A DNA stretch of 64,000 nucleotides. Origin: a virus (Duplodnaviria; Caudoviricetes). How positions within the stretch are numbered: position 1 is the first letter of the stretch; each line of letters opens with the position of its first letter. The position numbers and the translations under genes were made by a program. Below are positions 1-64,000 of this stretch, piece by piece. A model generated the notes under the pieces. The model had not been told where the DNA came from, searched no databases, and worked only from the letters and a program-made list of their open reading frames with translations. The stretch is taken from positions 2,968 through 66,967 of the IMG/VR virus record IMGVR_UViG_2799112225_000003. One strand, written 5' to 3'.

Positions 1-2
1 AG

Positions 3-233
3 TCCGACCGCGACAAGAACAATTCAGGGCGCAATCTCACCGAAGTGATGTTGTTCGAGAACTGGGGACTGCCTCAAGCTCGTTCAGCCGGACGGATTAC
101 GGATCCGACCTTACTGCCGTACAAGGGCAATGGCTTCTTGCTCTCCGGCATCGAGCTCGATACCGGAAACGATGGCACTGCAGAGTATCGGCAGGTCTGG
201 CTAGTGATTCCTGTTGAGCAAGGCGGTCCGTAG
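3..233 (+). CDS. Hypothetical protein, 5'-truncated by window edge
   Basis: Frame open from base 3 to the stop at 233 (...GFLLSGIELD...YRQVWLV). Confidence 0.55.
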   Translation, partial: SDRDKNNSGRNLTEVMLFENWGLPQARSAGRITDPTLLPYKGNGFLLSGIELDTGNDGTAEYRQVWLVIPVEQGGP

Positions 234-252
234 CGAAAGAGACAATCCGGCC

Positions 253-468
253 ATGAGCCAAACAGAATTCTTCCCCTCCGAGTCCACCATCCTCTACACG
301 CCGGCCTGGTACAGCAGTACCGCGCGCGAGGAACGCGCCCTGCCGCTCGCGCCGGGCGACTACAAGGTCACGCCTGGCCACGGCGCCGAGCGCTGGACGG
401 TCACTTCGCTGAAGGACAACACCACGGTCTACAGCGGCATCGGGCCCGTCGAGATCCGCCGCGCGTGA
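253..468 (+). CDS. Small hypothetical protein
   Basis: ATG at 253 (MSQTEFFP...), GC3-rich codons, tandem with next ORF. Confidence 0.6.
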   Translation: MSQTEFFPSESTILYTPAWYSSTAREERALPLAPGDYKVTPGHGAERWTVTSLKDNTTVYSGIGPVEIRRA

Positions 469-478
469 GAGCAACACG

Positions 479-736
479 ATGACGACCCTCTACCTGCAGA
501 TGACCGACAAGCTCTCCGCGCACTGGAGAGCCCACAACAACGCCTACCCGCGGAAGTTCGTTCTGAGCCCGGCGCTGCGCGACGAATACCTGAAATGCCT
601 GAGCTGGGTGACCGACGCGCGCGTGAGAGTGACCACCATCCCGGAGAAGCACATGGGCGTGCCCATCGAGATCGACGAGGCCTCGCCGGGCGTCATGGTG
701 GCCGCCGACGGCGCCGAGATTGCATTGCAGGGCTAG
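479..736 (+). CDS. Small hypothetical protein (85 aa)
   Basis: GAGAG upstream, typical codon usage. Confidence 0.65.
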   Translation: MTTLYLQMTDKLSAHWRAHNNAYPRKFVLSPALRDEYLKCLSWVTDARVRVTTIPEKHMGVPIEIDEASPGVMVAADGAEIALQG

Positions 737-953
737 CTTTCAGGGCGCAGTGGCTTTGGCCTAGCGCTCGCGGCTCGCGCCGGCGGCGCCGCGTTCATCA
801 GCAATGCGCGCCAGCCCTCCCCCTCGCGCACCAGGCCGGCCGAACAATTCGGCGCGCAGATCGAGCATCGGAGGCTGGCGGCCCTCGGCGCCAGCGGCGG
901 GCGCCGTGATGGCTGCACGGACGGCGGCGCCAAGACAGGCCTGGCAGCCCACT

Positions 954-1844
954 TTATTCGTCCGCGCGCGGAGGGTCGAGAGCGAGCCCGACCTGCTCAT
1001 GAGGCGAGAAATGGTTGAGCACTTTGACCACGGTGCGATCCACGCTCACCTTCGCCCCCACCTTATTCTGAATGACCTGCATCTCTACCTGCAGTGCATC
1101 CCCCTTGCCAAAGCGTTCTCCTTTGTCGACTCGCGCCAAGAAATCCCCATCAAGGATCGCCGCATTGAAGGTGGTCTGCCCGTCATTGAACCGCCACTTG
1201 TTGCCGTCTTGAAAAACCGCAGCGACGATGGTCACCGCCATGGTGACCGTGTTGTCAGATAGCTTGGTTTTCGCCACCACCGGAACGAAGAATTCGGAAT
1301 CTCTTCGGTTCACCTTCACCAGCGGACGGTCGCCTTCTCCGCGGATCGATAGTTCCTTGTAGCCATCGTGATCGAGGCCCATTTTCACGAATCGCTCAGC
1401 AGCTTCAGAGGCCTTTTCGTTCATGACAAGTGTGAGCGAATCCGTGCGGACCTGAAGGATCGTGCCGGAGTTGTTCGTCACTTGAACGTTCTGCCCTTCG
1501 TGCTTCACCTCTTTCGGGGGCTGCCCCTTGAGATGCTTCCAAAGAGAAAATGCCCCCTTGACGACCTGCCAGAGTTGATCGGGGGTAAGGGCCGTGAACA
1601 CGGTTGCCGCAGAGCCACCGACCGTGAAAACCAAGTCTGTGACGAAGGACCCCTTCTCGAATCCTGCTACTTCCGCGTGCGCTTCCGCCGCATCGCCATA
1701 TGCGCTCTTGACGGCAGCAACCATGAACTCGCTGAAGGCGATCATGTTTGCCGAGGCCTCGTAGACGCTCATACGTCCAACGTCTAAGGCGGGACCCTCG
1801 TATTTCAATGCGGCGCTTGTCTTCATGGATCGCAAGTGTCGCAT
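954..1844 (-). CDS. Moron protein of unknown function (~290 aa; start may be MKTS at 1826)
   Basis: Long ORF with globular composition, lower GC than flanks, SOS box upstream. Confidence 0.8.
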   Translation of the reverse strand: MRHLRSMKTSAALKYEGPALDVGRMSVYEASANMIAFSEFMVAAVKSAYGDAAEAHAEVAGFEKGSFVTDLVFTVGGSAATVFTALTPDQLWQVVKGAFSLWKHLKGQPPKEVKHEGQNVQVTNNSGTILQVRTDSLTLVMNEKASEAAERFVKMGLDHDGYKELSIRGEGDRPLVKVNRRDSEFFVPVVAKTKLSDNTVTMAVTIVAAVFQDGNKWRFNDGQTTFNAAILDGDFLARVDKGERFGKGDALQVEMQVIQNKVGAKVSVDRTVVKVLNHFSPHEQVGLALDPPRADE

Positions 1845-1895
1845 TTTGTTTCAATCGTTTGCCGGGAGTTTTCCCGCGAGGGCCGCTGTTAAGAA

Positions 1896-1911
1896 CTGTG
1901 CTTTTATACAG
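1896..1911. promoter_or_regulatory. LexA (SOS) box
   Basis: CTGT-GCTTTTAT-ACAG matches the beta/gammaproteobacterial CTGT-N8-ACAG consensus with an AT-rich spacer; intergenic, upstream of 954..1844. Confidence 0.75.
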
Positions 1912-1925
1912 CAACGACCGGCGCC

Positions 1926-2423
1926 TTAGCGCGGCCATGCTTCCGTCAAGGTTTGGACGTCTGAGGCGTGGGCGTCAGCTGCTCTTGCCAGTTCTTGAAC
2001 TTCAGCCGTGCACTGTCCGAGTACGTCTGTGACGGGATCGGGCGGCTGAGCTTTGGCAGCGGAAGAGGTGCTGGGCACTGGAGTGCGGCGGGTGGCAGCG
2101 AGCGCGGCGGCGCGGAGCAGCCTGTCGCGCTCAGTGCGCAGAGCATCAGCAGCGCCAACCAGCGCAGCTTCACGGTTTCGAGCGGCATTGGTCGCCTCCA
2201 GTTGTCGAGTGGTGTTTTCTGCAGCGCGGCGGTCGTTCGCGGCCTGCAGGATGCGGGTGCTTTCGGAGACCGACAGTTGGTAGTCGGCCAGCTCCCTGCG
2301 CGCGGTGGCGGCGTCGGCCCGCGCACCTGCCGCGCGGGTCCGCTCGACACCGGCGGTCAGCAGTGCTCCGGCGAGGCCCAGGCAGAGGGCCCAGAGCATG
2401 GGGGTACGAAGGTCGGGCAGCAT
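1926..2423 (-). CDS. Rz: i-spanin (Rz-like)
   Basis: N-terminal TM (MLWALCLGLAGALLTAGV), Ala/Arg coiled coil, directly after endolysin, GGAG RBS. Confidence 0.85.
   Translation of the reverse strand: MLPDLRTPMLWALCLGLAGALLTAGVERTRAAGARADAATARRELADYQLSVSESTRILQAANDRRAAENTTRQLEATNAARNREAALVGAADALRTERDRLLRAAALAATRRTPVPSTSSAAKAQPPDPVTDVLGQCTAEVQELARAADAHASDVQTLTEAWPR
1946..2188 (-). CDS. Rz1: o-spanin lipoprotein embedded in Rz (+1 frame)
   Basis: Signal peptide with lipobox LSATG-C, Pro-rich mature part, fully nested in Rz. Confidence 0.8.
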   Translation of the reverse strand: MPLETVKLRWLALLMLCALSATGCSAPPRSLPPAALQCPAPLPLPKLSRPIPSQTYSDSARLKFKNWQEQLTPTPQTSKP

Positions 2424-2431
2424 GGAGCCTC

Positions 2432-2992
2432 CTACTGCGCGGCAATGCAGGCCTGATGCCGCGCCTGCTGTCGCAACCACACGCCCTTGCAGCCTTTGGG
2501 GCCCCAGTTCTGCGGCTGCTTGCAATCCCGCCCGGCCTGAAAGCGCCAGCTGAGCAGCGCATCGCACGCCGCACGCGGCCGCCCGGCGAGCAACTCGCGC
2601 CGCATGCTGGAGCCCGACCAGTTGGGCATGCCGTACTGGCCCACGAAGTCCATGTAGAGATCGAACTCGTCCTGCGTCATGGCCACACCTGGTAGAGAGG
2701 CGGCGAAGCGTCGCTCCTCGGATCGGTTGAGGTTGCGTGCGAGCTCTTCAGCGCGTCGGCGGGTAATGGGCGGGTCGGCCAACGTCACGCGGGTGCCGTC
2801 TTCGTAGCGGGTTGAGCCATGCCCGATGGTCGGCACGTCGCCTTGCGTCGGTATGTAGGGGTGCAGTACTTCCACTCCGTCTCCGCGCACAGTGACCGGC
2901 CCGTCGCCCTCGTGGGCCTTCCAGGCGCCAAAGCCTGCGATAGACAGCGTGAGTGCTGCCACCGCAACGCGCGCACGATTCGGGGCGGCCAT
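2432..2992 (-). CDS. SAR-type endolysin, phage lysozyme (GH24)
   Basis: Weakly hydrophobic N-terminus (VAVAALTLSIAGFGAW), HEG...PYIPTQGDVPTIGHG, C-terminal GCKGVWLR; TGATG overlap with holin. Confidence 0.9.
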   Translation of the reverse strand: MAAPNRARVAVAALTLSIAGFGAWKAHEGDGPVTVRGDGVEVLHPYIPTQGDVPTIGHGSTRYEDGTRVTLADPPITRRRAEELARNLNRSEERRFAASLPGVAMTQDEFDLYMDFVGQYGMPNWSGSSMRRELLAGRPRAACDALLSWRFQAGRDCKQPQNWGPKGCKGVWLRQQARHQACIAAQ

Positions 2993-3303
2993 CAGTCGCT
3001 CTCGGTGGGGCGCAGCGCTGCCCATTCGCTTGGGGTGAGCACCAGGCGGGGCTTCGGCTTGATCCAGCCGAGTCGCTCGAAGAACGGCCGCCAGAATTTC
3101 TTCCAGCAGAACTCTGCGAGGAGCGCGAGCGTGTAGATGGCGGCGGCGGCAGAGGCGATGTTCGGCCAGTTCAGCACGAACAGGTCGGAAAAGATCGATG
3201 TCGCCTTGGAGGCGCTTTCCACGACCTGCGCGCCGGCGGCGGATGCGATCGCGGCCCCGGCCTTGATGGCCGGCGCGCTGATGGTGGTGGGGTCTTCGTT
3301 CAT
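2992..3303 (-). CDS. Putative holin
   Basis: Small membrane protein (NIASAAAAIYTLALLAEFCW) with basic C-terminus, immediately upstream of endolysin. Confidence 0.7.
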   Translation of the reverse strand: MNEDPTTISAPAIKAGAAIASAAGAQVVESASKATSIFSDLFVLNWPNIASAAAAIYTLALLAEFCWKKFWRPFFERLGWIKPKPRLVLTPSEWAALRPTESD

Positions 3304-3309
3304 GCCCGC

Positions 3310-3351
3310 ATGATTCCGAGAGAAGCGCCACCGGGCCAACCCCAGAGGGGG
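3310..3351 (-). promoter_or_regulatory. Putative phage late promoter, copy 1 (lysis cassette)
   Basis: CCCCCTCTGGGGTT-N20-GGAATCAT, then 6 nt to holin ATG; motif recurs six times before late units. Confidence 0.65.
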
Positions 3352-3401
3352 CCCGCCGCAGCCTATACATAATTGCCTCTCACCTTCGCTCGGGACACAC
3401 C

Positions 3402-4001
3402 ATGGCTCTCACCCAACAGGAACTGGTCGAACAGCTGAAGCGTCAGCTGGTCTTCCTCGAAAACTCTTCAGCGGCATTCGACGCAGGGCACCAGATCGAG
3501 GCCATTCGAATCGGCGTCATCCTGCGAGTCCTTTTTCACGACACCGGCAAATCGACGTCGTTGCTAAAGCTGCTAGGCCAGAAAGGAACTGTGCAAGTTG
3601 TCACCTCCGCAAAGAAAATACCTGCGGGTATGGCATTTGACTTTGGCGTGCTTCTTGCCGGAGAAGGTTTCGGCGACACCATCTATCCCAGCCCATTGGA
3701 AGCGGGCTCTCCCTCGGTCACCGCTGATCGTTGGTGGAAGGAAGAGATATTCACCCGAGACGGAGTGAATTACACCCGCGAGCAGGTAGCCCTCGCGGCC
3801 GCCCACAAGGATGGGGGAGCGCACGTCGATGAACCAGATGCCGACTTGAAAGCTTTCAGGGAGCCTTTCTGGCAGAAGACGACTACACACCCCGACGGCA
3901 CCAAGACACAGGAGGGGGTCGACAACAACCACTTCCGGATGCTTCGCCGCCTCGCTGACGAACTGCTCAACAGCCCGGACCTCAAAGCGCTCGCGATCTG
4001 A
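3402..4001 (+). CDS. Moron; helical protein, possibly HEPN-like
   Basis: Opposite strand to the late operon; EAIRIGVILRVLFHD and TREQVALAAAHKDGGAHVD motifs; GGGA RBS. Confidence 0.75.
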   Translation: MALTQQELVEQLKRQLVFLENSSAAFDAGHQIEAIRIGVILRVLFHDTGKSTSLLKLLGQKGTVQVVTSAKKIPAGMAFDFGVLLAGEGFGDTIYPSPLEAGSPSVTADRWWKEEIFTRDGVNYTREQVALAAAHKDGGAHVDEPDADLKAFREPFWQKTTTHPDGTKTQEGVDNNHFRMLRRLADELLNSPDLKALAI

Positions 4002-4044
4002 AGTCCGGAGTCTTGTGAGACGGTGACCACTGCTTCAATCTGCG

Positions 4045-7000
4045 CTAAACGCCTTCCGCGCGTGCCCGGGCCACATCCTCGCGCATCTGAACACGCATAG
4101 CTTTAGGTGCGGTATCAGCAATGCGTTGATCCTTTGACTTCTGCATCTCGCGCACCCGGCGCATCACGTCGGGGATGCGCACCAGCATCGGCTGCTCGGG
4201 GTTCTTTCGGTTCCATGCGGCCACCTGGTCGCGAGCATCCTGCACCTTTTGCTGGTCGCCCTCGAAGATGCCTTGAGCCCACATCGCACGGATTTCCTGC
4301 GCCCGCAGGTTGTAGAAGGCCTTCGCGCCCTGGTTGATGCCGTTCGCCTCCTGGATGGTGGCGACGCTGTTGGGCTGGAAGCCGATGGTCTTCAGCGTCG
4401 CCTCCAGCGTGTTCGTGTCCAGCACCTTGTAGCCCTTGGCGTCCCGGTACATGCCGGTCGCAGCCATGTCCGCGCCTTTGGCGGCGTTGCGCACCGCGGC
4501 CGGAGACATTTCCAGCAGCCCAGCACCAACGTCGCCAGTCAGCACGCTACGACCACCCGAGAGGATGCGGCTGGCGAAGTCGCCGGCCGGGCCCGCGATC
4601 TCCAACAGGTCGCGCGAGTGGCTGGTCTTCTCCAGCAACAGGCCGGTGCCCGGGATCAGGTTCCCCATCCCGAGGCGGCCCGACACATCCAGCGGCGCGC
4701 CGGGCAGGCCGCTCACGCCCTTGTCGATGAACTGCGCAATCGGCTTCGGCAGCAGGCTCTCCAGGAAATCCTGGCGGGCCTTCTTCGTCGAGAAGTTGTA
4801 GCCCAGCATCTGCGCCAGCGCGTCGACGGCATCCTCCAGGTCTTCCTCGAAGGGCAGCCCGCCGGCGCCGCCCATCAGCATCAGCATGCCCAGCGCCAAC
4901 AGCGCGGCGCGCTTGCCCTCCGGGCCGCCTTGCGTGTACATGCGGTGCAGCAGCTCGAGGTAGGCCACGCTGTAGGTCTTGAAGGTCATCAGCGTGCCGC
5001 CGATGGCTCCGCGGCCCCACTCCATCTTGTTCGCCTTGCTGTAGAGGAACTGCGTTTCCGTGATGGCCTTGCGTGCGAAGCCCGCCGGGTCTTCCATGCC
5101 CTGCGCCTTGGCCGTCCGGTAGGCGGCAACGAAGGTGACTCGGCGGTTCACCTGCTCGGCGGCGCCGAACAGCTTGCCCCACGCCAGCGAGAGGCGCGAA
5201 AGGGCGTTCTGCCCCATCGCGCGCAGCTCGCCGCCTCGTGTGCCGTCGCCCGAGCGCAGCGAGCTCGCGCCGCGCGCCTGGGCCATCAGCTGGTGCACCT
5301 CCTGCGGGCTCACGGTGCCTTCGTCCTCGGCGCGCTTGAGCGCCGCCGCGAGATCCGGCTCGTACTGGAAGCCGCGCGTGGCGATGTTCTTCGCCGCCCT
5401 GCCGATCTGCGCAGCGGCCGCGCGCGCCCCGCCGTACTGGCTCAGCCACGGCAAGGTCACGGCGACAGGCTGAGTCATGTTCACGAACGCCGACGCCACC
5501 GAGCCGCCCAGGTACTGCGCGAACAGCAGACCTCTCACGGCCTGGGCCTCCTCCTGCGGGTTCTTCACATACTCGGCCAGGCGCACTGCAGCGTCTTTCA
5601 GCTCGCCCTGCTCCTTCGGGATGGCCTGCACCGCCTCGCCGAGATCGCCCATGTGCAATCCTGCGGCCGTCTGGCGCGCGTTCGAGTAGATGAACGAGGC
5701 CAGCACCCGGCCCACGTCCTCGCTGAAGCCGGCGATGCCCTTGCGGTGGATCAGCCGGCGCATGGCACTGCGGTTGGTCTTCGTCAGCCGCAGGTATTCC
5801 TGGAATGCCTGGTCCTGCGCGCTGTCACCGGTCGAATCAAGGCCGAGGGCATTGCCGAACAGTTCCAACGTCTCGGGCGTCACGCCAGCGAAGAGCTTGA
5901 AGGCCTCCTCCGAGAGCGTGCCCTGGGTGACAGTGGCATCGCCGAACTCCTCCCGCATCTTCGTGGCCATGTTGTTTGCCTCGCGCGCCGTCTCGAAGAG
6001 GCCGAAGTACTGCCGCTCGCCGGCAGCGTCCACCACATCGACCGAGTAGCGCCCGAAGCGCGACAGCGGCGCATACCCGCGGGCCTGCAGGTCGCGCACC
6101 TTGTCGGCCCGGTCGATGATGCCGTTGGCGGTGTTCAGGATCTGCGTCGCGCGGTCAGGCTGCTCGTTGGCCAGCTGCACCAGATGATCGCGCAGCAGCA
6201 CGGCGGCTGCCTGCACGTCTGGCGCATCCATCACCATGCCACGCATGGCCTTGGCGTCGTCGCCCACGAACCGCAGCATGTCGGCGCGCGCCATCGTGTC
6301 TAGGCTCCGGTCGGTCGTCTCGCGGAACTCGTGGTAGAGAGCGATCTGGTCGTCGGAGAGTTTGAACATGGAGCGCAGCTCCGCATCCGTCCAGACGACG
6401 CCCGGCTGCAGCATGCGCGACTCGAAGCGCGTGTTGATGGCCTTCTCATAGGACTCCAGGGGCATGCCCTGCCAGGCCTTCAGCATGCGCTCGTCGATCT
6501 GCCCGTTTCGCAGCAGGCGCTGCGCCTTCTGGTCGGCCGTCAGCTCTGCCGCGGCGTCGATGAGCGACTGCACCGGCACCGGCTTGCCCTGTTCGTCACG
6601 CGCCCAGGTCAGCGTGCCCTCGAAGACCGGCTTCGCCACCGCCGCGTTGTCGGCCGCGGCCACCGGCGCTTTCTTGATGTCGCGCCACGTCTCCAGCTTC
6701 GGCAGAAGCTTGGGTGCCAATTCGGCCGCGTCGTTGGCGTAGAAGCTCACGTCGTCCACGAAGCCCTGCGCCGAATCGAACACCGCCTTGAAGGCCGGCG
6801 AGCGCTCCGCGAGGTTGTACATGGTGCCGACCGTCTTGTGCCACCACGACAGCTTGCCGGGAGCGGTGAAGGTCTTGTTGAGCTCCGCCGTGGCCTTCTT
6901 CGCGAAGTCCTGCACCGTGGACCGGCTAAACCGGATGTCCGGGTTGCCGCCGTCGAAGGCCCCGCTGTTGCCGATGGCCGACTTCACCTGGGTAGGCTCG

Positions 7001-10000
7001 AAGGCCACGATCTCTAACGAGCCATCCTCGGCCGTGAGGGTCACGCCGTCGTGCCCCATCGCGCGCAGGTTCGACGTGAACCGGTCCACCTGCGCCTGCG
7101 TCGCCCGCTTCAGCCGAGCCTTGATTTCCGGGGTGGCAACGTAGGGGTTCGTGACTGCGAAGTACAGGGGCATAACGCGCGGTCCGCCCTGACCGCGCTT
7201 CGCGCCGGCATAGTAGTTCGCGTCCGTCGCGTCGCTCGCACCGTAGACGCCGCGGCCGAGCCAGCCTACGTCTTTTCGGTTTGGGTGCTCGGTATCGAAG
7301 GCGGCGAAGTCGTCGCGCGTGCCGTGGAAAAATACGAGCGGGCGGCCTTGCGCATCAACGGGTCCGAGTCGCCCAGGTGCGCCGCCATCTCGGCCGGGCC
7401 CACCGGCGGCAGCTCCGCCAACAGCTCCTCCAGATCCTTGCGTGCCGCTTCGGGTGTCTTTGAGGCTTCCATCCTGCCCACTGTACCAGTGCCAGAAGTT
7501 CGCGACACCTTCGTCGTTCGAGGCGATGGGGGCGCCCAGGCTATTGGCCGTGGCGGGGCCAGCCTCGCCACGGCTGAATCGCAGGCCGTCGCCGGGCCCA
7601 CCGTCCGGACCGCCCTGCTCGACGAAACGGCGGGCGGGCAGGATGAAGTTGCGCACGATCTCGTCATCCGTCATACGCAGGTTGCTGAAGCCCGGCACGT
7701 GCTGGCGCAGCCATGTGCGGATAGCAGCGATCGCGCGGCGCACGAAGTGCAGCTCGGGGTGGGTCTGCGCCATCTCGGCCAAGACTTCCTCCGCCGCGGC
7801 GCGCCGGTCCAGCTTGTTGACGCCGCGCAGGCCGTATTCCTCGATCTTCGCGTCCACGTCAGCCCGACGCATCGTGCCGATCTGGTTCAGCACCTCATCC
7901 AGCCCCTTCCCGAACTGGCCGCGCAGCCCGTGATGGCCCAGTACTTCATGGAAGAGGACGCGCGCAGCGTCGTTGGCCGTAGGAAGCCGCGAAGCCATCA
8001 GGTAGGCCTTGCCGCGATAGTAGAAGCCCTCGGGGGCACCACGCGCGCCGCCGCTGCGCTGCTTGAGGTCGGCGCGCCGGGCCGCCTCGGGCACAACGGG
8101 GTCGCCCATGTCGAAAGCAACGATCACCTCGGGCCCGTTGCCCCAGCCGGCGCGGATCGCCTCGACGGTCTTGGTCACGGACGCCACCGCCTGTGCCCGC
8201 GCCTGGGGCGAATAGTTGGGCAGCAGCGCACGCATCGCCCTCGCCGCCTCGGGCGACAGCATTTCGGTCCCGTCGCGCCGGAACTGCGCGTCGTCGGCGG
8301 GGCCACCGAACTCCTCGAGCGCATCCCCGAATCCTTGCTCGGTGAGCTGCTGACGCTGCTCGGCCATGGCCTTCTGCAACGCGGGCCGCTGATTCAGCGG
8401 GATGTCCGGCCCCTTCGCCACCAGCCGGCGCTGCACGCGGCGGTGCGCCTCACGCGCTACCTCCAGCTCCTTCGCCTGAGCGAACGGCTTGCCGGCCTGC
8501 TCGCGCAACTGCACCGCCGACTGCTTCGCCTCCGCGATCTTGGCGTCCAGGTCGACGATGTGCGCCGGAAGTCGATTGATGTAGTTGCCGAAGCGGGTCA
8601 GGATGCCAGCCGCCGACGGCAGCACGTCCCTGGCCGGCCGGTAGGAGTCCAAGCCGCCCGTGGGCGAGTTGAGCTCCACGTGGTCGGGCGTTCCTTCCAG
8701 CATGAAGGTCACGCCGCGGTACTGGAATTCCTCCTGCCCACCGCTCACGAACACGCGGTCGATGCCACGCTTGACGGCCTTGATCGCCGCCTCACGGTCA
8801 GTGATCGTCTTCCCGGCGACGGTCAGGCCGGCGAAGCCATCCTTGGGCACCGGGTGGGCTTCTGCTGCGGCCTGCAGCGCGCGGAACGTGTCCAGCTCCT
8901 TCGGTCCCCAGTCTTGCGCGAAGCGCTGCTGGTCGCGCGCCTGGCGCACCATCGCCGCAGTTTCGTCAGCGTGGGAGGCCTGCAGTGACTCCAGGCGGCG
9001 CACGTCGTTGCGGAGCCGGGTCTCTTCCAGGATGAGCGGGTCGCCCGATGCGGCGGCCTTCATGTCGGCCGCGTTGGCGGCCTCGCCCTCGATGTCGTCG
9101 ATCTCGTTGAGCGTGCCGTCGTACTTGCGCAGCTGCTCGATGCCGCGTGCCTTGTGTTCCAGGATCTGCCAGCGGCGCGTGTCGTAGGTCTGCTCGGTGG
9201 CGTAGCGGTAGATTTCCACCTCGAAGCCGTCCGGGTCACGGGCATAGAGCGCGTTGCCGCGGCGGATGATGCGGCCCTCGCGCTGCTCCAGGTCGCTCGG
9301 CCGCCACGGCGCGTCGATGTGGTGCAGCCCGACGAGGCGCTCCTGCACGTTGGTGCCTGCACCCATCTTCGGAGTGGAGCCCAACAGGAAACGGATGTCG
9401 CCCCGATTCACCGCCTTGAACAGCTTGTCCTTCGCCGCGGGCGTGTTGTAGTCGTGGATGAACGCGATCTCGCGCTCGGGCACGCCGCGGGCCATCAGCT
9501 TGCCCTTGATATCGTCGTACACCGAGAACGCGGTAGCCCCCGACATGCCCGCGATGTCTGCCAGCGAGATCGATTCGGTTTCCTCGGTGTCGATCTCGTT
9601 GGCGTTGTTGTAGTCGTCGATCTCGTCTTGCTGGAGGTCGCCGATGCGGTCCCGCGCGTCGATCCAGCGCTGACGGCGGCTGTCATCGTTCAGAGCCTGG
9701 GCCGCCCAATCGGTCGCAATGCCCTTGGCCGGCAGACCTGCGTGCACGCGCAGGCCGGTGGCCGCGTCGTAGATGGTGAAGGCCTTGGCGTCTTTGCCGC
9801 CCTCCTTCACCACGAAGAACGGCAGGTCTTCGTGGCCGCGCACCGTGTGCATCGTGCCCTTCTTGTGCACCAGCGCGCCTTCGTCGCGCACGTAGACGCG
9901 CCGCTCCTTGCTGCCGAAGCCGCTACGCGCCGACAGCGGCACGGAGAGGTCGCAGAAGACCAGTTGCGTTCCACGGTCGGCGGTCCACTTCTGGTAGGTG

Positions 10001-13000
10001 CCCAGCATGCGCTCGACGGCGAGGTTGATCTTCGAGCCCGCGAAGTCGGGGGCCGAGGGGTCGATCAGGCGGAAGTCCAGGCCCGCCTTGTTGGCCTGGC
10101 CAGTCAACGACAGCGCGTTGACCTTCCCCTTCGTCTCCTTCGTCAGGCGCTTCAGGTCCGCGAACTGCCCGAGGATCGACTTCGGGTCCACCTTGATCTT
10201 GGGCGACAGCGCCGCTTCGACCACCAGCAGCTTGGCGTCCTCTTCGGTCTTGGCGGACCCGATGAGTTGCCGAATCTCCTTCTCGTCGGGCTGCGGCACG
10301 CGGGTTTCTGCGCGCCAGCTGTTACCGTCCTCGGACTTCTCTATCACCGCGCGCTCGCCCGCGGCCGGGTTGAACCCGAACTGCACTCGCCCGCCCTGGA
10401 TGTCCAGCTGGGGCACGCCCATGAAGTTCGCCACCTCCGGCGAGCGCTTCGCCACCACGTTCACCGGCCGGCCGCCGGCCACCTGCGGCACCGGGAACGT
10501 ACGGCCCCGGGCCTCCTCCTGCGCCTTCAGGTCGTCCAGCGTCACCGTGTCGGCAAAGGTCTGGTACATGCCCATCAGTGCAGGCAGGTTCTTGAACTTG
10601 GCGAACCGCGAGGCCTGGCGGTATCCCGTGCCCGACGGCGAAACCTCGTACAGCGACTCCACGCTGCCGAATTGCTTGGCCCAGGCGTCGAAGACGTGCA
10701 GGCCCTGCGCCTTGAGCGTCGGGTACTGCAGGAACCGCTGCATGTTGAACATTTCCACCAGGCTGTTGGAAACCGGCGTGCCGGTCGCCCCCATCAGCGG
10801 GGCCTTGTCGCCCAGCGCGTCGAAGAGGTACTGGGCCTTCACGAAGAGGTCGAACGCCTTGTCCGATCCGCCCGGGTTGCCCATGCCCGGCACGCGCTCC
10901 ATGGTGGAGTTGTAGAAGAGGTTCTTGAACTCGTGCAGCTCGTCGATGGCGAAGGCATCGACGCCGAGCTCATCGAACGTCACCACCTTGTCGCGCTCCC
11001 CGAGGGCCTGCACGCGCTGCTTCATGCGCGCTTCCAGGCGGGCCTTGATGCTCTCCATGTCGCGCACGATGTTGCGGTCGCCGCGGGCGCGCTTCATCTC
11101 GCCGATGCTGTCGGCCAGCTCGGTAATCTGCTCTTCGAGCACCGCCTTTTCCGTCTCGGCCGGCAGAGCAATCCTCTTCAGGCTGGAGTGGCCGATGATG
11201 ACGGCATCCCAGTCGCCGGTGACGATCTTGGAGAAGAACTTCTCCCGGTTGCCCTTGGTGAAGTCGTCCGGCGTGGCCGCCAGCACGTTGGCCGCCGGGT
11301 ACAGGCGGGAGAACTCGCTGCGCCACTGCAGGGTCAGATGGTTGGGCACCGTTACGATGGGCTTCCGAGCGATGCCGAGCCGACGCATTTCCATGATGGC
11401 AGCCACCACCTCGAAGGTCTTGCCCGCGCCAACGACGTGATCCAGCAGGATCTGGCGCTGCTGCAGGGCCCGCCAGACCGCATCCTTCTGGTGAGGCAGC
11501 AGCTCCATCGCGGGCGACATGCCCGGGAAGGTCATGTGCGAGCCGTCGAAGCGACGCACCACGATGCGGTTCATCTTGTCGTTGTAGATGCCTGCAACGC
11601 GGTCGGCGCGCTCGGGATCGCTCCACAGCCAGCGCTGCCACTCGGCCTTCATGGCGGTCTGCTTCTCGCGCGCCGCCTCTGTCTCTTTCTCGAGCACCAC
11701 CGTGCGGGTACCGCCATTGGGGTCGCGGATGGTGTCCGTGACCACCACGCCCTGCCCCGCCATCGTGCGCATGAAGATGTTCTGCGCCGTCATCCGGCTG
11801 ATGCCCCACTTCGCGGTGTTGAGGGCCGGGTTGGGCTGAGAGGTGTAGTCCACCAGCCACTGCCCGGTCGCTCGCAGGTAGGTGACGCGCGCATCCGCGC
11901 CAGTCACTTCCTTGGCGAACTGCTGGAACAGCTCCTGGGGAATGAACGCCGCACCCATGGCCGCGTGGATTTCGCTCGGCCGCTTGTCGGCCGGGATGAC
12001 CTTGCGCAAGGCTTCCACGTTGCGGCGCAGTGCCGGGTCATCGCGCGCCGCAGCCTCTGCTTCGGCCAACTTCGTCTTCACGTCGCCGGACAGGTATTCG
12101 TCGGCCATCACGAGCCCGTTCACCGGGTCGGCATACACCACGTCGCCCAGCTCCGACACGATCTGGGCCGGCGGCTTGTCGTACAGCGTCGCCATGTAGT
12201 CGGCGTCCAGCCGCCCCTTGTAGTTCAGGCTGGCCAGCAGCGCGTCCTTGGCGTTGCTCACCTTGATGTTGTCCGCTGGCGGGAACATCACGCGGCGCGC
12301 GAAGATGTCGGCCTTGACCGCCTTGGGCGCGCGCGGCTCGATGTCCTCGCGCTCGGCCACCGCCTTGCTCACACCGCGGTCGTAGTCGAACTCCAGTGCC
12401 AGCACAAGGGCAGATTCTGTGTCGTCCAGAAAGATGCGGCGGTTGGTGGGATCGTTCAGGTAGCCGTACTTGCTCTGGAACCCGTCGTAGAGGCGATTCA
12501 GTTCGCGGCGATGCTGTTCGATCTGCCCGTCGGTCGAGTCGGGGGAGCGCTCCAGGCGCATCTGTGCGCGCAGCGCATCGCGCAACCCGACCATTCCCTT
12601 CATGCGCTCTGCCGCTTTCACATTGGGCGGCGTCCACGGCTCGGCCCTCCGGTTGCCGAGCGAATCAGGGCCGCGCATCAACACACGGCCGCTGTCGTCC
12701 ACGTAGAACGAACCGACCTTCACGCCGTCGGGCACCACCACGTCGGCGGCCTCCCGCTCGTGCGTTCGCTCGACTGGCTGGTAGACGTCTTCCGGCAGCG
12801 CATCGGCCCAGGTCTTCAGCTGCTGCGCCAGGTCGCCGGAAGGCTCCACCGTGTATTCGCCTGCACGGTACATCGAGCCCGCGGCCGTCGGCGTGCCGAG
12901 TACCGCCTCAGGGTTGCTCAGGAAGTAGCTGCTGACGTTGTGCTGCGTGGCCTCGCCCGTCTTCGGGTTGGCGAGGGTCTGCTGACCCGCCTTCACCCAT

Positions 13001-16000
13001 GCTGCGTCGCCCAAGCCATTCGCGCGCTCGGATTCCGTCTTCTTCTGGAACACAACGATGTCGGTCACCACCTCGGTGCCGGCGTTCGTCTTGAACGTGG
13101 TGTTCGGCAAGCGGACGGCCGCCACCAGGTTGGCGCGGTCGGCGATCCACTGGCGGGTCGCCTCGTTCTTGGCGTCGAGGAAGTTGTGCGACACCACCAT
13201 CGCCAGCAAGCCACCGGGGCGCAGCTTGTCGATGCTCTTGGCGAAGAAGTAGTTGTGGATCGAAAAGCCCGAGTACGGCGAGCGGTCGTCATCCACGATG
13301 GGCTCGGAGCCGAACGGCGGATTGCCCACGGCCAGGTCGAAGTACTCGGCCGGCGCCTGGAAGTCCTGGAAGCCAGTGGCCTGCGCCACCTTGGCGCTGG
13401 GATACAGCGCGGCGGCGATCTGGCTGGTCAGCGGATCCAGTTCCACGCCGTGCAACTGCGAGCGCTTCCGCATGCTCGCGGGCATCAGCCCGAAGAAGTT
13501 GCCGGTACCTACAGCCGGTTCGAGCACCCGGCCCGCGGAGAACCCCATGCGCTCGAGCGCCTGGTAGATGCCATCGACCACCACCGGCGACGTGTAGTGC
13601 GCATTCAGCACCGATGCGCGGGCGGCCTTGTATTCGGCATCGGTCAACAGCTCGCGCAGCTCGGCGAACTCCTTGGACCACTGCTTGTTCTGGGGGTCGA
13701 AGACACCCTTCAGCGCTCCCCAGCCGACGTAGCGCGCGATCTGCTTGCGCTCCTCGGGCGTGGCCTTGCGGCTCTCCCCGGCCAGCGCCTTGAGGATTCG
13801 GATGGCCGCAATGTTGTCGCGGTACTTCTTGGTGAGCCCGCCCTTGCCGATGTCCTCGGCATCTAGGGTGTGGTCGCTCGGCTGATCGAGCTCGGGCTTC
13901 GGCGACGCCTCGGCGGTCGCCGGGTCGGCTACAGCGTGGGCGGGCTGTCGCTCAGGCCGTACATCTCCGAGATCTCGTGGCGCGCGAGGTGCCGGTTCCC
14001 CGGATCGCTGTACGCCCTCCGTTCGGCCTCCTCCTGTTCCTTCAGAGCCGGCAGGAACTCGTTCGCCTCGATCAGCGCCTTCACCCGCTTCGGCCACCCG
14101 AGCATCCACCGGTTGGCGATCTCGGTCGCCAGCGCCGGCATCGCGCGCATCGCCTCCTTGATCGGCGGCGGGTAGTCGTTCGGTCTGTACAGCTCCTGCA
14201 TTTCGTCCATTGTCGTCTCCTGTGGAATGGGCATCAACGGGCTGCGGCGCCGATGCAGAGGGCTTGGGTTCGTTCAGCCGCGTTACCGGCCCGCGGCGAA
14301 GGTCCACGGCTGAGGGTTGCGTCGAATGTGTGCGCTGCTGCTCGCCTGGGATGTCTTCGAATTGCCCCTGGGCAACTTGGCGGACGGCCCGCACGTCCAC
14401 GCTCCACAAGCCGCCGTTGACGCCGGGCCGGTACGCAACCACACGGTCGAAGCCGCCGTAGCTCTTCACCACGTTGCCCGGCTGGAAGTACGAGGCGCGC
14501 GCCCGCTCTTCTGCTTCATCCTTCTTGGCGAGGACGCCTCGGCGCTGCTTGGGCTCTTGCGCGGGCGACGGGATCGAAGGGGCCGCGGGCTCATCCTTGC
14601 GGCGCATCGTGGCCAGCGGCTTCTTGAACCGGCCGTCCGCGAGGCCGGCCTTGAACTCGTCGACGGACATAGCCGTCACCGGGCCAACCTTCCAGCCCGC
14701 GTCGTAACTGCCCTTGTACGCAGCTACAGCCTCCGCTTCGCTGTGGAAACCGAAGAGGGCCTTCGCCTCGTCATAGGTGCCATCCCCGTTGATCTGGTCC
14801 ACCACGTAGACCGTCGGGGCGGTCGCCGCGGCGGGGCCGACGAACACATCCACGTGGTCGCCGTCGGCAGCCTCGGAGCCCTTCACGTAGCCGTAGTGCG
14901 CGGCCATCGTGTTGCTCCATTCGGTGCCGTCCGGCGACGTGCCGCGGCGCGTGCTGCCCTGCGGGTTCTCCACGCTGATGCGCAGGCCCTGCACCTCATC
15001 GCCGGACAAGTGGCCCATCTTGTAGTTGCCGGCCTCCTTCTGGGCCTGGCTGGGCTCGGGCAGGTCGTTTTGCGGGCTGGTCGCTGCTTCGTTCGCCGCG
15101 GCGTCGACCGGCGCTGCCGCTTCCGGCCGACGAGCGGCGCTGCTTTGCTCGCGCTCGATCTGCGCGATGTCGTTGTCGATGTCGCGCCGCAGAGGCGTGC
15201 CAGGCACAGCCTCGGCGCGCCGGCGGCGCAGGTCCGCCAGTTGATCGGCCGACGCAGCGGCTTGCGGCTGCGCAGCTTGTGCCGGCTGGGCGTCCTTGGC
15301 CTGCACAATGAAGCGCCGGTTGTCCGGCACCACCTCGTGCGTCTCCGTGAGGCCTGACGTTTCCACGAAGGCCTGCGCCTTGTCGCGGGACAGGAACCAT
15401 GCACTCCCTTCTTCCACCCGGCGAACCGCCTTCTCGCGCTTCGCGTTCGGGACTGCCGGTGCTGCCGGCGAGGGTGTCAGCGCTGCTGCGGCTGTGACTG
15501 GCGCTGCTGTAGTCGCTTCTGCTCCTGCCGGCGCTTGTTGCGCGACTGCTTGCTGGGCTTGATCGGCTTGAGTGCCAAGGGTTTCTCCTTTGGGTTGCGG
15601 TGCGGATTCGGGCGCGGCGCGGCGGTCGCGTGCTTGCGAAATGCCCTCCTGCACGCTGTTGGGCGCGGTCGGCGCCGCGGGCGCGAGGGCAGCAAGCTCG
15701 GCCCGGGCGCTGTCGCGCTCAGCGATCAAGCGCTGATCCCAGCCGTTCGACGCGGCCTGTTGGCGCACGAACTCCAGCCGCGCGCGCAGTTCGGCCTCCC
15801 GGTCCTGCGCCTGTTCGGAGATCTCTCCGGTTTCAGCATTGACGTTCGCCACAGGCGCTGCGGCGGGTGCCGGCGAAGCCGCCGCCGGTTTCGCGTCCTT
15901 GCCATCGGCAGCCTCGGTTTGAGCGGCGAGCTGGGCCGCCGCATTCATCACGTCGTGTGCGCCACCATCCACCGCCAGCGCGGCGGCGGTGGACAACGGA

Positions 16001-17238
16001 CCTGCAGCGGGGTCCAGCCCCATCGCTTCGGAGGGACGCACGGGCTTCGCTTCATCAGTGAGAGCGAGGTTGCCCGTGCTGAACTCGCGCGCGTCCGGTG
16101 CTGCCGCCTCGAAGTCCACGCCATCGGTAGGCGCCGTGGGCATCACATCGAGCGGCGGCCGGCTGGCCGGGTCGCGCGGATCAAAGGTGCGCTGCACGCT
16201 GGCCAAGCCGCCCGCAACCGCGGGAATCTCGCTGACCGCCGCGGGTGCCTGGCCCTGGTCCACTGGCAACAGCGAGAGCTGCTCGCCGGGCGTGCGCCCT
16301 GCACTGCCGAGCGCCGCCTGATTCGGGGCGTGCTGACCAGTGGCGCCATGCAGCAGCGCAGCCCCGCCGCCCATGGCACCGCCCGCGAGCAACCCGGCGG
16401 CGGCGGCCTTGCCGACACCTTCACCGACGGGCTTGTCCAGCGCGAGGTTCTGCAGCGCCTGCTCGGACATCGACTGCGGCAGTTCTTCGAGCACGCCCTC
16501 GGACAGGATGCCGGCGCCAACCTGGCGCGCGAGCGAACGCTGTGAGGCGGGCCCGGCGCCGTGGATGGCTCCCTGCGCCAGCATCGTGTCGGCATCGCCG
16601 ATACCGAGGCGTTGCGCCAGGCGGCCACCGAGTGCGCCAAAGCCAGCAGTAGCGGCGCCGGTCGCGGCGGACAGAGCCGCCTGCTTCGGGGTGAGCAACC
16701 CGTCTTGCGTCTCTTGGCGGATCTGCTCGGCCTGCGAGCCCGCCCCCAGCACGCCTTCACCGATGGCGCCAGCGATGGCCGGCGCCACCTTGGGCGCCAA
16801 CTTGAGCAAGCCGCGCGCCACGCCCGCGCCGCCGAGCATCTGCGGGATCGACTCGCCCACGCTGGTCGCGATGGTGCTGGGGTTCTCCAGCATGGTCTTG
16901 GCCGTGTCGACGAAGCCGTCGGCCGCCTGCACCTTGCGGTTGGCGCCCTTCTGCGCATCGGAGTACTGGTCGTCGAGGAACTTCTGCGCGTCCTCGAAGC
17001 GAACTCCTGCCTGCTCCAGAGCTTTGCCAGCGTGGCCGCCCGTCACGATGTCGGCCAAGCCGACGACGCTCTGCGGCAGGCCAACTGCGCCCTTCAGCGC
17101 AGTGACCCCGACATCCTTTGCGGTGCCGAGCACGGTGCGCTTCGCATCGGGCGGATCGAGCTCACCCGAAAACGGGGTGAGGTTGTGGGGTGGGGTATCG
17201 AGTTGCCCGTCGAAGGGCTTGAGGGTTTCGCCAGCCAT
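4045..17238 (-). CDS. Giant polyvalent/DarB-like virion-ejected protein (4397 aa): PPase-like, N6-adenine MTase, SNF2 helicase, zincin-like peptidase, ART-like and PLxRFG domains
   Basis: GNYKMGH...HYGYVKG...DGDHVDVFVGP; EPAVGTGNF and NPPF; VGAGKT, DELH, ATGTP, QREGRIIR; HEVLGHHG; FFHGT...GRGVY...EIVAFEPTQVKSAIGN; YAPLSRFGRY. Confidence 0.92.
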   Translation of the reverse strand: MAGETLKPFDGQLDTPPHNLTPFSGELDPPDAKRTVLGTAKDVGVTALKGAVGLPQSVVGLADIVTGGHAGKALEQAGVRFEDAQKFLDDQYSDAQKGANRKVQAADGFVDTAKTMLENPSTIATSVGESIPQMLGGAGVARGLLKLAPKVAPAIAGAIGEGVLGAGSQAEQIRQETQDGLLTPKQAALSAATGAATAGFGALGGRLAQRLGIGDADTMLAQGAIHGAGPASQRSLARQVGAGILSEGVLEELPQSMSEQALQNLALDKPVGEGVGKAAAAGLLAGGAMGGGAALLHGATGQHAPNQAALGSAGRTPGEQLSLLPVDQGQAPAAVSEIPAVAGGLASVQRTFDPRDPASRPPLDVMPTAPTDGVDFEAAAPDAREFSTGNLALTDEAKPVRPSEAMGLDPAAGPLSTAAALAVDGGAHDVMNAAAQLAAQTEAADGKDAKPAAASPAPAAAPVANVNAETGEISEQAQDREAELRARLEFVRQQAASNGWDQRLIAERDSARAELAALAPAAPTAPNSVQEGISQARDRRAAPESAPQPKGETLGTQADQAQQAVAQQAPAGAEATTAAPVTAAAALTPSPAAPAVPNAKREKAVRRVEEGSAWFLSRDKAQAFVETSGLTETHEVVPDNRRFIVQAKDAQPAQAAQPQAAASADQLADLRRRRAEAVPGTPLRRDIDNDIAQIEREQSSAARRPEAAAPVDAAANEAATSPQNDLPEPSQAQKEAGNYKMGHLSGDEVQGLRISVENPQGSTRRGTSPDGTEWSNTMAAHYGYVKGSEAADGDHVDVFVGPAAATAPTVYVVDQINGDGTYDEAKALFGFHSEAEAVAAYKGSYDAGWKVGPVTAMSVDEFKAGLADGRFKKPLATMRRKDEPAAPSIPSPAQEPKQRRGVLAKKDEAEERARASYFQPGNVVKSYGGFDRVVAYRPGVNGGLWSVDVRAVRQVAQGQFEDIPGEQQRTHSTQPSAVDLRRGPVTRLNEPKPSASAPQPVDAHSTGDDNGRNAGAVQTERLPAADQGGDARDAGAGDRDRQPVDARVAEAGEGADRGERVPAGSEGTGGGRTEGVQRSGEPAPRAPRDLGDVRPERQPAHAVADPATAEASPKPELDQPSDHTLDAEDIGKGGLTKKYRDNIAAIRILKALAGESRKATPEERKQIARYVGWGALKGVFDPQNKQWSKEFAELRELLTDAEYKAARASVLNAHYTSPVVVDGIYQALERMGFSAGRVLEPAVGTGNFFGLMPASMRKRSQLHGVELDPLTSQIAAALYPSAKVAQATGFQDFQAPAEYFDLAVGNPPFGSEPIVDDDRSPYSGFSIHNYFFAKSIDKLRPGGLLAMVVSHNFLDAKNEATRQWIADRANLVAAVRLPNTTFKTNAGTEVVTDIVVFQKKTESERANGLGDAAWVKAGQQTLANPKTGEATQHNVSSYFLSNPEAVLGTPTAAGSMYRAGEYTVEPSGDLAQQLKTWADALPEDVYQPVERTHEREAADVVVPDGVKVGSFYVDDSGRVLMRGPDSLGNRRAEPWTPPNVKAAERMKGMVGLRDALRAQMRLERSPDSTDGQIEQHRRELNRLYDGFQSKYGYLNDPTNRRIFLDDTESALVLALEFDYDRGVSKAVAEREDIEPRAPKAVKADIFARRVMFPPADNIKVSNAKDALLASLNYKGRLDADYMATLYDKPPAQIVSELGDVVYADPVNGLVMADEYLSGDVKTKLAEAEAAARDDPALRRNVEALRKVIPADKRPSEIHAAMGAAFIPQELFQQFAKEVTGADARVTYLRATGQWLVDYTSQPNPALNTAKWGISRMTAQNIFMRTMAGQGVVVTDTIRDPNGGTRTVVLEKETEAAREKQTAMKAEWQRWLWSDPERADRVAGIYNDKMNRIVVRRFDGSHMTFPGMSPAMELLPHQKDAVWRALQQRQILLDHVVGAGKTFEVVAAIMEMRRLGIARKPIVTVPNHLTLQWRSEFSRLYPAANVLAATPDDFTKGNREKFFSKIVTGDWDAVIIGHSSLKRIALPAETEKAVLEEQITELADSIGEMKRARGDRNIVRDMESIKARLEARMKQRVQALGERDKVVTFDELGVDAFAIDELHEFKNLFYNSTMERVPGMGNPGGSDKAFDLFVKAQYLFDALGDKAPLMGATGTPVSNSLVEMFNMQRFLQYPTLKAQGLHVFDAWAKQFGSVESLYEVSPSGTGYRQASRFAKFKNLPALMGMYQTFADTVTLDDLKAQEEARGRTFPVPQVAGGRPVNVVAKRSPEVANFMGVPQLDIQGGRVQFGFNPAAGERAVIEKSEDGNSWRAETRVPQPDEKEIRQLIGSAKTEEDAKLLVVEAALSPKIKVDPKSILGQFADLKRLTKETKGKVNALSLTGQANKAGLDFRLIDPSAPDFAGSKINLAVERMLGTYQKWTADRGTQLVFCDLSVPLSARSGFGSKERRVYVRDEGALVHKKGTMHTVRGHEDLPFFVVKEGGKDAKAFTIYDAATGLRVHAGLPAKGIATDWAAQALNDDSRRQRWIDARDRIGDLQQDEIDDYNNANEIDTEETESISLADIAGMSGATAFSVYDDIKGKLMARGVPEREIAFIHDYNTPAAKDKLFKAVNRGDIRFLLGSTPKMGAGTNVQERLVGLHHIDAPWRPSDLEQREGRIIRRGNALYARDPDGFEVEIYRYATEQTYDTRRWQILEHKARGIEQLRKYDGTLNEIDDIEGEAANAADMKAAASGDPLILEETRLRNDVRRLESLQASHADETAAMVRQARDQQRFAQDWGPKELDTFRALQAAAEAHPVPKDGFAGLTVAGKTITDREAAIKAVKRGIDRVFVSGGQEEFQYRGVTFMLEGTPDHVELNSPTGGLDSYRPARDVLPSAAGILTRFGNYINRLPAHIVDLDAKIAEAKQSAVQLREQAGKPFAQAKELEVAREAHRRVQRRLVAKGPDIPLNQRPALQKAMAEQRQQLTEQGFGDALEEFGGPADDAQFRRDGTEMLSPEAARAMRALLPNYSPQARAQAVASVTKTVEAIRAGWGNGPEVIVAFDMGDPVVPEAARRADLKQRSGGARGAPEGFYYRGKAYLMASRLPTANDAARVLFHEVLGHHGLRGQFGKGLDEVLNQIGTMRRADVDAKIEEYGLRGVNKLDRRAAAEEVLAEMAQTHPELHFVRRAIAAIRTWLRQHVPGFSNLRMTDDEIVRNFILPARRFVEQGGPDGGPGDGLRFSRGEAGPATANSLGAPIASNDEGVANFWHWYSGQDGSLKDTRSGTQGSGGAVGGAAAGGPGRDGGAPGRLGPVDAQGRPLVFFHGTRDDFAAFDTEHPNRKDVGWLGRGVYGASDATDANYYAGAKRGQGGPRVMPLYFAVTNPYVATPEIKARLKRATQAQVDRFTSNLRAMGHDGVTLTAEDGSLEIVAFEPTQVKSAIGNSGAFDGGNPDIRFSRSTVQDFAKKATAELNKTFTAPGKLSWWHKTVGTMYNLAERSPAFKAVFDSAQGFVDDVSFYANDAAELAPKLLPKLETWRDIKKAPVAAADNAAVAKPVFEGTLTWARDEQGKPVPVQSLIDAAAELTADQKAQRLLRNGQIDERMLKAWQGMPLESYEKAINTRFESRMLQPGVVWTDAELRSMFKLSDDQIALYHEFRETTDRSLDTMARADMLRFVGDDAKAMRGMVMDAPDVQAAAVLLRDHLVQLANEQPDRATQILNTANGIIDRADKVRDLQARGYAPLSRFGRYSVDVVDAAGERQYFGLFETAREANNMATKMREEFGDATVTQGTLSEEAFKLFAGVTPETLELFGNALGLDSTGDSAQDQAFQEYLRLTKTNRSAMRRLIHRKGIAGFSEDVGRVLASFIYSNARQTAAGLHMGDLGEAVQAIPKEQGELKDAAVRLAEYVKNPQEEAQAVRGLLFAQYLGGSVASAFVNMTQPVAVTLPWLSQYGGARAAAAQIGRAAKNIATRGFQYEPDLAAALKRAEDEGTVSPQEVHQLMAQARGASSLRSGDGTRGGELRAMGQNALSRLSLAWGKLFGAAEQVNRRVTFVAAYRTAKAQGMEDPAGFARKAITETQFLYSKANKMEWGRGAIGGTLMTFKTYSVAYLELLHRMYTQGGPEGKRAALLALGMLMLMGGAGGLPFEEDLEDAVDALAQMLGYNFSTKKARQDFLESLLPKPIAQFIDKGVSGLPGAPLDVSGRLGMGNLIPGTGLLLEKTSHSRDLLEIAGPAGDFASRILSGGRSVLTGDVGAGLLEMSPAAVRNAAKGADMAATGMYRDAKGYKVLDTNTLEATLKTIGFQPNSVATIQEANGINQGAKAFYNLRAQEIRAMWAQGIFEGDQQKVQDARDQVAAWNRKNPEQPMLVRIPDVMRRVREMQKSKDQRIADTAPKAMRVQMREDVARARAEGV
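7266..7472 (-). CDS. Candidate nested gene (68 aa) in +1 frame of giant gene
   Basis: MEASKTPEAARKDLEELLAELPPVGPAEMAAHLGDSDPLMRKAARSYF looks helical/HEAT-like while the main frame is a Gly-rich linker; RBS weak. Confidence 0.4.
   Translation of the reverse strand: MEASKTPEAARKDLEELLAELPPVGPAEMAAHLGDSDPLMRKAARSYFSTARATTSPPSIPSTQTEKT
13929..14210 (-). CDS. Nested gene (93 aa) in +1 frame of giant gene
   Basis: AGGAG 7 nt before ATG; protein-like sequence (IANRWMLGWPKRVKALI...HLARHEISEMYGL) while the main frame is low-complexity G/R/D/A. Confidence 0.75.
   Translation of the reverse strand: MDEMQELYRPNDYPPPIKEAMRAMPALATEIANRWMLGWPKRVKALIEANEFLPALKEQEEAERRAYSDPGNRHLARHEISEMYGLSDSPPTL
15477..15578 (-). 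CDS. Candidate nested basic micro-protein (33 aa) in +1 frame of giant gene
   Basis: AAAGGAGA then TTG start; MALKPIKPSKQSRNKRRQEQKRLQQRQSQPQQR. Confidence 0.45.
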   Translation of the reverse strand: MALKPIKPSKQSRNKRRQEQKRLQQRQSQPQQR

Positions 17239-17244
17239 TGCGCC

Positions 17245-17286
17245 AGTCTTCCGACGGGCGCTCCATGCGTCGAACCCTACAGGGGA
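17245..17286 (-). promoter_or_regulatory. Putative late promoter, copy 2 (giant gene)
   Basis: TCCCCTGTAGGGTT-N20-GGAAGACT, 6 nt to ATG at 17238. Confidence 0.65.
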
Positions 17287-17307
17287 GCGCTCTGCGGCGC
17301 CTGCTCA

Positions 17308-19329
17308 TCAGCCGCCGATGAACCGTTTTCCCTGTGCATCCTCGTAGACCGGCTTCCCGTTGGACGTGCCAACTTGGCGAGTCATCCCCGGGGGCAGACC
17401 TGCGCGTTGCGGCTGGCCTTGCTCCACGAACTGCCCGGTCTGATTGTTGAAGACGCGCGCCGGCCTGGTAACGGACTGCTGGGTGGTCGGGTCGATCTCC
17501 TGCCCGCCCGGCACCACGGTGAAGCGGCTCGGGTGCTCCTTGCCCGTCATCGTGCGGATCTGTTCTGCGATGGCCGCCCGATCTTCCGGCTTGGCCTTCT
17601 CGTACTGCTCGTACAGCTTCTCCACGCGCTGGGCCCCGCGAGTCTGGAACCCCTGCGCCTCCTGCCGCAGGGCGAGCTCGCCGCGCTGCACCTCGTTGGT
17701 CGCGCCTGCACGGGCATTAGCGCCCGCCTCCTGCACCGCCGTCCGGCCGGATGCGCCCGCCTGCTGAATGGCCTCGCGCTCCAGCGAAGCCGCGTTGTTC
17801 GCGGCGGTGGTTTCGCGGGTCACAGCATTGCGCCCGTTGGCTTCGTCCATGCCGGCCAGCACGCGCACCTGGTTGGCGGTGAGTTGCCCGTTTGGCGATC
17901 CCCTGTACGGCGTGCTCGCTGCCCCGAACGCGCTCCGGCGCACGCGATCAGCGTGGGTTTCGTCTCCGATCACCGTCAAGCCATTCCCGGGCGCGAACCC
18001 GACAGCCGGGCCTCCAGCCGCAGCAGCAGCTCGCTCGCCGGCGCGCTCCGCGATGCCGCGCGCCTCGAGCGCATCAGCCGCTGCCATGTTCTGCGCGCTC
18101 GGTGCGGAGCGTGGCGCAAAGCCCGCCGCGGCGGCGGCCGGCGAGTCGCCGTAGCTATTGCCCTGCCGAAACACGCCCGGCATGACCGGGCTGACGGCCG
18201 GCGCCGCCGAGCTCGCCGGCAAATCGTTCGATACAGGTGTCGCGGGCGGCACGACGACGGGGACAGAGGCCGGGCGGACCGCAGGGGCCGCTGCCGGTGA
18301 GGTGGCTGTTGCTGCGGGCTTCGCACCACTGCCCCAGCCCTCGCCTACCCCGGCGAATCCTCGGCTGGTCGGCGCGGCCGTGGTGTCGGTGCCGCCCTTG
18401 AACAACGTCGAACGCGGGTCGCTGAATGCGTCGAGCCGCCCGGTGCCGTCCTGCACCTTCGCCGGCTCGAATGATGCGGGTCCGGTGGCAACGTACGGCT
18501 GCATCATGCCGCCGCGCGTCCCCGCCGTCTGCTCGCGTCGGAACACGCCGAATGCAGCCCCTTGCGTCGGGGCCAGCGGGCTCGTCTGTGGTGCGGGCGC
18601 TGGTGCAGCCGTGGCAGCGGCCCTCTCGTTCGCAGCCAACTGCAGGGCCTGCGGACTTGGCGGCAGCGAGGCCGACAGCATTGGCAGGGGGGCGGGGATG
18701 CTGGGGCTAACGTCCAGCGCAGCCATAGGCGTCGGCGGGCGCGGCTTGCGTGTCTCGTCGTCGACAAGCCCACCATCGGCGAAGAAGACCGGCGGCTCGA
18801 CTGTTTCGGGCGCGAAGCCACGCGCCTCGGAGGCCGGCGCATGGGTCGCCCCCTTGATTGCGTCCAACGCCTGTACGCCCACCGCGTGCACCTGCTCGGG
18901 CGGCAACTGATATTCGCCGTTGCTCAGGTTCACCGGCACTTTCTCCGGGCTGAAACCCAGCGCGGCCACGCCGTCTTCGCCGAGTTGCTCGGTAGAGTCC
19001 GCCGGCATGATGTAGCTGCCCGGCCGCACCTCCGTCTCGATGCTGTCTGAAGTGCCGGTGCCGGGCCCGCGCACCGGCCCGCCGTCCTTCAGGCCCATGG
19101 CCTTCATGCGGCGCTCGGTCGCGCCCATGCCGGCGTACTGAGTGATCGCCTTCTCGGGTGCCGGTGCTGGCGCGGGTGGCGGCGCGGCCGGTGCGGCTGC
19201 AGGCGCCGCGGCGCCGGTGTCCGTGGGCTCGGAAATGCCCATCACCTTGCGCACCAAGCCGCGCACGAGGCCTCCCTCGGCAAGGTGTTGCGCCGGGGCG
19301 CGCTTCGTTTGGGGTTGAAAGCCGAGCAT
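17308..19329 (-). CDS. Internal virion/DNA ejection protein (673 aa)
   Basis: Start MLGFQP with AGAGG RBS; DGGPVRGPGTGTSDSI...LSNGEY motif as in tape-measure/ejection proteins; Ala/Pro-rich; precedes giant gene. Confidence 0.75.
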   Translation of the reverse strand: MLGFQPQTKRAPAQHLAEGGLVRGLVRKVMGISEPTDTGAAAPAAAPAAPPPAPAPAPEKAITQYAGMGATERRMKAMGLKDGGPVRGPGTGTSDSIETEVRPGSYIMPADSTEQLGEDGVAALGFSPEKVPVNLSNGEYQLPPEQVHAVGVQALDAIKGATHAPASEARGFAPETVEPPVFFADGGLVDDETRKPRPPTPMAALDVSPSIPAPLPMLSASLPPSPQALQLAANERAAATAAPAPAPQTSPLAPTQGAAFGVFRREQTAGTRGGMMQPYVATGPASFEPAKVQDGTGRLDAFSDPRSTLFKGGTDTTAAPTSRGFAGVGEGWGSGAKPAATATSPAAAPAVRPASVPVVVPPATPVSNDLPASSAAPAVSPVMPGVFRQGNSYGDSPAAAAAGFAPRSAPSAQNMAAADALEARGIAERAGERAAAAAGGPAVGFAPGNGLTVIGDETHADRVRRSAFGAASTPYRGSPNGQLTANQVRVLAGMDEANGRNAVTRETTAANNAASLEREAIQQAGASGRTAVQEAGANARAGATNEVQRGELALRQEAQGFQTRGAQRVEKLYEQYEKAKPEDRAAIAEQIRTMTGKEHPSRFTVVPGGQEIDPTTQQSVTRPARVFNNQTGQFVEQGQPQRAGLPPGMTRQVGTSNGKPVYEDAQGKRFIGG

Positions 19330-19357
19330 AGGCTGCCTCTGGAAAGTAATGAGTTCG

Positions 19358-19399
19358 ATTCTTCGAAGCGAGCCGGTTGGCGTCCAACCCCACAGCGGT
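19358..19399 (-). promoter_or_regulatory. Putative late promoter, copy 3 (degenerate)
   Basis: ACCGCTGTGGGGTT-N20-CGAAGAAT upstream of 19329. Confidence 0.5.
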
Positions 19400-19410
19400 A
19401 TCCTCGCCAA

Positions 19411-19992
19411 ATGCCCGTGACGCGCCTCCCCAACATCAAGAAGCTGAGAAATGATCGCGAACTGACCCAGAAGCGGTTGGCAGAGGCGATAGGAGTCACT
19501 CACCGAACCATCATCCGATGGGAGCAAGGCGAGGGAGAGCCTGGCATCGATGACCTGCTGACCTTGGCGCGATATTTCGGCATTAGCATCGATCAGTTGG
19601 TGGGCGAACTGCTGCCCGATCGAGACCTTGGCGCGCTGCCGAAGATGTCTGATTTGTCAGGACGGGAGTTGGACTTCTGGGTCGCTACTGCCCAGGGTGA
19701 CTCTCCAGAAATGCTGGATGGTGAGCCGGTGATCGTGGTTCCTGGCCAGAATCCTCGGCCCGTTCTGGCTTACAGCAGCAACTGGAGTCACGCCGGGCCG
19801 ATCCTGAGCGAGTACGACATGCATTTCACCCCGACGCCATCAGGCATCCCCTTCGACGGGGTCCTCCGCATGGAAAAGGGTGTCATTGCGCGTCCGGCAG
19901 CTCATCCAACCGCTGCTTGGGGGCGAAATCATCTTGAGGCGGCTATGCGCGCTTACCTGATCGCAGCCCTGGGCGAGCGGATCATGACCTAA
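19411..19992 (+). CDS. XRE-family HTH fused to NinX/DUF2591-like domain
   Basis: IKKLRNDRELTQKRLAEAIGVTHRTIIRWEQGEGEP; LSGRELDFWVA...YSSNWSHAGPIL...HLEAAMRAYL. Confidence 0.8.
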   Translation: MPVTRLPNIKKLRNDRELTQKRLAEAIGVTHRTIIRWEQGEGEPGIDDLLTLARYFGISIDQLVGELLPDRDLGALPKMSDLSGRELDFWVATAQGDSPEMLDGEPVIVVPGQNPRPVLAYSSNWSHAGPILSEYDMHFTPTPSGIPFDGVLRMEKGVIARPAAHPTAAWGRNHLEAAMRAYLIAALGERIMT

Positions 19993-20004
19993 GGTGGCAG
20001 GCGT

Positions 20005-20040
20005 CTGACATTTTTGTTACCCCAAAACACAATTTGTCGC
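20005..20040 (+). promoter_or_regulatory. Putative enhancer (PilR-type upstream activation sequence)
   Basis: TGACA-tttt-TGTTAC and ACACAATTTGTCGC, AT-rich, ~100-130 bp upstream of the sigma54 element. Confidence 0.45.
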
Positions 20041-20135
20041 ACAAACGCGGCGCAGAAGCCGAAATTCGCGCTTCACGCGCCTGAGAATTGCGAACTTTTT
20101 AACTCTTTTTGGCCAACCGCGGCGGTACTGGCGGG

Positions 20136-20151
20136 TGGCACACCTTCTGCA
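20136..20151 (+). promoter_or_regulatory. Sigma54 (-24/-12) promoter of pilin gene
   Basis: TGGCAC-ACCTT-CTGCA, exact GG-N10-GC spacing, 60 nt before pilin ATG. Confidence 0.85.
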
Positions 20152-20211
20152 ATTAAAGAAGCGCTCCGGGGGAAAAGGCCCTCGGTGACTCAACTAACTC
20201 CGAGGATTCAA

Positions 20212-20739
20212 ATGAACCGTCGCACCATCGCTCGCCGCGCACAAGCAGGCTTCACCCTTATCGAACTGATGATCGTCGTGGCGATCATCGGTATTCTGGC
20301 TGCTATTGCTATTCCCCAATACCAGACCTACGTCGCCAAGTCTCAGGTCTCTCGTGTGATGGGCGAAACGGCCGCGCAAAAGACCCCTGTTGAAGACTGC
20401 CTGAACAATGGCCAAATGACCCCTGGCGGTGCTACCGACGCGACGCACTGCGGCGGCACGGCCAGCGCTTCGAATCTGCTGAAGGACAACGACGGCAATA
20501 CGCTGAACGGCACGGCACCGGCAGCTGGCAAGGGCGGGGTTCCGGCTCTGTCGATCACCGCTGGCGCTGACGGCGCAGGTCCGACTGCTGCGCTGGTTGC
20601 CACCTTTGGTAGCTCGGCTTCTGCCGCTTTGACGGGTCAGTCGCTCACCTGGAACCGTGACGCTAACGGTAGCTGGACCTGCGCCACTACGGTGGCGAAG
20701 AAGTACACGCCGGCCGGCTGTGTTTCGAGCGGCGCTTAA
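20212..20739 (+). CDS. pilA: Type IVa major pilin 1
   Basis: Basic leader, G|FTLIELMIVVAIIGILAAIAIPQYQTY, C-terminal disulfide loop WTC...PAGC; GAGG RBS. Confidence 0.95.
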   Translation: MNRRTIARRAQAGFTLIELMIVVAIIGILAAIAIPQYQTYVAKSQVSRVMGETAAQKTPVEDCLNNGQMTPGGATDATHCGGTASASNLLKDNDGNTLNGTAPAAGKGGVPALSITAGADGAGPTAALVATFGSSASAALTGQSLTWNRDANGSWTCATTVAKKYTPAGCVSSGA

Positions 20740-20756
20740 TTCACGTCCACAAGATC

Positions 20757-20783
20757 AAAAAGCCGCCTTCGGGCGGCTTTTTT
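20757..20783. terminator. Intrinsic terminator between the pilins
   Basis: AAAAAGCCGCC-TTCG-GGCGGCTTTTTT. Confidence 0.85.
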
Positions 20784-20800
20784 ATTGGAAGGAAGCGATC

Positions 20801-21307
20801 ATGCAACGTACCGTTTCGCGAGGTTTCACTCTCATCGAATTGATGATTGTCGTGGCTATCATTGGTATCCTCGCGGCCCTCGCTTTCCCACAGTACCAGA
20901 CATATGTTTTGCGATCCCAGGTTCAGCGGGTGGTGGGCGAAACTGGGGCGATCAAGACAGCCGTCGAGGCGTGCTTGGCAAACGGAAAGACCAAGGTCGG
21001 AGACCCGGCCCTGAGCGCAGAAAACTGTGACCCTCAGGCGACTGGATCTAGTCTTCAAGCAACCGGAGGCAATGCCGCTCCGACCATCGAGCAGTCTTGG
21101 ACGATTCAGGGCAGCGGCGTACCAGTCGTAACCCTGTCGACCACCAGCAACTCGACCATCGTCGCGACATTTGGCAACCTTGCTGGCTCCGCATTGAAAG
21201 GGGCGACAGCTGGTAGCGTACGGTGGGAGCGCGATCCGAATGGATCTTGGGCCTGTCGAGTGGCGAACATTGACCCGCTTTATGTCAGCCCTGCTTGCCC
21301 GCTATAG
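20801..21307 (+). CDS. pilA: Type IVa major-type pilin 2
   Basis: G|FTLIELMIVVAIIGILAALAFPQYQTY, C-terminal WAC...PAC; GGAAGG RBS. Confidence 0.92.
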   Translation: MQRTVSRGFTLIELMIVVAIIGILAALAFPQYQTYVLRSQVQRVVGETGAIKTAVEACLANGKTKVGDPALSAENCDPQATGSSLQATGGNAAPTIEQSWTIQGSGVPVVTLSTTSNSTIVATFGNLAGSALKGATAGSVRWERDPNGSWACRVANIDPLYVSPACPL

Positions 21308-21337
21308 CTGTAGGCGAGCAGTTCAGGCTACCCTTTC

Positions 21338-23230
21338 TCAGTACTGATAGCTGTAGGTCGTGCTTGTGCTCTTACTGTTCGAATCCGAAGCGCTGGCACT
21401 CCCCGATCCGCTGATGCCGGCAGACACGTGCATCGCCGACATCGCGCCCGCCGCGAGCTGCGCGGTGTACTGCCCCAGCGCCTTGGCTGCCTCCAGCGCG
21501 ATCTGAGCCTGCTGGACCGCGTTCTGCATGCGGGCGGTGTATTCGCTGATCTGCATCTGCGCGTAAGCGATGTTGGTCCGGGTGTTCATGTCGGCGAAGC
21601 GCGACTGCATTTCGGCGTCAGCCACCACCGCGTTGGTCTTGGCTCGCCAGCCCTCGACCTGGGCCTGGTAGACCTGCGTGCTGTACTGCACCTCCCGCAG
21701 GCTCGCGTCGATGCGCGCCTTGAAGGCGTCCACGTCGGCCAGGAACTTCGACACCTTGGTGCGCGCGGCCTCCATCTTGATCTGCGCGCCCTTCACCTTG
21801 ATCTCGGCCTTGTTGGTCACCGCCTGCACCGTGGCTGCGTAGGCACGAGACTGCGACTCCAGCACGCCGGCCTTGGCCGCCTCGCCCTTCACCTGGGCCT
21901 CGTAGGCGTCGAACTTCACCTTCTCGACGCCCACCTGCTCGGCGAAAGCCTGCACATCGGCCCGGTATGCGTCGAACTGCGCCTTGATCGTGTCCGCGCG
22001 CACCGACGCGCCCTGCATCAGGGCTTTGTAGACCTCGACGTTCGACTGCACCGCCTCGATCTTGGCCTTGAACACCTCGACTCGCTGCTGGTTGATCTGG
22101 CCCAGCGCGACCTGCCCCTCCACGGCCGTCTTGTAGGCGGTCAGCTTCGACAGCGCCGCGTCCAGCCGCGTGCGGTACACCTGGGCCAGCGTCTCGAAGG
22201 CGGCGTTCTGCGAGTTGAACAGCGCGATCCGCGCGTTGAACACGTTGATCTGACTCTCGGCCTGGAAGCGTGCCACCTCGAACAGGCGCTTCGCCATGTT
22301 CTCGTAGAGGTTCGTCGTCAGTTGCTCCAGCGCCATGCCCTGCTGCACCGCGAAGCGGATGTTCTCGATCTCCCACTGCGCGGCCTGGATGAGGATGTCG
22401 CGGTTCAGCTCGGCGGCCTTGAGCCGGCCCTGCTCGCGGATCACGCTCGCCTGCTTCGTGAGCATGCCCGGCGGCATCGAGAAGCCGCGTGCCGCCCAGG
22501 TATCCACGGCCTCTTGAACTGCGCGCTCGGTTTCCGCGCTGTCGCGCTCGCGGGTGCGCGCGAACAGCGCATCCTCGACCGCCGGCGGCAGCCCGGTCCC
22601 GCCGGCCATCATTCCCCGCACCTCGGCCTGCAGCTCGTCCAGCACCTCGGACTCGTAGACCGGCTCGACCCAGTTGATGAAGACGTTCGGCACCGTGACG
22701 CCGTCAGCGTTCGGCGGCGTGGCATCGAAGGTCGGCAACTGCGGGAACTCGAACACCGGCAGCGCGATGCGTTCGAGCGCTTCCATTTCCGGCATGACGA
22801 TGCTCGGCGCCGCGGGCAGGTCTACCGTGGTGTCTATCTGCGGGCGCTGCGGCGCTGAGATGTCCGCCATGCCCGGCGCGTCGGGGATGTTGATCGGGAT
22901 CGCGGTCGGTGGGTCGGGCAGGTCGCCTAGGTCGCCCAGGTCCAGACCGTTCAGCAGTGCATCGATGTCGATGTCCGCAGGTGACGAGGGCATGGTCAGG
23001 TTGGGCGGCGAGTAGCCGGGCGCGTCGCCCAGGTTGATCGCGGGCGGATTCGCCACCGGCGCAACCGGCCGCGTGGGCACCGGCACGTCGGCCACCTGCA
23101 CCGCGCCAATCTGCGCGAGCGCGCTGCTCAACAGCGCGTTGTAGCGGTCGGCCAGCACCTCCAGGTGCGCCATCTTGTCCGTGACGGTTTCCACCGCCAC
23201 ACCGAGGATGCTGTCTGGTTGAATGCCCAT
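21338..23230 (-). CDS. Virion structural protein (Pro-rich N-terminus, long coiled coil; 630 aa)
   Basis: Start MGIQPD overlaps upstream stop (TGATG); last gene of the tail operon. Confidence 0.75.
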   Translation of the reverse strand: MGIQPDSILGVAVETVTDKMAHLEVLADRYNALLSSALAQIGAVQVADVPVPTRPVAPVANPPAINLGDAPGYSPPNLTMPSSPADIDIDALLNGLDLGDLGDLPDPPTAIPINIPDAPGMADISAPQRPQIDTTVDLPAAPSIVMPEMEALERIALPVFEFPQLPTFDATPPNADGVTVPNVFINWVEPVYESEVLDELQAEVRGMMAGGTGLPPAVEDALFARTRERDSAETERAVQEAVDTWAARGFSMPPGMLTKQASVIREQGRLKAAELNRDILIQAAQWEIENIRFAVQQGMALEQLTTNLYENMAKRLFEVARFQAESQINVFNARIALFNSQNAAFETLAQVYRTRLDAALSKLTAYKTAVEGQVALGQINQQRVEVFKAKIEAVQSNVEVYKALMQGASVRADTIKAQFDAYRADVQAFAEQVGVEKVKFDAYEAQVKGEAAKAGVLESQSRAYAATVQAVTNKAEIKVKGAQIKMEAARTKVSKFLADVDAFKARIDASLREVQYSTQVYQAQVEGWRAKTNAVVADAEMQSRFADMNTRTNIAYAQMQISEYTARMQNAVQQAQIALEAAKALGQYTAQLAAGAMSAMHVSAGISGSGSASASDSNSKSTSTTYSYQY

Positions 23231-24378
23231 CACACTTTCCTTTTCGTCGGCGCCGCGTTGACGCTCAAGTCGTTGATCTCGCCACGCTTCGCATCCAGGC
23301 GAAGCGTGAAGCTGAAGTGCCTGCCCCGCAGCCCGCGGCCGAAGATGAATCGCCCGTTCGTGAGCGCGGCGGCAGGCTCCGGCTCCAGGGGGTAGCTGTA
23401 GGTCTCGGCAGCGCCGTCCTGCGTGGTGGTCACGTCCATGGTGGCTGTGCCGTCCAGCTCGTACTCCAGGAAGGCCTGCAGCGGGTGGACCAGCACTCCC
23501 TTTCCAACATCGACCGGCGCCGTGCGGATAGCAGCCGCCTGCGGGGTGGGCGTGTCCAGCGCGTACACCCCACCTTCGGCCAGGCCGAAGAGCGCACCGT
23601 CGATGACCACCAGCGCGGTGAACGGCACCGGATCGTGGCGAGACATGGCCCACGACTCGGTGTTCGTCGTCCAAGCCTGCGCCCGCACGGGCTCGCCGAC
23701 CATCTGGTCTTCCACCATCGCGCTGTCGTGGACCAGGTCCGCAGCGTGCAGCCGGCCGAGCACCTCATCAGCGACTCTCGCCACCTCGATCACCGGCGCC
23801 GCGGCCTGGCGCGCGTCGATCACCTCATCGACCGCCACGCCCGTTTCGATGGTCAGGGCGGCCGCGTGCAGCGTTCCGCCCGAGGAGTCCTCGGCGTGCG
23901 CCAGCTCCACCACCAGGGAGGCGGCGAAACTGGGCGCCGAATCGAAGATCTGGGCCTGCTCCTGTACCACGCTCCTGACGCGGCGCTGCGCCAGCACCAG
24001 ATCGCTCACCGCGGCCGACTCGACCACCAGCGTGCGCGTGCGGTCGGCCACCTGGTCGCTGATCTGCGCGCCGTCGGTATGCAGGACACGCAGGCGCCCC
24101 GTCGTCATGTCGGCGGCCGTTGCGCGCTCCACGACCACCTCGCGGCTGGCCCGCGCATCGATGACTTGATCGCTCAGAGTCGCCCGCTCGACCACGATGC
24201 CGCCAGGCCGGTCGAACACGGCATCGCTGGCCAGGGCCGCTTCGGCATGCAGCACCATGAGCCCGAACAACAGCACGCTCGACGCCCGCGCGATTTCCTC
24301 GGTCACGCTGGTCAGCCCGAGCCATATGGAGCTGCTGGCCACTGCGGTTTCCTGAACGTCGTCGCGGTAGCTACTCAT
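23230..24378 (-). CDS. Putative tail/virion protein (382 aa)
   Basis: Coupled in tail operon; repeated V.E.A...D units; C-terminal GRGLRGRHFSFTL. Confidence 0.7.
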   Translation of the reverse strand: MSSYRDDVQETAVASSSIWLGLTSVTEEIARASSVLLFGLMVLHAEAALASDAVFDRPGGIVVERATLSDQVIDARASREVVVERATAADMTTGRLRVLHTDGAQISDQVADRTRTLVVESAAVSDLVLAQRRVRSVVQEQAQIFDSAPSFAASLVVELAHAEDSSGGTLHAAALTIETGVAVDEVIDARQAAAPVIEVARVADEVLGRLHAADLVHDSAMVEDQMVGEPVRAQAWTTNTESWAMSRHDPVPFTALVVIDGALFGLAEGGVYALDTPTPQAAAIRTAPVDVGKGVLVHPLQAFLEYELDGTATMDVTTTQDGAAETYSYPLEPEPAAALTNGRFIFGRGLRGRHFSFTLRLDAKRGEINDLSVNAAPTKRKV

Positions 24379-26965
24379 TGATGACTCCGATGAAGTGGTG
24401 CGCGCTGCGGTTGTCGGCCAGCGCCGTGTAGCCCCAGCGGCGGCGCAGGCCGTTCTGGTCCTGCTCGTAAATGCTGGCGTAGCTGCTGTCGCCGATGGCG
24501 ACGTGCACCGCGTCGCGATAGAAGTAGGTCTGTTCCTCCGGCGAGAAGCCGAAGTACCAGGAATGCGGAATGTCCTTGTGGGCGACGACAGAGCCGGCGC
24601 CCTTCATCGATACGCTCAGCCGGCCCGACTGCTCGGCTGGGAACAGCTTCTCGCTGAAGAACGGCTCGAAGCCCGGCGCCTCGCCGCCGATGACCACCCC
24701 GTTCGCGTGGTGGGTGCTCGACGAGCGCGAGGTGTAAGGCCCGCAAACCGCCGTCACGTCGAGGAACCCGCCGGGCGGCAGGTTGAACCAGTCGCCGCTG
24801 TCGGCATAGTCGCTCACCTCGGTGGGCGAGTAGACAAGCGTGTCGACGTAGACGGGCACACCGTCTTTCGAGGGCGGATCACCCTTGTTGTGGTTGTCCG
24901 TCTGCCCCATGAAGTGAAAGATGTTGTCGTAGCACCAGAGCTGGTAGGAGGTCGGGTCCGCCATAGCGAACTGCTCGGTCTTCTCCGACTCGGCACGGCG
25001 GGAGGTGCTCTCGGTGTAGGGATAGAGGATGCAGTCGCGCTCGAACACCGGCACGCACGCGGCCACGTCGATGCCGAAGCCCGACGTGCTCTTCACCGTG
25101 GTGCGGTGGTAGTAGTAGCGGGCCCGCGAGAGCGAGCCGACGCAGTACAGGAGCGGCGGCGTGGCGAAGGCCGGCTGGCCGTAGCCCATGTCGATGCCCG
25201 TGATGTGCGTCGTGGTGCTGACCGGCGGCGCCACCTGCCGATCGTCGAATGCCGAGGTGTAGAAGTAGCCCATCAGACCCGACAGCCCGGTGGTTTCGGT
25301 CTTCTCCCACTGACCGACGATCATGTACTTCTCGAAGGTGCTCTGCACCTTCTCCTGCACCTTGCGCTCGTCGTAGAAGTACTTGACCACCTGCAGCTCG
25401 TCATCGACGTAGCAGCCGAACACGATGGTGTCGCACTTCACGGCTGGGCCGTTGTAGTCGTCCGACACCATCACGAACGACTCGCAGCCCTGGCCGCGCA
25501 GCTCCGGAAACTTCAGCCGCCCCATCGACTTCGGGTTCTTGCCCGGCCAGTACATCGGACCGGTACCGACCCGCGCCACGTTGCCCTGATGCGAAGCGAT
25601 CGGCTCCAGCTCGAGCGCATCCCAATAGTCTTTGTCGGGCCCATTCGATACCGACGCCCGCGCCAGGATCTGCGCAGCGGTCGCGCGGCGAACCTTGTAC
25701 GCAATGGCCCGCGCCCGGTGCGAGCCGTCCCGCAGTTGCTCGAAGAGCCGATCCAGATAGGCGTGGGCTCGCGCAGCCTCCTCCGCGTCGAACTGCCACG
25801 ATGCCTTCAGGCGCCCGCCGCTCGGGGCTGTGCCCAGCCGCAGCTTCATCTTGTAGGCGTGGGCGCGCAGCAGCCCCGCGCCGTCTCGGTCCCAGCAGGT
25901 ATTGAAGCCCTCGCTGCCGCGGCTGTTCATAGACCAGCCGCCAGCGGCGTAGAAGGCCTGGTGAGCGTAAAAGTCCGCGCAGTCGCACACCTTGATGAAC
26001 ACGCCCGCGCGGCGCCAGGCCTCGAAGTCCTGTTCATCGTCAGGGAAGGTTTCCCCGGATGGAAGTCCGCCGAAGCGGTCCAGCACCTTGAGGAGCTCGG
26101 CGTCGCCGACCTCCTCGATGTAGTCGCGGAACGCAGTCGCGGTGGTGGCCGGTACCAGCGGCAGGGGCATGGCGAAGACACCGCGGGCGTTGATGCGCAG
26201 CAGCCATGGCTTGCCGCCAGTGTCGAAGGCGACAGCATCCCCTTCCCCGTGCTGGTAGCTGTATTGGAACTGCCCCTCGCGATCCGGGAAGCCCGTGTAG
26301 CCCGGCAGCCGCAGGCCTGCAACCTCGCGCCGGATCTCGCGCATGAAGCGCTCCGGCACGCGCATGCGCGCACGCTCGATCTGGTCGTCTGGCAGGTCAG
26401 CCAGCACCTGCCGGCCATACCCACCCACCACCTGCGCCACCTCGGCCATGGCCCCGCTGTACCAGGTCGGGCGCTGCTTCACGTACTGCGTGAACATGTA
26501 GATGCCGCTGTAGTTGGGCCGGAAGTAGGCGAACCGGTCCTGGTAGTCGATGCGAAAGCGCTGCAGCGCCACGTCCTTCGGCGGCAGGTCCACGTCGGTG
26601 CGGTAGCCCACGAGGCGCTGGCGTGTCTGCTCGGTCAACTTGATGCCCACGCCCTCGCCTTCCAGCACCTGGGCCCGCGTGATGACACCGGAGAACAGCA
26701 TGGGCACGTTCGTTTCAGCCAGGCCAGTGAGCTCGTGCTCCGGGTTCTCGTGGCGCTCCAGCACCAGGATGCGGAACACGCCGCCCATGTCGATGGCCAC
26801 CGCCTGCCGGCCGCTGGGCAGATCCGCGACGCGCTTCACGCTGTCCAGCGCGGACAGTTGCTTGAAGTTGGTCGCGGCCCTGGCCAGCCGCTCGACAGCG
26901 GCCTCATCTTCTGGGGACAGCTCCGCCTGCTCGGCAAAGCGCCCGTAGGGGCGCGGTGCGTGCAT
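24371..26965 (-). CDS. Putative tail/virion protein (864 aa)
   Basis: Long ORF, coupled with neighbours, strong GC3 bias. Confidence 0.75.
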   Translation of the reverse strand: MHAPRPYGRFAEQAELSPEDEAAVERLARAATNFKQLSALDSVKRVADLPSGRQAVAIDMGGVFRILVLERHENPEHELTGLAETNVPMLFSGVITRAQVLEGEGVGIKLTEQTRQRLVGYRTDVDLPPKDVALQRFRIDYQDRFAYFRPNYSGIYMFTQYVKQRPTWYSGAMAEVAQVVGGYGRQVLADLPDDQIERARMRVPERFMREIRREVAGLRLPGYTGFPDREGQFQYSYQHGEGDAVAFDTGGKPWLLRINARGVFAMPLPLVPATTATAFRDYIEEVGDAELLKVLDRFGGLPSGETFPDDEQDFEAWRRAGVFIKVCDCADFYAHQAFYAAGGWSMNSRGSEGFNTCWDRDGAGLLRAHAYKMKLRLGTAPSGGRLKASWQFDAEEAARAHAYLDRLFEQLRDGSHRARAIAYKVRRATAAQILARASVSNGPDKDYWDALELEPIASHQGNVARVGTGPMYWPGKNPKSMGRLKFPELRGQGCESFVMVSDDYNGPAVKCDTIVFGCYVDDELQVVKYFYDERKVQEKVQSTFEKYMIVGQWEKTETTGLSGLMGYFYTSAFDDRQVAPPVSTTTHITGIDMGYGQPAFATPPLLYCVGSLSRARYYYHRTTVKSTSGFGIDVAACVPVFERDCILYPYTESTSRRAESEKTEQFAMADPTSYQLWCYDNIFHFMGQTDNHNKGDPPSKDGVPVYVDTLVYSPTEVSDYADSGDWFNLPPGGFLDVTAVCGPYTSRSSSTHHANGVVIGGEAPGFEPFFSEKLFPAEQSGRLSVSMKGAGSVVAHKDIPHSWYFGFSPEEQTYFYRDAVHVAIGDSSYASIYEQDQNGLRRRWGYTALADNRSAHHFIGVINE

Positions 26966-26968
26966 GGG

Positions 26969-27547
26969 TCAGACGGTGAGGCTCAGGCGATAGCCGATGT
27001 CGTAGGTATCGCCGTTCTGGAACACGCGCGCGGCGGCGTACTTCGTGGCCGACACCAGCGCGCCGGTAGTGCCGCCGCGCGTGTTGTTCGTCAGCATGGC
27101 CGCGCCGGTCACGTTGAGCTGGCCGGCCGTGGCGATGGTGACCGTTGCAACGGCCGCCATGTTGTCGATGGAGCCGGTATTCGTGTTCGCCGAGGTCCAT
27201 GCCGGGCGGGTTGGGCTGGTATAGCCCTCAGTGAGGCTGACGATTTCGCTCGCGCTCGCCGCGAAGCTGGCGGCCGTCCAGTTGTCGGCCGGAGCCGCCG
27301 CGCCGCTGAACAGCGCCAGGAAGTAGCCCGCCGGCTTGGCCGTGCTGCCCAGCGCCACGTTCAGGATGTGTGCCAGCCCTTCGACGACGATTTTGTTCTT
27401 GGTGCGGCTCCACTCGCCACCGTTGATGCGGTCGAAGTACTCGCCGCGTGCGAGCACGCCCTGACGGGGGAAGTAGATGCCCTGCTCGGTGACATCGTAG
27501 GTTTCGCGGCTCAGGTCCGCAGCCAGTTCTTTGCGCAGCGTCGTCAT
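26969..27547 (-). CDS. Tail fibre/appendage subunit (192 aa)
   Basis: KNKIVVEGLAHILNVALG...YFLALF...EGYTSPTRPAW; beta-rich structural composition. Confidence 0.75.
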   Translation of the reverse strand: MTTLRKELAADLSRETYDVTEQGIYFPRQGVLARGEYFDRINGGEWSRTKNKIVVEGLAHILNVALGSTAKPAGYFLALFSGAAAPADNWTAASFAASASEIVSLTEGYTSPTRPAWTSANTNTGSIDNMAAVATVTIATAGQLNVTGAAMLTNNTRGGTTGALVSATKYAAARVFQNGDTYDIGYRLSLTV

Positions 27548-27586
27548 AGGAAGCTCCAGTGGTCCTATGCCGCACTCCTGCGCAGC
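27545..27586 (-). promoter_or_regulatory. Translational control element: AGGA-loop hairpin plus start-occluding hairpin
   Basis: mRNA GCUGCGC-AGGA-GUGCGGC then CAUAGGA...UCCUAUG stem containing the AUG. Confidence 0.65.
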
Positions 27587-27618
27587 GAATGATTCCCGGA
27601 TGCCCGGGGTGGAAGGCC

Positions 27619-28806
27619 TCAGACTACAGCGGTCAACAGGCGGCGGCCAAACACTACAGAGGTACCAGACCGCCCAGTGATGCCCTTCAGCACACCCGCC
27701 TGCAGCTCTACGAGCGCACCCGACGCGGTGCCGGCGACGTAGCCGTTCTCCGCCAACCAGACCGCCGCATCGCTGCCGCCTGCGGTGAGATCGCCGCCGA
27801 GAGCATCTGGGGACGCGAGGATGGCGCTACCCGGCACTGGCGCGCGCCCGCCCTTTCTCTCTGCCGTGAACTCGGACGGCGCGCTGCCACGCAGGAAGAC
27901 GACGTGATCGACCTGCCCGACCCATACCCCGCCGTCGACGGGCTGCACGAAGGTGATGCGCTGCGGCATCTGCACGAACCCGTGCCGCTCGTCGTGCAGG
28001 TGGTAGGCCAGCGCCTCGGACCAGCGCAGCACGTTGCCGCGGGCGGTCAGCAATCGGCCACGCCAGTACGCCAGGAACTGGCCCGTCGGCATCGGCGACA
28101 GATGGCGGAACTGCGCCGGCGCACCAAGCTGCGGCAGCAACGGCAGGTGAATCGACGCGGTACCGGCCAGCCAGTCCCCCGCGCGCAGCAGCTCGCCGCC
28201 GTCGTGCCGCGTCAGGTACAGGCGCACCCCGGTGAGCGACGGGTCGAGCCAGATGGGCAGCGCCACCTCGAGCGCGCCGCCCGCACCGACTTCGACGGTT
28301 GCGAGCTCCGACGTGGCCGACTCCTGCGAGCCGCGCAGCCACGCCAAGGCCGCACCGTAGGTGCCAGGCTCCAGCGCGCCGGTGCCGGCCGTCAGCAACG
28401 GCGCTGGTGGCGTCTCCAGCGTCAGTCGCTGTGCCGCCCTGCCGTCGTAGGTGAACAGGCCAGCAGGTCCACCAGCGCAGACGAGGCTGTTGAGCACCAC
28501 GTGGCTCGCCCCCTCGCCCACGGTGGCAAGCTCCTCATGCGACCAGTCCACCGGGTTGATCTTGACCCAGCGCCCGGCAAGCGTCCCGAAGGTGTCTCGA
28601 TGCAGCGGGCTCTGCCACACGTCGCGGAACCGTGCCGCGCTCACCAGGCGCTCGCCGACGCGCACCGACGCCTTTCCGGCTGGGGTGATGTCCACGTTCA
28701 CGGCGTCGCGCACATAGAGCCGCGCCGCTTCGCCGCCGCGCTGCAGGGCCGCATCCTCCGAGACGTTGTTGATGCCGGCCAGCGGCATCAGGGATGTGTC
28801 GGACAT
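27619..28806 (-). CDS. Tail tubular/nozzle-like virion protein (395 aa)
   Basis: Start MSDTSLMPLAGINNV with AAGGAG RBS; GINN...VRDAVNVDIT N-terminus resembles podovirus tail proteins. Confidence 0.75.
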   Translation of the reverse strand: MSDTSLMPLAGINNVSEDAALQRGGEAARLYVRDAVNVDITPAGKASVRVGERLVSAARFRDVWQSPLHRDTFGTLAGRWVKINPVDWSHEELATVGEGASHVVLNSLVCAGGPAGLFTYDGRAAQRLTLETPPAPLLTAGTGALEPGTYGAALAWLRGSQESATSELATVEVGAGGALEVALPIWLDPSLTGVRLYLTRHDGGELLRAGDWLAGTASIHLPLLPQLGAPAQFRHLSPMPTGQFLAYWRGRLLTARGNVLRWSEALAYHLHDERHGFVQMPQRITFVQPVDGGVWVGQVDHVVFLRGSAPSEFTAERKGGRAPVPGSAILASPDALGGDLTAGGSDAAVWLAENGYVAGTASGALVELQAGVLKGITGRSGTSVVFGRRLLTAVV

Positions 28807-31800
28807 TAGAAGGCTCCTTTTCGGTACTGATCGGCGTTGCCGTCGGGCCGGATGAAGTGGACGGCCAGCTTGGCATTGGGCACGCCTGCCGGCGCAGCGT
28901 CGATCCCCACAGGAGCCAGCGTGCGCGCGGCCGGGCCCGGCGGCACATGGGCATTGCGCACGTGCATGCGCGCGGCGAAGTTCTCGGGGTCGTACTCGCT
29001 CGCGAACGCCTCGAAGCCCGGAGGCTCCAGACCCCGGATGCGCAGCGAGGTCCAGGCGGTGCCGAACGAGGTAGCGGCGATGCCGGGCGGCATGGTCGGC
29101 ATCGGCGGGCCCACGTGCAGCGACTGCCACTGGTACGGCGGCTCGCCGCGCGAGCCTCCCATCGCGAGCGCGTTGAAGCCCGTGAGCTGGAATATCCGAT
29201 GCAGCAACGACACCCAGGTCGTGCCGAAATCCGGCGGCGCGAGGCCCACAGGCCGGACGGTCTGCGGGCCGAGGTACGGGCCGCGCGCCACCGCTGGCTG
29301 CCCGAACAGCTGCATATCGGCTCCACCGAACTGCTTCACGAACTGCGTGCCGTCGCCCAGCACCACCCAGCCCATGCGGTAGGCCTGCATGCCCGCCGGC
29401 TCCAGGTAGCGACGGTGCAGCTGCACCGAGGGAGCGCCGAGCAGCGCGGTGTTGCCCACCGTGGTGGGGGAAAGGATGCCGCGGTAGGTGCGCACCGAGT
29501 GCTGCCCGAACCGGGCGCCGGGCCCGTATTCCAGCGTCTGGCCCACGTAGTGCAGGTTGCCGACCGGGTGGTTGCGGATGGCCTGCGCTGGTGCCTCGAC
29601 CACGGCGTAGATGGTGTGCGGTGTGATGCGCGCCGGCGAAGGCTCGAACACCTGCACGTCCGGCCACTCGGCCACCGTGAGGAAGCGCCTCTTGAGGGCC
29701 ACCATCGGCTCGCCGTAGCCATCGATCTTGATGCCCGCGTCGACCATGACACCATTGCTGCGCACCGTCGCGTCGCCCAGAGGCGGCGCGGTGATGCCCG
29801 GCACGTAGAGGACGTACTGGTTCAGCCCTGGCTTGCCAACCTCGCTCTCGGACGCGACCTCCTGGTCCTGAATGATCCACTGCGTGGCGTACGGGGGGGC
29901 GCCTGCTCGGGTGACCACCAGCTTGTCGCCCACGCGCATGAAGTTGTTGCCCGGTACCGTGATGGTCTGCTTGCGGTCGGCGATCTTGGCCTGGCCGAAG
30001 AGCTGGGTGGCTGCGCCGTCTGGCGTCACCGGGCGGTACTGCAGCCGCAGGAAGGCGTTGCCGAACTCCTCGGCGTTCCAGCCGAAGCCGCGCACCTCGG
30101 GGGTCACGTTGTGCATGCGCGGCTCGCCGAAGAAGTCCCGGTGCGTCCACCTGGGCAGGATGATGTTGAAGTGGATGGAGAGCGCGGCCAGGCCGACGCG
30201 CGACATGTCGTCGCCCCTGGGCTCGACGTAGCGGGTGTACAGCTTGACCTCGGGCAGCGGCACATCGGGCGGCTGAATGGCGTAGCGCGACTCGATGTCC
30301 AGCGTCCGGATCGCGAAGTCGATGAACGCGGTGCCGTAGGCGGCGGAGTCGATGTTGCCGATGCGTGGGTAGTAGCGCCGCGTGTTCTCCAGCGCGGCCA
30401 CGCCGAACAGCTGCGAGTCTGCGCCCGTCGGGGCGACCACGCGGGCCGCGTTGAAGACCGCATTCCAGCTGAGCACCGGTGGCGGCTCGATCCCCTCGAG
30501 CGGCAGCAACCGCACACCGTAGGCCACCAGCCCCGCGGGCGTCGTACCCGGATAGCCAGGCGGCGTCATGCCCTCCGGCGCGATCACGCGGGCGTTGTTG
30601 AAGACCAGCGGATCGCCGGTGCGCGGCGGCGCCACACCCAGCGCGCCCACCACGCGGTTGCGGTTCTCGACGGCCGTCCACTGGGGCCATGCCGGCGGAT
30701 TGAGCCCGTCGCTCGGGTCGTAGTTCTGCACCACGAACTGCCGCAGGTTGTAGACCTGCGGGCGGCCCCAGCGGTATTGCTCCTGCACGTTCGTCTCGAA
30801 CCCGGGCGGCAGCACCAAGGTGAGGTGATTGCGGATCGACGTTGAGCCCCAGACCTCCCGGAAGCCCTGCGGCGCCACGGTCTGCGACACGGGGATGATC
30901 CGCGTTCCGAAGGCCGAGGAATCCCATCCGGAGGGCGTGATGTAGCGTGTGCCGCCGACGTTCGGCCGCCCGACAGCATCAAGGAACGCGCCCGATGGCG
31001 CGAGCAGCCGCGTGCCCTGGCTGATCCAGGCCGTACCGAAGCCTGGCGTGGGGATGCCCGCGTTGAGCTGCACGTACTGCCGGTCATGGCTGACCCGGTT
31101 GGTGCTGGAGAAGCCGGTGGCCACCAGCCCAGTCGGCAGCAGGTAGCGCGTATACAGCCACACCGTCGAGCTCGTGCCCAGCACTGGCGGCACGATGTTC
31201 CCGGCCGCGATGTAGCGGTTGCGGTTGATGATGGTCGGGTTGCCGCCAGCCATCGCATCGAAGCCGCCGGGAAAGAGGCGCCGGTTCTTCAGCACCACCG
31301 CGCTGGCGCCGAAGGCGGACTGGTTCACCCCGGAGGGTGCGACCGCCCGCCGGCCGTAGGCCACCAACGCCGCGCCGAAGGTCAGTTGGCTCGGGATGCC
31401 CGTGGGCCGCAGCGCGCCCGCCGCGTTGCGCACCTGGTGCGCGCCCATGGCCAGGCTGTCGATGCCGGCAGGCGCCGCATAGGTCAGGTAGTTCTGGATC
31501 GTGGCCGCGCCGAAGCTGCAGGAGTCCCAGCCCGTGAGCGGGATGTATTTGTCCTCGGACGGCAGCGTCCAGAGCCCGTCGCGCACGCCCACGGCAGGCG
31601 TGTACGCCGGCTTCCCCACCCAACCCGCATTGATCGTCCAGCGCGGCGGCGCGTACTGGTAGGGAAAGATTGCGTAGGTGTCGCCGAAGGCCAGCGGCGT
31701 GAAGCCCAGCGGCCGAACGAACTGCTGCTGCGTGACGAAGGCCGTGCCCGTCGCCTCCGACAGGAAGCCCGGCGGGTTGACGTAGGCGCGCTGCTGGTCC

Positions 31801-32132
31801 CAGGTGACCGACAGCGAGGCTCCGATGGTACGGATGTAGACCGGCTTCCCGACCCACGAGGCCGCGATGCTGTACTGCGGCGGCCGATAGTTGAAGACCT
31901 TCGTGAGCGCGAAGGTCGTGCCCCACTGCGTCTGCTGGCCGGCGGTTGCGCCGGCGACGAGTTGCTGCCCGATGACCGCGGGCGTGCCCACGCCGCCCTC
32001 GGCGCCGGCCGGCTGGTAGATCCACTGGGTGGACGTGACCCAGGTGCCAAGGATGACGCGCGCGGGCCCTCGGTAGGTCGGTGCCCCGACCCACGAAACG
32101 TTCAGTGGGCTGGTCGGGGGCGTGTACGGCAT
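28806..32132 (-). CDS. Tail fibre-like protein with many ~22-25 aa P.G(F/I).....FG repeats (1108 aa)
   Basis: Repetitive beta-strand units; tail operon position. Confidence 0.8.
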   Translation of the reverse strand: MPYTPPTSPLNVSWVGAPTYRGPARVILGTWVTSTQWIYQPAGAEGGVGTPAVIGQQLVAGATAGQQTQWGTTFALTKVFNYRPPQYSIAASWVGKPVYIRTIGASLSVTWDQQRAYVNPPGFLSEATGTAFVTQQQFVRPLGFTPLAFGDTYAIFPYQYAPPRWTINAGWVGKPAYTPAVGVRDGLWTLPSEDKYIPLTGWDSCSFGAATIQNYLTYAAPAGIDSLAMGAHQVRNAAGALRPTGIPSQLTFGAALVAYGRRAVAPSGVNQSAFGASAVVLKNRRLFPGGFDAMAGGNPTIINRNRYIAAGNIVPPVLGTSSTVWLYTRYLLPTGLVATGFSSTNRVSHDRQYVQLNAGIPTPGFGTAWISQGTRLLAPSGAFLDAVGRPNVGGTRYITPSGWDSSAFGTRIIPVSQTVAPQGFREVWGSTSIRNHLTLVLPPGFETNVQEQYRWGRPQVYNLRQFVVQNYDPSDGLNPPAWPQWTAVENRNRVVGALGVAPPRTGDPLVFNNARVIAPEGMTPPGYPGTTPAGLVAYGVRLLPLEGIEPPPVLSWNAVFNAARVVAPTGADSQLFGVAALENTRRYYPRIGNIDSAAYGTAFIDFAIRTLDIESRYAIQPPDVPLPEVKLYTRYVEPRGDDMSRVGLAALSIHFNIILPRWTHRDFFGEPRMHNVTPEVRGFGWNAEEFGNAFLRLQYRPVTPDGAATQLFGQAKIADRKQTITVPGNNFMRVGDKLVVTRAGAPPYATQWIIQDQEVASESEVGKPGLNQYVLYVPGITAPPLGDATVRSNGVMVDAGIKIDGYGEPMVALKRRFLTVAEWPDVQVFEPSPARITPHTIYAVVEAPAQAIRNHPVGNLHYVGQTLEYGPGARFGQHSVRTYRGILSPTTVGNTALLGAPSVQLHRRYLEPAGMQAYRMGWVVLGDGTQFVKQFGGADMQLFGQPAVARGPYLGPQTVRPVGLAPPDFGTTWVSLLHRIFQLTGFNALAMGGSRGEPPYQWQSLHVGPPMPTMPPGIAATSFGTAWTSLRIRGLEPPGFEAFASEYDPENFAARMHVRNAHVPPGPAARTLAPVGIDAAPAGVPNAKLAVHFIRPDGNADQYRKGAF

Positions 32133-32134
32133 CG

Positions 32135-33382
32135 CTAGACCGGCTGCGGCTCCGTCTGAGCGTAGAACAGGTCGTTCAGCAGTTCACCCGCAGCCGTCAT
32201 GAACTGGACATCGAAAGGTCCAATGTCCGGCACGCGCAGGTCGTAGTTGCCGGTGCTCGCGTCGGAGGTTGTCTGGCCCACCAGTTCACCATCGCTGCGG
32301 CGGTGCGCTCGCACAACCCGCGCGACCGGGTTGTTGCTGATGTCTCGCACTGTCCCGGTGATTTTGTACGGAGTGTTGTAGGTGATCACCAAGTTGTTCG
32401 GACTGGAGGAGTTGTTCCCCCAAAGCAAGTGCCGAAAGGCGTTTGGCTGCGTCGCGTAGGGGGCCTTTGTCGAAATCTTGAATCGCGACATGGTCCGCGA
32501 GGGGCTGGTGGAACCAACACCGTGCCGGAGATAGACCGTGTCCTCGCTGGGATCTGGATCGACCACCAGCGACCAACCGCTGCTGATGGCACCGCCCGAC
32601 GTAATGGCCGTGTAATCGGTGATGCTGTTGGTCGCTGGATCGAACTCCCCAATGAATGGCGACGTGCCGAAGGAGAAGATGAACCTGTTCGCCGTCGGGT
32701 GACGCACGATGGTCCTCGCGGAATTGGTTGCAGCTGCGTACTTTGAGCTGGCTGTGTAGGAGTACGTCCTCGCCGCCGTGGTCGGGTTGTGAACTGCGAG
32801 ATATGGGGAGCTTGCCGACTGCACGAGCAAATATGCGTTGTCACCAGAGAACTCACACGAGTACGTCGAGGCAGAGCCGCCTGCTGGCGCATCGACATAG
32901 GCCCAGGTCGAAGTGTTGTAGATCCGGACGTAGGGGCTGGTGTCGTGGGTGATGGCGAACTTGGTGCCGTCTGGCGAGAACGCCATGGACCGCAGAGTCC
33001 CCAAACCCGTCGTGGAAACCGTCACCAGTGCGTGATTGCTGCGATTGAACACATACAAGAACGGGCTGTTACCGCCCACCGCGTAGAAGTTCGCGCCCAC
33101 AGCGCAGCACGTCATGCTTCCTGCGAAGGCCGCAGATGGGGTCACCGAGCCAGCGAGGGTATTCAAGTCAGGGTAGTAGCGAAAAGCGCCCGAACCAGAA
33201 TTCCCGCTCTGCATCACGCCACCGAGGTATTCAGGGCCGATGGCGATATTTGCCGAGGTGCTGAGCGATGGGTACTCGAACAACGCGCTGAAGAAGGGCA
33301 TTGGTTCGAGGCCCTGCCGCAAGTCCAGCGAGCGCATCCCGATGATTTCCCCGACGATAGCTCCGACCATGCGCTTAGGCAT
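32135..33382 (-). CDS. Beta-propeller protein, candidate receptor-binding tip (415 aa)
   Basis: WD40-like blades (MAFSPDGTKFAI; repeated SPF/SPY), C-terminal ITGTVRD...GNYDL domain; AAGGAGG RBS; less GC3-biased. Confidence 0.75.
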   Translation of the reverse strand: MPKRMVGAIVGEIIGMRSLDLRQGLEPMPFFSALFEYPSLSTSANIAIGPEYLGGVMQSGNSGSGAFRYYPDLNTLAGSVTPSAAFAGSMTCCAVGANFYAVGGNSPFLYVFNRSNHALVTVSTTGLGTLRSMAFSPDGTKFAITHDTSPYVRIYNTSTWAYVDAPAGGSASTYSCEFSGDNAYLLVQSASSPYLAVHNPTTAARTYSYTASSKYAAATNSARTIVRHPTANRFIFSFGTSPFIGEFDPATNSITDYTAITSGGAISSGWSLVVDPDPSEDTVYLRHGVGSTSPSRTMSRFKISTKAPYATQPNAFRHLLWGNNSSSPNNLVITYNTPYKITGTVRDISNNPVARVVRAHRRSDGELVGQTTSDASTGNYDLRVPDIGPFDVQFMTAAGELLNDLFYAQTEPQPV

Positions 33383-33704
33383 CGGCAGCCTCCTTAAGCA
33401 CGCCCAGTGGCGTCTCGTTCGGCCAGTAGCCCTTCGCCGCGTGCCAGGCGCTGTAATCGGCCATCACCACGTCGTCACCGCGCTGGCCGGCATAGCGCAG
33501 CGCGTAATCAATGGCCCATTCCTGACTGTCGCGCCCGGGTGGGCACGGCGCCAGCTCGTGCACGAACATCTGGAACGGCGGCAGCGCGCCCACCATGCGC
33601 CAGTTGATGGCCGGCACCGCCGCCGGCGTGAGTTCGACGGGCTTCGGGGCAATGCCTTCCACGCCGATGATGATCGGCGGCGGCTTGCTGGCAGCAACAC
33701 TCAT
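33375..33704 (-). CDS. Hypothetical phage protein (109 aa)
   Basis: Coupled both sides; WHAAKGYWPNETPLG. Confidence 0.7.
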   Translation of the reverse strand: MSVAASKPPPIIIGVEGIAPKPVELTPAAVPAINWRMVGALPPFQMFVHELAPCPPGRDSQEWAIDYALRYAGQRGDDVVMADYSAWHAAKGYWPNETPLGVLKEAADA

Positions 33705-34333
33705 TCGCTGAGTTCCTTCAACTTGCGCGCAACCCGCGCGCGCTCTTCCTTGGTTAGGGAGTCGAGCATGTCCAGCACCTGGTCTACGAGTCGAACCCCA
33801 TGGGGGTCTTTCTTGCTGGTGCCGACGCCGGTCCAGAGTTCCAGGTTCTCGGGGCGGTTGTCGTCGCGCTTGCCGTTCTTGTGGTGCACGCGCTCATGGG
33901 GCTTCAGGGGGCGGCTCAGTTGCTGCTCCATCACAAGACGATGCTGCATCACCCACTTGCCGTCGCTCTTCTGCAAGACGTAGCCATTCGCGTGCTTGTG
34001 TTGAGTGCCCTCGCTGTGGCTTCGTATCGCGCCAGTCCGCACACGTCCCTTCATGGCGCAACTGCGAGAGCAGAACCGTCGATCGGTCTTCCCGTGAGGC
34101 CGCTCGAACGAAGCACCACAGGCTTCACAAGTGCACGTGCGGTCCGCCTTCTTAGCAACGTTCCCGCACTCGACCGAGCAGCATCGCTGCGCCCTGTACT
34201 TGCGCGCGAAAGATGACCCGCAAACTTCGCATGCAGCTTGTCTCTCCCACTTCCGGGAGCTGTACCAGCACTCGGTCGAGCAGAACCGCTTCTGCTGGCC
34301 CGCGAGCTGTTTGTCGCAGTGTTCACATTGCAT
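33701..34333 (-). CDS. HNH homing endonuclease with N-terminal Zn-finger repeats
   Basis: Three CxxC...(F/C)CSxxC repeats; QHRLVME...VHHKNGKRDDNRPENLELW; GAGGAGG RBS. Confidence 0.9.
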   Translation of the reverse strand: MQCEHCDKQLAGQQKRFCSTECWYSSRKWERQAACEVCGSSFARKYRAQRCCSVECGNVAKKADRTCTCEACGASFERPHGKTDRRFCSRSCAMKGRVRTGAIRSHSEGTQHKHANGYVLQKSDGKWVMQHRLVMEQQLSRPLKPHERVHHKNGKRDDNRPENLELWTGVGTSKKDPHGVRLVDQVLDMLDSLTKEERARVARKLKELSE

Positions 34334-34394
34334 GGACTCCTCCTCATTTAGGACAGGTGAATTCTCCGATGCAACGCAACCTGGGACAATGGTC

Positions 34395-34802
34395 CTAAAC
34401 TTTGAATATTTTATTGGTCCCGTTGTCCCAAGTCACAATAATGTCGCCTCCATTAGGAGTGATCGGCAGGCCGGTGGCCGTGTCGATGTATGCGATCAGC
34501 GGCGAGGTGGCCTCGGTGCCGGTGTCGCGGTAGATCACGATGGCCTCGATGCTCGCGCCAGACACGGCCGTGAACGTCACGTCCGCGCCGTCGGCCGCGC
34601 CACCCGTGGTGGTCTTCGCGGTCAGCGTCACCGGCCCGGCGATGCGCGCCGAGATCGGGATGTCCGCGAGGTACTGGTGGATGGCCGTCTGCGGCGTGTA
34701 GGCGCCGGTGTCCACCAGGAGCACCTTGATAGTGTCGGTTGCCCAGTTGAGCTGGGCTTCGAGGAAGCGCTGCCGCGCAGCGTCATACAGGGTGTTTGCC
34801 AT
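34395..34802 (-). CDS. Virion structural/fibre subunit (135 aa)
   Basis: MANTLY...TIKVLLVD...DGADVTF...LIAYID...PNGGDIIVTW. Confidence 0.8.
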   Translation of the reverse strand: MANTLYDAARQRFLEAQLNWATDTIKVLLVDTGAYTPQTAIHQYLADIPISARIAGPVTLTAKTTTGGAADGADVTFTAVSGASIEAIVIYRDTGTEATSPLIAYIDTATGLPITPNGGDIIVTWDNGTNKIFKV

Positions 34803-35004
34803 TTGCGGCCTCTTCAGCGGAAGAAGCGCACTCCTGCGCGCCGGTGGTTGCGCGCCCGGCTGGGCGCTGGATGGGTGTGTTCGCGTCGGCGCAGATGGCG
34901 AGACGCGCGCGCTGCCCCGACTTCTGCGAGAGCGTCACCAGCGTGTTGCCGATGCGCACCGTCTCGCCGACGCGGAGCTCTACGTGAACGAGGGTGGTGC
35001 TCAT
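34783..35004 (-). CDS. CsrA/RsmA-like RNA-binding protein (73 aa)
   Basis: LRVGETVRIGNTLVTLSQKSGQRARLAICADANTPIQR aligns by eye with CsrA [39 protein letters not shown]; ATGA overlap with upstream gene. Confidence 0.7.
   Translation of the reverse strand: MSTTLVHVELRVGETVRIGNTLVTLSQKSGQRARLAICADANTPIQRPAGRATTGAQECASSAEEAANGKHPV
34809..34841 (-). promoter_or_regulatory. Translational control element: AGGA-loop hairpin plus SD-occluding hairpin
   Basis: mRNA GCGCGC-AGGA-GUGCGC then CUUCUUC-CGCU-GAAGAGG stem pairing the SD. Confidence 0.65.
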
Positions 35005-35696
35005 GGCAGGATCAGCACGTTGTGGTGTTGAACGTCCTCGCGCGTGATGCGGCGGAGATCGCTGTCGGGCATCGGCCCGAAGTAGGCCGTGAAACCCGCC
35101 TCTGCCCTGTCCGAGCGCGCGGGGTCGAACGCTTCGCTGTCGGGGATGCTGAAAGCCTTGTGCAGCGCCCACAGCAGGAGGTGCTCGTGGTGCGTCTTGT
35201 GGATCTCGGGGGTGCTACGCACCACTGGCGGCGGCGAGCCGGCCGGCGGCAGCGCCATCGGCTCCAGGGGCGTGCGGTAGCACTCGAGCACGAGCACATC
35301 GCCGGCATCGAAGGCTCCAACCACGCGCAAGGAGGTGTCGTCCTGGATCGCGAAGCACGCCGGCTCCGCGCGCTCCCGCCAGCCAGGAACCTCGGCATCC
35401 AGCCATTCGCGCGAAACGAGCCTGAGCTCGCGCGGTCGGTCGCCGTTGGCGGGCTGGAGGCGCAGGCTGATGAGCTCGAACGCCGCCGCGTGGAGCGGAT
35501 ACACAGCCTGGCCTGACGCGAGCGCGATGCGGCACACGGCGGGGTTCGCATCCTCGCGCAGCAGCCTGCCGCGCACGGCGGCCTGCTGCTCGGCGTCGTT
35601 CAGCCAGTCCACAACATCGGCATCCGCCCAGAAATAGGGCTGCCGCTTGTCGTTGGACAGGACGCGGAAGCGTCGGATCAAATCCTGCAGGGTCAT
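35001..35696 (-). CDS. Head-tail adaptor protein (231 aa)
   Basis: MTLQDLIRRFR...PYFWADADVVDWLNDA...PEIHKTHHEHLLLWALHKAF; position after head genes. Confidence 0.75.
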   Translation of the reverse strand: MTLQDLIRRFRVLSNDKRQPYFWADADVVDWLNDAEQQAAVRGRLLREDANPAVCRIALASGQAVYPLHAAAFELISLRLQPANGDRPRELRLVSREWLDAEVPGWRERAEPACFAIQDDTSLRVVGAFDAGDVLVLECYRTPLEPMALPPAGSPPPVVRSTPEIHKTHHEHLLLWALHKAFSIPDSEAFDPARSDRAEAGFTAYFGPMPDSDLRRITREDVQHHNVLILP

Positions 35697-36136
35697 GGGG
35701 CTCCGAACTGATCCACGAAGCCCTTGACGCGATCACGCATCTTCTCGATGCCGAGGTTGCCGGGCAGTTCCTGCTGGAACTTGGTCTTCGTCCAGTCGCG
35801 CAGCGCCTGCTTGTCCATCTTGTCGATCTGCTGGTGCAGCTCGAAGCGCTGGTTTTCCTTCTGGCGGCGATCCTCTTCAGCCTTCTGGGCAGCTTCGAGC
35901 GTCTCCTGCGTGTCGTCCTTCGGCGTCTCGACCTTCTTGGCCTTCGAGGTCGCATCGGCAGCCTTCACGTCGGCCGCCTTGAACACGTCGGCGTGCAGCA
36001 GGAACTTGGTAGCGAGCTCCGCGGGGACTTCGCGCGTCTGGTCCGGGTCGAACGTCAGGCGAGAACGGTAGATGCGGTCCTGGAAAGGCGTCTCGGTCCC
36101 GATGTAGGTGATGGCGACGAGTTGGCTTGCGGACAT
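35693..36136 (-). CDS. Hypothetical head-associated protein (147 aa)
   Basis: GAGGAG RBS; C-terminal helical-extension-like domain. Confidence 0.7.
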   Translation of the reverse strand: MSASQLVAITYIGTETPFQDRIYRSRLTFDPDQTREVPAELATKFLLHADVFKAADVKAADATSKAKKVETPKDDTQETLEAAQKAEEDRRQKENQRFELHQQIDKMDKQALRDWTKTKFQQELPGNLGIEKMRDRVKGFVDQFGAP

Positions 36137-36205
36137 TGGATGCTCCTCTTGAATGTGACGAAGGGGCGGAACCGATGGCCCCGCCCCGCTACGCATCAGC
36201 GTCGA

Positions 36206-36685
36206 TTACTTCGGGCCGGTGCGTTCGCCGTGCACGATCACGTCCAGGCGCGAGGCCTTCACGTTGGCCGCACCTGCGATGGTCAGCACCAGCAGCGCGG
36301 GCTTGGGCAGCTTCACCGGTGCCTTGGCAGTGGCGGCGCGCAGGCGGCCCGTCGCGTTGAGGACCAGGCCCGCGCCGAAGTACGCGGTGTCCTGCGGCAC
36401 GTCGGCGCTGTCCACGCCGTCGGCGTAGATGAAGCCCAGCGAGCCGGTCACGGCCGCGGTCATCGCCGTCGACACGATGACCTGGGCGTCTTCGAGCACG
36501 AAGCCCTCGGGCAGCTTGTCGAGCACGACGACATCGCCCACGCCTAGCGGCGCAGCGCTATCGGCGTTGACCGCGCCGCCGTCGGCCGCCGTGAGCAGGA
36601 CGGCGCGCAGCGTGGTGAGGTTGCCGTAGGGGGTGAAGCCGCCGAACTGCTGCAGGCCCAGCCCCAGTTTCTTGATGGTTGCCAT
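36206..36685 (-). CDS. Capsid decoration/cement protein (159 aa)
   Basis: Directly after capsid; AGGAGG RBS; GDVVVLDKLPEG beta-rich pattern. Confidence 0.7.
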   Translation of the reverse strand: MATIKKLGLGLQQFGGFTPYGNLTTLRAVLLTAADGGAVNADSAAPLGVGDVVVLDKLPEGFVLEDAQVIVSTAMTAAVTGSLGFIYADGVDSADVPQDTAYFGAGLVLNATGRLRAATAKAPVKLPKPALLVLTIAGAANVKASRLDVIVHGERTGPK

Positions 36686-36752
36686 GGATGGCCTCCTGTG
36701 GGTGTCGTTGAAAGTGGAGAGGGAGGCCGGCCGGGGCCAGCCTCCGAGGGCA

Positions 36753-38045
36753 TCAGCCGCGCGGCTTGATGATGCGGACAGCGGTGTCGAGCACCGTCAC
36801 GCCGTGGTCGGTGAACTGGGTGGTGTCGCCGTGGTCCACCGCGAAGCGGATCTTCGACATGCCCAGGATCGCGCCGATCAGGATTTCCATCTTGTCGCCG
36901 TGATCGCCGTCCTTCTCGCTCCAGAAGAACGGGATACCGCTCTTCTCGGAGCTACCGAACGCCTGCGCCAGCGCCTGGCCGCCGAGCAGCAGCGCGCGGT
37001 CCACCGCGAAGGTGGTACCGAACGCAGCCGGCACCTTCACGGTGGATTCCACCTCGCTGTCGTAGGCGGCGCAGTAAGCCAGGTCGTCGCCCGCGTAGAA
37101 GCGGATCGCCTTGGGCATCTTCACGATGAGGATGCCGTTCCAGAGGCCCACATCGCCGAGGAACAGCGGGTGATCCTTCGCCAGCCGGGCGCGCGCGTAG
37201 GCGTTGGCCTGGAAGCTGCGGAAGTCCGGGTTCGTGGCGAAGCCGCTGTACTGGGCCGGCGACACCAGCGCGACGCGGATCGGGCTGTCGGTGGCGGCGA
37301 GGTCACCCTCGAACTCCACCGGGGGCGGCGGCAGCGGGATCTGGTCCATCCACGAGCGCAGCGAGTCCACCGCGTCCATGGTGAACTGGTCGGTCGTGGC
37401 GATGACCAGCTCGCCGGCGTTCGCCTTCACCTCGCCCACCGCACCGCCGCCGGCCACCAGGTGCCGGTTGCGCGTCGGCGCCTTCACCCGGTTCACCATG
37501 ATTTCCTTGAACTTCGGGTGCGCTGCGACCGGCACGCGCCATTCGATCTTGTTGTCGTGGTAGCCGCGCGCGCCAGCGAGGTGAACGAGCATCGACTGGT
37601 CGATGTAGTCGTTCATCAGCTGCTGCGCCTTCGGCCGGCCCAGGCGGCGCAGGTCGTAGGGGCTGCGGATCTGCGTCATGGTGTTGCCCATGTCCACCGG
37701 GAAACGCGCCTGGTTGATGCGCAGCCGGTCTTCCGAGAACGACATGCCCACGCCCTTGCCCTCGGCGTACTCGCTGCCCATGATTGGGTAGCCGCCGATG
37801 GGGTTGTCGAGGTGGAAGGTGATCTCGTCACCCTTGTTCTTGCCCAGATCGTCGGCACGCACGATGGGCATCGTGGGCTTCGATTGGCGCTTCGCACCCG
37901 CGATGGCGTTCTCGATGGTGGGCATCTTGCCCGTCAGGCGGTTCAGCGTCGTGTTGCGCTGCATGCAGGTGTGGAAGACCCCTACCGCCTGCTGGATCAT
38001 GGCGCCGGTGGCGCCAGATGGGACGTTGGTTTTGCTTTCGGACAC
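36753..38045 (-). CDS. Major capsid protein (N4 gp56/DUF4043-like; 430 aa)
   Basis: GTG start with GAAGGAGG RBS; DLGKNKGDEITF, LRINQAR, HPLFLGDVGLWNGILI, RALLLGGQALA. Confidence 0.88.
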   Translation of the reverse strand: MSESKTNVPSGATGAMIQQAVGVFHTCMQRNTTLNRLTGKMPTIENAIAGAKRQSKPTMPIVRADDLGKNKGDEITFHLDNPIGGYPIMGSEYAEGKGVGMSFSEDRLRINQARFPVDMGNTMTQIRSPYDLRRLGRPKAQQLMNDYIDQSMLVHLAGARGYHDNKIEWRVPVAAHPKFKEIMVNRVKAPTRNRHLVAGGGAVGEVKANAGELVIATTDQFTMDAVDSLRSWMDQIPLPPPPVEFEGDLAATDSPIRVALVSPAQYSGFATNPDFRSFQANAYARARLAKDHPLFLGDVGLWNGILIVKMPKAIRFYAGDDLAYCAAYDSEVESTVKVPAAFGTTFAVDRALLLGGQALAQAFGSSEKSGIPFFWSEKDGDHGDKMEILIGAILGMSKIRFAVDHGDTTQFTDHGVTVLDTAVRIIKPRG

Positions 38046-38097
38046 GGTGTCCTCCTTCAATGGGATGGGCTTCGCCTCCCGGCGATGCCTGGCGCAA

Positions 38098-39132
38098 TCA
38101 GAGTTGCTTGTTCAAGAAGGCCTCGATCTGCGCGGGGCTCATGTTTTCCATGGCCGCGTACATGTCGACGCCACCCATGCCTGCCATACGCTCGTGCGGA
38201 GAGAGCCCGTCTGCGCGCCCGCCGGGGATGCCGGACAGGCTTGCAGGGGGTTCCGTCCGCGCGGAAGCAGCGGCGGCCGTAGCCGCAGCCTTGTCAGGGG
38301 CTGCGGGCGTAGGAGCTTCCTTGTTGCCCTTCGTGAAGGCATCGAACACCTCGACGATCTGCTCAGCCGTCCCGCCCGTCTTTGGGTCGAACAGCTGCCA
38401 GTACGCATTGCGGACCGCGCTCGGGTGGGCATCCACCCAGGCCTTGAACTCGGCGCTCTCCACGATGGAGTCAGCGTTGGGGTGCGCCTTGTAGATGGCC
38501 TCGTAGTGCGCGGTAGCGGCGTCCTGCTGGTGCTTGGCCTGCAGCGGTGCGACGGCCTTGCCGACGCGCTCCTCTACCTGTTGCTGCACCAGCTTGGCGA
38601 TGCCAGCCGCAAGCGCTTCCTCGGAGAAGTCGCCGAATAGGCCCGGGTCCACGCCCTTCTCGATGGCCGCCTCTGCGGTGGCAACCATGTTGTCGGTCTT
38701 GGTCGGGGCCTGCCCTTCGTTCTCGCGGGCTCTCGCCTGCGCCTGCAGGTCCGCCAACTGGCGCTTCGCGTCCTCGGCTTCCGCCTTGTACGTGTCGCGC
38801 TGCTGACGCGCCTTGTCCAGGTGGCTGAAGTCGATGGTGTGCTTGCCATCCTTCGCCAGGATCACGGTGTTGTCCGCGGTCTGCTGGTCTTCGGGGATGG
38901 GCTGCTGCTCGCCACCGGGCTTGCCCTGGGTGTCGTCGGTTTGCTCGTTGCCCTTCGTGGGCTCAGCCGCACCGGGCTTGTCGTCGGTAGCAGGGGTGGT
39001 CGTGGGCGCGCCACCGGTGTCCGGCTTGCCGCCGGTATCGCCCTGCTCTTCCAAGCGCAATGCCTGGAGAGCCTGCTCCGGCGTCAGCGCGCCGTTGATG
39101 CTGTCAAAGAAGTTGTCGGTTGTTGCCGTCAT
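38098..39132 (-). CDS. Scaffolding protein
   Basis: Acidic low-complexity N-terminus, coiled coil, immediately upstream of capsid. Confidence 0.75.
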   Translation of the reverse strand: MTATTDNFFDSINGALTPEQALQALRLEEQGDTGGKPDTGGAPTTTPATDDKPGAAEPTKGNEQTDDTQGKPGGEQQPIPEDQQTADNTVILAKDGKHTIDFSHLDKARQQRDTYKAEAEDAKRQLADLQAQARARENEGQAPTKTDNMVATAEAAIEKGVDPGLFGDFSEEALAAGIAKLVQQQVEERVGKAVAPLQAKHQQDAATAHYEAIYKAHPNADSIVESAEFKAWVDAHPSAVRNAYWQLFDPKTGGTAEQIVEVFDAFTKGNKEAPTPAAPDKAAATAAAASARTEPPASLSGIPGGRADGLSPHERMAGMGGVDMYAAMENMSPAQIEAFLNKQL

Positions 39133-39312
39133 GCTCGTCCGCCACATGTCGCCGTGGCCGCTAGGGACATCCGCATTCGGAGCACTGGGTGAGGCCGAAG
39201 CCCCACCCCGTACACCTCCAGCTGGGGGAGTTACCTCGCGCTCTTTCGAGGGAGGTGCCGGCTCTCACGAGCGGGCTGCGTCACGATCCGCTCTCGCTTC
39301 ACGCTTGAGCGC
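39133..39312 (-). ncRNA. Highly structured 5' leader RNA of the head operon
   Basis: Hairpins capped by GUGA, GAAA, GUAA and cUUCGg tetraloops; multibranch closed by CACCUCC/GGAGGUG. Confidence 0.6.
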
Positions 39313-39313
39313 C

Positions 39314-39355
39314 ACTGTGCCGACAGCGGGTCGCTCCGGGAAACCCTACAGGGGG
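39314..39355 (-). promoter_or_regulatory. Putative late promoter, copy 4 (scaffold/capsid/tail operon)
   Basis: CCCCCTGTAGGGTT-N20-GGCACAGT. Confidence 0.65.
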
Positions 39356-39364
39356 GCAAGAACG

Positions 39365-39396
39365 AAAAAAGCCGCCCAGGGGCGGCTTTTTTCTTT
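39365..39396. terminator. Bidirectional intrinsic terminator
   Basis: AAAAAAGCCGCC-CAGG-GGCGGCTTTTTT. Confidence 0.85.
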
Positions 39397-39406
39397 CGAC
39401 CAATAG

Positions 39407-39862
39407 TCAAAATGGGCCCGTAACCTTCAATAAGTTGTCAATAGCAAACTCATGGGCGCCCGTAACCACATGAAGGGGCGCCTGATGGTTCTTCAGAAGA
39501 TTAGCCTTAGCCTTCTGCAACTTTGAGGTAAAACTGGGGTTCCGAGATGGTTTTCGGCAGACTATTAAGGCAGCCATACTTGATGTTTTTTTATTTTCCT
39601 TCTGAAGAAAAGAAAAAGTCGCCTCTATCTGCTTAATTGCATGCTCAACATCCTTACCCTTCAACTCAACCAAGACGCTTTTATCTTCTAGCTGTATTAC
39701 CCAATAGTCACATGCAATCTCTTTTTTGATCAGGCACCCGTCAACCCTAACCCTTTGATATTTTTGCCTTCCTGGGTTTAAAAAAACGGCCTTCTGCCCG
39801 TTCTCTTCCACCTTGATTTTGGAATCTTTTAGATTCTCGAAGCAGTCACAATTCACGTTCAT
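39407..39862 (-). CDS. Small PD-(D/E)xK nuclease-like protein (151 aa), partner of ATPase
   Basis: VDGC...CDY...VLVELKG.DV.HA.KQ; overlaps ATPase end; AT-rich. Confidence 0.75.
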   Translation of the reverse strand: MNVNCDCFENLKDSKIKVEENGQKAVFLNPGRQKYQRVRVDGCLIKKEIACDYWVIQLEDKSVLVELKGKDVEHAIKQIEATFSFLQKENKKTSSMAALIVCRKPSRNPSFTSKLQKAKANLLKNHQAPLHVVTGAHEFAIDNLLKVTGPF

Positions 39863-41114
39863 GCTCCACTTCGAGCAACCGGTCGAACTCTTGGCCAAGC
39901 TCTCCTGAAACTTCGTCTAGGTAATCCGAGTTAATCAGTCCATCTGCCTCAAGAATACTTGAAACAACACCGCCTTTTATTGCATAAGCCCGGACGGATC
40001 GCGCCTGGAGCCAAGCTCTACGAGGCACGATCGTTTCAAGTTTGCGGCGCTTGTCTTCCGATGCGGACCGCCCTATCGCACCCGCCTTAAGAAGATTGTT
40101 TACCTTGGTCATCACGTAGGGGCTATGTGTCGTGATAACCAAATTGGATTCAGCAGCAACCTGTGAAATTGAACTAGTCGCCATTGCTAACGTTTCGATC
40201 AATGCACTCTGCGCCGTAGGAAAAAGATGGGCTTCTGGCTCTTCGATATAGCAAAGTCGACGCCCTTCGGTCCTAAGCAACCACGGCATAAAGGTGATAA
40301 GCGGCAGCAATTCTTGCTGGCCCGACGACATTGCGGAAAGCGGAATTTTTCTCCCATCAGAAGCATGCATAAATTCTTTTTCCCCGTCGCGCTCCACTTT
40401 GCCTCCCAGCAGAGTCTCGAAAGATTTCTCGATTATTTTTTTCAAGCTCTGATTCTCTTTTGGGCCGTAAAAAGCGCGCTCGCGCATGGTCGTATAAAGG
40501 CGCCCAAACCTAAGAATCAAAGGATCGAGCACACGCCCCTGCTCGAATGCCGCAATTGCCTTACCGATGCTGGTAAAAAATGACCGGCCAGCTGGCACAA
40601 ACGCTTGGTAGGCGGTGTAATCGCGCCCCATAATTTTGCGAAGACTCTTTTCCGAAATCTCTCTGAATCGATACTCGGCTCCAAACAGATCTGCCTCTCT
40701 GGTCAAGTCGGCCGAAGATTTAACCGCATCCTCCAGCAAACTTTCATATTGCGCCATGAACGGCTCAGAAAATTTGACTCTGAAATCGTTTGAACACCGA
40801 CCCCCCCATTTTTTTCTCACAAGGGAGACACTGTAATCGCCTGCAACAAAGGTGATTCGGAATTGTTCTTTCCCCCACGCCGCCAGCGGGAACCACTCCA
40901 AAAATCGCTCTTTAATTGAGTCAACATACTTCTCAAATGAGCTCTGCTTGGACAAGTGGACATATTGAAGATAGGAGCATTCAATGAGGAAATAGTTGAG
41001 CTTACAAAGCACGCTTTTCCCACTTGCCTGCGGACCGATCAACAACGTGAGCCTGCCAATCTCGATAGTGGCGTCTCGGATACAAGAAAAATTTGAAACG
41101 GAAAGGGTGCGCAT
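39846..41114 (-). CDS. ABC-type (AAA_15/AAA_21-like) ATPase, putative anti-phage defence
   Basis: Walker A GPQASGKS, signature MSSGQQ, Walker B YIEEPEAHL, H-loop ITTHSPY; AT-rich insertion. Confidence 0.88.
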   Translation of the reverse strand: MRTLSVSNFSCIRDATIEIGRLTLLIGPQASGKSVLCKLNYFLIECSYLQYVHLSKQSSFEKYVDSIKERFLEWFPLAAWGKEQFRITFVAGDYSVSLVRKKWGGRCSNDFRVKFSEPFMAQYESLLEDAVKSSADLTREADLFGAEYRFREISEKSLRKIMGRDYTAYQAFVPAGRSFFTSIGKAIAAFEQGRVLDPLILRFGRLYTTMRERAFYGPKENQSLKKIIEKSFETLLGGKVERDGEKEFMHASDGRKIPLSAMSSGQQELLPLITFMPWLLRTEGRRLCYIEEPEAHLFPTAQSALIETLAMATSSISQVAAESNLVITTHSPYVMTKVNNLLKAGAIGRSASEDKRRKLETIVPRRAWLQARSVRAYAIKGGVVSSILEADGLINSDYLDEVSGELGQEFDRLLEVEHEREL

Positions 41115-41148
41115 TCCGGGAGTCTAAGCGCGCCTGCTGCGCGCCGTG

Positions 41149-43515
41149 TCAATCTTTCTGGCCCCTTGCTCCGGCCAGCTCTACTTGTGGCGAAGAGCCA
41201 ACCAAGTTATCTGACACTCGCTCGGTTTCAACGCCGCTCAGCCCCCTGCTTGGAGTGATCGCGCGTGCAGGGAATGTCGGGCTGGTGTTCTCGTGCACTG
41301 GCGGCGCGGCGGCGGCCTCCTCCTGCGCAGCCAGCGCAGCAGGGCCTTGCCCCTGGACGTAGGGGTCTTTGATGTTCATGGCCGCAGTCTGCGCAGGCGT
41401 CGGGAAGTTCGGATCGTCGCCGGCCGGCGTGGGCCGCTGGTAGCCGGCGCCCTGCATGATTGCGTCCGCGATGGGCGCGATCATCGGCATCTGCGCCACC
41501 TGCGCGCCGCCCTGCATCGCGGCGAAGGCAGCCTGCACACCCACCTGCACGGCGTCGGCCATGAGCTTTTGGATCTCGGCCTCGGTCTTGCGCTCCTTCA
41601 TGTCTAGCTCGCGCGCCTTGAGGTCGTTGCCGGCCTTGGCGAGGGCATCGGCAACCGCCTCCTGGATGCGCTTCTCCACCTGCTCAGGCGACTCCTGCGC
41701 CGCGGCATTGCGGAGGGCCTCGACGAGGGCGCGCTTGAACGGAACGTCCATGAGGCTGGCCAGGAACGGTATAGCCGCGGCCTGGTACTGCGGCGGCAGG
41801 CTCTTGATCGACTCGGACAGCGCGTTGAGCTGCTGGCCGCGGTAGGTTGGCGAGCTGGGCACGTCTTGCATGCCGACTTGCAGCATGGTGCGCTGCAAGT
41901 CGTTGGAGAGGTAGGGAATGCCGGTGAGCGGGTCCGCCTCCGGCTTGTTGAGCACCACCATGCGCGTGGGCGTCACGTCGTCACCCTCGATGACGACCGC
42001 ATGCTCGCTCGATCCGATGTCCTGCACGATCATCGCCACCAGCATTTCGCCCACCTGCGTGCGCGCACTCTTCTGGTTGCCCATCATGTGCGAGAGAGAC
42101 TGATTGGCTTGCTCCACCTGGGTCTGCTCTTGGATGCCGCTGGTCGCGGTGCCGCGCCGACCAGAGAAGGCGCCCGCGGCCGCCGGGTTGATGCGCTCGA
42201 TGGCGTTGCGCGCGTTCTGCAGTTGCTCGAGCTGCTGTGCGTTGGCCTGGAAGTCGCGCTTCACCTCGAACCGCGCACCCTGCTGCGCCATGTGGGCCGC
42301 GTTGAGCACGATGTCGGCGTCGGGCCGGTTGATGGTGCGACGGAACACATCGTCTGGCATGTCCACGGCGCCCTTGGTGCGCTCGGTGCGGTAGGAGCTC
42401 ATCCCCCAGCGCAGCCGCGCGTTGCCGTTGTTGAGCGTGTCCTGCTGGTCCATCAGGTTGCGCACGTAGCCGAACGGCACACCGGTGCCGTCCTCGCGGA
42501 ATCCCCAGAATGGCACGTATGGGAAGTAGCGGTGCGCATAGGGCGTGGGCCCGTCGAAGAGCACGTGCGGCCCGAGCCAGTAGCTGCGGCGCACCTTGGC
42601 GACCGTGGCACGCATGAACCGCACGCGCCGGTTGGCCAGCGCGAAGACGTGGGCGGGGTTGTTCTCGTCGTACTCCACCACGCGCCCGTCCGGGCTCTTG
42701 AGAACGATGACATCCGACCACCGGCGGTACCAGAGCTCTGAAGCGCAAACCTCACGGTTCATCGGGTTGAACCAGCGGTCTTCCAGCCTGGTCCACTCGC
42801 GCGCGATGTCCCATGCCCTATTCAGGCCTGTGCTTCCGCCGCCGTACTGCGTGTCGTCGTACTCCGACCACCAGTTGATGCCGGCGCGGCCGTAGAGGCG
42901 GATCAGTTCCTTGTGGTCAGGGAAGACGCGGGCGAGTCGCGACGGGTGCATCCAGCGCTGGCGGCGCAGCCAACGCGCGTCGCTCAGGTCAGCCTTCGTG
43001 CTGGCCCAGTCCCAGTGGATCTCGTTGCGATGGATGACGTTGCACTGGTAGGGGTAGTCGAAGGGGTCGGAGTTGCGGCACACCTCCACCCAGCCTACGC
43101 CCACGGCGATCTGGGGATAGAACGCGCCGCTGCAGGCGTCGTCAGCCTTACTCTTGCGCTCAGCCTCGTTCAACTTGAAGTTGATGGCGTCGGCTACGTC
43201 CTGGCCACCGGGCTGCCCGTTCGAGGTCACACGCCAATCTGTGCGGGTTTGCTTTTCGTATCCCCGAATGCCTTCCAGCGATGCCCCGATCAGGTTCTCC
43301 ATCGTGGTCGGAATGCCCTGTGCCTTCATCGCGCGGATGAGCTCGGTGTCGAGCTGGTTGCCGTCGGCGTAGTCCATCTCCCGGTCGGCGGTTCGGCGCC
43401 AAGTGCGGGGCTGATTGTCGATCTCGTCGAGGATCTCGCGGTACTCGGCGAGCGTGAGCGGCACATCGCCGTCCGGCGTGTCTACGGGGTCGAGGTTGTT
43501 GGTCTGGTTCGTCAT
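41149..43515 (-). CDS. Portal protein (P22/N4-like; 788 aa)
   Basis: After TerL; DYADGNQ, FPYVPFWG...PFGYVRNLMDQQD, ATSGI; GAGG RBS. Confidence 0.88.
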   Translation of the reverse strand: MTNQTNNLDPVDTPDGDVPLTLAEYREILDEIDNQPRTWRRTADREMDYADGNQLDTELIRAMKAQGIPTTMENLIGASLEGIRGYEKQTRTDWRVTSNGQPGGQDVADAINFKLNEAERKSKADDACSGAFYPQIAVGVGWVEVCRNSDPFDYPYQCNVIHRNEIHWDWASTKADLSDARWLRRQRWMHPSRLARVFPDHKELIRLYGRAGINWWSEYDDTQYGGGSTGLNRAWDIAREWTRLEDRWFNPMNREVCASELWYRRWSDVIVLKSPDGRVVEYDENNPAHVFALANRRVRFMRATVAKVRRSYWLGPHVLFDGPTPYAHRYFPYVPFWGFREDGTGVPFGYVRNLMDQQDTLNNGNARLRWGMSSYRTERTKGAVDMPDDVFRRTINRPDADIVLNAAHMAQQGARFEVKRDFQANAQQLEQLQNARNAIERINPAAAGAFSGRRGTATSGIQEQTQVEQANQSLSHMMGNQKSARTQVGEMLVAMIVQDIGSSEHAVVIEGDDVTPTRMVVLNKPEADPLTGIPYLSNDLQRTMLQVGMQDVPSSPTYRGQQLNALSESIKSLPPQYQAAAIPFLASLMDVPFKRALVEALRNAAAQESPEQVEKRIQEAVADALAKAGNDLKARELDMKERKTEAEIQKLMADAVQVGVQAAFAAMQGGAQVAQMPMIAPIADAIMQGAGYQRPTPAGDDPNFPTPAQTAAMNIKDPYVQGQGPAALAAQEEAAAAPPVHENTSPTFPARAITPSRGLSGVETERVSDNLVGSSPQVELAGARGQKD

Positions 43516-43526
43516 GGTGGTGGTCC

Positions 43527-45209
43527 TCACACGCAGGCAGGCTCCGGGGCCTCCACGTAGCTGCTGTTCTCGGTCAGGCTTTCGAGGAGTCCGAGTTCCT
43601 TGGCCTGGGCCCATTGGCGCAGGGCGTCGGCACCCTCGGTGCATCCGTTGCTCTTGTCGGGCTGGTCGAGGAAGCGGTTCTCCGACTGGCTGTACTTCTT
43701 GCGGTAGCCCTGGATGCGCTCGATGCCCTGCTTCGTACCGTCGATCTCGAAGTAGGCGCTCTTCAGGTGCTTGCGCACGGCGTAGATGCCGGTCATCAGC
43801 TCGGTGACGCGCGGCACGATGAAGAAGCTCTGGCCGGGCAGCAGGAGCTGCAGCTGCTCACGGGTGCTGCGGTTGTAGTCGCCCAGGCGCTTGTGGTCCG
43901 CGTCGTGCGGCAGGAAGTGGCCGCCGTACAGGAAACCCCTGTCCTGGAGGTGTCGGGCGTAGTGGCGCAGGTCTTCCTCGTGCTCTTCGTAGTAGCCGAT
44001 GAAGCGGTCCTCGCCGCGCAGCACCTGCATGAACCAGATGGCCGTGCCGTCGCTGTTGCCGATGTCCCAGAAGGTGTAGACCGGCAGGTCAAGCACCGGC
44101 ACCTGGCAGATGGCGCCGCGCTTGCGCAGCAGCACCATGTCCTTGGCGTAGTAGTGACCGGCGGTGGATTGCTGGAAGGCCTCCTCGGGGGTCGAGGGGT
44201 ACTCCTGCCACATCCGCTCCTCTTTGCCCGAGAAGTCGTTGCGCAGCTTTTCAACGTACCAGGCCCGCTGGCCCGTGTCGATCTTGCAGTCGCACGCCTG
44301 CTCGATCTCGTTGAAGTAGTCGTGCTGCTCGTTGCTGATGGACACGCCGGACGGGTCCATCGTGTACGCGGGGTCTTGCCACCAGGCGTAGAAGTGGAAG
44401 CGGTACTGGCTGGCGGTGAGCTTGGCCTTGCCGGCCACCAGCGCCTGGGCGCGCTGGCACATGTCGTAGAACTCGCCCTCGGTCCCCTCGGCCGTGCTCT
44501 CGATCACCAGGATGCCGGACAGCGGCACCGCCTGAATCGAGCCGGTGACCACTTCGTTCGCCTTCGCGGGGAACTTGGCGCATATCTTCCCGAACTCGGA
44601 GACGTGCAGGCGGTGGATGGTGCCGCCGCGCACGCTGGTGGCCACGCGGATGCTGCTGTTGTTGTGGCCGAACAGCAGCTCCTTCGTGCTGGCCCTCGCC
44701 AGCGGGAAGCGCTCGCGCAGCTCCTCGGGCAGGTGGTCGTAGGCGAAGACCACCTTGTCGCGGAAGATGGCCTCGGCCGTCTCGCGGTCCTGGGCGATCA
44801 TGCCGCAGCGCTGGTTTCCGTTGAACAGCGCGTGATCGAGCCAGAGGATGGCGATGAGGGTCGTGAAGCCGAGCTGCCGGGCCTTCAGGATGATGTTGCG
44901 GTGCCAGAGCCGGCGGATGAAGCGCTTCTGGGCTCGGTTGGGGATGAAGGGCTGCACCAGGTCGTCATCGCCCTCGTTCTTGCCCTTCACGATGATCTGG
45001 TACAGGCAGCCGCTGAAGAGGCGCCACTCGGGGTCTTGCAGGCAGCGCTCGAGCTCCGCGGCGTCCTGCGGCGCCTGGGTGGGCGGAATGACCTTGATCC
45101 GGCTCGGTTCGCGCGGCTTGTCGGGCCAGAGCTGGCCGTCGAGCGCCGAAGCACCGGCCACCGCGTGCAGCCAGTCTTCGCGCTCGTCGTCCTGCGCCTT
45201 CTTCGCCAT
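43527..45209 (-). CDS. terL: Terminase large subunit
   Basis: ILKARQLGFTT Walker A, LHVSE Walker B, IESTA, FWDIGNSD nuclease, ADALR. Confidence 0.93.
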   Translation of the reverse strand: MAKKAQDDEREDWLHAVAGASALDGQLWPDKPREPSRIKVIPPTQAPQDAAELERCLQDPEWRLFSGCLYQIIVKGKNEGDDDLVQPFIPNRAQKRFIRRLWHRNIILKARQLGFTTLIAILWLDHALFNGNQRCGMIAQDRETAEAIFRDKVVFAYDHLPEELRERFPLARASTKELLFGHNNSSIRVATSVRGGTIHRLHVSEFGKICAKFPAKANEVVTGSIQAVPLSGILVIESTAEGTEGEFYDMCQRAQALVAGKAKLTASQYRFHFYAWWQDPAYTMDPSGVSISNEQHDYFNEIEQACDCKIDTGQRAWYVEKLRNDFSGKEERMWQEYPSTPEEAFQQSTAGHYYAKDMVLLRKRGAICQVPVLDLPVYTFWDIGNSDGTAIWFMQVLRGEDRFIGYYEEHEEDLRHYARHLQDRGFLYGGHFLPHDADHKRLGDYNRSTREQLQLLLPGQSFFIVPRVTELMTGIYAVRKHLKSAYFEIDGTKQGIERIQGYRKKYSQSENRFLDQPDKSNGCTEGADALRQWAQAKELGLLESLTENSSYVEAPEPACV

Positions 45210-45211
45210 GC

Positions 45212-46168
45212 TCAGTCCTCGCCGTCCACGTCTTGGCGCGGCTGCAGTGCGCTCGGCGACGGCACACCGGCGGTAGGTGCCTCCGGATCGTCCGCCACGG
45301 GCCGGAATCCATTGGCATTGCCCGTGGTGATGCGGCTCAGCAGCGAGGCCAGCGGGTCGGTCTTCTGCTGGTTGTCCTTCTCGTAGAGGCCCAGGTGCTT
45401 GAACAGCTTCTCGGCGAACGCGGCCTTGTCGTGCATGGAGATCTCGATGCCGTACTTCGTCATCTTGGCGCCGGCATAGAGGGCGCGCGCCGCGGGAGAG
45501 AGGTGCCGGGTGTCGGCCAGGACCGTGCGGGCATATCCGTCGCCGCCACAGTCCGGGCAGGATGGATGTGGCGGCTTGAGCGGGTCGAACCCGATGCCGC
45601 CCTTCTCGTCGAAGTCGGCCAGGTTGCCGGCCTTCAGGGCGTGCTGCTCGCGGTCGTGATTGAACTCGCCCACGGTGCGCTGGAACTTGAAGCCCTCGCC
45701 CCAGCAGTGCCGGCAGCAGCCCACCTTCACCTGCACCAGCTCGCGCGGGTCGGCGAAAACGATGTTCCAGGCCTCCACCACCACGCGGTCGGCCTCGATG
45801 TGCGTACGGGCCTGCTGGAGCTTTCGAGCGTCAGCGATGGCAATCTGGATGTACGGTTTTGACAGGTTCTCCGATGCCATCTGCCGGGCGGTGTCCGGGC
45901 TGTAGCCGGCTCGAATGGCAGCCTGCGTGCCGTTCAGGTCCACCAGGTACTCATCGACGAAGCGCTGTTGGAGGTCGGTCAGGCCGAGCTGTGCGGGTTC
46001 GGCTGGTGGTGCTGGTGTTGCGCGGACCGGCCGGGATGGCTTCTTCGCCTTTGCCGGCGGCGCCTTCTTGCGCGCAGGTGCGCCCGCGGCCTTCTTGGGG
46101 GCGGCGGGCGTAGTGGTGGTCTTCTTCGGTGCGGGCGCCTGCTTCTTGGCGGGCTTGCGTGGTGCCAT
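45212..46168 (-). CDS. terS: Terminase small subunit with Zn-finger insert
   Basis: QQRFVDEYLVDLNGTQAAIRAGYS; CRHC...CPDC. Confidence 0.92.
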   Translation of the reverse strand: MAPRKPAKKQAPAPKKTTTTPAAPKKAAGAPARKKAPPAKAKKPSRPVRATPAPPAEPAQLGLTDLQQRFVDEYLVDLNGTQAAIRAGYSPDTARQMASENLSKPYIQIAIADARKLQQARTHIEADRVVVEAWNIVFADPRELVQVKVGCCRHCWGEGFKFQRTVGEFNHDREQHALKAGNLADFDEKGGIGFDPLKPPHPSCPDCGGDGYARTVLADTRHLSPAARALYAGAKMTKYGIEISMHDKAAFAEKLFKHLGLYEKDNQQKTDPLASLLSRITTGNANGFRPVADDPEAPTAGVPSPSALQPRQDVDGED

Positions 46169-46175
46169 GCGCGCG

Positions 46176-46217
46176 AGTTTTTCCGCACGCCACGAGTACG
46201 TCGAACCCTAGAGGGGG
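46176..46217 (-). promoter_or_regulatory. Putative late promoter, copy 5 (terminase operon)
   Basis: CCCCCTCTAGGGTT-N20-GAAAAACT, 7 nt to terS ATG. Confidence 0.65.
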
Positions 46218-46233
46218 CGCCGGCTCTACGTAC

Positions 46234-46983
46234 TTACGGCGGAAGTTCCGCGCAGATCATTCCAATCGCAACCGTGGTTTGGTTTAGTAAATCTTCAGCC
46301 TCATTCATTGAGTAAAAAGCTGTGGGATGCTGCGTTGGATTTCTAAAGTGCACACGCATGCCATCGAGATGAGAAAGCAGCTTTTCAGAAGGCTTCGGTT
46401 TGTTCTTGCTTCGCAACTCAGCGGTCATGGGCCCCCACATGGGCTTTGCAAGACGTTTTGTCTTTTTAAATGCGAAATAAAGGACTTTCACTTGCTCCTC
46501 AAGAGCTCTCATTAGATGGAATGCAGCACCCGTTGGTTGATTGAGCGCAATCAGCATGCATGCCGATCTGAAATCTTTTTCTGACGTCTCCGTCAGAGTT
46601 TTCCAAGAGTCTTTTCCAAGTAAGTCCTCCGGACTTTCAGTGAGAGAGGGCAGAGCATGCCTCTTCTTTGTCATGATATACGCTGCACGTAGTTTTAGCT
46701 CGGCATCCAGGGCCGGATCAAGCTTATCGACTGCCGCCTCGATTCTGGCTCCCATTGATGAAGACAATGTTTTATCTGACGACGATTTAAGCTCTGCGCT
46801 AATTACAGCAAGTTCATTTGCAATTTTTTGGGTTACCTGAAGATCGAATTCTTTCAGCGACGCCAAAAAACTATCGAGCTGCGAGATTACAGCATCTTTA
46901 TCTAGTCCACCTGCTGGTCTGACCCGCAATATGCAGTAGTTATATCCGAACGAATAATAGCGATAGAGAGGTTGTTGTTCCAC
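46234..46983 (-). CDS. HEPN-domain protein (moron, putative RNase/defence)
   Basis: AAFHLMRALE and RNPTQH (Rx4H); GTG start with GAGG RBS; AT-rich. Confidence 0.8.
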   Translation of the reverse strand: MEQQPLYRYYSFGYNYCILRVRPAGGLDKDAVISQLDSFLASLKEFDLQVTQKIANELAVISAELKSSSDKTLSSSMGARIEAAVDKLDPALDAELKLRAAYIMTKKRHALPSLTESPEDLLGKDSWKTLTETSEKDFRSACMLIALNQPTGAAFHLMRALEEQVKVLYFAFKKTKRLAKPMWGPMTAELRSKNKPKPSEKLLSHLDGMRVHFRNPTQHPTAFYSMNEAEDLLNQTTVAIGMICAELPP

Positions 46984-47072
46984 TTAAGTCCTCACCGCGC
47001 AGAGTCGCGCGTATCGAGACTACACGCCGGCCGCCGTTTGTCTATGTTGTTAACCAGTAGCTCAAGCTTGCA

Positions 47073-47107
47073 CAAAGAGAAGCCCGCCAGGGGTGGGCCT
47101 GGCGGGC
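47073..47107 (-). terminator. Intrinsic terminator of putative ncRNA
   Basis: GCCCGCCAGG-CCCACC-CCTGGCGGGC followed by TTCTCTTT on the minus strand. Confidence 0.75.
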
Positions 47108-47280
47108 GAACGTGCGGCCGGAGCCGCGCGAGGAGACAACTTGCCGGCGAAGCGCCGGGGGTTCGGTCCATCCGACTGCGTGGGGATGCATCCCCTGAGA
47201 CGCGCAAGGGGTCTAGCGGAGTGGTTTGCCCCCCACTCCAGCACCAGGGCTGATGCCAAGTTCGGGGTCCGGTGATCGGT
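47073..47280 (-). ncRNA. Putative ~200-nt structured phage late ncRNA
   Basis: Lies between late-promoter copy 6 and a terminator, no convincing ORF, several perfect hairpins. Confidence 0.6.
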
Positions 47281-47286
47281 GGAGTG

Positions 47287-47328
47287 ATGGTCACGCAAGA
47301 CCCCAACGTGGCGAATCCCTACAGGGGG
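47287..47328 (-). promoter_or_regulatory. Putative late promoter, copy 6 (ncRNA)
   Basis: CCCCCTGTAGGGAT-N20-GTGACCAT. Confidence 0.6.
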
Positions 47329-47378
47329 CGTGGCATGCTCATACTCGTCGGACGGGCAACAAAGAGGCTGGAGATGCA

Positions 47379-47933
47379 ATGGCAGGCTATATCGAGTTGG
47401 AGGTGACGAAACGGGATCGCGAGAACTGCGACGCTTTGCACGCGGCCGCAAAGTTCGTTTTGGAGCAGGTTGACGGGGCAGACCTTGTGGCAACCGAATT
47501 CGATGATGCTCTCAGCGCGGACGTCTCCTGGACGTTGCTCATTCCGGACGAGCATCAATTCGACCGCATCCTCGATGCCTATCGGGCAGTCAGCACAACC
47601 GGTGAGCCTCCCCTTGTCAACGCTACTTGCTACCGCAGCGGTCGCCCGAACGAACTAGAGCTCGGCGACGACGAGCACTCCATTGAGTACTTCAATCCGC
47701 GCCCGAACAGCGACGGCTTTATGGTTCACCACACCGACAGCGCAGTGCGACTCACTCACCGGCCGAGTAGGACAGTCGCGATTAGCGAGAGAGCTAGGTC
47801 CCGCCATGCCAACCTCCGAATCGCGCGACAAATGTTGAGCGCCAAACTTGCAGACAACCCAGCTGCCTTGCTGCTCGGCCGCCGATCGATTGAGAGCCTC
47901 AAGCACCGGCCTTTTCCAGCACCTACACGCTGA
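47379..47933 (+). CDS. Protein with C-terminal release-factor (RF-1)-like domain lacking GGQ
   Basis: IEYFNPRPNSDGFMVHHTDSAVRLTHRPS...RSRHANLRIARQMLSAKL; GGAG RBS. Confidence 0.7.
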   Translation: MAGYIELEVTKRDRENCDALHAAAKFVLEQVDGADLVATEFDDALSADVSWTLLIPDEHQFDRILDAYRAVSTTGEPPLVNATCYRSGRPNELELGDDEHSIEYFNPRPNSDGFMVHHTDSAVRLTHRPSRTVAISERARSRHANLRIARQMLSAKLADNPAALLLGRRSIESLKHRPFPAPTR

Positions 47934-48462
47934 CGGTGCGCTCGAAATGTCCGCCGTTTGCAGCCGGCTGCGACCGCTGTTGTGATACGTCGAATAACTG
48001 CCCTTGGTTCGCAGTCGCCGGTGCTTCGAGCGCCGCCACGCGCCGCCGCAGGCGCTTAATCTCCTCGGCCATTTCGGCCGCCAGCAGCGCAGTGTTCCTG
48101 CCCGTCTCTACGGCTGCGGCCTGCGCGGCGGCGCCGGCCATCAGGTTCGCCAGCGCCCGGTCCTCGCGTGGCGTGAGCGTGAGCACCTCGTCGCCGATCT
48201 CGATCTTCACGGTGCCGTCAGGCATCACGGTCTTGGACATGGGCCGCGCGGGCGCGTGTCGCACCGCCGGCACGAACACACCGCGCTGCACGCGCACGAT
48301 GTCGCCCTCGTCCACCAGGACGCCGAGGCGGTCGTCGATGGTCGTGAGCTTCAGGCCGGTGAGCTCGGCCAGCGTCTCTCGGGTGACCACCTGCTCCTGG
48401 GCGTGCAGATCCTGCACCGCCTCAAGCACCACCAGCAGGGTTGATTTCTGGGCTTCAGCCAT
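47923..48462 (-). CDS. Winged-helix DNA-binding protein, candidate late-gene activator
   Basis: VTRETLAELTGLKLTTIDDRLGVLVDEGDIVRVQRGVF; last gene of the PR operon; GAGGAG RBS. Confidence 0.7.
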   Translation of the reverse strand: MAEAQKSTLLVVLEAVQDLHAQEQVVTRETLAELTGLKLTTIDDRLGVLVDEGDIVRVQRGVFVPAVRHAPARPMSKTVMPDGTVKIEIGDEVLTLTPREDRALANLMAGAAAQAAAVETGRNTALLAAEMAEEIKRLRRRVAALEAPATANQGQLFDVSQQRSQPAANGGHFERTVSV

Positions 48463-48476
48463 TCGTTCTCCTCGTC

Positions 48477-49010
48477 TTAAATCCTGGCCAGGGCCCATGC
48501 GGCGGCCCGGCGCTCCTTCGGTGTGGCAGGCAGCACGCCCGCCACGATGTCTTGCCAGATGGAAACCATCCAGCGGTGAGCGGCGCCGAAGCGCTCCACC
48601 TTCTCTTCGGCCGGCGCCGGGCCCTGGTCGAGCCAGCGGTGGCATGCCGCGCACCCGTACACGTGCCATTGGTCGTCAGCCTTGCGCGCGCCGGCCTTGC
48701 CGTGCACCGACTGGTTGCTGTGGCAGGCCACCGTGGTGGCCGGGTCCGGCTGGCACACACCGGGCACCAGCAGCAGGCAGCGCTGGCCGCGCGCCATCGC
48801 CAGCAGCGCGGGGTTGCGCTGCGGCTCGGTCTTCGGCACGGCGCCGCGGAAGTCAGCATCGTTGATGGCGACCATGCGGACGATGCGGCCCGGCACGGGC
48901 ATCACCTTCGCGATCACCGTGCGATCTGGGCCCGAGGCGAGATCCACCCCGATGACCTTCGGCCGACGGCGCTTGAACTCGGTGCGCATCAACGGCGCGC
49001 TGCGCTTCAT
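48477..49010 (-). CDS. DUF1364-like Zn-binding nuclease-fold protein
   Basis: ARGQRCLLLVPGVC...TTVACHSN...GKAGARKADD...GCAACH. Confidence 0.8.
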   Translation of the reverse strand: MKRSAPLMRTEFKRRRPKVIGVDLASGPDRTVIAKVMPVPGRIVRMVAINDADFRGAVPKTEPQRNPALLAMARGQRCLLLVPGVCQPDPATTVACHSNQSVHGKAGARKADDQWHVYGCAACHRWLDQGPAPAEEKVERFGAAHRWMVSIWQDIVAGVLPATPKERRAAAWALARI

Positions 49011-49507
49011 GGCGAGATCGCTCCGATGATCTCGCCAGTGTCCGGGTCCACCTGCATGCGCTCCCACTGCTCGAAGCTGGCCGGGAAGGTCACGCCGAGC
49101 TCGCTGGCGGCGAAAGCGCTCACGCGGTCGATGAGCTGGCTGTAGCCCTTCACGCCCAGGTCTTCGGTGCTGACGCGCTGGCGCCGGCGCAGCTTCTTGC
49201 CCGTGAGCGGGTTGCGGGTGGTGACGGTCTTGTAGCCCAGGAACTCCTCGCGGAAGTGCTCCTTCCAGACCTTCAGTGGGAACTGCTGGTCGTTCGGGCG
49301 CGCCTGCGCCGCGATGGTCTTCAGCACCACGCCGTGGTAGTACTTCCGCTGGCGGTCGGTCTTCGCGTCCTCGTGCAGCCGGATCTGGAGTTCCAGCCGA
49401 TGGCCGGCTGCCCACTGCGCTTTGCACCACGGCGCCACGCGCTCGAGCAGGCTGGTGCGTGCGCGCTCCTGATCTGGCCAGACAACGCTCAGGGCAAGAT
49501 CGGTCAT
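49007..49507 (-). CDS. NinB/Orf-like recombination protein
   Basis: KTDRQRKYYHG...WKEHF...STEDL...LIDRVSAFAASELGVTF. Confidence 0.7.
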   Translation of the reverse strand: MTDLALSVVWPDQERARTSLLERVAPWCKAQWAAGHRLELQIRLHEDAKTDRQRKYYHGVVLKTIAAQARPNDQQFPLKVWKEHFREEFLGYKTVTTRNPLTGKKLRRRQRVSTEDLGVKGYSQLIDRVSAFAASELGVTFPASFEQWERMQVDPDTGEIIGAISP

Positions 49508-49932
49508 CGGGCGGTCCTCCTGTAGGGCCATGCCACCATCGCGGCATCGCGTTCATGTTGATTGCTGCGCCCGGTCCAGCGGGTGACGAGCGCGAAGGCC
49601 TCCGCATCCAGCTTGGCGCCCTTTGCCGTCGGGCTGATGCCGTGGGCCGGGATGCCGAGGTCGGCGCAGATGGCGGTGATGAGGCTGCACCAGGCGTCGA
49701 TCTGCCCGACATTGCGGGCGATCTTCAGCGCGGCGGCGCGGCTGCCCGCGGTCGTCCACACCTTCGATTCGAGGCGGCTGTCCTCGAACACCACGCGCGC
49801 CGGCTTGTAGTGGCGCAGGTTGTGCTCGATGGCGTGCGGCTCGATGGTTTTCAGGAAGCCGAGCGCGCCAGCGGTGAAGGCGGCCAGACCAGTACTGGCG
49901 CCCGGGTCGATTCCGAGGATGTGCACCGTCAC
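49504..49932 (-). CDS. RuvC-like Holliday junction resolvase
   Basis: ILGIDPG, VVFED, NQHERDAA; GTGA overlap with upstream gene. Confidence 0.8.
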   Translation of the reverse strand: MTVHILGIDPGASTGLAAFTAGALGFLKTIEPHAIEHNLRHYKPARVVFEDSRLESKVWTTAGSRAAALKIARNVGQIDAWCSLITAICADLGIPAHGISPTAKGAKLDAEAFALVTRWTGRSNQHERDAAMVAWPYRRTAR

Positions 49933-50192
49933 AGGAGCGCTCCTTGAGGCGATGTCCGCAGTTGGTCCAGCCGAGCCGCGGCGGACTTCACCGCTTCGTG
50001 CCCGCCCTTCCAGTCCTCGCCCCAGATGGTCCGGAGCGCAGCCTTGTATTCGTCGCGCAGCGAACCGTCCTGGCGCGAGCGCCAGAACTCGGGGCCGTTG
50101 GCGATGCCGCGCGCCAGACATTCCCGGCAGTTGGCGGTGTAGCCGGGCCAGTCAGCGCGAATGGCGGCCTTGTCGCAGTTGGGGCACTTCAT
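49929..50192 (-). CDS. Small Cys-containing hypothetical protein
   Basis: MKCPNC...CREC; ATGA coupling. Confidence 0.65.
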   Translation of the reverse strand: MKCPNCDKAAIRADWPGYTANCRECLARGIANGPEFWRSRQDGSLRDEYKAALRTIWGEDWKGGHEAVKSAAARLDQLRTSPQGALL

Positions 50193-50623
50193 GCTGCGAT
50201 GCCCTCCAACAGCGCCTCGAAGGCAGCCCAGTTCAGGTGCGCGTTCTGCAGCTTCAGCTCCAGATCGCACGCGGCATCGATCAGCGACTTGCGCTGTAGC
50301 CCATCGACCAGACGGTCGCAGGCCTCCAGACCGGAGCGCAGCGAAGCGCGGCGCGTCGGGTCGATCACCGGCACGCCCGCCTGCTCGTACAGGGCATTGC
50401 AGGCACCGCGCACGATGCGCACGTCCCGCAGGTCGTGATCGATGTCTTCGGCCATGAGCGCGCCCAGCACCACGAACAGCACCCGGCCGGCGGCTGCTAC
50501 GAACTGGTCGCTGTCGTCGCCCAGAATGGCGTGGATCTGCGCGCGCACGGCGGTTGCGTGCCACTGCATCTCGATGAGGGCCCGAGCGATCAGCCCGAGC
50601 GCGGCGGTGCGGCGGCGGGCCAT
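50189..50623 (-). CDS. Hypothetical phage protein (144 aa)
   Basis: Coupled in operon, GGAGG RBS. Confidence 0.7.
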   Translation of the reverse strand: MARRRTAALGLIARALIEMQWHATAVRAQIHAILGDDSDQFVAAAGRVLFVVLGALMAEDIDHDLRDVRIVRGACNALYEQAGVPVIDPTRRASLRSGLEACDRLVDGLQRKSLIDAACDLELKLQNAHLNWAAFEALLEGIAA

Positions 50624-51150
50624 CAGCGCATTCCTCCCAGCATGTCGGCGCTGAAGTCGCGGCGGCTGCGCCCGCGCCGGATGTTGGAAGCGGTCCCGTT
50701 GCCGAGGTGCCAGTTGCGGTCAAACCAGATCGCGGGCTTCTCGCTCGAGCGAATCTCGCGCACCATTTCCTCAGTGAGCTTCGACTTCGCGCGCTTCGAG
50801 GCCGCAATGCGTCGGCGCGATAGCAGTGACCTCGTGACCCCCTTCATCGCCGCGGCGCGAGTGCGCAATACCAGGCAGTCCGGATGCACGCAGAGCTCGC
50901 AGTCGCATTTCACGCCCACCTGGCGGTTGGCCGGCACGGAGCCGCGGGTGAGAACCCACAGCACGCGGCGCACGTTGTAGACGCGCCCCGCCCTGCCGCC
51001 GAGCTTCACCTGCGGATGCTGGCCGCCCGCGGCATGGCCGGTCCATTCGAGGCAGTTTCCGCACAGCTCGGCATGCTTCAGCAGCCGGTCGAGCGTCAGC
51101 TGCTCGAACACCTCGATCTCTGCGTCCCAGGGATTGATCGACGGGATCAT
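50623..51150 (-). CDS. Degenerate HNH-like protein with C-terminal HTH
   Basis: NCLEWTG...KCDCELCVHPDCL...SKLTEEMVREIR; catalytic His/Asn substituted. Confidence 0.7.
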   Translation of the reverse strand: MIPSINPWDAEIEVFEQLTLDRLLKHAELCGNCLEWTGHAAGGQHPQVKLGGRAGRVYNVRRVLWVLTRGSVPANRQVGVKCDCELCVHPDCLVLRTRAAAMKGVTRSLLSRRRIAASKRAKSKLTEEMVREIRSSEKPAIWFDRNWHLGNGTASNIRRGRSRRDFSADMLGGMR

Positions 51151-51383
51151 GCGTGCTCCGGGTTCTGCTCGAAAGCGAGGTCGTTGGCGGGCTGCAGAGC
51201 CGCGAAGCGCTCGGCACACAGGTCAAGGCGCACGCGCTCCACCGCGCAGTAGGCACGGACACCGCCGGTGGCCGTCGGCGTCAGCTCGCCGCGCTGGCGG
51301 AGGAAGCGCTCGTGCGTGGCGAGGGTTTGCAGGTTGCGCTGCGCGGACACAGCCACCTGAGCGATGGTGATGGCACTGGTCAT
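51147..51383 (-). CDS. Hypothetical protein (78 aa)
   Basis: AAGGAG RBS, ATGA coupling. Confidence 0.6.
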   Translation of the reverse strand: MTSAITIAQVAVSAQRNLQTLATHERFLRQRGELTPTATGGVRAYCAVERVRLDLCAERFAALQPANDLAFEQNPEHA

Positions 51384-52354
51384 GCGGGTACTCCTTGTTG
51401 CTTTTCCACCGCCCGCCGGACGCGGGCCTCGTACTGCGCGAAGCTCTCTCGCTTCGCGCTCAGGTCGTGCTCGTTCCAGCGACCGAGCCCGAGCTCCTCG
51501 CCCTTCGCTTCGATGGTCGAACGGCTCTCGTCCCATGGCTTCTCAGGCATGCCCACACCCGAGGCGATGGCAGCGGCCTCGCCGAGCTGGCGCTTCACGA
51601 TGCCCAGCAGGTAGGCAAACCCCTTTGGCGGCTTGGACTTGGCGCAGATGTCGGCGGCGGCCTCGAAGGTTTCGACGGGCACACCCTTGTCGATGAGCGC
51701 CAGCAGCTCGGGACTCGACGGGTTCACGTCGGCCACCTTCTTCGCCCTGATCGCCTTGCACACCTCACCTGCCTTCGTCGGGCTTTGCGAATCACCCCCC
51801 ACCGATCCGGACGTGGTTCGGGAAGTGGTGGTGGTTTCTTCTTTATTGGTACTGGTTCCGGTTCTGGTTCCGGTGCCGTCTCTCCCGGTGTCATTCCGGG
51901 TGTCGTCCTGCTGGTGTCCGCCGGTTGTCCCGTGGGACAAATCCGGATCACAACCGGTGTCCGATCTGCGTTCCGCTTCCTTCCGCTGGCGGTACTCCGC
52001 CTTCCGGCGGCGCTCCGCTTCACGGGCGGCCAGCATCTCCAGGACGCGCTTCGTCACGGTGTCGTGGTAGAGGCGGCCGTCCTCGGCTACCCACCAACCG
52101 CGCATCAGTTTGGAGCGCACCTTGGCGAAGGTCTTCATAGGCATGCCGATGCGCACAGCGATGAGCTCGTCTTCGTTGGGCAGCGAGCCGCAGGGCTCCT
52201 GACGCCAGGCCGTGACCCAAAGCATCAGCAGCCACGGCTTCACCTCCGAGGGCGCGAGCGCCCAGGTGTCCGACTGCTCGATGCGCTCGTGGTCCAGCTC
52301 GAAGCGCCAGCCCTTCGCGCGGGTATCTGCAGGATAGGGAACAGGTCGCGTCAC
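51380..52354 (-). CDS. Phage replication initiator (DUF1376/YdaU-like N-terminus)
   Basis: LLMLWVTAWRQEPCGSLPNEDELIA...DGRLYH; Thr/Gly-rich linker; GTGA overlap. Confidence 0.75.
   Translation of the reverse strand: MTRPVPYPADTRAKGWRFELDHERIEQSDTWALAPSEVKPWLLMLWVTAWRQEPCGSLPNEDELIAVRIGMPMKTFAKVRSKLMRGWWVAEDGRLYHDTVTKRVLEMLAAREAERRRKAEYRQRKEAERRSDTGCDPDLSHGTTGGHQQDDTRNDTGRDGTGTRTGTSTNKEETTTTSRTTSGSVGGDSQSPTKAGEVCKAIRAKKVADVNPSSPELLALIDKGVPVETFEAAADICAKSKPPKGFAYLLGIVKRQLGEAAAIASGVGMPEKPWDESRSTIEAKGEELGLGRWNEHDLSAKRESFAQYEARVRRAVEKQQGVPA
51885..51961. repeat. Iteron-like repeats/palindrome, candidate origin
   Basis: GGTGTC at 51887, 51899, 51913, 51956 and palindrome TTGTCCC-GT-GGGACAA at 51925-51940, inside the initiator linker. 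Confidence 0.45.
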
Positions 52355-54189
52355 GCAGCCAGCCTTTCCTGCGCGTGGCCGAAGTCGCTGTAGTTCGCGG
52401 CCACCAGCAAGCGCATCGGCAGCGGGCTGACAGAGTTGCCGCACATGCGCACCTGCGCTGTCTTCGTGAGCACCTTCCCGCTGGCAGTGCGGTCGATGGT
52501 GTAGTCGCGCGAAAAGTCTTGAGCGTTGTAGAGCTCCCGCGGCGTGAGCATGCGCAGGCAGATGTCCACAATGACCCACGGCTCGCCCTTGAGCCAGACG
52601 GTGACCAGCGCCAGGCGGTCGTGCGTGGTGATGGTGGTGGCGGGGTCGCGCAGGTCCGCCCACTGGCCGCCAGAGGCGTGATAGCGCATCAGGAACGCCG
52701 CGCAGCGCAGCGCGCCCTCCTCGTGGTGCTGGCTCAGGTGGTACTCCACCAGCGCTTGGTGTTCGCCGCCTGCGGAGATCGTGGTCAGCGGGTCGCGGGC
52801 ATCCCGGCCCTCACTGTTGCGGCGCAGTGTGGTCAGGTGTGCGGTGATGAGCTGCTGCTGACTGCCGCTGGTAGTCACTGCCGAAACCGATTCACGCATG
52901 CCGCGCGCGTGCGTCTTATTGAAGCCGCCGTTGGCCTGAACCATGAAGGCGGTGGCGAGACTTTGGCCGCCACCGCTGGCCGTGATCGTGGCCAGGGAAC
53001 CCTCGATGTCGTTTGCGCCATGACTCCACCGCTTGCCGCCGTCCTTGCCTTCGCCGTGGCCGGCCTGCACCAGATAGGCACTCGCCAGCCCGTGCTTCTG
53101 ACCGCCGGCCACCACCGTCCCGAGCGATTGCTGCAGATCGAGCACCCTGGGCGCTTGGCCCTTCCGCTCTCCGTAGCTCATCTGGATCAGCGTAGGCATC
53201 ACCAGTGCGCGGCATCCGCCCTTTTCGGTCGCGATGGTGCTGAACGGCTTGGTCGTGCCCTCGACCTTTCCCCCGTGGGCCATGTTGACGATGAACGGGT
53301 CCGGGCTTTCCAGCACGAATTTGCGCATGCCGTGTGCGATGCGGCGCATGGTTGCGTCGGCGAGCGGCTTCTTCCTGTTGAAGATGCTTTGGCCTTCGAT
53401 GCTCCAGTCAATGCAATCGGAGGCCGGACGGTGAGCCTTCAGCCTGCCCGTCGGCTTCTTCGCGTGGGTCTTCTCCGGCCAGACGATCGGCAGCCCGTCG
53501 CAGCGCGCAATCATGTAGAGGCGCGTGCGCGTGCTGTGGGCGCCGTAGTCGGCATTGCAGATGACGCGCCACTGCACGACGTAGCCCATCGCGCGGAGGC
53601 CTTCGACGAAGTGCTGCCAGTTGCGGCCGAGCTTTTTCTTGTCCGGCACCAGGAACTGGCGGTGCCGCGGTACGTGCTCGCCCGGATCGGCTACCCGGAA
53701 TGTCTTCCGCTTCGTCACCGGGTCGAGCACTTCGTCGAGCGTCACCACGCGACCCGTTTCCGGATCTCGCTTTGCGATCAGCGGCGACCACTGCAACATC
53801 TGCTCGACGTTCTCGAGCGTGATGACATCCGGCCGAACCTTGCCGGCCCAGCGGTGCACCACCCATGCCAGGGCGCGAATTTTTTTCGAGCGCGGCTGCC
53901 CGCCCTTCGCCTGGCTGTGGTCAGTGCAGTCGGGCGACGCATGCAGCAGGCCAACCTGCTGTCCGCGCACCACGGCGAGCGGGTCCACCTCCCACACGTC
54001 GGCGCGATAGTGGCGCGTTTGCGGGTGGTTGACCTCGTGCATGCCGATGGCATCCGCATCGTGGTTGACGGCGACGTCCACATGCCGACCGATGGCCTGC
54101 TCGATCCCGGTGCTGGCGCCGCCGCCGCCGGCGAAGAGGTCGATCACCAGCTTCGCGGAAAGCGCGAGAACGAACTGAGGGGTCAGCAT
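52351..54189 (-). CDS. dcm: Orphan DNA cytosine-5 methyltransferase (612 aa)
   Basis: DLFAGGGG, SPDC, LENV, RTRLY, RMLTPREL, CGNSV. Confidence 0.92.
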   Translation of the reverse strand: MLTPQFVLALSAKLVIDLFAGGGGASTGIEQAIGRHVDVAVNHDADAIGMHEVNHPQTRHYRADVWEVDPLAVVRGQQVGLLHASPDCTDHSQAKGGQPRSKKIRALAWVVHRWAGKVRPDVITLENVEQMLQWSPLIAKRDPETGRVVTLDEVLDPVTKRKTFRVADPGEHVPRHRQFLVPDKKKLGRNWQHFVEGLRAMGYVVQWRVICNADYGAHSTRTRLYMIARCDGLPIVWPEKTHAKKPTGRLKAHRPASDCIDWSIEGQSIFNRKKPLADATMRRIAHGMRKFVLESPDPFIVNMAHGGKVEGTTKPFSTIATEKGGCRALVMPTLIQMSYGERKGQAPRVLDLQQSLGTVVAGGQKHGLASAYLVQAGHGEGKDGGKRWSHGANDIEGSLATITASGGGQSLATAFMVQANGGFNKTHARGMRESVSAVTTSGSQQQLITAHLTTLRRNSEGRDARDPLTTISAGGEHQALVEYHLSQHHEEGALRCAAFLMRYHASGGQWADLRDPATTITTHDRLALVTVWLKGEPWVIVDICLRMLTPRELYNAQDFSRDYTIDRTASGKVLTKTAQVRMCGNSVSPLPMRLLVAANYSDFGHAQERLAA

Positions 54190-54578
54190 GCTGCACCCCC
54201 TTCCATCGAGGGGTCGTTCGCCGCCGCGGCGCGGCCACGGCCGACAGCCTTGGTGATGCGGAACTCGAACAGGCCCGCGAAGGCAGGGTTCAGCAGCGCG
54301 AACAGGCGCGCCAGGTACGGGGTGTGCCAATCATTGAGCTTCCACGGCCCGCCGCGCTCGGCCAGCGCCGAGTTGTGGCGCAGCACCTCGATGATGGTGC
54401 GGGCGCTGTAGTGCTCGAAGCCCCGGCGCACGATGCGCATGGCCTCGCGCTCGAAGGCGTCGTAGACGTGCAGGTTCTCGGGCAGGTACGCCAGGAACCG
54501 CGGCGTGAACTGGTCGGCGTGCTGCTGGGCCATCAGCAGTGGTCGGGACACTGCGGGGCCGGTGGATGCTGCGCTCAT
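54183..54578 (-). CDS. Hypothetical phage protein (131 aa)
   Basis: HYSARTIIEVLRH...WKLND...YLARLF...LFEFR; coupled. Confidence 0.7.
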   Translation of the reverse strand: MSAASTGPAVSRPLLMAQQHADQFTPRFLAYLPENLHVYDAFEREAMRIVRRGFEHYSARTIIEVLRHNSALAERGGPWKLNDWHTPYLARLFALLNPAFAGLFEFRITKAVGRGRAAAANDPSMEGGAAC

Positions 54579-54892
54579 CAGTGGTGCCCTCCCCGCTGCG
54601 CGAATTCGGGGCCCTCAAAAGGCCCTGTCAGTTTGCGCATCGCGCCGATACGCTCCTCCTCATGCAACAGCTTCTCAGCCGCCATCGCACGCCACGTCTT
54701 GCCGTAGCAGGTCAGGTACACGAAGTCGCGCAGCAGCGTGCTCGCGTCGGTACCGCTCAGGGCGCAGTGCTGCCGGAATACCTTGTCAGTCGCCTCGTCA
54801 ACCTTGGTCTTCAGGTCTTCGGTGAGCTTCCCGAGCGGCCCGGCGATGCCGCGGGCGAACGCCGGCTCTTGATCTTGGTCGATGGTGGACAT
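54578..54892 (-). CDS. CII-position regulator, ribbon-helix-helix-like
   Basis: KLTEDLKTKVDE...ASTLLRDFV; downstream of cro. Confidence 0.6.
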   Translation of the reverse strand: MSTIDQDQEPAFARGIAGPLGKLTEDLKTKVDEATDKVFRQHCALSGTDASTLLRDFVYLTCYGKTWRAMAAEKLLHEEERIGAMRKLTGPFEGPEFAQRGGHH

Positions 54893-54919
54893 CTCGAACT
54901 CGTGGTGGGGGTGAAGTGG

Positions 54920-55108
54920 TCAGCCGATCGGCTGCAGGTCGGCGGCGCGAGCGGCGAAGACATCGCGGAAGACGCGGTGCCGCCAGCAGTCGGGGCCGTC
55001 GGCCGGGAATGGGTTGGCCAGGGGGAGCTCTTCACCGCGCTCGGCGGCGTGCGCAGCCAGGTCGGCGACCTCGGCATGGCTCAGTGACGTGAGGGACTTG
55101 ATGTGCAT
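54920..55108 (-). CDS. Small hypothetical protein
   Basis: TGATG overlap with cro, GGAGG RBS. Confidence 0.6.
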   Translation of the reverse strand: MHIKSLTSLSHAEVADLAAHAAERGEELPLANPFPADGPDCWRHRVFRDVFAARAADLQPIG

Positions 55109-55362
55109 CACGCTGCCTCCCTTGCGGTGGCAGCGATGTCGAGGACCGGGCGGCCCTTGGGGTGCGGCCAGTTCTTGTCAGGCACGCGCAACCACGGCGC
55201 TTCGGGGCGCAGCTGCTCGCAGACATAGCGGCCGTTCGTCGCGCGTTCGATCGTTGGGCAGTGGTGCTCCGGTATCGCCTTCCAGCCGTGCACGGTGGGC
55301 ACAGCGAGGCGAACCATCCGAGCTACGGCCGTTGGGCCGCCGAGGTCTTGAACAGTGATCAT
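55108..55362 (-). CDS. cro: Cro-like repressor (YdaS-like)
   Basis: LGGPTAVARMVRLAVPTVHGW...IERATNGRYVCEQLRP; divergent from cI. Confidence 0.85.
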   Translation of the reverse strand: MITVQDLGGPTAVARMVRLAVPTVHGWKAIPEHHCPTIERATNGRYVCEQLRPEAPWLRVPDKNWPHPKGRPVLDIAATAREAA

Positions 55363-55369
55363 GCCGCGC

Positions 55370-55435
55370 ATTCTAAGGTGCACCTAAGATTCACTGCAAG
55401 GTGTGCCTAATGCTTTTCTTATTAGGATGGCCTAA
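55370..55435. promoter_or_regulatory. OR region: three operators plus divergent PR/PRM-like promoters
   Basis: TAAGG-TGCA-CCTAA (55374), CAAGG-TGTG-CCTAA (55397), TTAGG-ATGG-CCTAA (55422); minus strand TTGCAG-N18-TAGAAT; cI appears leaderless. Confidence 0.8.
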
Positions 55436-56175
55436 TGACCACCCTTCAGCAACGCTTCCGCCTGCTCGCGCGCGAGCGACCTGATATTTCGCAGGCGGAC
55501 CTCGCGCGCGCCACTGGCGCCAAGCCGCCATCTGTGAACGCCTGGTTCAGCGGCGAGACGAAGACCATGAAGGCAGTGACGGCGGCGAAGGCAGCGGAGC
55601 TCTACGGTTGCAACACTCTCTGGCTCTCCGATGGCGTTGGGCCAATGTGGCCGTCGTCGCACGTTGCTGCGTTGCCGCCTGGTCCACCCTCGCCCGCTGC
55701 CAACGCGCCAGTCGAGAGCGAAACTGAGGTCGTGATCGTCCAGTACGAGGTGAGCGGCGGGATGGACACCAGGGGCAAGCTGCTGCTGGAAGCTGAGCCG
55801 CCCGGCATCATCAAGAGCTGGAAGGTGGATCGCGAGTGGCTGCAGCTCAATGTGCGGTCGTACACGAGCCTTCAAAATCTCTGCATCGTGACGGGCTTCG
55901 GCCCATCCATGCGAGGCATGTTCAACCCTGGCGACCCTTTGCTAATGGACCGCGGCGTCAACCGCGTCGACCACGAAGGCGTGTACTTTTTCCGCGTCGG
56001 CGACGAGGGCTACATCAAGATTCTGCAGCGTGTCCCCGAGTTCAACGGGCCCGGCTTCATTCTGCGCGTGATCTCCAAGAACGAAGACTTCCCGCCATAC
56101 GACCTCTCGCCGAAGAACCCGCACCTCCAGATAATTGGCAAGATTCTGACGGTGTGGAAGAGCGAGCAGTACTGA
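55435..56175 (+). CDS. cI: CI repressor (XRE HTH + S24 autopeptidase)
   Basis: ISQADLARATGAKPPSVNAWFSG; GPSM...YIKILQ Ser-Lys dyad. Confidence 0.92.
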   Translation: MTTLQQRFRLLARERPDISQADLARATGAKPPSVNAWFSGETKTMKAVTAAKAAELYGCNTLWLSDGVGPMWPSSHVAALPPGPPSPAANAPVESETEVVIVQYEVSGGMDTRGKLLLEAEPPGIIKSWKVDREWLQLNVRSYTSLQNLCIVTGFGPSMRGMFNPGDPLLMDRGVNRVDHEGVYFFRVGDEGYIKILQRVPEFNGPGFILRVISKNEDFPPYDLSPKNPHLQIIGKILTVWKSEQY

Positions 56176-56200
56176 ACTCGCGACCCGACCAGCCACGTTC

Positions 56201-56227
56201 AAAGCCCGCCGCGTGCGGGCTTTCTTT
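56201..56227 (+). terminator. Terminator after cI
   Basis: AAAGCCCGC-CGCGT-GCGGGCTTTCTTT. Confidence 0.75.
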
Positions 56228-56246
56228 CGCCCATCACGAGCTGACC

Positions 56247-56310
56247 TTAGGCAGCCTTAAAGGAAATATTAGGCACGCCTATTGACGGCAGTATTCGGCA
56301 CACCTAAGAT
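56247..56310 (+). promoter_or_regulatory. OL region: three operators plus PL-like sigma70 promoter
   Basis: TTAGG-CAGC-CTTAA (56247), TTAGG-CACG-CCTAT (56269), TTCGG-CACA-CCTAA (56294); TTGACG-N17-TAAGAT (56282-56310). Confidence 0.85.
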
Positions 56311-56348
56311 TTGCGCCGCGGCCACCGAATGGCACGCGAGGAGCGCAA

Positions 56349-56543
56349 ATGCACAACAACCCCGGGCAAGCAGCCCACCCGAAGCCGGCGAAGGCGCCGG
56401 CCCCCTGCTTCGAGTACTCCGATGAGGAGCTCCAGGCGTTCGACCGCGCGTACGCGCAGGCCAAGCAGACCGGTGCGCTGAACCGCCTCGAAACCGAGGC
56501 CGCCATGCGCATCGATGCCCCCCGCCCCTGGGGGCTGGCATGA
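56349..56543 (+). CDS. Early hypothetical protein
   Basis: GAGGAG RBS, first gene after PL. Confidence 0.65.
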   Translation: MHNNPGQAAHPKPAKAPAPCFEYSDEELQAFDRAYAQAKQTGALNRLETEAAMRIDAPRPWGLA

Positions 56544-56662
56544 AGGCCGCGCTGCACGCACAACTGCTGGAAATCCAGCAGCAAATCGCCGCGCTGCGCC
56601 AGCGCTACGCCGATGCACGCCGCGTGCGCGCCATGGCCTCGTTCCGTTGGTGCGCAGCATGA
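56540..56662 (+). CDS. Early micro-protein (40 aa)
   Basis: ATGA overlaps at both ends; MKAALHAQLLEIQQQIAALR. Confidence 0.5.
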   Translation: MKAALHAQLLEIQQQIAALRQRYADARRVRAMASFRWCAA

Positions 56663-56850
56663 CCGCGCAGCACAAGTCGATAGTGACCGTCGACGGGAAG
56701 CAGTTCACTGTCTGGGGTGGGCCCGCCGGTGTGACCGAGGTCACGACGGCCGCAACCCATACCCGCATGGGCTTCCGCCGCGTGCCGCTCACGAGCAAGA
56801 GCGCCAAAGCCGCCATCGCCAAGGCGCAGGCCACCGGGAGCGCAGCATGA
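56659..56850 (+). CDS. Early hypothetical protein
   Basis: ATGA coupling; MTAQHKSIVTVDGK. Confidence 0.55.
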   Translation: MTAQHKSIVTVDGKQFTVWGGPAGVTEVTTAATHTRMGFRRVPLTSKSAKAAIAKAQATGSAA

Positions 56851-57356
56851 ACACGCGCCTGTTCGATCTGCCGCTTGGCTCGCGCTTCCGCTACGTGGGC
56901 ACCCCAGACCGCACGTACGTGCTTCTGGACCGAGCCGGCCCGGGCCTCGTTGCCGATGCCATGGCCAGCGCAACGCCGAAGACCTTCCAGGGCCTGTACT
57001 CGGCCGCCGAGAGCCGCGAGGAGTTCGAGGCGCTGCGGGTCGAGTTCGTCCCTGTACAGGAGGACCAGGCAGCCGCAAGCGAGCCGGCCAGGGCCTTGCG
57101 TGTCATCGCCAGCTACGGCGACCTCCGCCGTGCCGAGAAGGAATGCGGCGCGGACGAGCAGATCACGAGCAATCTGAGCTTCTTGCTCGTGCTGCGCCGT
57201 GGCGCGGACTCCCGCGACGAGTTCGCGAAGGCAGCCATGCAGGCGCTGCTCGCCCGCCAGTTCACGAAGGACGAGCGTGGACGCCCCTTCGTCGAATGGG
57301 TTGCGGAGCTCGCCTACGAAGTCGCCGACGAGCTGCTGAAGGTGCGGGAATCGTGA
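56847..57356 (+). CDS. Hypothetical phage protein
   Basis: C-terminal RDEFAKAAMQALL...AYEVADELLKVR motif common in phage early genes. Confidence 0.7.
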   Translation: MNTRLFDLPLGSRFRYVGTPDRTYVLLDRAGPGLVADAMASATPKTFQGLYSAAESREEFEALRVEFVPVQEDQAAASEPARALRVIASYGDLRRAEKECGADEQITSNLSFLLVLRRGADSRDEFAKAAMQALLARQFTKDERGRPFVEWVAELAYEVADELLKVRES

Positions 57357-57496
57357 GCACCGGACGCCAACCCAGCGCCCTCCAGGCACTTGTCTGGGCG
57401 ATCACGCTCGCGGCGCGCTTCAACAGCGACGCGCGAGAGCTGCACGCCCGGCGCCGCGAGGCCCGCTCTGCAGCTGCACCGGGAGGCGCGCGATGA
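57353..57496 (+). CDS. Early micro-protein
   Basis: GTGA/ATGA coupling. Confidence 0.45.
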   Translation: MSTGRQPSALQALVWAITLAARFNSDARELHARRREARSAAAPGGAR

Positions 57497-57765
57497 AGCG
57501 CCCCGGTTACTCCTTCCCGCTGGTGACCGCGCCCGCAGACCAGCCCACGCTGGTAGGCACGGTGAACGCCGACGACCACCGGCCCGGCTGCATGCCCCGC
57601 TCGCTCGAGGAGGCCTTCGGCCCCGGCCAGCGTTCGAGCACCACGCGGCTCTACGTCGCAATCCCGCGCCGGCAGCGCATCGGCGAGGCGGTGGCAACCG
57701 CCGTGTCCGTCCTCGCCGGCCTTTTCGTCATCGCCCTCCTCATCTACGAAAGGATCTCATCGTGA
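57493..57765 (+). CDS. Small membrane protein
   Basis: PRSLEEAFGP plus C-terminal TM; GGAGG RBS. Confidence 0.65.
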   Translation: MKRPGYSFPLVTAPADQPTLVGTVNADDHRPGCMPRSLEEAFGPGQRSSTTRLYVAIPRRQRIGEAVATAVSVLAGLFVIALLIYERISS

Positions 57766-58004
57766 GCGTCCGCCTCGTGCATCCGCCGCGCGCCAGCGCT
57801 GTCGACACCTCCGCTGCCGGCCTGCCGGCCGCCGCCAACGACGACCACATGGGCGACCCGGGCCTCTGGTTCCCGTCGACCACGCGCGACTACCTCGTGG
57901 TCAGCGCCATCGTCCTGCTGCTGCTTCTCGCCGCCGTGCTCCTGAGCCTGTACGGCGCCGAGCCGCGCGATTCCTGGTTCGCTCTGTGGGGTATCGCAAA
58001 GTGA
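57762..58004 (+). CDS. Small membrane protein
   Basis: GTG start, TM LVVSAIVLLLLLAAVLLSL. Confidence 0.6.
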   Translation: MSVRLVHPPRASAVDTSAAGLPAAANDDHMGDPGLWFPSTTRDYLVVSAIVLLLLLAAVLLSLYGAEPRDSWFALWGIAK

Positions 58005-58807
58005 CCGCGGCACTCGCCCACGCTGAGCCCGAAGTCCTCGGGCCGAGGACCGCTCCCGCCCAGGCTGCGCCGACGCGCAACGACATAGCGATGGTCTTGC
58101 ACGCCATCACGACCGCCGCCAACGACCCAAACATCGACGTGAACAAGGTCGAGCGTCTGCTCGCCATGCACGAACGCATGCACGAGCGGGCCGCCGAGCA
58201 GAAGTTCAACTCTGCGATGACGAAAGCGCAGGCCGCGATGGGCCCGATCTCGGCCGATGCGGTCAACCCGCAGACGCGCAGCACCTACGCCAGCTACGCA
58301 CAGTTGAATCGCGCGCTGCGCCCGATCTACACGAAGAACGGTTTCGCACTGAGCTTCGACACGGACGACAGCCCGAAGGAGAACCACATCCGCGTGCTGT
58401 GCTATGTGTCGCATGCGGCCGGCCATGTGCGCACCTACAAGTGCGACATGCCGGCCGACGGCAAGGGCGCCAAGGGCGGCGACGTGATGACGAAGACCCA
58501 CGCCCAGGGCTCGGCGATGACCTACGCCCAGCGCTACATGCTGAAGCTGATCTTCAACGTCGCAATCGGCGAGAACGACGACGACGGCAATGGCGCGGGG
58601 CAGGCTCAGGCCGACGCAGCAGCCAACCAGGTGCTCGCGGCGCTGATGGATCGCCTGCTGCGCACGGTCCGTGACGAGCAGGCCTTCGCTCTGTGGCAGG
58701 AAGGATCTCGCGCGCTGGCCGAGACGAAGCGCCACGATCTCTACGCCAAGTTCAAGGATGCCGTCGTCGCGCACCGCAAGAGCCTCCGCGGAGGGCGCCG
58801 CGCATGA
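58001..58807 (+). CDS. ERF-family single-strand annealing protein
   Basis: NPQTRSTYAS...GSAMTYAQRY...GENDDDG. Confidence 0.88.
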   Translation: MTAALAHAEPEVLGPRTAPAQAAPTRNDIAMVLHAITTAANDPNIDVNKVERLLAMHERMHERAAEQKFNSAMTKAQAAMGPISADAVNPQTRSTYASYAQLNRALRPIYTKNGFALSFDTDDSPKENHIRVLCYVSHAAGHVRTYKCDMPADGKGAKGGDVMTKTHAQGSAMTYAQRYMLKLIFNVAIGENDDDGNGAGQAQADAAANQVLAALMDRLLRTVRDEQAFALWQEGSRALAETKRHDLYAKFKDAVVAHRKSLRGGRRA

Positions 58808-59730
58808 TCGTTCTGGACTACCCCCAGGGCAGCGAAGACTGGCTGCGCGCACGCTGCGGCGTGGCCACCGCTTCTCGTTTCACCGAGGCGCGTGAGAAGG
58901 TCGGCGGGCTGAGCGACCAGCAGCGCCTCTATGTCGATGCCTTGATGGCGGGCATGGAGGAGCCCGGCGCCCGCGCGAAAGCTGGCTACAAGCAGAAGCC
59001 GATGGCCGAAGCCATCAACCGGGCGCTCAGGGGTGAACCTGTTGAGCTGCCGGGCGCCGACGCGATCAAGTACGCCTGGCTGATCGCTTTCGAGACGATC
59101 AGCCGCGAGCCGCTGGACGACACGTTCGTCACCTACGCGATGCGCAGGGGCCGCGAGCTGGAGCCGCGCGCGCGCCAGGTCTACGAAACCCGGACTGGCG
59201 CACTGGTCGAGGAGGTCAGCCTGATCCTGACCGACGACGAGCGCTTCGGCTACTCGTCGGACGGGTTCATCGACGACGAGGGCATGGTTGAAATCAAATG
59301 CCCGATGGCGTGCGACAAGCTCGGCAAAGTCTGGGCCAACCCGGAAACCGCGCACTTCGAGTACCTGGACCAGATCAACGGCGGTCTGTGGATCACCGGC
59401 CGGAAATGGTGCGACCTGGTTGTGTACTGCCCCTGGCTGGAGCCCGTGGGCAAAGACCTGTTCGTCAAGCGCATCTACCGCAACGAGGATGCCATCGAAG
59501 CGCTCGAATCCGACCTGATCGGCTTCTGGCAGCTCGTCGAAAGCTACCTTGAGGTGCTGCGCACGCCGACCAAGATGTCCGGCGCGCAGAAGAACGCGCC
59601 TCCCGCGCCACCGCTCGCCACCGCCGCACCGGCTCCCACGCCGACGCCGGCCCCGACCGCTCCCCTGTTCCCCCCCGAGCCCGCCACGCCCGCGCGCGGC
59701 GGTCATGCAGTTGTCGAAAACCCGTTCTGA
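58804..59730 (+). CDS. YqaJ/lambda-exonuclease family protein
   Basis: QGSEDWLRARCGVATAS...RGRELEPRAR...SSDG...VEIKCP. Confidence 0.9.
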   Translation: MIVLDYPQGSEDWLRARCGVATASRFTEAREKVGGLSDQQRLYVDALMAGMEEPGARAKAGYKQKPMAEAINRALRGEPVELPGADAIKYAWLIAFETISREPLDDTFVTYAMRRGRELEPRARQVYETRTGALVEEVSLILTDDERFGYSSDGFIDDEGMVEIKCPMACDKLGKVWANPETAHFEYLDQINGGLWITGRKWCDLVVYCPWLEPVGKDLFVKRIYRNEDAIEALESDLIGFWQLVESYLEVLRTPTKMSGAQKNAPPAPPLATAAPAPTPTPAPTAPLFPPEPATPARGGHAVVENPF

Positions 59731-59738
59731 GAGGCCCC

Positions 59739-60827
59739 ATGTCCGATCTCGCCACCACCTCCGCTGCGGAAGTCAGCACCCAACCCTCGCCCATCGCCCA
59801 GGCGGCACTCGCCGTGTTCTCTCCACTGGAGAAGGACATGGAGACGCTGGCCACGCTGCACCGCAATGTCGTCTTCGACATGAGCACGCCGAAGGGCTTC
59901 AAGGCCGCCAAGGACGCGCGCCTCGAGCTACGCGAATCCGGCCGCTTCGCCATCCAACGCCTGCGCGACAAGACGAAAGACCAGCTCAACGACTGCAAGA
60001 AGGTCATCGACGGCGAGGCCGCCCGCCTGATCGCCATCGTGGAGCCCGTCGAAACGTTCGTGGACGAGCAGATCAAGGTCCACGAGAAGAAGCTCGCCGA
60101 CGAGAAGGCCGAGCGCGACCGCATCGAAGCGGAGCGCAAGCAGAAGCACACCGACGCCATCGCAGTGATCGAAAGCTACGTAGCGAAGGCTGCAGGCCTG
60201 CCCATCGCGCGCATCGAGGCCGGCCTGGAGTATGTGCGCAACATCAACGTGGGCGCCGATGTCTTCGAGGAGTTCTCCGTGCGCGCCGCGGCACAGAAGG
60301 ACGCGACTATCCGGGCCCTGGAAAAGATGGTCTCCGACGCTCGCGAGCGGGCTGCAGCGGAAGCGCAGAGGCTCGAAAACGAGCGCCTGCGGGCGCAACT
60401 GGCCGAGCTGCAGAGCAAGCAGACGCCCGCGCCGGCCGCCACCGTCGCTCCGCAGGAACAGGTGACCGAACCGGAGCCCGCCCCCGCGCGTCCCGCCCCC
60501 AGCACCGTCAGCTACTCCACCAGCCGCGTTACGCGCGCGACGGACCCCGCTCCCGCACCCGCGCCTGTCCGCCAATTCGAGGCCGGCGCCATCGCAGCCA
60601 ACGAATCGACGGGAGCTGGCGCGCCCACCCTGCGCATCGGTGACATCGCCGCGCGCCTGGGCTTCACACTGACTGCCGAGCAACTGCGCAGCCTGGGCAT
60701 CGAACCCGCCGCCCGCGAGCGCGGAGCCACTCTGTACCACGTGCACCAGTTCAAGACCATCTGCGACGCCGTCGTCGCACGCGCTACCCAGGCCAAGGAA
60801 GCGCACGAGCTGCGCCTTGCCGCCTGA
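59739..60827 (+). CDS. Coiled-coil phage protein next to recombination genes (362 aa)
   Basis: KKVIDGEAARLIAIVEPVE...QIKVHE; GAGG RBS. Confidence 0.75.
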   Translation: MSDLATTSAAEVSTQPSPIAQAALAVFSPLEKDMETLATLHRNVVFDMSTPKGFKAAKDARLELRESGRFAIQRLRDKTKDQLNDCKKVIDGEAARLIAIVEPVETFVDEQIKVHEKKLADEKAERDRIEAERKQKHTDAIAVIESYVAKAAGLPIARIEAGLEYVRNINVGADVFEEFSVRAAAQKDATIRALEKMVSDARERAAAEAQRLENERLRAQLAELQSKQTPAPAATVAPQEQVTEPEPAPARPAPSTVSYSTSRVTRATDPAPAPAPVRQFEAGAIAANESTGAGAPTLRIGDIAARLGFTLTAEQLRSLGIEPAARERGATLYHVHQFKTICDAVVARATQAKEAHELRLAA

Positions 60828-60839
60828 TCCGAGATGACT

Positions 60840-61187
60840 TCAGAACTGAACTGCAGGAGTCGAGCGCAACTCCGCAAGCGCATGGGTAAGCTGAGAGTGG
60901 GTCGGAGACTGGACTGTGCGTGCGAAATCTCCAGGTGCGCGCTGATCTGTCGGAGTTATGGCTCGATTCGCATACTCCACCGCCGCGGAGTACATGCCGC
61001 AAAACGCGAGGCCGATGGCATACGCCAGATCGCCCGCCTCCCAAGCGTCGGGCTCGCGCCCCTCAACATCCAGCTCAGCGAGTGCTGCTTGCATGAATGC
61101 CTCGAAGTACTCCTTCCGCCTGGCCGCATCAATCGCCAAGAAGTCGACAGAAGCCGGAATCGTCGCACGGATTTTTGCAATGTTCAT
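60840..61187 (-). CDS. Reverse-strand moron, hypothetical
   Basis: GGAGAG RBS; opposite to early operon. Confidence 0.6.
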   Translation of the reverse strand: MNIAKIRATIPASVDFLAIDAARRKEYFEAFMQAALAELDVEGREPDAWEAGDLAYAIGLAFCGMYSAAVEYANRAITPTDQRAPGDFARTVQSPTHSQLTHALAELRSTPAVQF

Positions 61188-61371
61188 AGCACGCTCTCTC
61201 CATTGAAAGCAGCAGTATGAAGGACCGGCCCATTCTGGCGGGCGCGCCAATGTTGCGCGCGCTACTCGACGGCCCGAAGTACAGGCTCATGCAGAGCAGC
61301 GGGATCGATGAGTTCCTGGCCAGCTGCCGATTCCCAAGTGCCGAGTCCGCCGTAGCCACGAAGGAAGCCCT

Positions 61372-61662
61372 GTGACCTACGACCTGTTCGCCGATCCGGA
61401 ACTTGTCGCCCCGGCTCCACCGCCAGCACCCGCGGCGCAGCCGCGCCACGAGCGAATTGCGTATCCGATGGAGCCCCTCGGCGTGAACCGCTGGAGCTAC
61501 AAGGGCGAGGTCATCGTCTTCGACAACCGGCGCGCCGAGGGCTCGCCGCTGAGACGTTGGCGCACCGTCGAAGGCATTGGCCTGCCGGTGTTGCACAGCG
61601 ACGACAGGGCCGAGGTGTGCCGCGCGATCGACGCGCGCCTCGGTGCGAAGGCCAAACCGTGA
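61372..61662 (+). CDS. Hypothetical protein
   Basis: AAGGAA RBS, GTG start. Confidence 0.6.
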   Translation: MTYDLFADPELVAPAPPPAPAAQPRHERIAYPMEPLGVNRWSYKGEVIVFDNRRAEGSPLRRWRTVEGIGLPVLHSDDRAEVCRAIDARLGAKAKP

Positions 61663-61958
61663 CCTGTCGCGACCGTCTCATTGCGGCGATGCCAGGCAGC
61701 CAGGCGCAGTTGGCTCAGCGCGCGCACTGCAGCATCAAGACCGCGAGCATCGAGCTCGGCGCGCTGGTGCTGGCGCAGTTGCAGGCCCACATTGGCGGCT
61801 GGCACCGGCAGGCGCGCGGCGGCAAGCCCGTCGCGATCTACGTCGCCGGCCCGGGGCCCAACGCGCCGCGGCCGCCCCTCACGCGCGGAGCCCTGTACGC
61901 GAAGCGCTCGCGCGTCCGCAGCACATACGAACCTTCGGGCTGCCGAGTTGCCACATGA
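61659..61958 (+). CDS. Hypothetical protein, possible winged helix
   Basis: GTGA coupling; MPGSQAQLAQRAHCSIKTA. Confidence 0.5.
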   Translation: MTCRDRLIAAMPGSQAQLAQRAHCSIKTASIELGALVLAQLQAHIGGWHRQARGGKPVAIYVAGPGPNAPRPPLTRGALYAKRSRVRSTYEPSGCRVAT

Positions 61959-62149
61959 CGCGCACGTTCAAGGTGAAAGGCGAGGATTCCTTCGGCGTAG
62001 AGCTGGAGCGCACCGGCGACTTGGTGCGGCTTCGCACCCACACGCCGGGTTGGCCATTCCCTTCCGAGCGCACGCTGCCGCGCGACGCGCTGGTGTGGAT
62101 GTGCGGCGACCCCGAGCCCGTCAAGCCGCCGGAGGCCGACGCCGCATGA
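61955..62149 (+). CDS. Hypothetical protein
   Basis: ATGA coupling. Confidence 0.5.
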   Translation: MTRTFKVKGEDSFGVELERTGDLVRLRTHTPGWPFPSERTLPRDALVWMCGDPEPVKPPEADAA

Positions 62150-62151
62150 CT

Positions 62152-62394
62152 TCAATCCTCCTCGAGGTCGAACTCCATCTGCGCTTGCCGAATCACCCGC
62201 GCCACGGCCGGGCTGTGCTGATCACGATCGCGAAGGATCGGCACCGTCCACGTGGGCCCGCCCTCGCCTCCGTCCATCCATCGCACGCCGCCAATGTGCA
62301 CGTCAGTGAGCTCGCCGGCCAAACCCGGCAGCGCTTCAATGCGCTCGGCCAAGATCTTCTGCAGCTGCTTGGCCGTCCGACTTGCCTTGGGCAT
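62152..62394 (-). CDS. Reverse-strand moron (80 aa)
   Basis: Abuts upstream ORF; protein-like composition. Confidence 0.6.
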   Translation of the reverse strand: MPKASRTAKQLQKILAERIEALPGLAGELTDVHIGGVRWMDGGEGGPTWTVPILRDRDQHSPAVARVIRQAQMEFDLEED

Positions 62395-62625
62395 TTAGGC
62401 CGCCCCCTTTTTGGCCAGCGACCACTTCGTGGGTGCACCGACTCGGTCCCGCTCGCGGACGAGGTGAGCTCCGCATTCCGTGCACCGGTACCACTCGAGC
62501 TCGCCGGTTTCCGCGGTTTGCGCACCTTCCCGGAAAACAGCCAACGTTCCGCGCACAAGGCATTCGTGCGGCGGGGCACTCGCCGAGGTCCCTTCAATTT
62601 CCTGGCACTGGGTGCATTCCGCCAC
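62395..62625 (-). CDS. Reverse-strand small Zn-ribbon protein (76 aa)
   Basis: CTQC...H.C...CTEC; GAGGAG RBS. Confidence 0.6.
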   Translation of the reverse strand: MAECTQCQEIEGTSASAPPHECLVRGTLAVFREGAQTAETGELEWYRCTECGAHLVRERDRVGAPTKWSLAKKGAA

Positions 62626-62654
62626 AGCCGTCTCCTCGTATGGATTCCAGCAGT

Positions 62655-62939
62655 ATGAACGCTACCAATTTCGCCCAAGGCTCCCAGGCTCCGACCATCG
62701 ACCCCAACCGCCCCGACATGAGCGACGACGAGATCGACTCGATCTGCCAAGGCCTGACACAGAACGCGGCCAAGGTCCGGCACCTGCGCCGCCTCGGCCT
62801 GCGCGTCGACCGACGGCCCAACGGGCGCCCTCTGGTCGCGCGCATCGAGTGGACCCGGATCTACGGGGCGACGGCCACCGCCGCGCCGCCGGCGGCGAGC
62901 AACGGCCCGCGCTGGAAAACCCCTGCAGGAGCAAATTGA
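62655..62939 (+). CDS. Excisionase-like protein (DUF4224-like)
   Basis: MSDDEIDSIC...KVRHLRRLGLRVDRRPNGRPLVAR; TGATG overlap with integrase. Confidence 0.75.
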   Translation: MNATNFAQGSQAPTIDPNRPDMSDDEIDSICQGLTQNAAKVRHLRRLGLRVDRRPNGRPLVARIEWTRIYGATATAAPPAASNGPRWKTPAGAN

Positions 62940-64000
62940 TGGGCAGAACTCGAGATCGCGCCTCGGCGGCCGGGCTGCTGCCACGCATGGAAGCCCGCCC
63001 CTGGTCGGACGGCAAGACCATCACCTACCGCTTCCACCCTGTCGGGAAGAAGCCGATCAACCTCGGCACCGACCTCGCGGCGGCGCTGCGCAAGGTGCTC
63101 GACATGAACGGAGGCGCGCCGGGCGACGGCATGGGCACGCTCAGCTGGGTATGGGAGCGCTTTCAGAGCTCGCCGCGTTGGAAAAAACTGACACAAGGCA
63201 CCCGCGACGACTACGGCCTGGCGTGGAAGCAAATCAACGACCGGCTCGGCCACATGCACATGACGGAGATCACCACCACCGTTGTGGCGCAGTACGTCCA
63301 CGTCGAGCGCGCCGGTTCGCCGCGGCGGGCGGACATCGAGAAGAGCCTGCTGTCCCGCCTGTTCGGCCATGCGATCAAGCTTGGCGTCTGCACCATCAAC
63401 AGCACCATCGGGGTTGAGCCGCACGGAAGCGAGCCGCGCACCGAGGCGCCCGACCCAGCCATACTCGCTCGGTTCCTTGCCTGGCTCGCCGAGCAGACTC
63501 CCCAGCGACAAGTCATCGGTATGGCGGCGGAGTATGCGAGCTTGGCCGGAAATCGAAAGATCGAATTCCTCGAATTGACTTGGCCGCAGGTGGATCGCGG
63601 TGCGGGGGAAATCCGCGTCTTCAGAGCGAAGCAACGCGGCAAAAAGCGCGAGCGCATCGTGGAAATCATTTCGATAACGCCCGCCCTTGGCGCTCTAATG
63701 GACAGGCTCCAGGCGCTGCACAAAGAGCGCGGCGTGGACTGCCTCTACGTTTTTCCGACCCGGGACAATAACGCCTATACGGCCCGGGGATTTAAAACGC
63801 TTTGGCAGCGATGCGTGTTGCTCGCAATTGAAAAGAAGGTGATCGCCGAGAGCGAAAGATTCACCTTCCACGACCTACGCGCCTACTACGCGACGCTGCA
63901 TAAACAGGTGCATGGCGAATTGCCGGATTTGCACACCAACCCGGCAACCACCGCAAAAGTTTACGACCGCAATAAGGAAGTAAAGCGCTCTGCGCTGTGA
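62939..64000 (+). CDS. int: Tyrosine integrase (353 aa)
   Basis: GNRKIE, K, FHDLR, H...VY catalytic residues. Confidence 0.92.
   Translation: MGRTRDRASAAGLLPRMEARPWSDGKTITYRFHPVGKKPINLGTDLAAALRKVLDMNGGAPGDGMGTLSWVWERFQSSPRWKKLTQGTRDDYGLAWKQINDRLGHMHMTEITTTVVAQYVHVERAGSPRRADIEKSLLSRLFGHAIKLGVCTINSTIGVEPHGSEPRTEAPDPAILARFLAWLAEQTPQRQVIGMAAEYASLAGNRKIEFLELTWPQVDRGAGEIRVFRAKQRGKKRERIVEIISITPALGALMDRLQALHKERGVDCLYVFPTRDNNAYTARGFKTLWQRCVLLAIEKKVIAESERFTFHDLRAYYATLHKQVHGELPDLHTNPATTAKVYDRNKEVKRSAL

Follow-up and report, generated by a model that had tools for sequence, protein, structure and literature searches.

The linkers between the modules of a giant phage gene are very probably dual-coding, harboring three small genes (n1, n2 and n3) in the +1 frame, each with its own start and each, we infer, independently translated. 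Comparison with relatives, and not ORF length, is decisive. The preliminary description of this DNA had proposed that these ORFs are overprinted genes; conserved ORFs and frame-specific change now argue firmly that n1 and n2 are genuine cases, each from a widely conserved but unannotated family, and n3 is probably a genuine, lineage-restricted one. The window, the whole stretch of 64,000 nt that was analysed, is of a podophage-like genome type.

A giant gene and three ORFs in one alternative frame

The host gene is an ORF of 4397 aa on the minus strand (4045..17238), which by its Pfam and PHROG matches and its late/virion context appears to be a polyvalent DarB-like virion protein, with putative packaging and injection. 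Pfam matches, all at or near the cut-offs, place an InPase domain (aa 731-864; 14647..15048, minus), an Eco57I MTase (aa 1286-1375), SNF2/ResIII (aa 1911-2037), Helicase_C (aa 2588-2661) and ART-PolyVal (aa 3295-3428; 6955..7356, minus) on the giant ORF, and several unrelated enzymatic domains are therefore found on a single polypeptide. The MTase and helicase domains form a DarB-like module after n2 (9256..13926, minus), and the "DarB-like antirestriction" family phrog_10089 matches the giant ORF at 2075.8 bits, with a DarB-like MTase plus helicase core. A virion module (terminase, portal, head closure) lies on one side of the gene and an endolysin on the other. A homologous DarB-like giant is described as detected by mass spectrometry in JC1 virions (PMC9144972).

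We confirmed that n1 (15477..15578), n2 (13929..14210) and n3 (7266..7472) lie on the same minus strand and in one common frame, +1 relative to the giant frame. The low-complexity linker noted earlier in the main frame is present across all three, where G/A/P/D/E/R/Q/S/T account for 0.87-0.89 of the sequence versus 0.65 gene-wide. The two strong Shine-Dalgarno (SD) sequences that had been pointed out were also found, namely, AAGGAG for n1 (15585..15590, minus; 6 nt ahead of the TTG) and AGGAG for n2 (14217..14221, minus; 6-nt spacer to the ATG at 14210), and the SD of n3 is weak. As to the position just before an enzymatic module, also claimed for each, n2 ends about 15 to 20 residues ahead of the start of the DarB-like module, and the tail of n3 overlaps the first ~30 residues of ART-PolyVal (from aa 3295). 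Between the end of n1 and InPase (aa 731) lie 143 residues, which include another small domain.

The length of the nested ORFs is that expected by chance. In shuffles that kept the main protein, the probability of a stop-free +1 frame over the three ORF coordinates was 0.30, 0.88, and 0.25, and 21 stretches of at least 60 codons were observed in the +1 frame of the giant gene versus 21.9 in shuffles. The gene has a GC content of 66% and contains many off-frame ORFs longer than n1 to n3. Codon-position GC flips to the +1 frame exactly at the sites of n1, n2 and n3, and n2 and n1 rank first and second by this measure among 87 alternative-frame stretches. A substitution scan versus one relative, covering 12,789 of the 13,194 nt of the giant gene, gave gene-wide means of 1.74/0.75/8.73 substitutions per 120-nt window at main-frame codon positions p1/p2/p3; the only windows flagged, for suppressed third-position change in the main frame or for p1>p3, were 15379-15618, 13879-14208 and 7249-7518. 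No PHROG match was found for n1, n2 or n3, nor was a known family, fold or function found for any of them.

Conservation of n2 and its link to the MTase/helicase module

n2 starts with ATG and encodes 93 aa, or 90 aa from a family-conserved Met at 14201, with the motifs IANRWxLGWP and HLARHEI; five helices are predicted and are also present in its AF2 model (pLDDT 87.9). Its family comprises 105 homologous protein clusters, and 94 homologous DNA loci were found (35 viral and 59 genome). Between the window and phage 8P, substitutions at main p1/p2/p3 amount to 32/91, 11/90 and 9/90 inside n2 versus 8/96, 11/97 and 35/96 just past its stop, and this reversal suggests purifying selection in the n2 frame. 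The substitutions sit at the wobble positions of n2 itself, and in the same comparison amino-acid constraint is absent from the giant frame in the overlap.

Across n2, 77/97 loci have an open host frame and 0/97 an open third frame. No host-frame stops occur in n2 in any of the 43 distinct nested copies, and one to four occur in 23/40 non-nested copies. After synonymous shuffling of n2, the host frame stayed open in 0/2000 trials for six loci of 39 to 41% GC, in which the actual host frame runs on without a stop over more than 2400 codons; the open fraction was 0.001 to 0.07 in most loci of 53 to 64% GC and 0.20 in the window. Since no shuffle stayed open in the low-GC loci, the host frame is kept open by selection across n2. 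The n2 start is ATG in 43/44 distinct nested loci, and an SD-like core is found in 37/44 of them versus a background of 8.5%; nested n2 loci share descent, and these counts are therefore not independent events. Homologues of both n1 and n2 retain the start, the stop and the SD down to 34 to 60% identity. Overall, these comparisons indicate that n2 is a real gene of a new family.

Homology between the window and 8P begins at the n2 start. Of 1326 pairs of nested n2 loci, 1177 show homology in the 400 aa downstream and only 237 in the 300 aa upstream, and a DarB-like N-region follows n2 in 50/52 nested loci, suggesting that n2 and the MTase/helicase module downstream of it are passed on together, whereas the upstream modules vary. 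To this extent, the proposal that the nested genes travel with their modules stands for n2; it fails for n1, which is unlinked to InPase. The n2 family is present in phages and conjugative elements, with free-standing copies in the latter, and the free-standing genes start at the same Met as the nested family. No DarB-like region was found within up to 4 kb downstream in 37/43 non-nested loci, and among 93 phage records with a DarB-like N-region, many of them bearing that name, n2 is present in one and absent in 92. Because of the 37 loci with no module within that distance, the strict reading of n2 as a cognate partner of the module is weakened, and an obligate partnership is not supported by these data.

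At the n2 position, five cultured phages (PEp14, Pavtok, SopranoGao, AhaGv and Gamede) carry different nested +1 ORFs, with the same frame switch. Comparison of PEp14 with SopranoGao gave 39/27/18 of 103 inside the nested ORF versus 28/18/56 downstream. There is no significant likeness between n2 and the PEp14-type profile (probability 3.4%), and the PEp14 nested ORF has a weak match to TnpV (PF14198; E 4.3e-4, 20.7 bits, under the Pfam cut-off of 27). As had been anticipated, gene callers miss such ORFs: the giant CDS is the sole entry at the nested-ORF site in the records of 8P, PEp14, Pavtok, AhaGv, Gamede and SopranoGao. Giant phage genes can thus conceal real genes overlooked by standard annotation.

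The basic micro-ORF n1 and the lineage-restricted n3

n1 encodes 33 aa from a TTG start (not ATG), with a pI of 12 and a MALKPIKPSKQ-like N-terminus. It belongs to a family of very basic proteins of 23 to 47 aa starting with ATG or TTG, of which 22 distinct copies were found, all nested in the +1 frame of long ORFs (host frame open for 892 to more than 1687 codons in 17 loci). An SD-like core is present in 21/22 copies, and the SD position is kept in relatives while the remaining upstream 20 nt have diverged. Over n1 codons 2 to 11, copies differ pairwise by.115/.117/.356 at the three n1 codon positions, a pattern that suggests purifying selection in the n1 frame; this frame has an amino-acid identity of 0.648, versus 0.498 for the host frame. 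In other phages, homology to InPase starts 365 nt past the n1 stop, and n1 has variable flanks. n1 is thus not linked to InPase; it is a conserved, independent basic micro-ORF in the N-terminal region of giants of this kind, where it would encode a microprotein of its own.

n3 starts with ATG and encodes 68 aa, of which the first ~48 are protein-like, with three predicted helices and an HTH-like lead. In the alignment, an island of suppressed substitution (7232..7503, minus) extends over about n3 ± 30 nt. Versus the relative L106, main p3 changes are 2/69 inside the island and 25-28/100 in both flanks, and n3 is 97% identical in relatives in which the ART domain is only 91 to 92% identical. 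The codon-position pattern is flat at larger distance, and in L107 an 80-nt indel breaks n3. Past close relatives no family was found, the search yielding one 97% match among 5.8 billion proteins and one further 97% locus in metagenomes; an LxxxLxxLP motif is common to n3 and two distant, doubtful lineages. Conservation of the +1 frame in homologues, which had been set as a check, was thus seen for n2 (43/43 nested copies intact) and n1 (22 copies), and for n3 in close relatives and the two doubtful distant ones.

For n3 alone, it is possible, albeit rather unlikely, that the island is a cassette exchanged recently or a nucleic-acid element and does not code for protein. Versus L106, few changes are seen at any of the three codon positions (3/69, 1/69 and 2/69), no family was found, and the AF2 model is poor (pLDDT 63, pTM 0.22). 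However, the island coincides with the ORF and its initiation region, the +1 frame bears the codon signature of the genome, and of the few changes, most are synonymous for n3 (4/5 in its first 125 nt, as read from the alignment). In addition, n3 resembles the wHTH-like repeat units of P0109 (E 3.6e-6). We therefore regard n3 as a probable gene, a younger, lineage-restricted case ahead of the ART domain.

Origin of the overlaps, alternative readings and known systems

Each small gene would most likely be translated on its own from the shared late mRNA, with ribosomes initiating internally. In the overlaps, selection at the protein level would act on the small gene, and the giant frame would need only to stay open, giving a disordered G/A/D/R/P/Q-rich linker with a sequence dictated by the small gene. 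For n2, which is helical and has about 90 aa, the probable role is that of an accessory factor to the MTase/helicase module or in the same anti-defence task, and its product would have to be made as a separate, unpackaged protein. As to origin, free-standing small genes between module genes may have been engulfed by read-through fusion of their neighbours, their -1 frame becoming linker. More tentatively, and with some doubt on our part, giant polyvalent anti-defence proteins may be built by such fusion, and each junction might hide a separately made cytoplasmic partner of the neighbouring enzyme. If true, such a partner would be a regulator, inhibitor, chaperone or packaging factor made apart from the injected polyprotein, and the nonhomologous nested genes at one junction across several phage genera would amount to a layer of phage anti-defence biology that is general but unannotated.

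Small genes swallowed at module fusion might also survive unexpressed, their signals being leftovers that serve as linker-coding DNA. A +1 codon-usage signature could outlast function for a while, n3 is lineage restricted and broken in L107, and a quick tree of n2 mixes nested and free-standing copies. Nevertheless, we consider this improbable: a dead gene would gather stops and frameshifts, yet all 43 nested n2 copies are intact, and both n1 and n2 have persisted over deep divergence with wobble-biased change and their SD, and n2 with its ATG.

SD-like sequences inside genes are known to stimulate frameshifting, as in prfB and dnaX, and the common strand and +1 frame of the nested ORFs would suit ribosomes slipping at SD-like pause sites to give truncated giant isoforms with nested-peptide tails. 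Such programmed frameshifting is less probable still, given that a start codon is kept at the family N-terminus (ATG in nearly all n2 loci, ATG or TTG in n1) and that free-standing n2 genes start at the same Met; moreover, the +1 frame opens just 21 codons ahead of the n2 start, and no conserved slippery site was seen in the aligned upstream regions of n1. Hardly any weight is left for the notion that the giant gene is really several genes, with the small ORFs in intergenic style and the through-frame open by compositional accident. PGAP does annotate a stand-alone n2 homologue in two plasmids, with the methylase start placed downstream, and in six loci a long ORF starts just upstream of n2; however, the shuffles of the low-GC loci oppose compositional accident, the upstream modules lack stops, which forces ribosomes to read through, and the JC1 giant was detected in virions. 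Chance ORFs, which at 66% GC would make the three meaningless, are as improbable: ORF lengths fit them, but the substitution and composition signals limited to three sites, the distant homologues with start, stop and SD kept, and the free-standing n2 genes already contradict this reading for n1 and n2.

Our preferred reading, in which both frames of the linkers are used, resembles the Rz/Rz1 spanin genes of lambdoid phages, where Rz1 lies entirely inside Rz in the +1 frame. In both cases, a larger phage gene contains a small one on the same strand, read in the +1 frame from initiation signals of its own, and both frames are kept functional, putatively so here. There is no sequence relation, however, and the present host gene encodes a multi-enzyme protein of 4397 aa, with three embedded genes, overlaps in linkers, and no amino-acid constraint on its frame in the overlap.

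The giant protein is also similar to the polyvalent proteins described by Iyer et al. in 2017 (PMC5512222), in which InPase, ART-PolyVal and an MTase plus SNF2 helicase are likewise combined in one polypeptide in a late/virion context and the domains, like the n2 family, span phages and conjugative elements. In contrast, nested out-of-frame genes are absent from that concept as described there, and the terms "overlapping," "frameshift" and "linker" have 0 occurrences in the available text of that paper. In the Dar system of P1, the DarB-type MTase/helicase is described as requiring further small proteins encoded nearby (Ulx and others; PMC12810830). n2, likewise a small protein, shows genetic linkage to a DarB-like module, whereas ulx in P1 is a separate, un-nested gene downstream of darB. 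n2 as an Ulx homologue was ruled out (hhalign probability of 0.8%). TnpV (PF14198) of conjugative transposons shares with n2 its character as a small helical protein of mobile elements, and 0/41 n2 family members match it at E up to 1.

Finally, overprinting is well known from small viruses such as phiX174, where B lies within A and E within D. There, as here, a single stretch of DNA serves two frames, and constraint falls unequally on the older and the newer one. Unlike in those viruses, the older frame here seems to be that of the small gene, given that n2 has free-standing homologues, and the giant frame would be the later reader, suggesting that overprinting arose by read-through fusion and not by de novo birth of the small gene.

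The giant gene and the ORFs in its +1 frame

The giant gene (4045..17238, minus strand, 4397 codons) lies in a window with a G+C content of 65.7% and has terminase, portal, head-closure and endolysin genes as neighbours. Its product carries Pfam InPase (aa 731-864) and ART-PolyVal (aa 3295-3428) domains, together with Eco57I-type MTase, SNF2/ResIII and Helicase_C domains, and its core is named 'DarB-like antirestriction' by PHROGs; it is a polyvalent protein as defined by Iyer et al. 2017 (PMC5512222). The layout agrees with that of Bcep22-like podophages, whose DarB-like giant was detected in virions by mass spectrometry (PMC9144972). For the gene as a whole, codon positions 1/2/3 have a GC of.70/.47/.86. 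Very long ORFs, of up to 425 codons, were also seen in the +2 frame (window 4547-5824, 10970-12037 and others), such as T-poor third positions would lead one to expect; these showed no alternative-frame GC3 signature and no flag in a substitution scan of the giant gene.

Three short ORFs, n1 (15477..15578, 33 aa), n2 (13929..14210, 93 aa) and n3 (7266..7472, 68 aa), lie within the giant gene, all on its strand and in one shared +1 frame, at places where the giant frame reads as low-complexity linker, as the preliminary description had stated. The strong SD sequences that it ascribed to two of them were also seen, AAGGAG for n1 and AGGAG for n2, each 6 nt upstream of the start codon (TTG and ATG, respectively); n3 starts with ATG after a weak SD. 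Synonymous shuffles of the giant gene gave probabilities of an open +1 frame at n1, n2 and n3 of 0.30, 0.88 and 0.25, and 21 long +1 stretches were observed versus 21.9 in the shuffles. Because the shuffles give equally many open +1 stretches, ORF length is not evidence for n1 to n3.

Frame-specific composition and evolution do distinguish the three sites. The GC codon-position signature shifts to the +1 frame at each of them, most clearly at n2 and n1, which rank first and second among 87 alternative-frame stretches. When the whole giant gene was scanned against one relative (coverage, 12,789 of 13,194 nt), third positions averaged 8.7 changes per 120 nt, and the only scan windows with two or fewer third-position changes, or with more changes at first than at third positions, were 15379-15618, 13879-14208 and 7249-7518, which correspond to n1, n2 and n3, respectively. 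That the ORFs arose by chance, an explanation for which their length would be no obstacle, is contradicted for n1 and n2.

Selection on n2 and its linkage to the MTase/helicase module

By tblastn, n2 was matched at 77% identity within a 5145-aa 'structural protein' of Pseudomonas stutzeri phage 8P and at 38-39% identity on two betaproteobacterial plasmids, where PGAP annotates it as a separate 96-aa gene. On both plasmids a long ORF passes through the n2 homologue, which likewise occupies its +1 frame. Between the window and 8P, substitutions at giant-frame positions 1/2/3 are 32/91, 11/90 and 9/90 in the n2 interior and 8/96, 11/97 and 35/96 directly after the n2 stop; selection changes frame at n2. 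On the same plasmids (L002:5604-12266 and L003:1344-3542), the start of the PGAP 'N-6 DNA methylase' is placed downstream of the n2 homologue. This annotated start may be wrong, because the long ORF starts upstream and reads through the homologue, with an N-terminal domain that by eye is alike on both.

A profile search located n2 at 35 viral loci and 59 genome loci. Of 97 loci, 77, all 35 viral ones among them, have an open giant frame through n2, and none has an open third frame. Including the window, there are 95 complete copies, 52 of them nested, that is, with the giant frame open for at least 300 nt on each side. With the n2 protein held fixed and its codons redrawn from local usage (2000 trials), the giant frame was open in 0 of 2000 trials at six loci of 39-41% GC; open frames had a frequency of 0.001-0.07 for most loci with 53-64% GC and of 0.20 for the window. 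None of the 43 distinct nested copies contains a giant-frame stop, whereas 23 of 40 non-nested ones contain one to four. These comparisons show that the giant frame is selected to remain open across n2. The possibility of separate genes crossed by an accidental through-frame is contradicted for n1 as well as n2.

ATG stands at the family N-terminus in 43 of 44 distinct nested n2 copies, and an SD-like core lies 3-11 nt upstream in 37 of the 44, versus 8.5% for randomly chosen positions within these ORFs. The family comprises 105 clusters of 'hypothetical proteins' of about 90 aa. The AF2 model is confident (pLDDT 87.9) and has five helices; searches with it returned no structural neighbours in the PDB (best E, 4.3) or BFVD (3.4) and only unnamed clusters in the Atlas. 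Identity with P1 Ulx was rejected by comparison, ulx in P1 being downstream of darB, and membership in TnpV was not supported by search.

The proposal that overprinted partners travel with their enzyme modules is partly borne out by n2: 50 of 52 nested loci have the DarB-like N-region after n2, as do 6 of 43 non-nested ones, and in the remaining 37 n2 stands by itself in the up to 4 kb examined downstream. Homology between the window and 8P, from which the InPase and ART modules are missing, sets in at the n2 start, giant residue 1013. Pairwise comparison of nested loci shows homology over the 400 residues downstream in 1177 of 1326 pairs and over the 300 residues upstream in 237. Free-standing copies in conjugative elements neighbour a relaxase with LPD7, Rv2179c-like exonucleases, TrfA, T5orf172 and MTases, with no constant partner gene among the neighbours examined. 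The DarB-like N-region occurs in 93 phage records, one of which has n2. In a quick n2 tree (78 of 83 rows used; five outside 80-125 aa left out), nested and free-standing copies are intermixed, and well-supported branches force at least five changes. We tentatively prefer to see n2 as an accessory or regulatory factor of the MTase/helicase module rather than as an anti-defence or regulatory protein that acts autonomously.

The n2 junction, just upstream of the DarB-like MTase module, is occupied by other +1 ORFs in some phages. Erwinia phages PEp14 (L199:1178-1492) and Pavtok (L201:1178-1492) and Klebsiella phage SopranoGao (L203:1145-1468) share a conserved ORF of about 105 aa, and a third type, 107 aa long, is present in Ralstonia phages AhaGv (L200:1208-1528) and Gamede (L202, same place). 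All of these ORFs have a +1 codon signature, wobble-biased change and a frame switch like that of n2; PEp14 versus SopranoGao gives 39/27/18 of 103 within the nested ORF and 28/18/56 downstream. No homology of either type to n2 was detectable in the comparisons, and the PEp14-type ORF has a weak, sub-threshold match to TnpV. All five records show only the giant CDS at this place, in line with the expectation that annotators miss such ORFs.

n1 and n3

The n1 peptide is very basic (pI 12). Its N-terminus, preceded by an SD and beginning with ATG or TTG, recurs in six lineages and in 17 further viral contigs; in all of the 17 it is +1 to a surrounding ORF that stays open for 892 to >1687 codons. 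Among 22 distinct copies, differences over codons 2-11 at n1 positions 1/2/3 are.115/.117/.356, amino-acid identity is 0.648 in the n1 frame versus 0.498 in the giant frame, and 21 copies have an SD-like core. For n1 and n2, the substitution patterns show the small frame to be the one under protein-level selection, and the alignments show the putative initiation signals, SD and start codon, to be retained. Dead relics and programmed frameshifting are both contradicted for these two ORFs.

The suggested partnership of n1 with InPase did not stand. Since InPase homology in other phages is first seen 365 nt past the n1 stop and the n1 flanks vary between lineages, n1 is not attached to InPase. 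Only 1 of 17 loci has n2 within 2.5 kb of n1, and the 24 kb of 8P that were examined contain no n1 motif. A tblastn search of n1 against phages gave no match, which says little for such a short, low-complexity query. In the window, a small domain (…AWFLSRDKAQAFVETSGLTETHEVVPDNRRF…; 15235-15441, giant aa 600-668) is located after n1; in L025 and L026, two loci compared with the window, similar-looking sequences precede n1, so n1 and this domain apparently occur in a lineage-dependent order (by eye; BLASTP gave no match). Near the n1 homologues of L016, L025 and L026, a short PKTEKEA(K/R)-like motif in the main frame is repeated ahead of successive domains and could be a junction or processing motif.

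In close relatives, n3 is 97% identical versus 91-92% for the ART domain. Against one of the compared loci (L106), third-position change is 2/69 inside n3 and 25-28 per 100 in both flanks, the conserved island being the ORF plus about 30 nt on either side. By our reading of the alignment, five changes fall in the first 125 nt, four of them synonymous for n3. A +1 ORF with a common LxxxLxxLP motif and no clear wobble pattern is present in two more distant lineages, in one of them with an 80-nt indel; at ART modules still further away no +1 ORF was seen. No n3 homologues were found in phages or plasmids. A search of 5.8 billion proteins gave one match (97%), a metagenome scan one locus (97%) and phmmer against 1.8 billion representatives five matches. 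Of these five, P0107 and P0110 were rejected as translated repeats, and P0108 was not confirmed by BLASTP. P0109 (219 aa), which has four tandem wHTH-like units with weak HTH_24, AsnC and MarR matches, is retained as a lead only, a unit of it resembling the first ~48 residues of n3 (E 3.6e-6). The n3 fold model is weak, with low confidence. We consider n3 somewhat more probably coding than otherwise; the possible alternatives are a non-coding element and the recent exchange of a cassette.

Possible origin of the nested genes and relation to known systems

The nested ORFs would be translated into separate small proteins by internal initiation on the late mRNA, and the giant protein would read the overlapped DNA as a disordered linker. 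Such an arrangement may have originated in the fusion of module genes across a small gene lying between them. Of the two reading frames, that of the small gene appears to be the older here and that of the giant protein the more recent, an order that suggests how modules weld into polyvalent proteins and where their linkers originate. Giant ORFs are worth scanning for frame-switched constraint.

Embedded +1 genes are already known in phages, as in Rz/Rz1. In the literature searched, including a term search of PMC5512222, nested genes in the linkers of polyvalent or DarB-like giants were not found. Pfam, NCBIfam and PHROGs have no models for n1 or n2, nor for at least two more types of nested ORF. 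Both n1 and n2 are conserved protein families that are unannotated in the cultured-phage records examined.

DarB-like proteins shield phage DNA from restriction. In P1, the DarB-type MTase/helicase depends on small proteins encoded nearby (PMC12810830). Being small and genetically tied to its module, n2 is an obvious candidate helper or regulator.

Follow-up and report, generated by a model that had tools for sequence, protein, structure and literature searches.

A small gene probably nested in the +1 frame of a giant DarB-like phage gene

In phage lambda and in Bcep22-like phages, Rz1, a gene that is small but complete and has a start of its own, is embedded in Rz, in a shifted frame of the same strand and in the late operon; the lambda Rz1 frame is +1 relative to Rz. 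Both products work in one lysis machine, and both frames are functional. In Bacillus subtilis, comS, a competence regulator of a narrow lineage, is a small out-of-frame gene inside srfA, a giant multidomain gene on the chromosome that codes for a non-ribosomal peptide synthetase. The gene described here, which we call B, resembles Rz1 in all of those respects of structure and position; it differs in that its host gene is 13 kb long, that the host frame over it appears to be a low-complexity spacer, and that a functional link between the two products is a proposal only. Unlike comS, B belongs to a widespread mobile-element family.

The host gene of B is of the DarB-like type, an anti-restriction gene whose product is injected. 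In some phages such giants account for a fifth of the genome, and many research phages have one annotated. In phage P1, according to the available portions of two reports, DarB is a virion-borne N6-methylase/SNF2 helicase that guards injected DNA against type I restriction; its placement in the head requires small proteins from neighbouring genes (PMC9024508, PMC12810830). The accessory set comprises Ulx, DdrA, DdrB, DarA and Hdf; the same portions list Ulx (17 kDa) as aiding DarB localisation (PMC9024508) and have the Dar proteins packaged in order (PMC12810830). P1 darB begins directly with its methylase region; a nested ORF was sought in it and none was found, and Ulx, encoded downstream of darB, was rejected as a homologue of B (hhalign probability 0.7%). 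The giant proteins of Bcep22-like podophages (Iyer et al. 2017; JC1 gp69) carry, like the one studied here, the domain string InPase, methylase, SNF2 and ART-PolyVal, and gp69 likewise comes last in the virion module, as far as the available text of the JC1 paper goes (PMC9144972). That text reports that homologues of the P1 accessory proteins were not found, and it contains no mention of a nested gene (PMC9144972). The terms "overlap" and "frameshift" do not occur in Iyer et al. 2017 (PMC5512222), and a search of the literature, supplementary files aside, gave no report of a nested gene in DarB-like or polyvalent genes. A further point of comparison is TnpV (PF14198) of Tn4451-type transposons, like B a small helical mobile-element protein; in the accessible part of its description it is a free-standing gene, unlike nested B, and is merely postulated to aid excision by its likeness to lambda Xis (PMC3158075).

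The window analysed here, a stretch of 64,000 nucleotides with 66% GC, contains a giant ORF that is the final gene of a prophage late (virion) operon, with terminase, portal and major head protein genes upstream on the same strand. Pfam domains identify InPase, an Eco57I-type methylase, SNF2/ResIII, Helicase_C and ART-PolyVal in its product, so that an N6-adenine methylase is followed by an SNF2-type helicase and further effector domains in one polypeptide, as in DarB-like and polyvalent proteins. The features used below are as follows.

4045-17238, minus strand: giant ORF for a DarB-like polyvalent protein of 4,397 aa (from the ORF list and Pfam domains)
14647-15048, minus strand: InPase domain, residues 731-864, E 3.4e-46, upstream of B in the giant frame
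14274-14276, minus strand: TGA closing the B frame, 21 codons upstream of the B ATG
14217-14222, minus strand: Shine-Dalgarno-like CAGGAG, 6 bases ahead of the B ATG
13929-14210, minus strand: gene B, coding for a small helical protein in 93 codons and a TAG, nested in the giant ORF at frame +1
13930-14211, minus strand: giant-frame spacer over B, residues about 1010-1103, on the same bases as B
12139-13929, minus strand: start of the N6-adenine methylase module in the giant frame, its conserved part from about residue 1124 (DHTLDAEDIGKGGL...)
13114-13383, minus strand: Pfam Eco57I match within the methylase module
9256-11508, minus strand: SNF2-type helicase (SNF2/ResIII match 11128-11508; Helicase_C match 9256-9477)
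6955-7356, minus strand: ART-PolyVal (ADP-ribosyltransferase of polyvalent proteins), residues 3295-3428, E 3.9e-24

The ATG of B occupies 14210-14208 and its TAG 13931-13929, and 17238-14210 = 3028 = 3x1009+1, which places B in the +1 frame of the giant ORF; the entire ORF lies within the larger one, on the same strand. The B peptide is MDEMQELYRPNDYPPP... (93 aa), whereas the giant frame over the same bases reads GDDNGRNAGAVQTERLPAADQGGDARDAG.... The initial annotation had proposed this ORF and its peptide, the reading of the giant frame over it, and a position ahead of the methylase-helicase, and all of these were borne out by the sequence and its translation, B lying just before the methylase domain of the giant gene. 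It had also named the CAGGAG and the ATG, both of which are present, with a spacer of seven bases where there are six. Among 29 nested loci, 27 have a purine-rich stretch of the GGAG, GAGG or AGGA type followed by ATG; the other two lack an ATG at that site, and their translation begins at V, presumably from GTG. No promoter-like and no terminator-like site was found near B.

The helical character claimed for the nested product agrees with an AlphaFold2 model of five helices (pLDDT 95.1, pTM 0.84). Members of the family share the motif IANRWxLGWP ... Q..E.E ... HLA.HEI ... PP. When this model was compared by Foldseek with PDB and BFVD, there was no match at E<=0.001 and every TM-score was below 0.4; Pfam, PHROGs, NCBIfam and PADLOC assigned B to no family, and a search of the ESM Atlas returned unnamed clusters only. 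A profile search of PDB returned only designed helical repeats, which we took to be an effect of composition. Net charge among family members ranges from -12 to +2.7, so that no simple signature of a DNA mimic or a chaperone is conserved. As for the giant frame over B, 90% of its residues are G, A, D, E, R, P, S, Q, T, N or K and 9% are hydrophobic, a composition from which it reads as a disordered, low-complexity spacer. Its conservation is limited to the stretch forced by the NRWMLGWP of B, and no amino-acid constraint beyond remaining open was detected in it.

The length of the ORF is by itself no evidence for a gene, as long shadow ORFs are common in a window of 66% GC. Over 14210-13950, however, the B frame has a third-position GC of 0.90-1.00 and the giant frame one of 0.38-0.47, a relation that is reversed outside B; of 436 windows along the giant ORF, 11 were flagged for a switch of frame, 9 of them in the B region. 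When the window was compared with four close relatives (L002, L003, L009 and L024), the differences inside B fell at B codon positions 1, 2 and 3 in the numbers 23, 8 and 72 (72 of 103 at third positions), whereas downstream of B the corresponding numbers were 90, 512 and 138, the excess there marking the third position of the giant frame. Over the same bases the B frame had a mean identity of 0.44 and the giant frame one of 0.29, the former exceeding the latter in 252 of 253 pairs of loci. The view that selection acts on the nested frame, put forward in the initial annotation, is thus strongly supported by these comparisons.

A homologue search, suggested along with the gene, found about 100 homologues, all small and none an in-frame domain of a large protein. 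At E<=1e-3 there were 94 cluster representatives, all of 52-264 aa, and a second set held 105 proteins of 59-156 aa. The B loci comprised 22 of viral and 55 of genomic origin, with some contigs present in both sets; the 73 usable loci carry 63 unique B sequences, and as many of them are near-copies, the counts given here overstate independence. B is nested in 39 of the 73, deep within the giant gene in 31 and near the start of an ORF of more than 2000 aa in 8. In each of the 28 other nested loci compared, the giant frame continues past B into the methylase module, although L026 (162 residues) and L067 (395 residues) match it only in part, and the indels past the B stop are all in frame. In 23 further loci B is free-standing, with no large ORF downstream within 6 kb and with 1-7 stops in the overlapping frame. 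The neighbours of these copies vary (relaxase with LPD7, integrase, TrfA, type I R subunit, RHS). In the B tree the two forms are interspersed, forcing at least five changes between them.

We estimated by synonymous resampling the chance that the giant frame would be open over B, a calculation that covered 27 of 29 nested loci. For the window this chance was P = 0.16, which alone is unremarkable. For L022 and L048 it was 0/2000, for L045 and L052 it was 0.001, and for the others 0.008-0.46, and the frame was open in all 27.

Several explanations other than separate translation of both frames have to be weighed against these results. A programmed frameshift might join B to the giant protein, by a +1 shift into B, whose product would carry the upstream domains and then B up to its stop, or by a -1 shift out of it, the latter giving a fusion of B with the methylase-helicase that begins at the B ATG. 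The frames are indeed one base apart, a Shine-Dalgarno-like element lies inside a translated ORF as in prfB, where such an element stimulates a +1 shift, and the methylase module after B has no start codon of its own. Nevertheless, an X_XXY_YYZ slippery heptamer is absent from B in 29 of 29 nested loci, and the TGA close upstream of the B ATG leaves little room for entry into the B frame; in L052, L075, L022, L012, L048 and L077 the ATG is separated from the stop closing the B frame by as few as 2-6 codons. An open giant frame across all of B would be no requirement for a -1 exit, yet that frame is free of stops in 39 of 39 nested loci. None of the 94 representatives is a long protein with B in frame, an absence of limited reach as gene callers would miss the products of frameshifting in any case. 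Taken together, we regard a frameshift as very unlikely.

We give still less credence to the possibility that the upstream part, B and the methylase-helicase are three genes in their own right, and that the frame of 4,397 codons is continuous only because high-GC DNA has few stops. The abundance of long shadow ORFs in the window and the chance of 0.16 noted above would permit it, but the upstream part has no stop, and reading of the sequence between the B stop and the conserved methylase module revealed no ATG, GTG or TTG in the giant frame from which a downstream gene could start. Moreover, in every one of the 31 deep-nested loci the two parts of the giant gene share one frame; relatives with 37-48% GC have it open although the chance of this is <=0.002, and the free-standing copies of B do have stops in that frame. 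Least credible of all is that two compensating indels from assembly or sequencing error created the arrangement, or that B is a decaying relic. The window comes from a provirus record of uncertain sequencing quality, and in L010 and L025, which are the same contig, the giant frame is broken 147 codons past B. Against this, the same frame relation recurs in 39 nested loci drawn from many samples, as well as in the cultured Pseudomonas phage 8P, on which a literature search found nothing; stops bound B on both sides in its own frame, its differences gather at third positions, its predicted fold is confident, and no representative has the in-frame fused form that such errors would have disrupted.

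We conclude that the 282 bases of 13929-14210 are very probably coded in two frames of the same strand, each of them separately translated. Sequence and comparison together establish B as a real, independently evolving gene for a folded protein of 93 aa, and likewise establish that the giant gene must be read straight through the bases of B in its own frame, since there is no stop before B and no start after it and the frame is kept open by selection. Both frames are thus maintained by selection, that of B for its amino-acid sequence and that of the giant gene for its openness, as expected of an embedded gene. We propose that B is translated from an internal start on the long late mRNA, which is the simplest route given a ribosome-binding site and ATG of its own that are conserved in relatives, and that the giant-frame spacer over B would serve to link the upstream domains to the methylase-helicase.

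All 80 viral DarB-like loci examined have a +1-frame ORF in the slot ahead of the methylase, of B type or of a TnpV-like type, and in the 38 of the 80 without a B-type match the slot holds a +1-frame ORF of this second type; profile matches (83 in 79 loci) were all in the +1 frame, the best reversed-sequence control having E 0.35. When second-type ORFs were scanned against Pfam TnpV (PF14198, gathering score 27 bits), 5 of 10 matched, 4 of them below the cut-off and one above it, that of L162, at 34.4 bits. The second type aligned with this bona fide TnpV ORF by hhalign with a probability of 68% (E 5e-5, 23 columns). For B itself the corresponding probability was 0.7%, none of the 39 B-family members (B and 38 relatives) matched TnpV at E<=1, and the TnpV model found nothing at E<=10 in a six-frame search of the record. 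B and the second type are collinear over 59 columns, a weak link (hhalign E 0.006, probability 6%), and iterated HMM searching joined them only from round 2, with a reversed control of E 0.44. The analogy to TnpV drawn tentatively in the initial annotation holds for the place; membership of B in that family is not supported, and any relation of B to TnpV would be remote. TnpV sequences were sought in 301 Pseudomonadota genomes and none scored above the cut-off, so that the TnpV link rests on the nested ORFs of viral loci.

The presence of a small +1-frame gene in this slot in every DarB-like viral gene sampled, and the dependence of P1 DarB on small accessory proteins, suggest tentatively that B might be an accessory factor of the methylase-helicase module, acting in folding, capsid loading or control; this is the role that we find likeliest for B, though we rate it as somewhat less probable than not. 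The 23 free copies of B with their varied neighbours, and the interspersion of forms on the B tree, speak against a dedicated partnership with the methylase-helicase, as do P1 darB, without a nested ORF, and Ulx, not homologous to B, against an accessory role. The more general proposition, that most polyvalent-type phage DarB-like genes hide, in the spacer ahead of the methylase domain, an obligatory small +1-frame partner of the TnpV superfamily which would be the missing accessory factor that folds, loads or switches on the enzyme, we consider rather unlikely as it stands. If B were needed by the giant enzyme, it would be an overlooked part of a major phage counter-defence and could explain the missing homologues of the P1 accessory proteins in Bcep22-like phages, within what the available JC1 text reports (PMC9144972), and two-frame coding would lock B and the giant gene together through the domain shuffling of polyvalent genes.

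On this reading of the sequence, one stretch of DNA makes two proteins, the smaller of which is overlooked when related phages are annotated routinely: none of 22 cultured-phage records examined annotates the nested gene, and what they show at that place is the giant gene alone. Nested members of the B family escape gene callers and protein databases, and the giant spacer is described as ordinary sequence. From the codon signature of the genome within B, and from the existence of free-standing B and TnpV-family genes, we infer that the B frame is probably older than the giant frame over it; the leader of the giant gene would then have been extended over a pre-existing B. The locus may thus be a clean natural case of overprinting, in which an older folded gene lies under a spacer constrained only to stay open, with the free-standing copies of B as an internal control. 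In the loci that have B close to the beginning of the giant ORF, the latter opens ahead of B, with a Shine-Dalgarno sequence of its own and a conserved N-terminal domain.

The 4,397-codon giant ORF that encloses B, the nested 93-codon ORF, is predicted to encode a polyvalent, DarB-like protein with the features below.

17238 to 4045, minus strand: giant ORF, 4,397 codons (ORF reading)
Residues 731-864 of the giant protein, minus strand: InPase domain (Pfam)
Residues 1286-1375 of the giant protein, minus strand: Eco57I-type N6-adenine methylase (Pfam)
Residues 1911-2037 of the giant protein, minus strand: SNF2/ResIII (Pfam)
Residues 2588-2661 of the giant protein, minus strand: Helicase_C (Pfam)
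Residues 3295-3428 of the giant protein, minus strand: ART-PolyVal (Pfam)

Since the genes for terminase, portal and major head protein of this 66,967-base provirus record lie upstream on the same strand, the giant gene stands at the end of the late virion operon; passages of the JC1 paper describe the same operon arrangement for the DarB-like genes of Bcep22-like phages (PMC9144972). No Pfam domain was found in the C-terminal ~970 residues (4045-6950), where hydrophobic Gly-rich stretches, for example LLALGMLMLMGGAGGLPF, recall ejection or tape-measure-like proteins.

B runs on the minus strand from ATG 14210 to TAG 13929, in the +1 frame of the giant ORF, as the initial annotation had it, except that CAGGAG stands 6 and not 7 bases ahead of the ATG. 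The length of B alone was no evidence, because the 66% GC window is crowded with long shadow ORFs. Over 14210-13950, however, the B frame had a GC3 of 0.90-1.00, compared with 0.38-0.47 for the giant frame, whose values on either flank were 0.8-0.97; such a frame switch occurred in 11 of 436 windows along the entire giant ORF, and 9 of these were the B region. Relative to four close relatives (loci L002, L003, L009 and L024 of those gathered for comparison), differences inside B numbered 23, 8 and 72 at B codon positions 1, 2 and 3; from 330 to 1769 bases downstream of B they numbered 90, 512 and 138 at the same B-frame positions, the peak being at the third position of the giant frame. In 23 nested loci the same bases gave a mean amino-acid identity of 0.44 for the B frame and 0.29 for the giant frame, with B ahead in 252 of 253 locus pairs. 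Both the substitutions and the identities favored B over the same bases, which strongly supports the earlier proposal that selection acts on the nested frame.

B is a real protein family. The homologue search that the initial annotation had called for yielded, in a HMMER scan of 1.84 billion representatives, 94 matches at E<=1e-3, all of 52-264 aa and never as a domain within a large protein; a further search returned 105 proteins, 59-156 aa long, which were unnamed or 'hypothetical' throughout and had no Pfam domain. The family alignment, A1, had the pattern IANRWxLGWP ... Q..E.E ... HLA.HEI ... PP, and AlphaFold2 on A1 produced five helices (pLDDT 95.1, pTM 0.84). Foldseek with this model found nothing in PDB (best E 5.5) or BFVD (best E 2.7), and there was no family for B in Pfam, PHROGs, NCBIfam or PADLOC.

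B homologues were gathered from 22 viral and 55 genomic loci. Seventy-three of these loci could be used; they contain 63 unique B sequences, and some of them are one contig present in two collections. The genomic loci were mostly from Betaproteobacteria, the closest being from Variovorax paradoxus (87% identity).

Setting of B and stops in the overlapping frame
B deep within a giant open frame: 31 loci, 0 stops
B near the start of an ORF of >2000 codons: 8 loci, 0 stops
Open overlapping frame that is short or broken: 11 loci, 0 stops
Free-standing B: 23 loci, 1-7 stops

In one contig (L010/L025) the giant frame is broken ~147 codons after B, though open for >1300 codons upstream; either the copy itself is damaged or the contig is misassembled. 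In each of four viral loci (L110, L111, L113 and L160), one giant gene holds two B-type matches in its +1 frame, which makes them tandem nested paralogues; the second copy lies upstream of the main nested ORF (E 3e-18 to 3e-14). In two loci, free-standing B is followed by a gene for a DnaQ/RNase T-like 3'-5' exonuclease (L061 6269-6787, L038 6147-6815; weak Pfam matches), and in L061 and L069 B comes immediately after a MobA/VirD2 relaxase with an LPD7 domain.

Judged from the nucleotide comparisons, reading of the giant frame continues across B. Within the window, this frame has no stop ahead of B and no ATG, GTG or TTG from B's stop to where conservation of the methylase module begins. Synonymous resampling of B with the codon usage of each locus put the chance of an open overlapping frame at 0.16 in the window, at 0/2000 in L022 and L048, at 0.001 in L045 and L052, and at 0.008-0.46 in the remaining loci computed; the frame was actually open in 27 of 27. 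The methylase module followed B in the giant frame in all 28 other nested loci compared, with partial matches only in L026 (162 residues) and L067 (395 residues), and length differences downstream of B's stop were all in frame. Where B is nested early in the giant ORF (eight loci), the latter starts ahead of B, with an SD of its own and a conserved N-terminal domain. Over B, the giant frame encodes a peptide of 90% small, charged or polar and 9% hydrophobic residues; its sole conserved stretch is the one forced by B's NRWMLGWP, and we read the peptide as a probable spacer constrained solely to stay open.

Giant ORFs starting just upstream of B had the N-terminus MQFD(L/F/M)F or FQLDLF by sequence reading (L048 5622-, L066 5583-, L067 5601-, L045 5820-), and L046 and L075 had KPQLDL(L)F after B. 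These motifs resemble QL[SD]LF, a beta-clamp-binding motif; the window has only a degenerate KPELDQ (~13880-13900) where L046 and L075 have theirs.

B might be joined to the giant protein as a frameshift fusion; this is unlikely, as the X_XXY_YYZ heptamer was absent in 29 of 29 nested loci and, in six, the B frame was closed 2-6 codons upstream of the ATG. Given these two results, the purine-rich SD-like stretch and ATG before B in 27 of the 29 (the other two lack the ATG and presumably start at GTG) and the absence of promoter-like or terminator-like sites near B, the simplest reading is that B would be made by independent initiation on the long late mRNA.

With the methylase module as query, a wider survey gave 80 DarB-like viral loci (39-98% identity). 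A B-type match at E<=0.01 was present in 42 (44 matches at E<=1e-3), each one in the +1 frame and directly before the methylase match; the other 38 had in the same place a +1-frame ORF, 76 to 177 codons long between stops, which we call the second type. A motif, M..W..QA..HW..., was common to 31 loci (29 of the 38 and two with weak B-type matches). Ten second-type loci of 37-59% GC had an open-frame chance of 0-0.044, and all ten giant frames were open. Five of ten second-type ORFs scanned matched Pfam TnpV (PF14198), that of L162 at 34.4 bits, above the cut-off of 27, and the other four at 17.5-19.0 bits. An iterated profile search from B reached 79 of the 80 loci (83 matches, all +1 frame; best reversed-sequence control E 0.35). 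The hhalign link between B and the second type was weak (E 0.006, probability 6%, collinear over 59 columns); the second type aligned with a bona fide TnpV ORF (probability 68%) and B did not, so that B is at most a remote relative of TnpV. The TnpV-like analogy first drawn for B therefore held for the slot, which contains TnpV-matching ORFs, but not for B, which failed the family's own test for membership. For TnpV itself, help in excision is only postulated, from likeness to lambda Xis, in the relevant passage of PMC3158075.

The genome's codon signature was carried by the B frame and not by the giant frame over it. For overlapping genes, the frame with the genome signature is usually argued to be the older. 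By this argument, and because free-standing relatives exist, B would be the older frame, across which the giant gene's leader was extended. The giant-frame sequence just 5' of B's SD (14240-14300) was unrelated to that of L002 and L003, whose B is 96-99% identical; as B and the methylase module were conserved in both, a recombination joint is suggested at B's 5' boundary, with B and the methylase-helicase seemingly moving together as one cassette.

The constant slot before the methylase module suggests a role tied to that enzyme, and B is tentatively a candidate accessory factor of the methylase-helicase, a possibility to which we give rather less than half of the weight. Small P1 virion proteins such as Ulx offer a precedent, since they help DarB placement according to passages of two papers (PMC9024508; PMC12810830); the JC1 paper describes the P1 DarB helpers as having no known homologues in Bcep22-like phages (PMC9144972). 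The remaining weight goes to B as an autonomous small DNA-binding or regulatory protein, or one with an anti-defence role. Several findings weigh against strict partnership. The free B copies have no large ORF downstream, and the genes around them are varied (relaxases with LPD7, an integrase, TrfA, a type I R subunit and further cargo). On the B tree, nested copies are intermingled with free ones; P1 darB contains no nested ORF, and Ulx was ruled out as a B homologue, being unrelated.

In Pseudomonas phage 8P, B (76.7% identity) lies in the +1 frame within gene 8P_023 ('structural protein') and is itself unannotated in that record. Records of 12 phages (VvAW1, PBC5, Atu_ph08, Pavtok, Stean, PEp14, LASTA, SJM3, SopranoGao, POI1126, Itty13 and Mwe-JY07), 21 in all, show the second type under one giant feature with a name such as 'DarB-like antirestriction' or 'DNA methylase'. 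In a Cupriavidus metallidurans plasmid, B stands free and is listed as a hypothetical gene ahead of an N-6 DNA methylase. By term search, 'overlap' and 'frameshift' were absent from Iyer et al. 2017 (PMC5512222), and in the main texts of the literature we found no account of a nested gene in DarB-like or polyvalent genes.

The sole other GC3 switch to the +1 frame in the giant ORF (2 of 436 windows, ~7458-7428, minus strand) lies in a Gly-rich linker directly before the ART-PolyVal domain, where the +1 frame of 7266-7667 (minus) holds a 133-codon ORF with a helical-looking stretch, MEASKTPEAARKDLEELLAEL; the switch may mark a second short nested gene, or it may be due to the composition of GGN codons.

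Follow-up and report, generated by a model that had tools for sequence, protein, structure and literature searches.

Phage-borne CsrA homologs are widespread and routinely annotated, and the roles that the literature gives them, in the excerpts consulted, are guessed and directed at the host. Here, we ask whether one such protein could act on the virion genes of its own phage. The DNA analyzed is a stretch of 64,000 nt (the window) from a prophage of the F116/Bcep22 podophage group, in which a CsrA-like ORF lies between structural genes and an exact 13-mer precedes two of them. An earlier note on this DNA had proposed that these elements form a dedicated translational circuit.

A CsrA-fold protein encoded between adaptor and tail genes

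The CsrA-like ORF is tightly packed between its neighbors (Table 1): its ATG overlaps the stop codon of the adaptor gene as ATGA, and its own stop lies 20 nt within the downstream gene. The 73-aa protein matches phrog_8397 ('CsrA-like regulator') at E 3.9e-18, and scores 16.3 bits (E 0.0096; 15.9 bits in the genome search) against the Pfam CsrA family PF02599, whose curated cut-off of 27 it does not reach. With a profile built from 79 family members, RsmE (2jpp) is hit at E 4.6e-9 and eight more CsrA/RsmA sequences at 1e-7 to 2.6e-3, with 2bti, 5z38, 1y00 and 1vpz matched at 1e-7 to 3e-7; at the level of sequence profiles, homology to the CsrA/RsmA family is detectable. In the AlphaFold (AF2) model, the folded core comprises approximately residues 1–50 (pLDDT 86–96) and is predicted to be the five-stranded β core of the CsrA fold. 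The 12 best distinct PDB entries found by Foldseek with this model are all CsrA, RsmA or RsmE, with an rmsd of 0.6–1.6 Å over 43–47 residues and TM scores (target) of 0.56–0.79. The first and last strands have no partner in the monomer model, which would be anticipated if they paired between the chains of the interlocked homodimer, with two RNA-binding faces, that is typical of CsrA.

Both the CsrA-like character of the ORF and its lack of a C-terminal helix, as claimed in the earlier note, are thereby borne out: an α-helix is absent from the C-terminus of the model, in which residues 51–73 are of low confidence (pLDDT 49–54). This tail (from approximately residue 51) is read-through over the leader RNA of the downstream gene, its 'AQECA' being the translated hairpin, and the tail motifs of family members (AQECA, AHECA and ARMSA) come from different reading frames. 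The RNA-contacting arginine that had been pointed out is present as R47, the equivalent of CsrA R44, which has an essential role in CsrA; across the family it is found in only 40 of the 79 members.

Searches with PF02599 revealed no second, canonical CsrA copy in the provirus and no match in three host genomes with related prophages (Variovorax paradoxus and two Acidovorax). A decoy RNA with many GGA hairpins (CsrB/RsmY/RsmZ type) was not found in the window, where the covariance model described below recovers two leader hairpins only. No Rfam family reaches its gathering score in the window, and none appears in 27400–35100 at E-values up to 5.

Table 1. Features of the proposed circuit and neighboring genes, in window coordinates
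Feature	Position	Strand	Basis
Target gene 2, 192-aa virion structural protein	26969..27547	minus	phrog_8123, E 1.9e-82
Second hairpin B	27545..27569	minus	CAUAGGA pairs with UCCUAUG (AUG included)
Hairpin copy B	27569..27586	minus	7-bp stem GCUGCGC / GUGCGGC, AGGA tetraloop
HNH homing-endonuclease gene	33701..34333	minus	Pfam HNH_3; PHROG HNH families; alignment with a relative (L003)
Target gene 1, 135-aa tail accessory protein	34395..34802	minus	phrog_644; Bxb1 gp31 'tail wing arm'-like
CsrA-like ORF, 73 aa	34783..35004	minus	phrog_8397 match; CsrA fold of AlphaFold model
Second hairpin A	34808..34827	minus	anti-SD GCUUCUUC pairs with SD GAAGAGGC; sequence, RNAfold
Hairpin copy A	34825..34842	minus	7-bp stem GGCGCGC / GUGCGCU with G.U pairs, AGGA tetraloop
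Head-to-tail adaptor gene, 231 aa	35001..35696	minus	Pfam SU10_adaptor PF24175, E 2.1e-26; phrog_399

Paired hairpins in the leaders of two virion genes

The 13-mer GCGCAGGAGTGCG occurs exactly twice in the window, at 27571–27583 and 34827–34839, both on the minus (coding) strand, and its final base lies 24 nt upstream of the ATG at 27547 and 25 nt upstream of the ATG at 34802, just where it had been reported. It makes up the upper part of a hairpin whose 7-bp stem carries an A-N-G-A tetraloop (core GCGCANGAGUGC). Copy A is contained in the CsrA-like ORF, at its 3′ end, 25 nt upstream of the 135-aa gene ATG, and copy B in an intergenic spacer, 24 nt upstream of the 192-aa gene ATG. The folds proposed earlier are recovered from short leaders, giving the AGGA-loop hairpin and then a second hairpin, in which CAUAGGA/UCCUAUG covers the AUG or CUUCUUC/GAAGAGG the SD. 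In leader A, the first 2–3 bases of the second hairpin are the outer 3′ bases of hairpin A; in leader B, base C27569 is common to both hairpins, the second of which has the SD GGAG in its loop.

The 135-aa protein is similar to Bxb1 gp31 'tail wing arm' (PDB 9d93, E 4e-14) and the 192-aa protein to a phage 'Structural protein' chain (PDB 26la_U, E 4.9e-13), which bears out the earlier idea of fiber-type targets only in part; the label 'high-copy' is not borne out. The HNH gene is inserted at the place where relatives have a third hairpin copy (+619) and where their next gene (phrog_11163) begins.

By itself, the exact repeat is meaningless here, because 340 13-mers are repeated on one strand of the window (65.7% GC) and 17/100 shuffles contain at least two matches to this 13-mer at one mismatch or fewer. 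Single-sequence folding gives weak z-scores (−0.6 to −1.3), with competing folds in longer contexts. The hairpin covariance model finds exactly two matches in the window, A at 32 bits and B at 31, the next best scoring 15.4. The reality of the 13-mer is decided by comparative data, namely the F116 copies, a strand count of 76 to 0 and the covariance-model matches.

Conservation and co-occurrence in related phages

Pseudomonas phage F116 carries the identical 13-mer at both orthologous places, together with a third copy. Among 57 related sources (752 kb, with redundancy left in), the core GCGCANGAGTGC has 76 copies on the coding strand and 0 on the opposite strand, compared with 0–3 copies for twelve permuted controls. 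In related phages, the hairpin is found 20–40 nt upstream of tail- or capsid-gene start codons, and for most exact copies a start codon with an SD ahead of it comes at +32 to +54. Where the motif falls within an ORF, three different frames are represented; elsewhere no ORF covers it, and most copies are outside any upstream ORF. Conservation and covariation in homologous phages, which the earlier note had named as a check, are both found: the three outer base pairs covary (CG, UG, GC or AU), 92% of hairpin cells are paired vs 78% in shuffles, and 52 cells carry double changes vs 16.1 expected, a number reached by 0/500 shuffles.

The loop consensus is A-N-G-A, with N being G (39 copies), U (13), A (6) or C (1) among the 59 distinct copies. 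Both loops of the window are AGGA, but 20/59 loops lack GGA, the hallmark of CsrA sites, on which the earlier note had relied; what is conserved is A-N-G-A above an unvarying GCGC/GUGC stem, so that GGA would be dispensable. The loop and upper stem are near-invariant across phages with 40–50% protein identity, suggesting a sequence-specific reader.

The CsrA-like gene and its hairpin go together in presence and in absence, as the co-occurrence check in related phages shows. Among 80 loci fetched via the target protein alone, 58 have both and 20 have neither; the two exceptions are explainable, since in one the gene is accompanied by a hairpin in a G-C variant and the other, on a truncated contig, has the hairpin only. 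In two loci (L090 and L119) the gene lies 1.9–3.7 kb away and the hairpin still precedes the target, and in another (L126) the gene is present but a different hairpin, with a UAAU loop, precedes the target. Shewanella phage Y11, which is without the CsrA-like gene, has no exact core copy in its 62.8 kb. In Bcep22-, GP4-, PEp14-, Parlo- and SJM3-type phages, the gene is found before the capsid gene, with a hairpin variant and a matching complement. The target-gene tree holds only 3 gene/hairpin contrasts on well-supported branches (8 on all branches); 3/3 are concordant (sign test p 0.25). The real binder could be a co-inherited third factor.

Two competing folds predicted for the leader

Across related leaders, a downstream anti-SD or anti-AUG segment overlaps the 3′ arm of the hairpin, or the 3′ half of the hairpin itself pairs with the start region. 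Two leader folds, hairpin and closed initiation region, are expected to compete because the 3′ arm is common to, or abuts, the SD- or AUG-pairing segment. Such segments, with other sequences, occur at the equivalent place in 30 distinct leaders, so that the two-hairpin design recurs with different sequences. In the clade of the window, the second hairpin is a local anti-SD or anti-AUG helix whose sequence varies while its place is kept: an A-U pair of second hairpin B has become G.U in F116, and two relatives (L014 and L017) have different 7-bp stems there. Pairing of the motif with the SD–AUG spacer over at least 7 contiguous bp is found in 17/54 leaders, including 14/22 capsid leaders, vs 12/665 control start regions. 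This long-range helix shows compensatory changes (CAUGAGUGC with GCACUCAUG, CAAGAGUGC with GCACUCUU), as do Bcep22 (GGAUGUGC with GCACAUCC) and GP4 (GGAGUGUG with CACACUCC). On these alignments, covariation supports both alternative helices, in the outer pairs of the hairpin and in the long-range helix of capsid-type leaders.

When the 7-bp hairpin is forced, at a cost of ~4–5 kcal/mol, the modeled unpaired probability of the initiation region rises in 66/82 distinct leaders and falls in 1; the opening is small in the window's own leaders (0.35 to 0.40 and 0.50 to 0.58). A stabilized hairpin opens the start region in these models because the hairpin fold and the closed fold are mutually exclusive. 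For the 135-aa gene, leaders that have the hairpin are more closed (0.30, n = 28) than those that lack it (0.46, n = 19).

A proposed switch and its alternatives

We consider it fairly probable that the locus encodes a diverged CsrA-fold RNA-binding protein with leader hairpins of its own phage as operators, a phage-internal translational switch in which activation is favored. The putative operator would consist of the 7-bp stem (core GCGC/GUGC) and the A-N-G-A tetraloop (AGGA here), 24–25 nt before the tail-gene start, and is probably the docking site of the CsrA-like protein. This protein, a product of the late operon that also includes target gene 1, immediately upstream of which it is encoded, would capture the hairpin fold and withdraw bases from the closing helix; the weakened helix would then allow the virion gene downstream to be translated more, in the manner of Mu Com on mom. 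Activation is the sign of regulation that we infer from the folding models. As site A lies within the protein's own ORF, feedback on its own synthesis is also possible. A fuller version of this scheme is tentative, and we rate it a little short of probable: a helix-less CsrA-fold protein, retuned from GGA to A-N-G-A(N) loops borne by a GCGC/GUGC stem, would turn capsid or tail genes on by capturing the hairpin conformer, ordering or dosing assembly without host Csr, even where the host has no such system. It would be a self-contained switch across F116-, Bcep22-, GP4-, PEp14-, Parlo- and SJM3-like podophages, making these genes core morphogenesis regulators, not morons.

The same protein–operator pair might also work by CsrA-type repression, with the faces of the dimer on hairpin and SD blocking the ribosome and capping tail or capsid output relative to other virion parts. 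CsrA and RsmE act most often as repressors, the PDB relatives carry the name 'translational repressor', and the SD is 15–35 nt from the hairpin, its GGAG (in the second-hairpin loop of leader B) also being an N-G-A-G string; moreover, the third copy of the relatives covers the next gene's start codon, and a protein bound there should block initiation. We nevertheless find repression unlikely, as the leaders already contain conserved, covarying self-closing helices that a repressor would not need, and stabilizing the hairpin, which excludes the closed fold, opens the start region in the models.

That the leader works without any phage protein, as an intrinsic attenuator, a ribosome or temperature switch, or a processing/stability hairpin, seems to us improbable. 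The CsrA-like protein would then be either a passenger in the virion or a 'moron' with host mRNAs as its targets, the moron view being that of the literature in the excerpts consulted (PMC9144972, PMC8450108, PMC7366521). Both alternative folds could operate alone, and ribosomes on the 73-aa ORF cross site A and could open it by coupling, yet most hairpin copies lie outside any upstream ORF. A near-invariant loop and upper stem at 40–50% protein identity suggest a sequence-specific reader, gene and hairpin are lost together, and the three host genomes checked have no Csr system for a moron to exploit. Readings that dispense with RNA structure are largely refuted and, in our view, very improbable. 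The arms GCGCA/TGCGC form an inverted repeat, as would suit a DNA-level operator or promoter for a dimeric DNA-binding protein, but the 76 to 0 strand bias and the covariation, including G.U pairs, are properties of RNA, and no promoter- or terminator-like site is present at either hairpin copy. An SD-like standby site would explain the AGGAG, and one F116 copy at SD distance, but not the 20/59 loops that are not SD-like, and a chance repeat, for all the repeated 13-mers in the window, is excluded by conservation at orthologous places.

Relation to known systems

The ORF of the window is a member of the annotated 'CsrA-like regulator' genes (phrog_8397; F116p47, Bcep22 gp54, JC1 gp47), and shares with F116p47 the position between adaptor and tail genes. 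In the excerpts seen, genes of this type are treated as morons or host manipulators (PMC9144972, PMC8310193, PMC8450108), including in the study of JC1, where one CsrA peptide was detected in virions (PMC9144972). The novelty claimed earlier must therefore be narrowed: the gene family is already annotated and catalogued, so only the cis-operator circuit is new, cis-operators of phage CsrA-like genes having no description that we found in the literature. Canonical phage CsrA/RsmM-type genes (F116 YP_164288, PTXU04 gp28) also belong to the CsrA family but differ in lineage and location. According to the excerpts, the F116 copy shares 55% identity with E. coli CsrA (PMC7366521, Table 3), and knock-down of PTXU04 gp28, a gene on the opposite strand that ends the lysis operon, yields smaller plaques; what CsrA does in a phage's life cycle is stated there to have been untested before 2025 (PMC11879866).

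For this lineage, the putative cis-operator conserved in the leaders of its virion genes offers a concrete, directly testable function, and cautions that such genes should not be taken for virulence or host-fitness 'morons' when therapeutic phages are assessed. If true, the circuit would represent a natural CsrA fold with altered loop specificity, probably an activator via an RNA conformational switch, and protein and operator would make a compact, orthogonal pair for engineering translation control.

CsrA sites have the consensus A(N)GGA in a loop. Like CsrA/RsmA/RsmE (RsmE–hcnA, PDB 2jpp; glgC), the window protein has the same predicted fold and detectable homology, and the putative operators are small hairpins with purine-rich loops upstream of or at the SD, the AGGA of the window being a canonical CsrA loop. 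Unlike them, it has no C-terminal helix, scores below the Pfam cut-off and belongs to a phage family in which the R44 equivalent is variable; its candidate sites are A-N-G-A on a fixed GCGC/GUGC stem, before the phage's own virion genes. Also unlike Csr/Rsm systems, no decoy sRNA was found in the window and the three hosts checked lack PF02599. The MS2 and PP7 coat proteins and T4 RegA are repressors whose operators contain the start codon. By analogy, they too pair a phage protein with a short hairpin or site in the start region and may set stoichiometry, but their folds are unrelated and the start codon lies within their operators. Mu Com is a zinc-finger protein that binds a hairpin next to the inhibitory stem hiding the mom start and favors the open form. 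The circuit proposed here would resemble it in combining a small phage protein with a hairpin beside an inhibitory stem, with putative binding and with activation predicted from models, and would differ from it in using a CsrA fold and several putative operators per genome.

Gene order around the CsrA-like gene

The window corresponds to bases 2968-66967 of a 66,967-base IMG/VR provirus record, has 65.7% G+C, and carries its virion genes on the minus strand. Its DNA is ~72% identical to Pseudomonas phage F116 and relatives over the tail region, and the closest named homologue of the small CsrA-like ORF is found in Variovorax paradoxus (86%).

Virion genes of the window in their order on the minus strand
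Feature	Coordinates	Strand	Place in the gene order
Terminase, portal, major head protein	36753..38060 (major head protein)	-	Start of the virion gene order, then two small structural genes
SU10-type adaptor	35001..35696	-	3' of the two small structural genes
CsrA-like ORF, 73 aa	34783..35004	-	After the adaptor
135-aa gene	34395..34802	-	After the 73-aa ORF
HNH endonuclease gene	33701..34333	-	After the 135-aa gene; then further tail genes
Head-closure/nozzle-type gene	End at 27619	-	After the tail genes
192-aa gene	26969..27547	-	After the head-closure/nozzle-type gene; then more structural genes
Giant ORF, 4,397 aa	4045..17238	-	End of the virion module

The 135-aa protein stands out for its conservation, with 90-93% identity in F116-like Pseudomonas phages and 87% in a Shewanella phage, while the neighbours of its gene are only ~45-70% identical to their F116 counterparts. 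It is also widespread, at 35-63% identity in hundreds of mycobacteriophages; it resembles the Bxb1 gp31 'tail wing arm' (PDB 9d93). The 'fibre' label of the earlier note needs correction. Further along, two long ORFs (27619..30927 and 28806..32132, both on the minus strand) overlap each other. Only the C-terminal ~390 residues of the former match a family (head closure Hc3, phrog_8040), so its true start is probably near 28800, just past the end of the 1,108-aa gene. In Bcep22, the counterpart of the giant ORF, gp75, carries a DarB-like antirestriction protein annotation.

A CsrA-fold protein

The Pfam CsrA model (PF02599) scores the 73-aa protein at 16.3 bits, under the cut-off of 27, and PHROG family 8397, 'CsrA-like regulator', matches it at 3.9e-18. 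An exhaustive search returns 74 cluster representatives as relatives (E <= 1e-3), and a profile of 79 aligned family members finds RsmE (E 4.6e-9) and CsrA/RsmA (1e-7 to 3e-7) among solved structures. The AlphaFold model is confident for residues 1-50, disordered past residue 50, and has no C-terminal helix, in line with what had been read from the sequence. In Foldseek, the top 12 distinct PDB entries are all CsrA, RsmA or RsmE, at 0.6-1.6 Å rmsd over 43-47 residues. Based on the profile, Foldseek and sub-cut-off Pfam results, the CsrA fold and homology of the protein, as originally proposed, are established, while strict Pfam membership is not.

The residues best kept in the family are G13, G19, K28-S29-G30, R34-L35 and A39. 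The terminal RNA-contacting arginine pointed out earlier is present here as R47, aligned with CsrA R44; across the family, this position is Arg in only 40 of 79 members. A genome search of the window's provirus gave no second, canonical CsrA gene, whereas F116 does carry one according to Table 3 of PMC7366521. There is likewise no PF02599 match in three host genomes bearing related prophages (Variovorax paradoxus and two Acidovorax).

The repeat is a conserved RNA hairpin

The ORF is as claimed, and so are the two exact copies of GCGCAGGAGTGCG, the strand on which they lie and the 24-25 nt that separate them from the two ATGs; hairpin copy A (34825..34842) precedes the 135-aa gene and hairpin copy B (27569..27586) the 192-aa gene. 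Within the window, the repeat taken alone is not significant: one strand of the window contains 340 repeated 13-mers, and 17 of 100 shuffles yield at least two matches at no more than one mismatch. Only comparative data rule out a chance repeat. F116, whose small protein is ~45% identical, has the identical 13-mer at both orthologous sites and a third copy directly before the next gene. In 55 viral loci fetched via a protein peptide remote from the motif, with F116 and the window added and duplicates kept, the coding strand carries 76 copies of the core GCGCANGAGTGC and the opposite strand none; twelve permuted control patterns occur 0-3 times. As the fetched loci all share the bait peptide, they have no power to relate loop length to protein residues by co-evolution.

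In protein alignments, the motif reads AQECA, AHECA or, in another frame, ARMSA, and in many phages it lies past the stop codon. These other frames and post-stop copies, together with the intergenic copy B, rule out 'AQECA' as a peptide motif of the protein tail and point to nucleotides as the conserved unit. The 59 distinct copies have G (39), U (13), A (6) or C (1) as sixth base; with 20 of them non-G, GGA is not the conserved element that it had been taken for. The same 20 loops are not SD-like, which removes a standby site or split ribosome-binding site as a general reading, and neither copy in the window shows a terminator or promoter pattern or an Rfam match.

Three pairs outside the invariant core covary, with CG, UG, GC or AU at the first and similar changes at the next two; the four inner pairs are uninformative because copy selection fixed them. 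Of all cells in the 7-bp stem, 92% are paired versus 78% in shuffles, double changes number 52 versus 16.1 expected (none of 500 shuffles is as high), and slid controls drop to 12-63% paired. The hairpin therefore consists of an A-N-G-A tetraloop on a 7-bp stem that includes a G.U pair; the register is the one first drawn, and the conservation and covariation of the hairpin, which the earlier note had proposed to check, are borne out. All three outer pairs form in 40 of 59 distinct copies; nine copies have none or one, among them the 'third copy' type that overlaps the start codon. Run on the window, a covariance model singles out the two known copies (32 and 31 bits; next best 15.4). A scan of viral contigs with a 14-base motif variant gave 85 instances in 80 loci, 18 with a CsrA-like ORF directly upstream, 4 more in loci with one elsewhere, and 63 without, mostly resembling chance matches within unrelated genes; as no control pattern was run alongside, we give it little weight. 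Some relatives (L037, 3946-4015; L147, 15712-15789) have two tandem hairpins 30-34 nt apart in one leader, an arrangement that would match a dimer binding RNA on two faces.

Leaders with a predicted closed start region

Nearly every exact motif copy has an SD-preceded ATG downstream, 32-54 nt from the first base of the motif; this ATG opens an ORF of 135 aa, 192 aa or ~370 aa (the major capsid protein). In capsid-type leaders, the hairpin loop and 3' arm are complementary either to the SD-AUG interval or to the start codon itself. Helices of 7 or more contiguous pairs form in 14 of 22 capsid leaders and 17 of 54 leaders overall, versus 12 of 665 control start regions. Compensatory changes preserve this helix: CAUGAGUGC goes with GCACUCAUG, CAAGAGUGC with GCACUCUU, and CAGGAGUGC with GCACUCC(U), while the variant subfamilies of Bcep22 and GP4 pair GGAUGUGC with GCACAUCC and GGAGUGUG with CACACUCC, respectively. 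In PEp14 and SJM3 the long-range pairing reaches 10-13 bp.

In the window's clade, such a helix has at most 5 bp, no better than controls. Here, the SD or AUG is buried by a second hairpin, which overlaps the first by starting in the final 1-3 bases of its 3' arm. The stem of this second hairpin varies by phage: GCUUCUUC/GAAGAGGC, GCUCCA/UGGAGC, CCAUGAC/GUCAUGG, CAUAGGA/UCCUAUG, CCUUGGA/UCCAAGG and GCCUUGC/GCAAGGC. Short RNAs of the window do fold into the two adjacent hairpins described earlier, at z-scores of only -0.6 to -1.3 and with other folds in longer contexts. In both versions, hairpin and closed start region are predicted to compete for the same bases. A CUGCGC complement 3' of both start codons in MFE folds was rejected as a leader element; it coincides with conserved Leu-Arg codons, is missing from the F116 135-aa gene, and is read as a coding constraint.

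Copy A lies within the 3' tail of the CsrA-like ORF. Ribosomes on that ORF traverse both hairpins and stop 20 nt into the target gene, which would permit translational coupling as well as self-regulation. In the window, the HNH homing-endonuclease gene (with 34334..34394) takes the place of the third copy of close relatives and of the codons that begin the next gene; in one relative (L003, 10585-10725) this site holds the third copy and the start of a phrog_11163 gene. The gene downstream of the HNH gene now starts at an ATG overlapping its stop.

Co-occurrence of gene and hairpin

To score gene and hairpin together, 80 viral loci were fetched via the 135-aa protein alone. Upstream sequence suffices in 78 of them: 55 have both a CsrA-like ORF within 900 nt upstream and the leader motif, 18 have neither, 3 the motif only and 2 the ORF only. 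Counted over whole loci, which are related to one another, 58 of 80 have both, 20 neither, and one each the gene or the motif only. In the gene-only locus the hairpin has G-C in place of the G.U pair, and in the motif-only locus the contig ends short of the position that the gene takes in a close relative. Two loci, L090 and L119, have the gene in a different context, 3.7 and 1.9 kb upstream, with the hairpin still before the 135-aa gene. In Shewanella phage Y11, the adaptor and 135-aa genes adjoin with no CsrA-like gene between them; its 62.8 kb contain no exact core, and matches with up to two mismatches are at control level. The true exception is L126 (8899-9001), where the CsrA-like gene is present and the 135-aa leader has the hairpin CCAACC-UAAU-GGUUGG instead of the motif; the putative operator may have been exchanged for another here, or lost. 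In a relative with 42% G+C (L145, 8146-9001), the hairpin leader persists after the CsrA-like gene, together with the first three codons of the 135-aa gene (M-A-N-stop), and an intact 135-aa gene with a new, hairpin-less leader follows ~650 bp further on; an insertion seems to have occurred right at the beginning of the 135-aa gene.

A quick DNA tree built from the 135-aa gene implies a minimum of 8 state changes for the CsrA-like gene and of 7 for the motif. Supported branches give only three independent contrasts, all concordant (sign test p 0.25). The co-occurrence that the earlier note had asked about is seen in the counts. In Bcep22, GP4, PEp14, Parlo and SJM3, the CsrA-like gene stands before the capsid gene, with the same kind of leader, an arrangement that supports the link independently.

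Activation or repression

When the 7-bp hairpin is forced in folding models, the mean unpaired probability of positions -13 to +3 rises in 66 of 82 distinct leaders and falls in one. Group means go from 0.26 to 0.51 for capsid genes, from 0.30 to 0.58 for the 135-aa gene and from 0.38 to 0.50 for the 192-aa gene, and a milder constraint acts in the same direction. Forcing costs ~4-5.5 kcal/mol, which a tight binder could pay. By default, 135-aa gene leaders with the hairpin are more closed than those without (0.30 vs 0.46; Mann-Whitney p 5e-4, on non-independent, G+C-confounded samples). The two leaders of the window itself open only slightly in these models (0.35 to 0.40 and 0.50 to 0.58). 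Because of this modelled opening of the start region, we favour, and hold loosely, activation by the putative protein-hairpin pair; classical repression, acting via the hairpin and SD, is a live rival.

Relation to known phage CsrA-like genes

The ORF, the copies and the leaders are confirmed as observations. Comparative sequence data support the core of the interpretation, a candidate circuit in which a CsrA-fold protein co-occurs with conserved, covarying leaders of common design; GGA, the conserved Arg and the 'fibre' label are the points in need of correction. In the openly accessible literature, our searches gave no description of the hairpin, of its letters or of phage-internal targets. 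The genes themselves are known: relatives carry the annotation 'CsrA-like regulator', and phage genes of this kind are catalogued by Sobrero and Valverde (PMC7366521). Phage CsrA-like genes are discussed as morons (PMC9144972, PMC10269572, PMC8310193) and, in PMC8450108, as possible suppressors of host CRISPR–Cas. The one knock-down phenotype is that of the canonical-type homologue of PTXU04 (PMC11879866). We do not count that gene, gp28, as a member of the present lineage: it is a canonical-type gene of another lineage and locus, elsewhere in the genome.
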